Position numbers and translations under genes: made by a program
The notes under the pieces: generated by a model
What the model saw: only the letters and a program-made list of their open reading frames with translations
Told to the model about the DNA's origin: nothing
Databases searched by the model: none
Shown here: piece by piece, positions 1 through 24,000 of the stretch
How the letters are laid out: every line of letters begins with the position of its first letter
Numbering within the stretch: the first letter of the stretch is position 1
Assembly (NCBI GenBank): GCA_963754945.1
Contig: CAVWIG010000028.1
Location: 177,889 to 201,888 of the forward strand
Length of the DNA: 24,000 bases
Direction of reading: 5' to 3'
DNA from: Methanotrichaceae archaeon
Lineage (GTDB): Archaea > Halobacteriota > Methanosarcinia > Methanotrichales > Methanotrichaceae

Positions 1-1299
1 TGGAATGAACTTGAACTGGAAGGCATAGTTGTAGATTCCAGATCCGTCAAGCTTCATCCATACCAGCCAGAGGTTAGTACCTGCCGGTTGGGCCCGGATG
101 TTGTGGTATAGCCTATTCGCGTCCTTGAGCTGTAAGGTTAGGCCGCCAACTGCGAAGTTGCCCAGGCTCCTGTACTGGTAGAACGCCATGACCTTGATAG
201 GCACATCCAGATCTGGATATCCCGTCCTCTGGACGATAAGGTCCGTTGTCTTGACACCAGTTATGGGCATGACCATCAGGACGCCTCCTGTTGGAAGGAA
301 TATATCACCAGCCGGGGCTATAGGTGTCAAGGTTATGGTCGTCTGGTATGTCTGCTTATCGGTTACTGTGAAGGTCAGGGGATAATCCTGGTAGCCCGTC
401 TTCCTGACTGTCACTGAGTAGTAGCCTGCGGTCAGGGCGATGAATTTGTCTGTTTGGCCTATAACAGCGCCTTTAATCACGATGTCGGCCTTGAGCGATC
501 CAGCGGTGTTGATCTGGATTCCCGTTTGGCCGGAAGGCGGTATAATCGACAAACTGTAGCCGTAGCCTGCATAAGCTCGGAAGATGCCGCATACGCCGTA
601 TGCAATCTTGAACCAGCCTGGATCGCTCGGATCGCCCCATTCTGTGCTCCAGGAGTTCTTACAGATCCAGCAGCCCTGTACATCGTCGTAGCCGATTATA
701 CAGACACAGTGGCCTCCCACATAATCACCGTACCCAGGAGAATAGACGCCGCCAGAATAATCGAAGAAGTCAGAATCTACTTCCATCGCAGCCTGAATGG
801 CCCCATTGGAGCTGAGCCACTGCTTAGCGACTGCATCAGAGGTGATTCTGGTGGCGGAGAGGATCTTGAGCTTGTTGCCGTCACAGCAGCTTTGCTTACT
901 GCCGTTGTATGGCCAGCACCTCTCAGGACATACGCCCCTGGACTGAAGAGCAGCATTTGCAGCTTCAAGTGTCCACCCATTAGCACATGTGCCACCGTTG
1001 CTGAATAGGTCGGCCTCGGAAAGCTTGTCGTCTTCGCCTGGATTTTGGTCGGCGACTTTTTTGGTGACTTCGAGGGTGGCTGTAGAGCCAAAGGCCACAC
1101 AGCTTCCACAATCACCCTGGTCCTGAATGGGTGTTGTATAGTTCTTGCCGTTGACATTGCGCCAGTTCCATGTGGCCGGTGTGCCCCAGATGGTGTGGAC
1201 CTTAAGAGCTATGTCCCTGGCGTCCTCTGCGGCGGTACGTTTTAGCTGCTCGGTGATGATGAGTCCTAGCTTGCGAATCATACCCTTTCCTTTTTCCAT
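1..1299 (-). CDS. Papain-family (C1) cysteine peptidase with a PEGA/beta-sandwich-like C-terminal extension; partial, the 3' end runs off the window
   Basis: Absent from the ORF track because the frame is still open at position 1. My minus-strand translation from ATG 1299 (GGAG about 10 nt upstream; a second in-frame ATG at 1281) reads MEKGKGMIRKLGLIITEQL...NVNGKNYTTPIQDQGDCGSCVAFGSTATLE (catalytic Cys motif), then GGHCVCIIGYDD (catalytic His), then KNSWSTEWGD (Asn-Ser-Trp), then AGYYSVTVRKTGYQDYPLTFTV (PEGA-like). There is no stop codon down to position 1. Track ORFs 454..1008(+) and 777..1157(-) are shadow frames of this gene. Confidence 0.75.
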   Translation of the reverse strand, partial: MEKGKGMIRKLGLIITEQLKRTAAEDARDIALKVHTIWGTPATWNWRNVNGKNYTTPIQDQGDCGSCVAFGSTATLEVTKKVADQNPGEDDKLSEADLFSNGGTCANGWTLEAANAALQSRGVCPERCWPYNGSKQSCCDGNKLKILSATRITSDAVAKQWLSSNGAIQAAMEVDSDFFDYSGGVYSPGYGDYVGGHCVCIIGYDDVQGCWICKNSWSTEWGDPSDPGWFKIAYGVCGIFRAYAGYGYSLSIIPPSGQTGIQINTAGSLKADIVIKGAVIGQTDKFIALTAGYYSVTVRKTGYQDYPLTFTVTDKQTYQTTITLTPIAPAGDIFLPTGGVLMVMPITGVKTTDLIVQRTGYPDLDVPIKVMAFYQYRSLGNFAVGGLTLQLKDANRLYHNIRAQPAGTNLWLVWMKLDGSGIYNYAFQFKFIP

Positions 1300-1709
1300 T
1301 CACAATCATCTCCTTAGCTATCTATAACTAATGTCTAAAAATATAAATATTGTGTATCCTTTGGTATGGAGGAGCAGGAAATCTCGTATCCAGGCCAGTG
1401 AAGAGGCATCAGGCAAGTGGATTGGTAGATTAAGATTAGTTTGAATTTGGAAAATAATTTCTGACTACTCAGATGCTTGCTCCTAACCCTCAATGCGGGC
1501 ACTAATGGCAATTTTTAGAAAAACGCACAAAATCTGTTGTAGTCTTCTTATCCCTAGATATCATAACGCTAATATGTCTCCCAGTTATTCATGGCCAACC
1601 GCAAGCAGATCTGGCTCAAACCGGAAAACTATTTGGAAATCTGTTCATTAGCGGCATCCACTTTGGATAATTTGGCTATTGTCTCAGCAAATAAATGGAA
1701 TGATTAATC

Positions 1710-2627
1710 TTAATCATTTAAGCAAATTATAAATAATCTCTGTGTTCTTTTCTCAAACGGCAAAGAATCATTCAAGGACGGCGTGAGATCTTTCGTTTTT
1801 TCAATTCCAGAGATCAACCTGATTCTACAGCTAGTTGTCTCTCTAGGAACTTTTGAAATTAAATATTCACCATTTTCATTAGTGAGATTTTGCCGTCCGC
1901 CCATCCCAATTATTGCGCCTATTACCGGCTCTGGACGCATGCCTTTTTGTCCGCAATAATCCTTCACCATGCCAAATACATCTATGGTATTGCCAGGATT
2001 AACAGTTATGTCATAATTTTTGTATTTTTCCTCGGTTTCATATTTTGAAAATTTAAGCTCATTTTGGTAGAGCACATTGTTATTAGCGTCAGCCACCACG
2101 ATGTAGTTTAGCAATTTTGGGTTTATTGAAACTTGAGATAATTGGTATTTACCAGTAGGAGCGTAAAAAGATTTATCATATCCGACTCTTACAGCTACAT
2201 TTTTCAGTGGATTCCCTAATTCGTCAATCACGGTTCCTTCTATTGTAAAATTTATTTTATTCACGTTCACTGATACATTTTGTGAAAGCAATGAATAAAA
2301 AGGTATATTTAATCCTTTGTTAATGGTATATTTAGGAAATATAAAGTCAATAGAATTTGCATTTCTAGGTACGCTCTCTAATTCGTATATGCCTTCACTA
2401 TTAGAAGTTGTACTGATATTCTCAATCTCAACTCTAACGGAATTCGCGGGATTGCCATCCCAATACGTTATTTTTCCTTGAACTGTTACCGTTTTTGGAT
2501 AAACTATTGCCCCGAAACCTATTAGAAGAAAAATAGCCCCAATCGCTCGACACTTATTACAATCTCTTGGATTAAGTAATTCGATCTTTCCACTAATTTT
2601 TACGAAAGATACAACGAACAGCAGCAA
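1710..2627 (-). CDS. Membrane-anchored protein with repeated carboxypeptidase-regulatory-like (CarboxypepD_reg) beta-sandwich domains
   Basis: 305-aa track ORF. It has a hydrophobic N-terminal segment (AIGAIFLLIGFGAIV). Three segments then fit the pattern (I/V)xGxVxDxxGxP...V...G.Y.L..VP: VQGKITYWDGNPANSVRVEI...EGIYELESVP, IEGTVIDELGNPLKNVAVRV...GKYQLSQV and VFGMVKDY...NGEYLISKVP. The start is uncertain. The track start is a TTG, and the frame stays open upstream (hydrophobic ...VTGLIIILG) for 28 codons back to a TAA with no ATG. The region is very AT-rich. Confidence 0.5.
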   Translation of the reverse strand: MLLFVVSFVKISGKIELLNPRDCNKCRAIGAIFLLIGFGAIVYPKTVTVQGKITYWDGNPANSVRVEIENISTTSNSEGIYELESVPRNANSIDFIFPKYTINKGLNIPFYSLLSQNVSVNVNKINFTIEGTVIDELGNPLKNVAVRVGYDKSFYAPTGKYQLSQVSINPKLLNYIVVADANNNVLYQNELKFSKYETEEKYKNYDITVNPGNTIDVFGMVKDYCGQKGMRPEPVIGAIIGMGGRQNLTNENGEYLISKVPRETTSCRIRLISGIEKTKDLTPSLNDSLPFEKRTQRLFIICLND

Positions 2628-2798
2628 ACCTAGAATAATAATTAATCCTGTGACATCTCTAACAATTGAAACATAAAATCGTAAAATTCCACGATCTCCT
2701 CCTACAATAGATTATTTGTATTTTTAAATTTCATCACAACATTTTCATCTCCAGCAAATTACTTGGATTTAAATATTAGTTCTTCTACTTTATTTGGA

Positions 2799-3206
2799 CT
2801 AACTGAAAGGAGGACTCTTAGGTTTCGCCACAAACCACAATCCATCTTGGTTATTCCCTTTGATGTCTCCTGGACTATGATCTCCTGTGTAAAGATACAG
2901 CGGCCATCTCTTATATGCGATCTGCTTTACACCATCTTCTCGTAATATTGTACTAAAATCATTTATGTTCAGATCTCCTCCAACGCTGATATCGTTCGCA
3001 GGGAAGGGTTGCCACCTCTCTGAACAGCTACCGTAGCATGTGCTTATCATGTTGCCACCATCATTTACAAAATAGTATAATGTCATCCCGTTTCCATTAA
3101 CCATATTCCCATTGGTATCAGTCGTTATTATCGTAGATGATGATGCCGTTGCACCTGTTGCGAACAAGGCAAGTGCCAAGAAGATCGTTTTAAATTTAGC
3201 CGACAT
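2799..3206 (-). CDS. Secreted protein of the 'secreted repeat of unknown function' / COG4315 lipoprotein-like family (Pfam PF03640-like)
   Basis: 135 aa with a signal-peptide-like N-terminus (MSAKFKTIFLALALFATGATA). It carries two family-typical repeats: GMTLYYFVNDGG...CYGSCSERWQPF and GVKQIAYKRWPLYLYTGDHSPGDIKGNNQDGLWF. GGAGA lies about 5 nt upstream of ATG 3206. Confidence 0.7.
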   Translation of the reverse strand: MSAKFKTIFLALALFATGATASSSTIITTDTNGNMVNGNGMTLYYFVNDGGNMISTCYGSCSERWQPFPANDISVGGDLNINDFSTILREDGVKQIAYKRWPLYLYTGDHSPGDIKGNNQDGLWFVAKPKSPPFS

Positions 3207-3487
3207 AATTTTCTCCAGATATACTTGTGTAATTGTTATTTATTTAGTTTTTGGTTATGTTGAACTCATTTGAAAAACTCATCGAACGACAAGAAAGTAA
3301 TCGAGGCTCAAGTTTAAAGCATCTCGATCAAATAAATGGACGGAGAATCCTTGGCACTTCATATTGCTCACCCAAAGGCATTGATCGAGGGCCCCCTTTT
3401 TGCCGCTGGCAAACACCTTTCCTTGAAGAACCTTATGCGGATTTTAGCCCATCTGAGAACACGGCAGGATTTGCTCGTTTTCCAGGG

Positions 3488-3790
3488 CTATCTATCAAAT
3501 GGCTGCAATCCGCTCCTTGCGGCCGCTCTTACAGTAGAAATATTCCAACTATAGAGACGTGCATCGTAATACAGGTTCAACAGCGCACCTTCTTCTGTGC
3601 CAGGCTGCCCAACCCTGTACAGGAAGTATTCAACATCTTTTTTGTGCGCTCCACGACGCGATGCAAACTCTTCGATATCAATAGCTGACAACGTATGCAC
3701 TAAAACACCCTCTGGAAATAGTCTTAGCTCACGGATAGGTAGTTCGCTTACTGAAAATAACCTAGGCCCACTAGGGCAGACTATAGTCAC
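3488..3790 (-). pseudogene. Unassigned 100-aa ORF, possibly a gene remnant
   Basis: Track ORF MTIVCPSGPRLFSVSELPIRELRLFPEGVLVHTLSAIDIEEF.... I recognise no family. It ends at a TAG, after which the same frame stays open for about 39 more codons. G+C is near normal here although the surroundings are AT-rich. Coding status is uncertain. Confidence 0.2.
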
Positions 3791-4048
3791 AGTAGGAAAT
3801 CAAAAGTATAAATTTTTATGTATGATCATAGTTACGGACTTAGAACTTCTTGCCAACAACAAAACCGTTTTGCAGAAACGTCATATCTCAAGCGGCGTGG
3901 TATTGCCTGAGAACTCGGTTTAACCCTGAACTCCCTATGATCCATCTGGTCAATCCCTTATGTGCCTGGGAGGATAAGATCGGATACATAAGGCGAAATT
4001 GGTTGATCTGCATCAATACTAATAAATAATCCAAGGCCCGACCTCCTT

Positions 4049-4303
4049 TTAGAAATCATCTTTAGTAACAACGAGGATGTCGCTTTTAGCCGCATGTTTC
4101 TTTATATCAGCCCATGCCTCCTGCAACCGTTCCACCTCCAGCGGGTGCGGCGGAAGCTTATAGCGTCTCGGTCCCAGAGCTGCTGCTGGATCTATCACCA
4201 CCTTCAGGTCGTTAGACTCCACATAGGTGGCCATAGAGCGCACGCCGAAACTGTCGAAGGCCAGAGGCTTGACCTTTAGTTTCTTCAATTCCTTTCTTGG
4301 CAT
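4049..4303 (-). pseudogene. N-terminal fragment of a UPF0282-type metallo-beta-lactamase-fold protein (truncated)
   Basis: The 84-aa ORF ...[54 protein letters not shown]...SDILVVT matches my recollection of the conserved N-terminus of archaeal UPF0282 proteins, which are about 300 aa. It stops (KDDF*) exactly where the HxHxDH metal motif (typically THYHYDHH) should follow. I could not find a continuation in any frame downstream. Confidence 0.55.
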
Positions 4304-4508
4304 AATAGACTCACATCTGTTATTATGATTTTTTGTAGTTATAATTTTGTGTTAGGATAGGTCAGGCTACAAGAGCTTTCAGAATCAAGCAGCACTTGTC
4401 GTACTATTTGATATTACTTCGGAGTAGTCCGAAACCAATACAAATCACGAAGAATTGAGTTAGCCATAAGACTTAAATCCCTGTGTTTTGTTGCTTTCAC
4501 ATTTGATA

Positions 4509-4928
4509 GAGATGGGATACCTTGAGGAGATCAAAGCGCGAGGACGGGCTGCCAACCCTTTCTTCCTCTTGATGGGAATCGTTGTGGACTCCTTTGGCGA
4601 TGGTCGATCAGAACTGTCCATGCAAGTGCGACCCGACATGCTAAACGGAGTCGGTTGGCTGCAAGGAGGTCTTTACACTGCTCTGTGTGATGAAGCAATG
4701 GCTCTGGCCCTCTACACAGCTCTTGAGAATGGAGAAGGCATTGCCACTATATCCGAGAGCACATCCTATCTTGAGGGAGTCAGAAGCGGAAAGATAATCG
4801 CAAAAGGCAGAGTTGTAAAGAAAGGAAGACACGTAGCTTTTACGGAGGGGTGTGTAAAGAAAGCATGCGGGAATGAAGCCGTCCTCACGCAGACCAGGGC
4901 ATCTTTTACAGTCATCAGAAAACCGTAA
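4509..4928 (+). CDS. PaaI-family hotdog-fold acyl-CoA thioesterase
   Basis: The track ORF 4488..4928 begins at a TTG; the first ATG is at 4509 (MGYLEEIKARG...). Family-typical features are NPFFLLMGIVVDSFGDGRSELSMQVRPDMLNGVGWLQGGLYTALCDEAM and the C-terminal GRVVKKGRHVAFTEGCV. Confidence 0.75.
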   Translation, partial: EMGYLEEIKARGRAANPFFLLMGIVVDSFGDGRSELSMQVRPDMLNGVGWLQGGLYTALCDEAMALALYTALENGEGIATISESTSYLEGVRSGKIIAKGRVVKKGRHVAFTEGCVKKACGNEAVLTQTRASFTVIRKP

Positions 4929-4974
4929 AGCATCTCCGGCTTGGTGGCAGTTGAGCGAAAAATGGTCCAAATGG

Positions 4975-5184
4975 TCAACCAGCACTGCGAAATCCTGTCA
5001 TTTCCTTATCGCCCATCTGTAGCTTTCTCACCGTATCTCCTGCTTCTCTTGCGTCATCCGCCCGAGCCAGAATCCTGACTCTGTCGATTTGCGTCTTTCT
5101 TCCGCAAGGGCAGGTCCTTGTCTTTGCTCCTTCCTGTACGTATAGGTGCCTGCCACAATTGCATCTAAAGACCAGGTAAGCCAT
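4975..5184 (-). CDS. Small zinc-ribbon protein (DUF1922-like)
   Basis: 69 aa, MAYLVFRCNCGRHLYVQEGAKTRTCPCGRKTQIDRVRIL, with a CxC...CxC zinc-ribbon pattern. It sits immediately downstream of rps8e on the same strand, which I recall as a common archaeal arrangement. Confidence 0.65.
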   Translation of the reverse strand: MAYLVFRCNCGRHLYVQEGAKTRTCPCGRKTQIDRVRILARADDAREAGDTVRKLQMGDKEMTGFRSAG

Positions 5185-5209
5185 CTTACGAATTCAAAAG
5201 AGAGAAAGA

Positions 5210-5593
5210 TCACTGGGGCGGCAGTAGGACTGCATTTATGAGTCCATCCTGGCCTGGCCTGTTGGTGACCTTGGCATCACCGAGCTCTGTCTTGATGACA
5301 GCGCCCTTAGTGATTATGTTTCGCCTCATATAGTGCTGGTTGGCCTTGTTATCCTTCACAGTTTCGATCTTCACTTTCTTGGCATTGCCGGTTTTCGGAT
5401 CAGAGACTAAGGCTACGTCCCCACGAAGGATGCGCATCTTGTGATTTCCTCCCATGGTCTCTATCCTCTTGGTCCTAACCGCGGCTATGGTCGTATCGCT
5501 CTGCTCTCTACCTATCTCGAACTTGCGCTTGCCCCTGGCCAGAATCAACCTTCCACCAGTGGGCTTTCTTCCAGATTCTCCTTGCCATCGCAT
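5210..5593 (-). CDS. rps8e: 30S ribosomal protein S8e
   Basis: 127 aa. The N-terminus MRWQGESGRKPTGGRLILARGKRKFEIGRE is characteristic of S8e, and the length fits. GAGGAA lies about 8 nt upstream of the ATG. Confidence 0.9.
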   Translation of the reverse strand: MRWQGESGRKPTGGRLILARGKRKFEIGREQSDTTIAAVRTKRIETMGGNHKMRILRGDVALVSDPKTGNAKKVKIETVKDNKANQHYMRRNIITKGAVIKTELGDAKVTNRPGQDGLINAVLLPPQ

Positions 5594-5885
5594 ACTTTAA
5601 TTCCTCAGATCGCTGTTCCTCATTCAGCAGTGTATTTAATCATTTTGGTAATATCAAAGCTGCTTGAGCAACTTGAAGTACGGGTCGTGGCCCCCCCCAC
5701 CAGCGACTGGCACTTCCTGCATAGAATAGCCGCGTTTATTGTCTGGATGATCGAGCTTCTCTCGTCATTTACTGATCTTCCTTTATGGCTCTGTTCCAAT
5801 CTTCTGTGCCATTTGTTCATCGTTCTTTATCGTCCAGAGATCTAATACTCCAACTCAACTCGTTGTACATGGCCAGACCTCAAGC

Positions 5886-7472
5886 CTACAGGGATTTGGC
5901 CATGTAAGGTGATCTGAGAGCATACCCGAGGCGCTCATAATAAGCACGAGCTCCTATTCCACTGGTGATCTCCAGCGATGCATAGCCCGCGCTCCTGGCA
6001 ATCTCCTCTGCGGCCTCGACTAACCTTGCTCCATAGCCCTGATGCTGCCAGCCGCCTTTTCTGGTCCCGATGGGCACCATGGGACCGTAGATGTGCAGCT
6101 CTCTTATCCTTGCAGCCTGGCCAAGTCGGAGGCGCAAGAACCCCACAAGAGTGTCGTCCTCCCCGTCGAAGGACAGGAAATGCTCGTCTGCTCCGCACGC
6201 CCCATATGTCTCGTGATTCATTTCCAATTCGCCTTCATGGACTCCTCGGAGACCTGCCTCTCGACAGCGTATGCACTGACATTTCTTGCCTCGATCTCTC
6301 AGTCTATAGCCAGCAAGCTGGCGAAGGTTGGACTTCCTCACGCCAGCGACTATCAGATGTGCTGGTATGTCCCTTTGCACCCTCTGAAGCCGAACATACC
6401 TGGGTAGCAGCTCCTTAACCCTGGAGACCAAATCGGCAGCCTCTTCGCTCTCAAGAGGGCTGTATTCGCCCCTCTGGTACATCCTATGCAGCTCGGTTCC
6501 CTCTATCACCAGTGTAGGGTATATCTTGAGGTAATCCGGGCGAAAGCTGCTGCTATCGAACAGCTCTTCGAAGACATCCAGATCAACCTCAGGCGAAGAC
6601 CCGGGAAGCCCTGGCATCATGTGGAACCCTACTTTGATGCCGGCCTCTCTGAGGGCTGTGTTGGCCTGTACTACATCATCCACACTGTGACCGCGATTTA
6701 TAGTCTCCAGAATTCGATCTCTGGTGCTCTGCACCCCGAGCTCGACCTTGGTGGCCCCCAGAGCGAGCATACCATCTATCTGCTCTGGCCCACACCAGTC
6801 CGGCCTTGTCTCGAAGGTGGTGCCTATGTTCTTCACGGCAGCGTTTCGATTGGCCTCGGCGACATCCTCGAAGGAACTCCATTCTGGGCCGTGACAATTA
6901 CCTTCTTGTTCGTTACCCTTCAATCTGAGATCTCGCCGGGAATAGTCGTTCATCGCCTGCAGGCAGCGCTTGACGAACCAGTGCTGGTAGCCCAGGGGCC
7001 TGGAGGTAATGGTTCCTCCCATGATTATCAGCTCGGCCTTGTCCAAGGGGTGGCCTATCTCATAAAGCTGGCTCAATCTCGCCATGACCTGATCGTATGG
7101 ATCGAAGTCATGCTGGGCTGCGCGCATGGCCGCTGGCTCTCTGCCTGTGTAGCTCTGTGGCGATGTGGCCTCACAACCCACTCCTCCGGGGCATGGGACA
7201 CAGACTCCATGAGGGCACCTGGCAGGGGAGGTCATGGCGGCTATCACAGCCACACCCGAGAGGGTCCTGGTGGGCTTACGCACCAGCATCTTGAGCCGCT
7301 CCCGCTCTTTCGCCGTTGCAAATCCCAGGATGTCGGCATTGCTTGGCAAAGAGGCAAGACCAAGCTTCTCCGAAAGCCCCTTTTTCATAGACTCCAGCCC
7401 GGCTGGAGTGCTGACGGTTCCCGAGAGGATGGCGTCTACTATTCCTCTCAGTTCTGTGCTCACTCTATCCAA
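5886..7472 (-). CDS. elp3: Elp3-type tRNA uridine(34) modification enzyme (radical SAM + GNAT acetyltransferase)
   Basis: 528 aa. It has the cysteine-rich block ARCPHGVCVPCPGG, a radical-SAM TIM-barrel region (IIMGGTITS..., GATKVELGVQS) and a C-terminal GNAT domain (HQGYGARLVEAAEEIA). The start overlaps the upstream nitroreductase stop by 13 nt. Confidence 0.92.
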   Translation of the reverse strand: MDRVSTELRGIVDAILSGTVSTPAGLESMKKGLSEKLGLASLPSNADILGFATAKERERLKMLVRKPTRTLSGVAVIAAMTSPARCPHGVCVPCPGGVGCEATSPQSYTGREPAAMRAAQHDFDPYDQVMARLSQLYEIGHPLDKAELIIMGGTITSRPLGYQHWFVKRCLQAMNDYSRRDLRLKGNEQEGNCHGPEWSSFEDVAEANRNAAVKNIGTTFETRPDWCGPEQIDGMLALGATKVELGVQSTRDRILETINRGHSVDDVVQANTALREAGIKVGFHMMPGLPGSSPEVDLDVFEELFDSSSFRPDYLKIYPTLVIEGTELHRMYQRGEYSPLESEEAADLVSRVKELLPRYVRLQRVQRDIPAHLIVAGVRKSNLRQLAGYRLRDRGKKCQCIRCREAGLRGVHEGELEMNHETYGACGADEHFLSFDGEDDTLVGFLRLRLGQAARIRELHIYGPMVPIGTRKGGWQHQGYGARLVEAAEEIARSAGYASLEITSGIGARAYYERLGYALRSPYMAKSL

Positions 7473-7975
7473 CTTACGACCTCATCCAGGTTCCTGGCTG
7501 GCGGAGCATGCGGGCTCTCCGCTGGCCAGCCTATGGAAAGAATGGCTACCGGCAGCACATCTTTGGCCAGATTCAGGGCATCTCTGACTATCTGATCGTC
7601 AAAGGCCCCGTTCCAACAGGCCCCCAGGCTCAGATCGTATGCAGCCAGGAGCAGGCACATAGTCGCCGCTGCAGCATCCTGTATCGAATAAAGGCTTCCG
7701 CGATCTCCGTAACGTCTGCTCGATCGAGGGACATCCGCACAGATCACGACCAGCAGAGGCGCAGTCTCCACCTGACTCTGACCGTAGGCGGCCACTGCCA
7801 AAGTCTTTCTCATTTGGGTGTTGGTCACGACAACATATTTCCTGGCTCGAAGATTTCCTGCGGACGGAGCAGTCTCAGCCGCTTTGATAAGATCGAGAAT
7901 AAGATCCTTGGAGACAGGATCTTCCTTATAGCTCCTCATCGACCTTCGCCCTTCAAGGGCATCCATCAGATTCAT
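7460..7975 (-). CDS. Nitroreductase-family protein
   Basis: 171 aa. The N-terminus MNLMDALEGRRSMRSYKEDPVSKDLILDLIKAAETAPSAGNLRARKYVVV shows the typical RRSxRxY...AP SAGN pattern. Confidence 0.8.
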   Translation of the reverse strand: MNLMDALEGRRSMRSYKEDPVSKDLILDLIKAAETAPSAGNLRARKYVVVTNTQMRKTLAVAAYGQSQVETAPLLVVICADVPRSSRRYGDRGSLYSIQDAAAATMCLLLAAYDLSLGACWNGAFDDQIVRDALNLAKDVLPVAILSIGWPAESPHAPPARNLDEVVSWIE

Positions 7976-8016
7976 CGTCTAAAGAATAGTGTCCCCATTG
8001 GATAAGAAATTGCTTG

Positions 8017-8955
8017 CTAATTATAATCGTGCGTGAACAAGGGCTCCTGTCTACCAAGCTGTCTTACTGTCACACAGTCGTCATCGATGACTATATAGGT
8101 GTCCGGCGACTTCTCATTGTTTCCATTTCGCCTCTCGGAGGTGAGGCTTCCTGCATTGACCGCTAATGGACCATCATCGCGTCTGTATATGCCTGCCTTA
8201 TGAGTGTCCCCGTAGACGAAGCAGTCCACCTTCCCAACCCGCTGATTCTTCAGGAACTCCAGTATGGCATCGTACTGTCTCTCGACAGGGGCGTATTTCC
8301 TCCGAATCCCATTATTCATCTTGTTGAAGATACAGGATACCTTCCATAGCTTCTGCTCGAACTCCACCATCTCTCCGATGTAGCTGGACCTGTACATCCC
8401 TTCGTAGGCGTAGGCCATCATCATCTCCAGGTCGGCTGGCGAGATTTCCTCGCCGGAGAGCTTCCTTAGCTGCTCTACTAACTGGATGGAAAAAGCCTGG
8501 ACACCTTTTAAATGGTGGCCGTGAGTGAACAGGTAGTTCCTATGGTAGCAGCTTGCCTTGTAGATGGGGTAGTACATGTCAACGTTCAGGCCGTCAAGGG
8601 TCTGGTTCCAGTTGAGGTTGGGAGTGTAGACAGAATAGATGTCTCCTCTGGCCACCCTTTCCAGAAAATCCATCTCCTGGCTCATCACCGCCAGGTGATG
8701 ATCATGATTTCCCACAACATAACTTATCTTCACATCCAGCTCTGACAGCCTCTCAAATAAATACCTGGAGTCCCGCAACGCTCTCTCCGGCCTGGCCCTC
8801 CACAGGTCGAAGATGTCTCCCAGGAGGACGATCTCTCCACAGCCTTTCCCGTACTTCCATACCTCCCATATCAGGCAATCGACCAGCTTATGATCGGTAA
8901 GAGTGGATGAGCTTAGACCAAAGTGAGTATCTGACAATACCAGGATTGAAGCCAT
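8017..8955 (-). CDS. Calcineurin-like metallophosphoesterase (LpxH/YaeI-like)
   Basis: The track ORF extends to 9168, but a GGAG lies about 8 nt upstream of ATG 8955 (MASILVLSDTHFG...). The phosphoesterase motifs start there: DTHFG, GDIFDLW, GNHDHH, THGHH, GDTH. I treat the extra 71 N-terminal codons as a non-coding run-on. Confidence 0.8.
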   Translation of the reverse strand: MASILVLSDTHFGLSSSTLTDHKLVDCLIWEVWKYGKGCGEIVLLGDIFDLWRARPERALRDSRYLFERLSELDVKISYVVGNHDHHLAVMSQEMDFLERVARGDIYSVYTPNLNWNQTLDGLNVDMYYPIYKASCYHRNYLFTHGHHLKGVQAFSIQLVEQLRKLSGEEISPADLEMMMAYAYEGMYRSSYIGEMVEFEQKLWKVSCIFNKMNNGIRRKYAPVERQYDAILEFLKNQRVGKVDCFVYGDTHKAGIYRRDDGPLAVNAGSLTSERRNGNNEKSPDTYIVIDDDCVTVRQLGRQEPLFTHDYN

Positions 8956-9145
8956 TATGATCTCCTTGTCGTATGAAATAGTATTACAGTTATTATTTAT
9001 AAATATTTTGTGCAATCTACGCCGGGAATTTCGAAAAGATCTCTCGATTCGATGAACATGGGGTTGGACGCCGCGTACGCTAGGCAAACAACCAAGCAAA
9101 AGACAAAAATATCCGATATTGAACCAAGAACATGGAGTCTCATCG

Positions 9146-10018
9146 ATGATAGATATCGCAATTCCCAAGGGCAGCCTCCTGAATCAAACCCTGCAGCTAT
9201 TCGAGCAGGCTGGCCTGGAGATAAGAAGGACAGAGCGAGAGTACAACGCGAAGATCAACGATCCCCGCGTGGGCAAGGTCAAGATCCTCCGGCCTCAAGA
9301 GATCCCTTCCTATGTTGCCAAAGGCTACTTCGATCTGGGAATATCGGGCACCGATTGGATTAGGGAGTCCAAGGCGGATGTAGTGACTGTTGCCGAGCTG
9401 AACTACGGCAAGCAGGGACCCGGAAAGGTGAAGTTGGTAGTGGCCGTTCCAGACTGCGAGGGGATAGCTTCGGCAAGAGACATCAAACCCAATAGCCGGG
9501 TTGCCACAGAGTACCCAGAGTTGACGAGGTCCTTCTTCGAGCGGCTCGGAATACAAGTGGATGTCCAGTACTCCTACGGTGCCACAGAGGCAAAGGTGCC
9601 TGAGCTGACTGACGTGGTCGTAGACCTTACGGAGACAGGTTCCACTCTTCGGAAGAACGGGCTGAAGATCGTTGATGTGATGATGGAGTCCACATCGGAG
9701 CTGATCGCAAACAAGAAGAGCTGGGCCGATCCGGAGAAGCGTGAAGACATCCAGGCCATTGAGACTTTACTGTCGGCAGTAATAAGAGCCAGGGGGAAGG
9801 TGCTCATTGATTTGAACGTACCCGAGGAGAAGATCGAAGAGGTGATATCCATCCTGCCGAGCATGAAGAACCCAACAATCTCCAAACTCTACAACTCCGG
9901 CTACTACGCAGTGGAGAGCGTTGTGGACAAGTCTCAGATCAACCTGCTTATACCAAGGCTCAAGAAGGCAGGTGCAGAGGACATCCTGGAGCTGGCAATA
10001 TCGAAGATTGTTCCCTGA
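9146..10018 (+). CDS. hisG: ATP phosphoribosyltransferase (long form)
   Basis: The track ORF starts at TTG 9119. ATG 9146 (MIDIAIPKGSLLNQTLQLFEQAGL...) is preceded by GGAG about 10 nt upstream and matches the canonical HisG N-terminus. Also present are ...RPQEIPSYVAKGYFDLGISGTDW... and ...DLTETGSTLRKNGL.... Confidence 0.9.
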   Translation: MIDIAIPKGSLLNQTLQLFEQAGLEIRRTEREYNAKINDPRVGKVKILRPQEIPSYVAKGYFDLGISGTDWIRESKADVVTVAELNYGKQGPGKVKLVVAVPDCEGIASARDIKPNSRVATEYPELTRSFFERLGIQVDVQYSYGATEAKVPELTDVVVDLTETGSTLRKNGLKIVDVMMESTSELIANKKSWADPEKREDIQAIETLLSAVIRARGKVLIDLNVPEEKIEEVISILPSMKNPTISKLYNSGYYAVESVVDKSQINLLIPRLKKAGAEDILELAISKIVP

Positions 10019-10046
10019 TAAAATCCAAAATAATTTAACGGAAAAG

Positions 10047-10121
10047 CGGGCGCGGGGGGATTCGAACCCCCGATCTACAGCTTAGGAGGCTGCCGCCTTA
10101 TCCTGACTAGGCCACGCGCCC
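10047..10121 (-). tRNA. tRNA-Arg (anticodon CCU)
   Basis: The minus strand folds as a cloverleaf by hand: GGGCGCG-TG-GCCT-AGTCAGGATA-AGGC-G-GCAGC-CTCCTAA-GCTGT-AGATC-GGGGG-TTCGAAT-CCCCC-CGCGCCC-G. It has a 7-bp acceptor stem, a GTTCGAATC T-loop and anticodon loop CU-CCU-AA. CCA is not encoded. Confidence 0.9.
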
Positions 10122-10148
10122 TCTGGCTCTTCCTCGTATAACCAACAC

Positions 10149-10166
10149 GTATATCAATCTTTCCGG
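10149..10166 (-). promoter_or_regulatory. BRE/TATA-like promoter block upstream of tRNA-Arg
   Basis: The minus strand reads CGGAAAGATTGATATAC about 30-45 nt upstream of the mature tRNA 5' end. The same (C)GAAA(G/A)-n-TnTATA architecture occurs at the tRNA-His gene, the pentapeptide gene and the three repeat units at 21.1-21.7 kb. Confidence 0.4.
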
Positions 10167-10212
10167 GTGGCATCGATCTTCTATCAACTCATTTCGTGAT
10201 CTTCTTGCCGAG

Positions 10213-10300
10213 TTATCTTATAAGCACGCCACTTAAGGTGACCACGAATAGTCCCAGGAAGAACCATCCTAGAACCTCGATCATGGCCAGATGCCAACAT
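10213..10300 (-). pseudogene. C-terminal remnant of a pentapeptide-repeat/2-TM membrane protein paralog
   Basis: The minus-strand translation ...HLAMIEVLGWFFLGLFVVTLSGVLIR* (stop at 10213-10215) parallels the C-terminus of the intact neighbour (RHLAMLEIILGWFFMMLFVVILVGILIR*). No upstream coding body remains. Confidence 0.55.
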
Positions 10301-10326
10301 ACCCTATGGATAAACCCTATGGATAA
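10301..10326. repeat. Perfect 13-bp tandem duplication (ACCCTATGGATAA x2)
   Basis: Read directly from the sequence: 10301-10313 is identical to 10314-10326. Confidence 0.9.
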
Positions 10327-10381
10327 TTGTTCACAGGAGCTCGGGGATGGTTTTGACTAGATTATCAGACCGAATCTTGAG

Positions 10382-11875
10382 CTATCGGATCAATATGCCA
10401 ACCAGGATAACCACGAAGAGCATCATGAAGAACCAACCCAGTATAATTTCTAACATCGCCAAATGCCTGTAAAAACCCACAGGATATCTATTCACCGGTC
10501 CCTGCGCTGAGTTGAACTGGGCGACACTGAAGTACATGGCGTCGATAAGGGATACACGCTGTTTCTGGATGCCTTTTGTTCTGCCCGGAATCCTCTGTCC
10601 GATTTGTTCGAACCCCTTCATTCCGTTGCCAGCCCAGAAGACAACTCCAAAGAGGACGATGGTGAAGATGCACCAGAAGGCGGTGTAGCTCACGCGAACG
10701 CCGTAGCCGCAGGAGAGCCAGGCAATCACATCTGCCAGCTTTGCCCAGCCCCATGGCTCGTTTGCCTGGCTGATCTGGCGATATTCATAGTAACAGTCGT
10801 CTGCATCATTGAACCACTCGAGATTCTTGTAGTTTTTAACCAGGGCCAGGTAGGCGGCACCATTGAACTCCAATCTGTCTCTTATGGTTGACCAGGGGAC
10901 AACCAGCCTTGTGAAGTCCGCATCCTTTAGACTAATCGTTGAATTCTTCCCGAAAGTAGCGTTGTCGAGTTGCATGTTGTAGATCCTGGCGCTCTCGAGG
11001 ACCAGGTCTTTGTTGAATTTCGCGTCCAGAAAGTGAGCATTATCATCGAACTTTGCCACGGCGAAGAACGCAGTGTTCTCAAAAGTAACGTTGGCAAAGT
11101 CAGCAAACCCACCGAAGCTGGCAAGGCCAAAGCTGGAGCCTCCGTAAAAATGGGACGACCGGAAAATGACGTCTCTGACGAACTGAGTTCCTGCAAAGTC
11201 AGCATTCCCTTTGAAATTAGAGTCCATGAAGATGGTAGTCCCGCTGAATTGAGAGTTGGTGATGCTTGCATCTCCGGAGAAGATGGCACCCATGAAGGTT
11301 ACAGGACGGGAGAACTGGACCAGGTCGAATTTGGCGCCTGCATCAAAGTTTGAGCCTTCGAAGACGGCATTTCCGTCAAACTGGGAGTTGGCAAAGCTGA
11401 CCACCCCTTCGAACCTCGCTAGGCTGAAAGAGACTGCACTGTCGAACCTGGCAAACTTGAAATCCGTATTACCGGAGAATCTCGTGCCACCAAAATTCGC
11501 ATCTCCCTGGAACCGGGCTTTAGCAAAGCTTGCATTGCCCTGGAAGGCCGTTCCATGAAAGTCCATAAGATCCCCAAAGGTTACTCTCTCGAAGTTCGCA
11601 GGTCCTTGGATTATGGAGTTGGTTATCTCTACCGACTGGCGGACCGGCCCTGTTAGTTTGCTCAGGTCAAGGTTCCCTGAGATGGAGACATTATCATAAG
11701 ACACCGCTTGGTTGGCTTCGATCTCGTTCAGGATCTGGGAAGCAACGACCTCTTGCAGGCGGATAGCGCTATTCTTCGTCGAGTTTCCTGAAGCCGGCAG
11801 GCTGGATGCATCGCATGCAGAGGCGAAGATGAGGATTAGAAGTAATGCCGTAGTCCACTTGGATATTCGGAACAT
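10382..11875 (-). CDS. Pentapeptide-repeat protein with an N-terminal signal/lipobox-like sequence and a C-terminal 2-TM pore-like membrane domain
   Basis: The track ORF starts at TTG 11899; the first ATG at 11875 gives MFRISKWTTALLLILIFASAC.... A long tract of A(D/N)FxG-type pentapeptide repeats follows (NASFAKARFQGDANFGGTRFSGNTDFKFARFDSAVSFSLARFEG...). The C-terminus has two hydrophobic helices flanking LIDAMYFSVAQFNSAQG. A TATA-like block centred about 30 nt upstream of ATG 11875 suggests a leaderless or near-leaderless mRNA. Confidence 0.85.
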   Translation of the reverse strand: MFRISKWTTALLLILIFASACDASSLPASGNSTKNSAIRLQEVVASQILNEIEANQAVSYDNVSISGNLDLSKLTGPVRQSVEITNSIIQGPANFERVTFGDLMDFHGTAFQGNASFAKARFQGDANFGGTRFSGNTDFKFARFDSAVSFSLARFEGVVSFANSQFDGNAVFEGSNFDAGAKFDLVQFSRPVTFMGAIFSGDASITNSQFSGTTIFMDSNFKGNADFAGTQFVRDVIFRSSHFYGGSSFGLASFGGFADFANVTFENTAFFAVAKFDDNAHFLDAKFNKDLVLESARIYNMQLDNATFGKNSTISLKDADFTRLVVPWSTIRDRLEFNGAAYLALVKNYKNLEWFNDADDCYYEYRQISQANEPWGWAKLADVIAWLSCGYGVRVSYTAFWCIFTIVLFGVVFWAGNGMKGFEQIGQRIPGRTKGIQKQRVSLIDAMYFSVAQFNSAQGPVNRYPVGFYRHLAMLEIILGWFFMMLFVVILVGILIR

Positions 11876-11900
11876 GCCCAACTCTCGGGGAACTCTCAAG

Positions 11901-11915
11901 GATATAAAGCATTTC
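11901..11915 (-). promoter_or_regulatory. BRE/TATA-like promoter of the intact pentapeptide-repeat gene
   Basis: The minus strand reads GAAATGCTTTATATC, followed by 27 nt and then ATG 11875. It lies just downstream of the stop of the upstream pseudogene. Confidence 0.45.
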
Positions 11916-11935
11916 TGTTCTGCTATTTGATCATG

Positions 11936-12856
11936 TTACCTGATCGTAATCCTTCCCAAAGTCACCAGGAAGAGCGCCAGGAGAAGCCAACCCAGAATGC
12001 CCTCGACTATGACGTAGTACCTGTGCTCCTGTCGGCAAAAAGTCGATTGGCCCTTGAGAGAGGAAGATGCAGGTACTGAAGAACAGAGCGTTGCGAAAGA
12101 TCGCTCTTCTGGAATGGAGTCCTTCTCGACAGGGCCCTGCAGGGGCTTGGCTGATCTGCGAATGCCGTCTCCCTTCCAGAAAATCAGTGCAAACACTAGG
12201 ATTAGGATGGTCAATACCGCCCAGGCAAACAGTGTAACCGGGCCGAACACCGTAGCCGCAAGACAGCCAAGCTAGAACGTCTATGGCCTTCGACAAACCA
12301 AACCCTTTCTCTGCCTGGTCCAATCTGCGATACTCGTAGTAGCAGTCGTCTTGTTCACTATGCCAGTCAAGGACCTGTAGTTGTCGATAAGACCTAGGTA
12401 AACTCCCGGATCGTAGACCACATGATCTTTGATTTCGTTCCAGGGAGCCTTCTGTCTCTTAAAATCTGCATCCTTCAAGTTAATTTTGGAGTTCTGCTGA
12501 AGCTGGCCTTTCCAGAAGCATTGAAGAAATCTGGGCGCTCTACAAGTTCAGTTCACTGTCGAATGCCGCGCTTTCTAAGCTCGTTATGTCTTCGAACTTG
12601 ACGAGGCCGAAGAGGGCCTTATCCTTGAAATGAGCCTTAGAGAAGTCGGCAGCATCGCTGAAGCGTGCCAGGTTGAAGGTGGCCTCCTCGGAGAATAGAG
12701 CGTCGCCGAAGGAGGATAGGCCTGAAAATCTGGTCAGGCCGAACCTGGCTAGGCCACTGAAGTTACAATTGCCGAAGCTGGTATCCTTCTGGGCATAAGA
12801 TAAGTCGCTGTGGACATCACCAGAACTGCGAACATTATCATGAATAGCTTGACCAT
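11936..12856 (-). pseudogene. Frameshifted, internally shortened paralog of the pentapeptide-repeat/2-TM protein
   Basis: Homologous segments are spread over several frames: a signal-like MVKLFMIMFAVLVMSTA (from 12856); SFGNCNFSGLARFGLTRFSGLSSFGDALFSEEATFNLARFSDAADFSKAHF (a different frame, ending in TAG); KDADFKRQKAPWNEIKD...YLGLIDNYRSL (track ORF 12281..12478); ...LSKAIDVLAWLSCGYGVRPGYTV (11931..12323); and ...FAWAVLTILILVFALIFW...YYVIVEGILGWLLLALFLVTLGRITIR* (11936..12250). Each segment aligns by eye to the intact neighbour. There are at least four frame disruptions, and the repeat tract is much shorter. Confidence 0.75.
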
Positions 12857-12935
12857 CTCACGGGACAAGTGAGGACAATTCAATGCTTTATCTTTTCCCC
12901 TGTATAGAGCTTTGAGACATGCAGGATGGTGCCGC

Positions 12936-12959
12936 AAAAAAAATGAAGTCTGCAACTTC
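12936..12959 (-). terminator. Hairpin plus U8 terminator downstream of the flavoprotein gene
   Basis: The minus strand reads GAAGT-TGCAG-ACTTC followed by CATTTTTTTT (A8 on the plus strand at 12936-12943). It lies about 70 nt after the stop at 13030. Confidence 0.5.
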
Positions 12960-13029
12960 ATTCCATCACTTTCATCGATAAATATCAGGCGTCAAATTGG
13001 AACTCGCTTAAGAAGATTCATATGTAAAG

Positions 13030-14196
13030 CTAGCCTTTGGCAATATTGACTGCCAAGTCTAAAACCGTCATAGGTTGGACCGATGTTACTAGAATTCCGG
13101 CGTCTAGCGCCTTACGGCACAGTGAGCCTCTCAGAACCAGGTTCTTTCCGGAGATGCCTTTGACCAACCGGTCAATATCTACATCGCTCATGTTTCTAAG
13201 AGTCTCCAGGGACGCCCTGCCCAATCGGTATACCCAGCCGAACTCGGACCACCAGAGGCGTTCGTAACGGGATAGGGTCGCCCTGGACACGTCTCCGGCT
13301 GAAACCGCCTGGCCGGCCACTGTGCCGCAGATGGTCCCGGCGCGCATACCGTAAATAAGCCCGCTCTGACCTGAAGCCCCTCCAGTCACCATAAAGCCGT
13401 CTGAGACTATCTCTCCCGGGAGAACGGCTATTGGGTCGCCTCCTTGCTTTATGGAGAGTACCTTCATCTGTTCGATTTTTCTGTAAGCTTCGGCCTTGTA
13501 TGCTTTGAACCTACCGAGAAAGCTTTGGAAAAAAGGATTGACGTCCATGCCGTGTCCCCTAACAAATACGCCCAAGGTAGCCAGGTCTTCCCCTGCGGGC
13601 GAGAATGTCGCCTTCCACCCTGGGGCCATGCTGCCAATCCAGTACTCGAAGAAATCCTCTTCTCCTAGGCCAGGATGCTGGACTGTGGCTTCCACGGCCC
13701 AGGCAATGTCCAGAGGATGGCGAATTGGAGAAATGCCTGCTTGACGAGCCAGAAAGGGCTGCACTCCAGAGGCATCTATCGTTACCTTGGCTTGGATATC
13801 CCCTTGCCGTGTAGATACCAGACTGTTACCCGATCTGATCAAAATTCCCGTTGCTTGGCCTTCCAGAAGCATAACCCCCTCTTTTTCAGCGATGTTCAGG
13901 TAGTGATCGTCGAAACGTCTTCTGTCTATGAAGTAGCCCTTCGCAGGTACGGTTGCGCAATGGCCGGAAGGCGAGACGATTCGCATTCCTCGCAACGATC
14001 TTTTTATATAGCAATCATCAACTTGAAAACCCGTCTGGGAGGCCATGCCTTCGAAGAAGGTGTTGGCTGAATGATCAACTCCCCAGGGGTTTCTGTCTAG
14101 GAGGATCACGTCAGATCCGCATCTTGCTGCTGAGATCGCCGCCATCATGCCGGCAGCAGAAGCTCCCACAACCAGCACGTCGCATTTCATAGTCAT
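13030..14196 (-). CDS. FAD-dependent oxidoreductase of the geranylgeranyl reductase family
   Basis: The track ORF starts at TTG 14250. ATG 14196 or 14190 gives M(TM)KCDVLVVGASAAGMMAAISAARCGSDVILLDR, a Rossmann GxGxxG FAD-binding motif at the N-terminus. The later GFMVTGGASGQSGLIYGMRAG is typical of GGR-like flavoproteins. Confidence 0.8.
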   Translation of the reverse strand: MTMKCDVLVVGASAAGMMAAISAARCGSDVILLDRNPWGVDHSANTFFEGMASQTGFQVDDCYIKRSLRGMRIVSPSGHCATVPAKGYFIDRRRFDDHYLNIAEKEGVMLLEGQATGILIRSGNSLVSTRQGDIQAKVTIDASGVQPFLARQAGISPIRHPLDIAWAVEATVQHPGLGEEDFFEYWIGSMAPGWKATFSPAGEDLATLGVFVRGHGMDVNPFFQSFLGRFKAYKAEAYRKIEQMKVLSIKQGGDPIAVLPGEIVSDGFMVTGGASGQSGLIYGMRAGTICGTVAGQAVSAGDVSRATLSRYERLWWSEFGWVYRLGRASLETLRNMSDVDIDRLVKGISGKNLVLRGSLCRKALDAGILVTSVQPMTVLDLAVNIAKG

Positions 14197-14360
14197 AGGT
14201 GAAACAAGGATCAGATGAACTTTTCCAGAAGAGGCCTGGTTCTTAAACAAATTACCCGATGAATCCAGTCGGATTAGTACAATGATGAAAATAAAGGGAA
14301 TGAAATATAAATGATTGCGGTGAAATATAAATAAAAGAATAGAGATATAAGATTAAATTA

Positions 14361-14385
14361 TGAAAAATGGCCAGATAAATCTGGC
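14361..14385 (-). terminator. Hairpin plus U-run terminator directly after DUF1699 paralog 1
   Basis: After the stop codon the minus strand reads GCCAGAT-TT-ATCTGGC and then CATTTTTCA. Confidence 0.5.
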
Positions 14386-14793
14386 TTAAGCAGTTATCTT
14401 GGTCTTGGCGATGTACTTGATCAAGTCGGGACCCAAGCGTGCTTTCTTCTGGATCTGGCTTGCCATCTCGTCCATGTCCAAGCCGGTTGAAGTCAAGGTT
14501 CTGATCTCTTCCAGGGTGGCGTCCTCTACGGTGAAGTACTCATCCAGGTCCTTCCTGTGACCCCAGACGTCCCCTTGCAGGAGTTCAATGCCCTGCATTT
14601 CCAGGAAAACCTGGATGGCATTGGACATAGTCTTGTGGTAGGATGGAGGCACCTGAATCATTCTGAGCCTGGGACATTTCTGCATCAGGTTTAGGAAGTC
14701 AACATTGGATGCCCTGAAGGCAAGGTGAACCAGCTTCTCATTCGGGTTCAGGCTGGTTATTTCGTTCTTTGAGCTTACTACTCTTAGTCTCAT
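14386..14793 (-). CDS. DUF1699-like archaeal protein, paralog 1
   Basis: The track ORF extends to 14892. ATG 14793 (MRLRVVSSKNEITSLNPNEKLVHLAFRASNVDFLNL...) has GGAGAG about 10 nt upstream and gives 135 aa, the same length as paralog 2. The conserved core ...IQVPPSY.KTMSNAI.VF.EMQGI.LL.GDVWGHRKDLDEY... matches my recollection of Pfam DUF1699, a Methanosarcinales-rich family. Confidence 0.7.
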   Translation of the reverse strand: MRLRVVSSKNEITSLNPNEKLVHLAFRASNVDFLNLMQKCPRLRMIQVPPSYHKTMSNAIQVFLEMQGIELLQGDVWGHRKDLDEYFTVEDATLEEIRTLTSTGLDMDEMASQIQKKARLGPDLIKYIAKTKITA

Positions 14794-15602
14794 TTTTTTA
14801 ACTCTCCTATCTTGTACGAAGTATAAGCTATTATTAATAGACACTTGCACTGTACACATCTGTATAAACCAGTTGCAGATAGATAAACACATAGGAATTT
14901 AAAGTTTATTGTGGATCGTTCTGAGCTAAAATCCCGAGATATCTGGTGATAAGAAAAGATAGCATGAAATATCCTGAAACCCTGAACTAAACGATAGCCT
15001 CTGATGCTTTAACCAAAATGGCATCCTCATAAGATCCAAATCTTAAGCGCACAGCCATAGTGTCTGGGCCTCGGGTCCAGCATTGAAGACTTCGAGCAAT
15101 TTTCGGTTTCACATCCTTCTCAAGATGATTGGAGTTGACGAGCTAGCATCTGAATTTAACCATGATTGAATTGAAGATGACTGATCAATGAATCCCAATA
15201 CGTCCTTCGCGCATGATCCCAAAATGAGGCAGATGGCTGAGAAAAAAGAGCGCGGTTCTTCTTGGAATTAGGTCCTTGCTATTTCCTGTTGGAGGATCTT
15301 AGGAGGCTTGAACGTCTTAGTGCTTTGGGGTGAATTACAATCTGGACCAACCACAACGAAAAACAAAAGCGCAAGCGCTTGAAGGTCCAGATACCCAGAG
15401 ACATGTTTGTTATCAACACTGAAAAACTGCGAAGAAGCCTGGAATTATCTGTCCAATCTTCTCGATAGATTGGGAAAACGATGTCTTTTGGAGAACTGCG
15501 TGCACTTGGGGCAAAGTGGTTGCAGGTGATTGATACTCCGAGGCCCAAATATTAGAAAAAGTAGAGTTAGGGCTGGCAACGGCCCCGGCTCAGTATAAAG
15601 GA

Positions 15603-16010
15603 TCAAGCGATGATCTTAGTCCTGGCTATGTACTTGATGAGGTCTGGAGCCAGCCTTGCTTTCTTCTGGATCTGACCGGCCAACTTGTCCATATTCGCTC
15701 CGTTTGAGGCCAAACTTCTGATCTCTTCTATCGTGGCGTCATCCACAACAAAGTACTCATCTAGGTCCTTCCTGTGGCCCCAGACGTCTCCCTCCAAGAG
15801 ATCGATGCCCTGCATTTCCATGAATACGTGGATAGCGTTGGACATAGTCTTTTGGTAGGATGGAGGCACCTGAATCATCCTTAGCCTGGGACATTTTTGA
15901 ATCAGATTCAGGAAGTCGACGTTGGACGCCCTGAAGGCCAGATGGACGAGCTTTTCGTTCGGACTGAGCCTGGATATCTCGCTTCTCGAGCTTACTACTC
16001 TTAGTCGCAT
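15603..16010 (-). CDS. DUF1699-like archaeal protein, paralog 2
   Basis: The track start 16016 is a GTG. ATG 16010 gives MRLRVVSSRSEISRLSPNEKLVHLAFRASNVDFLNL..., 135 aa. My residue-by-residue comparison finds about 110 of 135 positions identical to paralog 1. Confidence 0.7.
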   Translation of the reverse strand: MRLRVVSSRSEISRLSPNEKLVHLAFRASNVDFLNLIQKCPRLRMIQVPPSYQKTMSNAIHVFMEMQGIDLLEGDVWGHRKDLDEYFVVDDATIEEIRSLASNGANMDKLAGQIQKKARLAPDLIKYIARTKIIA

Positions 16011-16480
16011 GGACACTCACCAGATAATGCTATTTTATTATTTATACGACCTCATGATGCAACATCAGGTATAAAACATTTACGACTTACATAAATAATT
16101 AGATAAATATCTAAGTATCTCTAGGAAGAAGGTTTATAAAACTGTACATATAAATACATATTTCGAAATCCAGTTATGTAAATAAAGTTTTATAATATAG
16201 TTTTATATCAGTGTGTGAGGGAGGTTAAATAAGAGGAATATTGCTTGCAGCCTTCGGTGTTCATCTACAATTTGTCTTCGGGTTCTATCGGACGTCATTT
16301 ATCCAAATTATACGCACGGCTCAATTTCAGCGTGCCATAAATAGAACGGCTGCCTGCTAAGGACGACAAATTCCAGCCAGATGAAGATCCCATCAATCTC
16401 ATCATCGATGGCAGTTCAACTTCAAATTGATCAAGCTTTCCAGCATGACAATCTCATTGCCAATTGATTTCTGGTTGTTA

Positions 16481-16942
16481 TTATTGGGACGGTTCCTTCA
16501 CTATTAGTTCGCCTTCTTCGGTGACGTAGATCTCGATATCCTGTGAAAGAGCACGCTTCTTGAACAGCTCGGGTGCTCCTCTTCTGAGCTGGAAGATTAT
16601 ATCAAGAGATGTTGCGGGCAGTTGAATGGACATTCTGTCAGCTGCCTGGAAGATCCTAGCAGGAATGTCAAAGACATCAGTCCCAGCGGTTACCTTGAGG
16701 GAGATGGGTGCCTGAATGGTCATCCACTGTCGAAGAGTATTTTGGGCCCGGGCAATGTTCTGATGAGCCCTTTTCTCCAGTATGCTGATGTTCGACCTGG
16801 TGGTCCCTATCATGTCCGCTACCTCCTGTTGGGATCGGCCTTTGTGGCGAAGTTTTATAACCTCGATTTGTCTTTCCGTTAGAAAGGAAGAGGCGTCATC
16901 CTTCAGATCATCATCCCTCAGTTCGTCATCTTCTTGCTTCAT
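16481..16942 (-). CDS. tfx: Tfx-family DNA-binding transcriptional regulator
   Basis: 153 aa. After an acidic N-terminus comes FLTERQIEVIKLRHKGRSQQEVADMIGTTRSNISILEKRAHQNIARAQNTL, a LuxR/sigma-70 region-4-like HTH typical of Tfx. The Tfx C-terminal domain follows. Confidence 0.85.
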   Translation of the reverse strand: MKQEDDELRDDDLKDDASSFLTERQIEVIKLRHKGRSQQEVADMIGTTRSNISILEKRAHQNIARAQNTLRQWMTIQAPISLKVTAGTDVFDIPARIFQAADRMSIQLPATSLDIIFQLRRGAPELFKKRALSQDIEIYVTEEGELIVKEPSQ

Positions 16943-17304
16943 CTATCCTTTGGAAAATGGAACTCTTAAGATAAAAACCTCTGCCCCTCTCATGATTCGT
17001 AGATCTGGATGCAGTTTTAAGATGAATTGAAAACTCTTCTTACGACATCTGAATGCATCAACATCTATTAGCTTAACCGTGGATTCTCTACTATCGATTA
17101 TCGCATTTCTGCTTGCGAAATCATAACTGGCGATGCCACAAGAAGATGAGTCCAGCATTCGAGGTTATTTTCGTGATTATATAATCATTTAAAACATATA
17201 TAATATATCATTATCAAATAGATGATGGCATCTGCGGTATAACAAGAAGTTACGAGAAGTGCTGTCAAAAAATACAAAGAGACAATTTTGCCTTCTAAAA
17301 AATA

Positions 17305-19242
17305 TCAGAGGCTGGCCCTGAGGCAAGCCTTATCCAACTCTTTATCTTTGATGTGCCCGTTGGGCTTAGTAATGAAGTAGGTGTAACCCTTCAGCGTCCT
17401 GTTGAGCTGTGCTTCGATCTGCTCCAGCTCCTTCTTGTCGATACACTGCTTCTTCTCCACGCATCGGTCCATGATCTCCCAGATGTAGTCCTTGGTCTCG
17501 TAGTTGAAGAAGTCAAGCAGCTTCCTGCAGGTGTCGCCTTCCACCTTCTGGCAGATATACCAGTTGTCCCGCTCCACCATAACATGCACCTCGTGGGCAC
17601 TTCCCAGCAGGTTGTGAAAGTCCCCCAGTGTATCCTGATAGGCGCCCAGAAGGAAGATGCCCATGTAGTAGTCCTCGTTCTCCATAATGGTGTGCATCTC
17701 CAGGTACTCCAGGCCCTCGCTATCGCCGGCGTACCGTTTGACCTCGCCGTCTGAGTCACACGTGATGTCCACTATCCGGCCTCGTTCGCTCGGCATCTCG
17801 TTGTGCCGGTGCAGAGGAATGGTGGGAAAGATCTGCTCCACTCCCCACATGTCTGGGACGGATTGAAAGAGGGAGAAGTTTCCGATGTACTTCTGGCTCA
17901 CCAGCTTCTTAAGCTCCTGGAATTCCTCAGAATCGTCCTCTGTCTGCTTGGCCAGGAAGGCTGCCTTCTTGCAGACCATCCAGAAGAGCGTTTCTCCCTT
18001 GGCCCTTTCCTCCAGGCCGATGTTGCCCAGAATGAATGAATCGTAAAGCTCGTCCCTGTACTGCAGGGCGTCGTGGTAGTGCTCTTTGTAGTTGTCTATG
18101 TCGATCTCCTTGAAAGCACAGCAGAGATCCTCGATCTGTATAGGGTCCTCGGTTCCCCGGGACTTTAGAAGGGAATCCTTGGCGTTCTTTTTCCCTATTA
18201 CTTTGAAGATGAGCATGGCGTGATAGGCCGCTATGGCCCTTCCACTCTCGGAGACAATAGTCGGGCAGGGCACATCTTCCTCTTCACAGATCTTCTGTAC
18301 GGCATAAACAACGTCGTTGGCGTACTCCTGGAGGGAGTAATTGGCGCTCGAAGGCGTGGCAGTGTTGGAACCGTTGTAGTCCACGGAGAGACCGCCCCCG
18401 ACATTCAGGTACTCGATCTTGGCCATCTTGCGAGCTTTGGCATAGATTCTGGCCGCCTCGTTCATGGCGTTCTTGATGGTCCTTATGTCAGTAATCTGCG
18501 AACCGATGTGGAAGTGGATCATCATAAGACTGTCCAGGAGGCCCTTCTCTCTCAGTATCTTCATCAGTTCCAAGGCTTCGCTTGTGGACAGGCCGAACTT
18601 GGCCGACTCTCCACCCGATTCGACCCAGCGGCCCGAGCCCCTGGCAAAGAGCTTGACCCTCATGCCGATCCTGGGGGTTATGCCCATCTCCTCTGCGTAC
18701 TTCAGGATGTCATTGGCTTCCTCAAAGAGGTCAACAACTATTACAATATTATTCACGCTGTGGACGCTCAGGGCTAGGCGCAGATAATCCTCGTCCTTAT
18801 ATCCGTTGCAGATCAGAAGGGCATCCTTTGGCAGACCTAAGGACAGAGCTGCCAACAGCTCAGCCTTAGTGCCCACTTCGAGGCCGATTTTATACTTGGC
18901 TCCGTGCTTAATGATGTACTCGATGACCTCTTTCCTTTGGTTGACTTTCATGGGAAAGATCGGCTGATATGTGCCCTTGTAGGAGAACTCCTCTATAGCT
19001 CCCAAGAATGATCCCGTGATCTCATCGATCCTGTCTTCCAACATTTGAGGAAAGCGTAAAAGTACGGGAAACTCCAGATCTTTGGATTTCTCAATCTCTT
19101 CGATGAGATCCATGGCGTCTATGCTGCGAGAACGGTCCTTGTTGGGAAGAATGATGATATTGCCCTTATCATTTACTGAAAAATAGCCGTTGCCCCAATT
19201 CTCAACTCCGTAGAGGTCGATGGAATCCTCAACCTTCCACAT
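17305..19242 (-). CDS. speA: Biosynthetic arginine decarboxylase (PLP-dependent, SpeA type)
   Basis: The track start 19299 is a GTG. ATG 19242 gives MWKVEDSIDLYGVENWGNGYFSVNDKGNIIILP..., the canonical SpeA N-terminus. Also present are FPVLLRFPQMLEDRI, FPMKVNQRKEVIE (PLP lysine region), HFHIGSQITD and ESGRAIAAYHAML. The product is about 645 aa. Confidence 0.9.
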   Translation of the reverse strand: MWKVEDSIDLYGVENWGNGYFSVNDKGNIIILPNKDRSRSIDAMDLIEEIEKSKDLEFPVLLRFPQMLEDRIDEITGSFLGAIEEFSYKGTYQPIFPMKVNQRKEVIEYIIKHGAKYKIGLEVGTKAELLAALSLGLPKDALLICNGYKDEDYLRLALSVHSVNNIVIVVDLFEEANDILKYAEEMGITPRIGMRVKLFARGSGRWVESGGESAKFGLSTSEALELMKILREKGLLDSLMMIHFHIGSQITDIRTIKNAMNEAARIYAKARKMAKIEYLNVGGGLSVDYNGSNTATPSSANYSLQEYANDVVYAVQKICEEEDVPCPTIVSESGRAIAAYHAMLIFKVIGKKNAKDSLLKSRGTEDPIQIEDLCCAFKEIDIDNYKEHYHDALQYRDELYDSFILGNIGLEERAKGETLFWMVCKKAAFLAKQTEDDSEEFQELKKLVSQKYIGNFSLFQSVPDMWGVEQIFPTIPLHRHNEMPSERGRIVDITCDSDGEVKRYAGDSEGLEYLEMHTIMENEDYYMGIFLLGAYQDTLGDFHNLLGSAHEVHVMVERDNWYICQKVEGDTCRKLLDFFNYETKDYIWEIMDRCVEKKQCIDKKELEQIEAQLNRTLKGYTYFITKPNGHIKDKELDKACLRASL

Positions 19243-19453
19243 TGGTTCTGACCTCACCAAGTAGTCTTGAAAAATCTTTACTACCCACGTTTCCAACACA
19301 TGAGACGAATTCTTGATTATTAGACATATGACCCATTATCTCCCCATCATAAGATCGGCTGATAGTATCGAATCTGGATTTAGGGGCCCTTTTGATATAT
19401 AAACCCCGTGTAGAGAGCTTCGTCCTGGTTTCAGTGGAGGGGAAGCTTTCAAG

Positions 19454-20572
19454 ATGGATAATCTTAAACGTCTCGAAGCTAATTTCAGCTCAAGAACTTC
19501 ACCGGCAAGAATTCACAAGAACAGTTTTCAGAGGGATGAAATGGATCAAGGTCATGGCTTCATGTGCAATAGCGAGAAGATAAGGACTACGATACCGGTT
19601 AAGGACCGGAACGTGTCAGATCTGGTAAAGGACATGGGATGCATGGGGTTTCAGGGAGGGCAGCTAGGGGCATCCCTGCGAGTATGGGAACGCATGCTTG
19701 ACGAGGATGTGACTATCTTCCTAGGACTAGCAGGAGCGATGGTTCCAGCCGGATTGGGCGAGTTCATAGCCTATCTAATTCGGGAGCGCCTTGTAGACTG
19801 CCTTGTCAGCACCGGAGCAAACCTCTTTCACGACCTATGCGAGGGCCTGGGGATAGTCCATTATCATGGAAGCGCTTGTGCAGATGACGCCTACTTGAAT
19901 GAGTGCAAGATCGACAGGATCTATGACGTCTTCGTATCAGAGATAGAGCTGCACAAGGCCGACAATTACATATCCGACTTCGTGAAGGCTCTGAGCAGAG
20001 AGCGTCGCTACTCTTCGCGCGAGCTCATGCACATGGTGGGAAAGGATCTGCCAGACACAACGATACTTGGGGCTGCGCACAAAGCCAACGTGCCTATATT
20101 CGTTCCGGCTCTGGGAGATAGCTCCTGGGGAATAGGGATGGTCATGGCCTACCGTGAAGGCCAGAAGGTTATGGTTGATCAGATCAAGGACGTGGACGAG
20201 ATCACGCAAATGGTAGAGAGATCCTCTAAAACCGGCGTGATCTACATCGGCGGAGGCGTACCTAAGAACTTCATACAGCAGACAGAAGTGATAGCCGAGC
20301 TGATCGGCAACTACTCAGGCGGCCACAGCTATGCTATTCAGTACACCACAGATGCGCCGCACTGGGGAGGACTTTCTGGCTGCACTTTTGAGGAGGCAGT
20401 CTCCTGGGGCAAGGTGGCAAAGGAGGCGAGCAAGGTGCAGGTCTTCTCCGATGCCACTATAACTGTGCCTGTAGTAGTCCAGGCCTTGAAAGCCTCGGGC
20501 CATGGGCGAAAGAGTCATCCGGTTTATGATTGGACTGAGTCAGACCTGAAGCTCAAATATGAGAGAAGATGA
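19454..20572 (+). CDS. dys: Deoxyhypusine synthase
   Basis: Motifs present are FLGLAGAMVPAGL, STGANLFHD, IDRIYDVF, IYIGGGVPKNFIQQ, and GGLSGCTFEEAVSWGKV containing the catalytic lysine. The start is uncertain: ATG 19454 (GGAGGGG about 11 nt upstream), 19541 (GAGGGA 5 nt upstream) or 19562. The later starts give a length more typical of archaeal enzymes. Confidence 0.88.
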   Translation: MDNLKRLEANFSSRTSPARIHKNSFQRDEMDQGHGFMCNSEKIRTTIPVKDRNVSDLVKDMGCMGFQGGQLGASLRVWERMLDEDVTIFLGLAGAMVPAGLGEFIAYLIRERLVDCLVSTGANLFHDLCEGLGIVHYHGSACADDAYLNECKIDRIYDVFVSEIELHKADNYISDFVKALSRERRYSSRELMHMVGKDLPDTTILGAAHKANVPIFVPALGDSSWGIGMVMAYREGQKVMVDQIKDVDEITQMVERSSKTGVIYIGGGVPKNFIQQTEVIAELIGNYSGGHSYAIQYTTDAPHWGGLSGCTFEEAVSWGKVAKEASKVQVFSDATITVPVVVQALKASGHGRKSHPVYDWTESDLKLKYERR

Positions 20573-20597
20573 GCATTCAAAATATGAGAGAATGATG

Positions 20598-20648
20598 CGA
20601 GAATATGAGCGTATTCAAAACCGCCATATTCTCGATGCATAATTTTTG
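20598..20648 (+). terminator. Hairpin plus T-run downstream of dys
   Basis: A perfect 10-bp inverted repeat, CGAGAATATG (20598-20607) and CATATTCTCG (20625-20634), is followed by ATGCATAATTTTTG. Confidence 0.45.
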
Positions 20649-20798
20649 TGCGCTCTCTTACGCTACTGATTGATGACTGTTCCTTGAGCCTAGAATAACA
20701 AATCAAGACCCCTTTTTGCGCTGAAACCTCTCGAGAAGACGGCTAACAGAAAAGAATCAATGGAAGGTAGCTGATTTCTGAAAATGCGTAGTTGTGCA

Positions 20799-20873
20799 TG
20801 GGGCCGGGACCGGGATTCGAACCCAGCTCGAGGGATCCACAGTCCCTCAGGATAACCACTACCCTATCCCGGC
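20799..20873 (-). tRNA. tRNA-His (anticodon GUG), with CCA encoded and G-1 not encoded
   Basis: The minus strand folds as GCCGGGA-TA-GGGT-AGTGGTTA-TCCT-G-AGGGA-CTGTGGA-TCCCT-CGAG-CTGGG-TTCGAAT-CCCGG-TCCCGGC-C-CCA. The anticodon loop is CU-GUG-GA and the discriminator is C73. The genomic base at position -1 is C. Confidence 0.9.
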
Positions 20874-20900
20874 GCGCCAGGGTTTTGACTCACTGCTGAG

Positions 20901-20916
20901 AGATAAAACTTTCCCC
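20901..20916 (-). promoter_or_regulatory. BRE/TATA-like promoter block upstream of tRNA-His
   Basis: The minus strand reads GGGGAAAGTTTTATCT, with 27 nt between the end of the TATA-like block and the mature tRNA 5' end. Confidence 0.4.
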
Positions 20917-21124
20917 GTCCGCGTAGGACCAATTTGCTACTTTCCATGGATTACAGGGTTACCAAATGTTTATGCAACGACACAACCAGGAAGCGCGGAG
21001 ATATCCACCAGCCGGTGTCAGACGAATTCAGTTTGTCATCGATAGATGAACTCAACTATCTTTTCCTTACACAATTTAGGAATCTGATATTGATTCATGT
21101 CTGAACCTGAGTATCGGGAAATGA

Positions 21125-21190
21125 AATGAGAAAAGGAGGGATAGCAAAAGTCAGTGATGTAGGAGGGATATGGTGACCGACTTTTGCCTT
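21125..21190 (-). ncRNA. Candidate small RNA, repeat unit 1 (hairpin with CCUCC loop and tail)
   Basis: On the minus strand a 10-bp stem pairs GGCAAAAGUC (21188-21179) with GACUUUUGCU (21152-21143), including one G-U pair. The 26-nt loop contains CCCUCCUAC (complement of 21161-21167). The tail AUCCCUCCUUUUCUCAUUU could act as a terminator. Boundaries are +/- 5 nt. Confidence 0.45.
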
Positions 21191-21211
21191 GTGCTATTAC
21201 GTCACTTGCCG

Positions 21212-21227
21212 ATTATAAAGTTTTCGG
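21212..21227 (-). promoter_or_regulatory. BRE/TATA-like promoter of repeat unit 1
   Basis: The minus strand reads CCGAAAA-CTTTATAAT, then a 23-nt spacer, then the first G of the hairpin. Confidence 0.45.
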
Positions 21228-21390
21228 TTAAGGCGATCAGCGTACTTAGCATCAGCATTTGGGATCGATTGTTTTCTCAAGAATATAAAAGCAAAGCTAG
21301 ATGTTAGGGGTTGTTTTGACTTTTCAGATGTAGCACTAAAGGAGGCGAATATCCCACAGTGGCCCTCGAAAAATCACCTTTGAGAACTCC

Positions 21391-21466
21391 AAAATCCAAT
21401 AATGAATAAGAGGGAGGCAAAAGTCTGTGGTGTAGGAGGGAGAAAATAGATATCGACTTTTACCTA
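21391..21466 (-). ncRNA. Candidate small RNA, repeat unit 2
   Basis: On the minus strand an 11-bp stem pairs AGGUAAAAGUC (21465-21455) with GACUUUUGCCU (21426-21416), including a U-G wobble that would be a C-A mismatch in plus sense. The 28-nt loop contains CCCUCCUAC (complement of 21434-21440). The tail is CCCUCUUAUUCAUUAUUGGAUUUU. Confidence 0.45.
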
Positions 21467-21486
21467 ATCTTAGTACGGCATATGAC

Positions 21487-21502
21487 GATATAAATCTTTC
21501 GG
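21487..21502 (-). promoter_or_regulatory. BRE/TATA-like promoter of repeat unit 2
   Basis: The minus strand reads CCGAAAG-ATTTATATC, then a 22-nt spacer, then the hairpin. Confidence 0.45.
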
Positions 21503-21574
21503 TAAGTATGCAAGAAAGCATAAGCTCGCAAATTTCCTGAAGGATTAATCAGTTGCAGACATCATTCATGGATA

Positions 21575-21637
21575 TGAAAAGGAGGGGGAGCAAAAGTCAG
21601 GGAACGTAGAAGGATGATTATGATTGCCTTTTGCCTG
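21575..21637 (-). ncRNA. Candidate small RNA, repeat unit 3 (more diverged)
   Basis: On the minus strand an 8-bp stem pairs GGCAAAAG (21635-21628) with CUUUUGCU (21596-21589), including one G-U pair. The 31-nt loop carries CCUUCUAC in place of CCCUCCUAC. The tail is CCCCCUCCUUUUCAU. Confidence 0.4.
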
Positions 21638-21659
21638 TGGATAGTTACGGCGTTAAACG

Positions 21660-21675
21660 AATATATAGTTTTCGC
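21660..21675 (-). promoter_or_regulatory. BRE/TATA-like promoter of repeat unit 3
   Basis: The minus strand reads GCGAAAA-CTATATATT, then a 24-nt spacer, then the hairpin. Confidence 0.4.
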
Positions 21676-21864
21676 CAATCGACGTACATAGATATCAGAC
21701 AGCCATAGAAGGACAGATATCCACAACAGTAATATTGACAGAGACACAAAGAACAATATGTTTATGAGAACCATAGGCGGCCTTCTTCGACGCCTCGGCT
21801 TTTCGGAGTGGCCGGGAATAGCGACATGAAAAAAGAACCATTAAATTGAGCGGACGCTAGTGAA

Positions 21865-22806
21865 ATGATGATTTACACCATTACCCTCAACCCTGCCCTG
21901 GACAGGACCATCTGGATTGATAGAATAAGGGACGATGTGTCCAATCGCATCATCGATGAACGGAGATACGCGGGGGGCAAGAGCATAGACGTCTCCAAGG
22001 TGTTGAAGAACTTCGGCGTAGACAACATCGCCCTCGGGTTTGTTGGCGGGTTCGCGGGAAGGGAGCTGGAGGGCAGGTTGCTCAACGATGGGATACAGAC
22101 AAACTTTGTTCGTGTCTCAGGTGAGACCCGTACCAACATCATAATACATGAAAAAGAGACCGGCAGACAACTCGCCTTCAACGCCCTTGGTCCTGAGATT
22201 CGTCCCAGCGAGCTGATGCAGCTCGTAGAGCAGATAGAGCTTCTTCCCTGTCCAGATGTTGTGACCATAGGAGGCAGCCTGCCACCCGGCGTCAGCCCTG
22301 AGATCTACCGCAAGATAATAATGTTGGTCGGCAGATGTCGAGCCCGTGTTGTCCTGGACGTGGATGGCCCTGGCCTCCTTTCTGGTATCAAGGCCCATCC
22401 CAACATCATCAAGCCAAACATTCACGAACTTAGTGAGCTGGTGGGGCACGATCTGAAGGAGATGAACGAGATAGTCGAAGCGGCCAGGCAGATAAACAGG
22501 GATGGTGTGGAGGTTGTCTTAGTTTCCATGGGCGCAAAGGGGATTCTGCTTGTTGCTAAGGGAGTTGAATGCGTCGCTATACCTCCTGAGGTAAAGGTGG
22601 AGAACACCATTGGTGCAGGGGACTCGGCGGTGGCAGGGTTCGTCTACGGCCTGGTCAACGGCAAAGACCTGAAGGAGTCACTTGTTCTTGCTGCCGCCGC
22701 AGGGACGGCTACGACTTTGCGTTTGGGAACCGCGTTGTCCAAGAAAGAGGATTTCCTCAATCTGGTTCCCCAGGTTAGGCTTAACGTATTGCAGGGCGGT
22801 GCTTGA
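21865..22806 (+). CDS. pfkB: PfkB-family sugar-phosphate kinase (1-phosphofructokinase / tagatose-6-phosphate kinase type)
   Basis: 313 aa. The N-terminus MMIYTITLNPALDRTIWIDRI...GGKSIDVSKVL is typical of FruK/LacC. The C-terminal TIGAGDSAVAGFVYGL is the PfkB signature. The stop codon lies 1 nt before the aldolase ATG. Confidence 0.88.
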   Translation: MMIYTITLNPALDRTIWIDRIRDDVSNRIIDERRYAGGKSIDVSKVLKNFGVDNIALGFVGGFAGRELEGRLLNDGIQTNFVRVSGETRTNIIIHEKETGRQLAFNALGPEIRPSELMQLVEQIELLPCPDVVTIGGSLPPGVSPEIYRKIIMLVGRCRARVVLDVDGPGLLSGIKAHPNIIKPNIHELSELVGHDLKEMNEIVEAARQINRDGVEVVLVSMGAKGILLVAKGVECVAIPPEVKVENTIGAGDSAVAGFVYGLVNGKDLKESLVLAAAAGTATTLRLGTALSKKEDFLNLVPQVRLNVLQGGA

Positions 22807-22807
22807 T

Positions 22808-23737
22808 ATGACTAAAGAGAAAATACCTGTTCTTTTGGATGTTCCAGCAGAGATGCGCCAGAGGTTCAGAAAGAACTACGTCAAGATCACAAAGGGCTCC
22901 GGGAGGCTAATGCTCTATGCAGGAGACCAGAAGGTGGAGCACTTAAACGACGACTTTTTCGGTCCTGGGATAGCTCCTGAGGATAACGATCCTGAACATC
23001 TTTTCATGATAGCAAGCCGGGCCCGAATAGGCGTCTATGCGACTCAAATGGGCCTGATTGCCAGGTACGGCACTGATTACCCGGAAGTGCCCTATCTGGT
23101 GAAGCTTAACTCCAAGACAAACCTCGTGAAGACCTCAGAGGCTGATCCATTCAGCTCCCAGTGGCTGGACGTCCAACAAGTCGATGACTTCCGAGAAGAG
23201 AGCGGCCTGAAGATCCTGGGAGTGGGGTATACCGTCTATCTCGGAAGCGATCATGAGGCGGAGATTCTGCGCCAGGCAGCGCAGCTTGTCTACGAAGCCC
23301 ACCGGCTTGGATATGTTACCGTCCTTTGGATGTACCCGCGGGGCAGGGCTGTTAAAGACGAAAAAGATCCGCACCTGGTCGCCGGGGCAGCCGGCGTTGC
23401 AGCCGCGCTAGGTAGCGACTTTGCCAAGGTCAACTACCCAGAGAAGCCGGGGTTTGAATCTAGCCAGGTGTTCAAGGAGGCTGTGCAGGCTGCAGGCAGG
23501 ACCAAGGTGGTTTGCGCCGGAGGGGCGAGCCTCGATGTGAAGTCCTTCCTGCAGCGGCTCCACGACCAGATCCATATCAGTGGTGCCTCAGGAAATGCCA
23601 CGGGCAGGAACATCCACCAGAAGCCTCTGGACGAAGCAATCAGGTTCAGCAACGCCATCTACGCCATTACCGTGGAGGACGCAAGCGTCGAGGCAGCCTT
23701 GAAGATATATAATTCAGAGATAAATTCAGAGAATTAA
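22808..23737 (+). CDS. Class I fructose-bisphosphate aldolase family protein (DhnA/FbaB, COG1830)
   Basis: The track ORF starts at 22682 inside pfkB; the real start is ATG 22808 (MTKEKIPVLLDVPAEM...). The segments PYLVKLNSKTNL, GYTVYLGSDHEAEILRQAAQLVYEAHRLGYVTVLWMYPRG and SDFAKVNYP (Schiff-base Lys region) parallel E. coli FbaB as I remember it. Confidence 0.85.
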   Translation: MTKEKIPVLLDVPAEMRQRFRKNYVKITKGSGRLMLYAGDQKVEHLNDDFFGPGIAPEDNDPEHLFMIASRARIGVYATQMGLIARYGTDYPEVPYLVKLNSKTNLVKTSEADPFSSQWLDVQQVDDFREESGLKILGVGYTVYLGSDHEAEILRQAAQLVYEAHRLGYVTVLWMYPRGRAVKDEKDPHLVAGAAGVAAALGSDFAKVNYPEKPGFESSQVFKEAVQAAGRTKVVCAGGASLDVKSFLQRLHDQIHISGASGNATGRNIHQKPLDEAIRFSNAIYAITVEDASVEAALKIYNSEINSEN

Positions 23738-23749
23738 CCTGAGGACAAT

Positions 23750-24000
23750 ATGCCCGAGTTGATCCTGCTCAGACACGGCCAGAGCCTGTGGAACCGAGAG
23801 GAAAGGTTCACGGGCTGGGCCGACATCGACCTTTCCGATGAGGGCAAGGAAGAGGCCAGGCACGCCGGCAGGTTGCTCAAAACCTGCGGATACTCCTTCG
23901 ATTTGGCCTACACCTCTTTTCTCAAACGTGCAATCAGGACTCTGTGGATAGTCCAGGAAGAGATGGACTTGATGTGGATTCCCGTCTTTCCCTCCTGGCG
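23750..24000 (+). CDS. gpmA: 2,3-bisphosphoglycerate-dependent phosphoglycerate mutase (partial, continues past the window end)
   Basis: Absent from the ORF track because it is open at the window end. ATG 23750 has GAGG 5 nt upstream. My translation is [79 protein letters not shown].... It shows the RHG(Q/E)SxWN catalytic-His motif and is close to bacterial GpmA throughout. Confidence 0.88.

Follow-up and report, generated by a model that had tools for sequence, protein, structure and literature searches.

The spacer between pfkB and the tRNA-His gene in the 24-kb window (by which we mean the whole stretch of DNA analysed here) carries three related units on its minus strand, and units of this kind are very probably genuine minus-strand RNA genes. 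They belong to a family of ~65-nt small RNAs, apparently undescribed, for which a pattern scan and a covariance model together recovered at least 170 units, spread over 75 species-level assemblies of Methanotrichaceae plus the window. The units are most likely regulatory sRNAs of the anti-Shine-Dalgarno (anti-SD) type, distinctive in their copy number, their tandem arrays, their tRNA-like promoters and, among the matches listed, their restriction to Methanotrichaceae.

Three Units between pfkB and tRNA-His

All three units are on the minus strand and span positions 21125-21228, 21398-21503 and 21571-21676. On one side the array is flanked by pfkB (21865-22806, plus strand), and on the other by the gene for tRNA-His (GUG) (20799..20873, minus strand), a conserved neighbour outside the units that marks the orthologous locus. 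A preliminary description of this DNA had proposed three minus-strand units of four elements each, and all of them were found in their places: a BRE/TATA box, a gap of 23-24 nt, a 5′-terminal hairpin and a pyrimidine tail follow one another in the layout (C/G)CGAAA(A/G)nnT(T/A)TATA, ~23 nt spacer, GG(C/U)AAAAG(UC), loop, (GA)CUUUUGC(Y) and pyrimidine tail. The first G of the hairpins corresponds to G21188, G21464 and G21635 in units 1, 2 and 3, and these are the predicted starts of the three RNAs, which are described here from the sequence, the MFE fold, the covariance model and the orthologs at a second locus (L020, Methanothrix sp. fen_7).

The predicted RNA of unit 1 (21125..21188, minus strand) would be about 60-65 nt long. 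Its arms (5′ 21188-21176, 3′ 21155-21143) make up a 13 bp MFE stem, closed by a loop (21175-21156) with CCCUCC at 21167-21162, and its sequence runs on into the tail UAUCCCUCCUUUU, which holds another CCCUCC (21140-21135) and a U run (21134-21131). The putative promoter (21189..21228) comprises the BRE/TATA element CGAAAACTTTATA at 21226-21214 followed by a conserved proximal element, TCGGCAAGTGACGTA, and the 3′ end of its TATA lies 23-24 nt ahead of G21188. Unit 2 follows the same plan on the same strand, with a predicted RNA at 21398..21464, an 11 bp MFE stem between the arms (A)GGUAAAAGUC (21465-21455) and GACUUUUGCC(U) (21425-21415), a loop with CCCUCC at 21440-21435, the tail CCUCCCUCUUAUU, and a putative promoter (21465..21503) composed of CGAAAGATTTATA at 21501-21489 and then TCGTCATATGCCGTA. 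In unit 3, also on the minus strand, the predicted RNA (21571..21635) is that of a decayed copy, where an 8 bp stem (21635-21628 with 21596-21589) carries a loop whose motif has decayed to CCUUC (21613-21609), next to an intact CCCUCC (21586-21581) in the tail CCCCCUCCUUUU; its putative promoter (21636..21676) consists of CGAAAACTATATA at 21674-21662 and then TCGTTTAACGCCGTA.

These details amend the first account of the anti-SD motifs, which had assigned a CCCUCC to every tail. The tail of unit 2 reads GCCUCCCUCUU, and its CCUCC core (21417-21413) lies in part within the stem, overlapping its last bases, so that the three units contain four copies of CCCUCC (loop and tail of unit 1, loop of unit 2, tail of unit 3) and not five or six. 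The related claim of two anti-SD sequences displayed by each RNA agrees with the predicted accessibility of the cores across the family (see below), but not with unit 3, whose loop CCUUC has no anti-SD core.

Compared with shuffled sequences, the MFE folds of unit 1 (13 bp, -16.1 kcal/mol, z -5.5) and unit 2 (11 bp, -12.6 kcal/mol, z -4.1) bear out the proposed hairpins, whereas the fold of unit 3 (8 bp, -7.4 kcal/mol, z -0.6) is, taken alone, therefore no better than chance. A covariance model run over the whole window with filters off returned exactly the three units (E <= 5e-9), with scores of 63.1, 71.4 and 43.5 bits for units 1, 2 and 3, and the alignment of unit 3 to the model includes one non-standard pair. 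When the window was searched with Rfam 15, only the two tRNAs passed the gathering threshold, and a permissive search of positions 20900-21900 gave a Tetrahymena snoRNA as its best match (E = 6.3), so the units do not correspond to any known Rfam element.

A Multicopy Family in Methanotrichaceae

For the survey of the family, one genome per species was scanned for the exact plus-strand pattern GCAAAAGTC-N3-12-TAGRAGG-N8-30-CTTTTRCC, which leaves both the BRE/TATA box and the CUCCCUCCUU tail outside the search. This pattern was found in at least 117 stretches, where our own estimate is that ~4 matches would be expected by chance. Among the matches listed, 116 of 117 come from Methanothrix, Methanosaeta, Methanocrinis or Methanotrichaceae MAGs, and the odd one is a chance match within a Desulfobacula gene; no Methanosarcina record is present among these 117 exact matches, and no match to the units was obtained in viral contigs. 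A covariance model of the hairpin and tail, R1, recovered further copies that depart from the exact pattern, with scores of 40-80 bits on the forward strand versus 15-28 bits on the reverse one. Up to 6 units were counted in a single assembly, a figure to be taken as a minimum. The proposal of a small multi-copy family was thus right about the copies and their conservation and too modest about the size, since what looked like a local triplet is part of a family spread over 75 assemblies.

Most of the units are singletons, and arrays of 2-5 units occur at 21 places. Their setting is intergenic, with neighbours in either orientation, and the neighbouring genes differ from place to place and are unrelated. 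Within an incomplete coverage of the literature, we found no small-RNA papers on Methanothrix/Methanosaeta or on this family.

Comparison of the window with the locus of Methanothrix sp. fen_7, which shows the same order of pfkB, three units and tRNA-His, offers a view of how individual copies evolve. The RNA of unit 1 is identical at 65/65 positions, as is tRNA-His at 75/75, whereas the flanking spacers are 74-77% identical and contain indels. On this contrast between complete ortholog identity and divergent spacers, unit 1 appears to be under purifying selection, and it is as conserved as the adjoining tRNA-His. The RNA of unit 2 is 88% identical with no indels and that of unit 3 82% identical. 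The unit 3 of the window lacks the U of the stem GUC and the loop CCCUCC, both of which are kept by its ortholog, a comparison that marks the window copy as one apparently in decay.

At another locus (L012) there are two units. One of them joins the 5′ half of unit 2 exactly to the 3′ half of unit 1, evidence of recombination between units. In five further genomes an array likewise lies no more than 3.6 kb from tRNA-His, and this linkage across genomes points to an old, syntenic feature. More generally, paralogs of the family keep orthologous positions across many species, as seen for the tRNA-His array and for a unit located between two convergent genes.

Putative Promoters and Predicted Transcription Start

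The box CGAAARNTWTATA has only three matches in the window (21214-21226, 21489-21501 and 21662-21674), all of them on the minus strand and each in one of the units, where 0.28 matches would be expected by chance. This box is kept in essentially all family units. When the units are anchored on their hairpins, the consensus from -39 to -22 is C(C/G)RAAA-nn-TTWWWWWT-CG, in which the BRE/TATA box spans -39..-24 and no family unit has a G or C at -30..-27. The hairpin starts with a G at +1, preceded at -1 by a pyrimidine in 82% of units. From the near-constant spacer of the three local copies it had been proposed that transcription starts at the first G of the hairpin, and the family is consistent with this proposal: the distance from the TATA 3′ end to that G is 23-24 nt in 123 of 158 units, which sets the TATA box with its centre near -27. 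This is the usual distance in archaea.

The preliminary description had also seen a like architecture ahead of both tRNA genes of the window, and these genes do show the same BRE/TATA geometry, with starts 4-5 nt 5′ of the mature ends. This shared geometry, together with the TATA distance in the family, gives good sequence-level support to both the identification of promoters and their direction, and likewise to the view of each unit as an independent transcription unit with its own archaeal promoter, whose transcription we infer.

The element between the TATA box and the start is conserved as well (consensus CG.c.AatG.cgta), which suggests a shared regulator. As for its nature, a palindromic operator between TATA and start was discarded, as the palindrome score was barely above that of shuffled sequences. 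A mirrored copy of the element is found upstream of the BRE in some subfamilies only.

A Conserved Hairpin with CCUCC Motifs Predicted to Be Unpaired

Over 141 distinct sequences, 99.4% of the cells of the 10-bp helix are paired, and the stem is thus maintained in the homologs. Three of the helix pairs are invariant, six vary on one side only and always to G·U, and the terminal pair contributes 7 GC->AU cells. True covariation is almost absent from the stem, because the stem sequence is itself conserved; support for the helix comes instead from its invariance, its wobble-only changes and its thermodynamics. The 5′-terminal helix is present in the MFE structure of 155 of 161 units.

The non-Watson-Crick cells also tell which strand matters. 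Read in the minus sense, 69 of them are G·U/U·G and 4 are A·C, which in the opposite strand would become wobbles, and without the terminal pair the figures are 25 G·U and 2 A·C. The wobble argument for a minus-strand RNA, originally made on the three local copies, extends in this way to the whole family, and this asymmetry establishes that RNA-level selection acts on the minus strand.

The conserved single-stranded parts are the loop motif UCCCUCCUACA(Y)C, conserved at 90% or more, and the tail CUCCCUCCUU. The family tail from +1 to +13 is CUCCCUCCUUAUU, with no G at +1..+9. In the 161 units folded, the CCUCC cores have a predicted mean unpaired probability of 0.905, and their number per RNA is 2-4 in 139 units and one in the other 22. 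A U/A-rich stretch follows 3′ of the tail, where the longest T run is of 2-4 nt in most copies, and no canonical oligo-T terminator was found in the units.

A Proposed Model of Ribosome-Binding Site Masking

CCUCC is the anti-Shine-Dalgarno core of the 16S rRNA 3′ end, and we lean modestly towards a model in which the units repress translation by masking ribosome-binding sites (RBS). In this model, a strong promoter of the stable-RNA type (BRE CCGAAA, TATA TTTATATA) would direct transcription from the first G of GGCAAAAG, and the transcript would fold at once into a 5′-terminal hairpin of 10-13 bp, whose loop of 20-35 nt would bear UCCCUCCUACA(Y)C, and would close with an unpaired pyrimidine tail, CUCCCUCCUU(A)UU. 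The unpaired CCUCC motifs could then pair with GGAGG ribosome-binding sites in mRNAs and compete with the 30S subunit, so that translation would be initiated less often. The presence of more than one paralog in a genome, at times in tandem, might add dosage or allow a graded control, and one shared regulator may act on them through the conserved element between TATA and start.

Matching sites are in use. GGAGG is found 5′ of the candidate start in 89 of 623 long ORFs, compared with 26-35 for unrelated control pentamers of similar composition, in a count where the starts are approximated; pentamers that overlap the SD are raised at candidate ORF starts as well. This test replaced a crude count of SD sequences, which was dominated by matches within genes. 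Such an excess at ORF starts implies that GGAGG serves as a site in the Methanotrichaceae genomes examined. No preference for GGAGGG was seen around genic GGAGG sites, and across the 856 kb searched, gene starts held no convincing site of longer complementarity with either the loop or the tail. It is because of the short T runs, the lack of extended target sites and the poor specificity of a 5-nt core that we infer, and do not assert, the RBS pairing and the repression that would result from it. A bare 5-nt core would match very many mRNAs, which leaves specificity unaccounted for.

As an illustration only, the tail of unit 1 and the GGAGGG-containing leader of the deoxyhypusine synthase gene of the window pair at a predicted -17.8 kcal/mol, and a generic 16S 3′ end with the same leader gives -10.4 kcal/mol. 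Two other sources of specificity in the loop were considered and dropped: its 5′ half as a target-specific seed, which varies even among orthologs, and an anti-start-codon CAU, which has the right spacing in only ~12 of 47 loop clusters and is a weak observation.

A broader and rather unlikely version of the model would take the units as mimics of the 16S 3′ end, with a hairpin plus CCUCC tail and a second copy of the motif in the loop, that act throughout Methanotrichaceae as a global and tunable Shine-Dalgarno competitor. If so, the translatome would shift between SD-led mRNAs and SD-less or leaderless ones, a shared regulator would bind the conserved element between TATA and start, and the whole would constitute global control of translation of a kind not known to have been described for archaea.

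Other Possible Roles of the Units

Among the alternatives to RBS masking, the one that survives best, though we deem it improbable, is that of a decoy for a protein or ribosome factor, where multicopy RNAs would titrate a protein in a CsrB-like manner instead of pairing with mRNAs. Such a protein would recognise the invariant stem and the CCUCC tail, and could be a binder of C/U-rich RNA or of the 16S 3′ end. The stem is conserved in sequence as well as in structure (hence the three invariant pairs and six that change to G·U only) beside a loop whose 5′ half varies freely, even among orthologs, a combination that argues for a sequence-specific partner. The repetition of the motif 2-3 times per RNA fits this reading too, as do the high copy number, suited to titration, and the failure to find specific mRNA targets in the 856 kb. 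However, no candidate protein is tied to the loci, whose neighbours are unrelated between places, and with a motif that equals the anti-SD core and GGAGG in use as RBS, pairing between RNAs is the simpler account. The conservation of the stem sequence exceeds the needs of a scaffold, a hint at a protein partner or at some other role.

Quite unlikely is a cis-acting function, in which each unit would be a promoter plus 5′ leader, with its anti-SD folding onto the RBS of the downstream gene. In 65 of 104 cases the gene that follows runs in the same direction, with a median distance of 149 nt, and the weak terminators would permit read-through; however, that gene is convergent in the other 39, with some stop codons under the tail. 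Moreover, tandem arrays of 2-5 units have one promoter per unit, and those in the window precede either another unit or tRNA-His, which has its own promoter.

We give little credit to the notion of a MITE-like non-autonomous mobile element, or of a DNA-level site devoid of RNA function. The high copy number, the near-identical cores at unrelated loci and array sizes altered by recombination between units are what such elements would show, but there are no terminal inverted repeats, the ends of the units being the BRE/TATA box and the pyrimidine tract. Individual paralogs recur at orthologous loci across many species, the wobble substitutions are strand-asymmetric in the way expected of RNA selection, and matches to viral contigs and Rfam are lacking; the repeat alternative raised at the beginning accordingly fails.

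A small protein encoded on the plus strand, perhaps a type I toxin for which the minus-strand RNA would act as antitoxin, is hardly credible and was rejected. In the window, GGAGGGAT-ATG opens a 45-aa ORF at 21170-21307, and units 1 and 3 have GGAGG or AGGA and then ATG at an SD-like spacing; across the family, an ATG of this kind is present in 56 of 161 units (35%), and the peptides have a common M..DFC.. start. Against this, a start codon or a loop SD is missing in 68 of 161 units (42%), and only 27 of 161 have an ATG that opens an ORF of 20 codons or more. The likeness of the peptides, "DFC" included, arises because conserved stem and promoter DNA is being read as codons, and no plus-sense promoter is conserved because conservation stops at the tail. 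In the plus sense the wobble changes become A·C mismatches, and a Pfam search gave nothing significant. Exact-sequence protein look-ups returned no record for the 45-aa ORF, nor for pfkB and deoxyhypusine synthase. Lastly, an archaeal C/D box sRNA was discarded, as the C box RUGAUGA (RNA sense) is present in 0 of 170 units and no unit has both boxes (RUGAUGA, CUGA) on either strand.

Significance and Comparison with Known Systems

Methanothrix (Methanosaeta) is the main acetate-consuming methanogen of wetlands, rice fields and anaerobic digesters, and is hard to grow. In an incomplete coverage of the literature, we found no paper describing a regulatory RNA of this genus, for which a family of at least 170 copies with promoters of tRNA grade provides a testable candidate for post-transcriptional control. 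The covariance model R1 can be used in genome annotation and in the mining of public metatranscriptomes.

A counterpart within the cell itself is the 3′ end of 16S rRNA, where helix 45 and the anti-SD tail resemble the units in setting a hairpin before an unpaired CCUCCU tail. In archaea this end reads GAUCACCUCCU, and its CCUCC core, which the units share, would be in competition for the same sites on mRNAs. The helices are unlike in sequence, and the resemblance is functional only.

LhrC1-5 of Listeria monocytogenes are closely alike to the units in architecture and logic. Some of the lhrC copies are in tandem, each with its own promoter. The multicopy LhrC sRNA carries UCCC motifs redundantly, both in loops and in single-stranded stretches, and these bind a G-rich region 5′ of the start codon and thereby block translation (PMC4132741). 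In contrast to the units, LhrC RNAs are bacterial, with sigma-type promoters, an intrinsic terminator hairpin and a length of about 110 nt, and they bear no sequence relationship to the units, which have a single hairpin, placed at the extreme 5′ terminus, and leave the 3′ tail open. Unpaired C-rich motifs also target the Shine-Dalgarno sequence in RsaE/RoxS, FsrA and RNAIII of Firmicutes (cited in PMC4132741), all of them bacterial, encoded by single-copy genes and differing in fold from the units. Should RBS masking be correct, the redundant C-rich SD-binding motifs of bacterial RNAs such as LhrC and RsaE/RoxS would extend to a multicopy archaeal family.

Within the archaea, the units are comparable to sRNA41 of Methanosarcina mazei in the proposed mode of action. 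The sRNA41 of Buddeweg et al. 2018 is said to be a single gene conserved within Methanosarcina. Together with sRNA154 and sRNA162, it is one of the M. mazei intergenic sRNAs that repress translation via RBS occlusion, and it acts at several sites within polycistronic mRNAs (PMC5867862, PMC6560208). The Methanotrichaceae units differ from it in being multicopy and arranged in tandem arrays, and in being found, among the matches listed, in Methanotrichaceae only.

Promoter class and a candidate operator

The promoters of the three tandem units, predicted as minus-strand genes for small RNAs, are of the same type as those of the two tRNA genes of the window. A GGAAAGATTGATATA or GAAAGTTTTATCT box precedes each tRNA gene on the minus strand (promoter regions at 10122-10165 and 20874-20915). 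Roughly 24 nt further on comes the predicted start, located 4-5 nt 5′ of the mature tRNA. This shared architecture indicates that the units belong to the stable-RNA promoter class.

In most of 168 units compared, the stretch from the TATA box to the predicted start contains a conserved element with the consensus CG.c.AatG.cgta, which in the window occupies minus-strand positions 21190-21211, 21466-21488 and 21637-21661. A mirrored copy lies on the plus strand at 21673-21686, and in some subfamilies only, an inverted copy is found just 5′ of the BRE. The element may be the operator of a regulator common to the units, although its palindrome score barely exceeds that of shuffled sequences.

Loop, tail and possible targets

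On the strand opposite to the RNA, the loop GGAGG has an ATG downstream of it at a Shine-Dalgarno-like spacing in the window (21162-21172, plus strand) and in 56 of 161 units elsewhere, or 35% observed against a rough expectation of 17%. The equivalent in RNA sense is a CAU placed 4-8 nt 5′ of the anti-Shine-Dalgarno motif, and its excess could reflect complementarity to both the Shine-Dalgarno sequence and the start codon of targets, or chance.

In the window, the deoxyhypusine synthase ORF shows a GGAGGG 12 nt upstream of its first ATG (19436-19456, plus strand), with which the tail of unit 1 is predicted in silico to pair at -17.8 kcal/mol. This modelled pairing only illustrates the idea and does not count as evidence that the gene is targeted. 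The true start of this ORF is uncertain, because the NCBIfam profile match begins only at residue 43. The longest aldolase ORF opens with a TTG at 22682 and shares 125 nt with the end of pfkB (22682-22806); as its profile match starts at residue 43, the aldolase start is probably further downstream and the overlap is probably an artefact of ORF calling.

Turnover, decay and breadth of the family

The array in the MAG OBJ2_061818_130_31 (L012) consists of two units. In one of them (L012:4915-4981), comparison with window 21128-21467 shows the 5′ half of unit 2 fused exactly to the 3′ half of unit 1, with the junction in the loop. Arrays thus shrink through recombination between units, and presumably grow likewise. 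Decay is also visible: unit 3 (21571-21636) has lost stem pairs and the loop CCCUCC, both kept in its ortholog in Methanothrix sp. fen_7 (L020), and the tail of unit 2 (21408-21417) reads CCUCCCUCU in the window versus CCUCCCUCC in fen_7, so that two of the three local copies are weakened. Inside the otherwise variable spacer between units 3 and 2, a minus-strand TAATCCTTCAGGAAATTTGC block (21528-21547) of the window recurs unchanged in L020 and L012.

At 13 loci (L008, L016, L025, L038, L041, L063, L071, L082, L084, L085, L097, L112 and L113), a single orthologous unit is squeezed between two convergent genes, where the TAA stop of the upstream gene falls within its TATA box, the RNA tail overlies the stop of the other gene, and the flanking coding sequence is conserved between species. 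In a subfamily containing the Methanothrix harundinacea and Methanocrinis records (L003, L046, L051, L058, L072, L075, L078, L083 and L109), the loop is longer and holds two motifs, CUCUCCCUCUACCUCCUAUAAC, and the tail reads UCCUCCCUCCU; the family therefore covers more than one genus of Methanotrichaceae.
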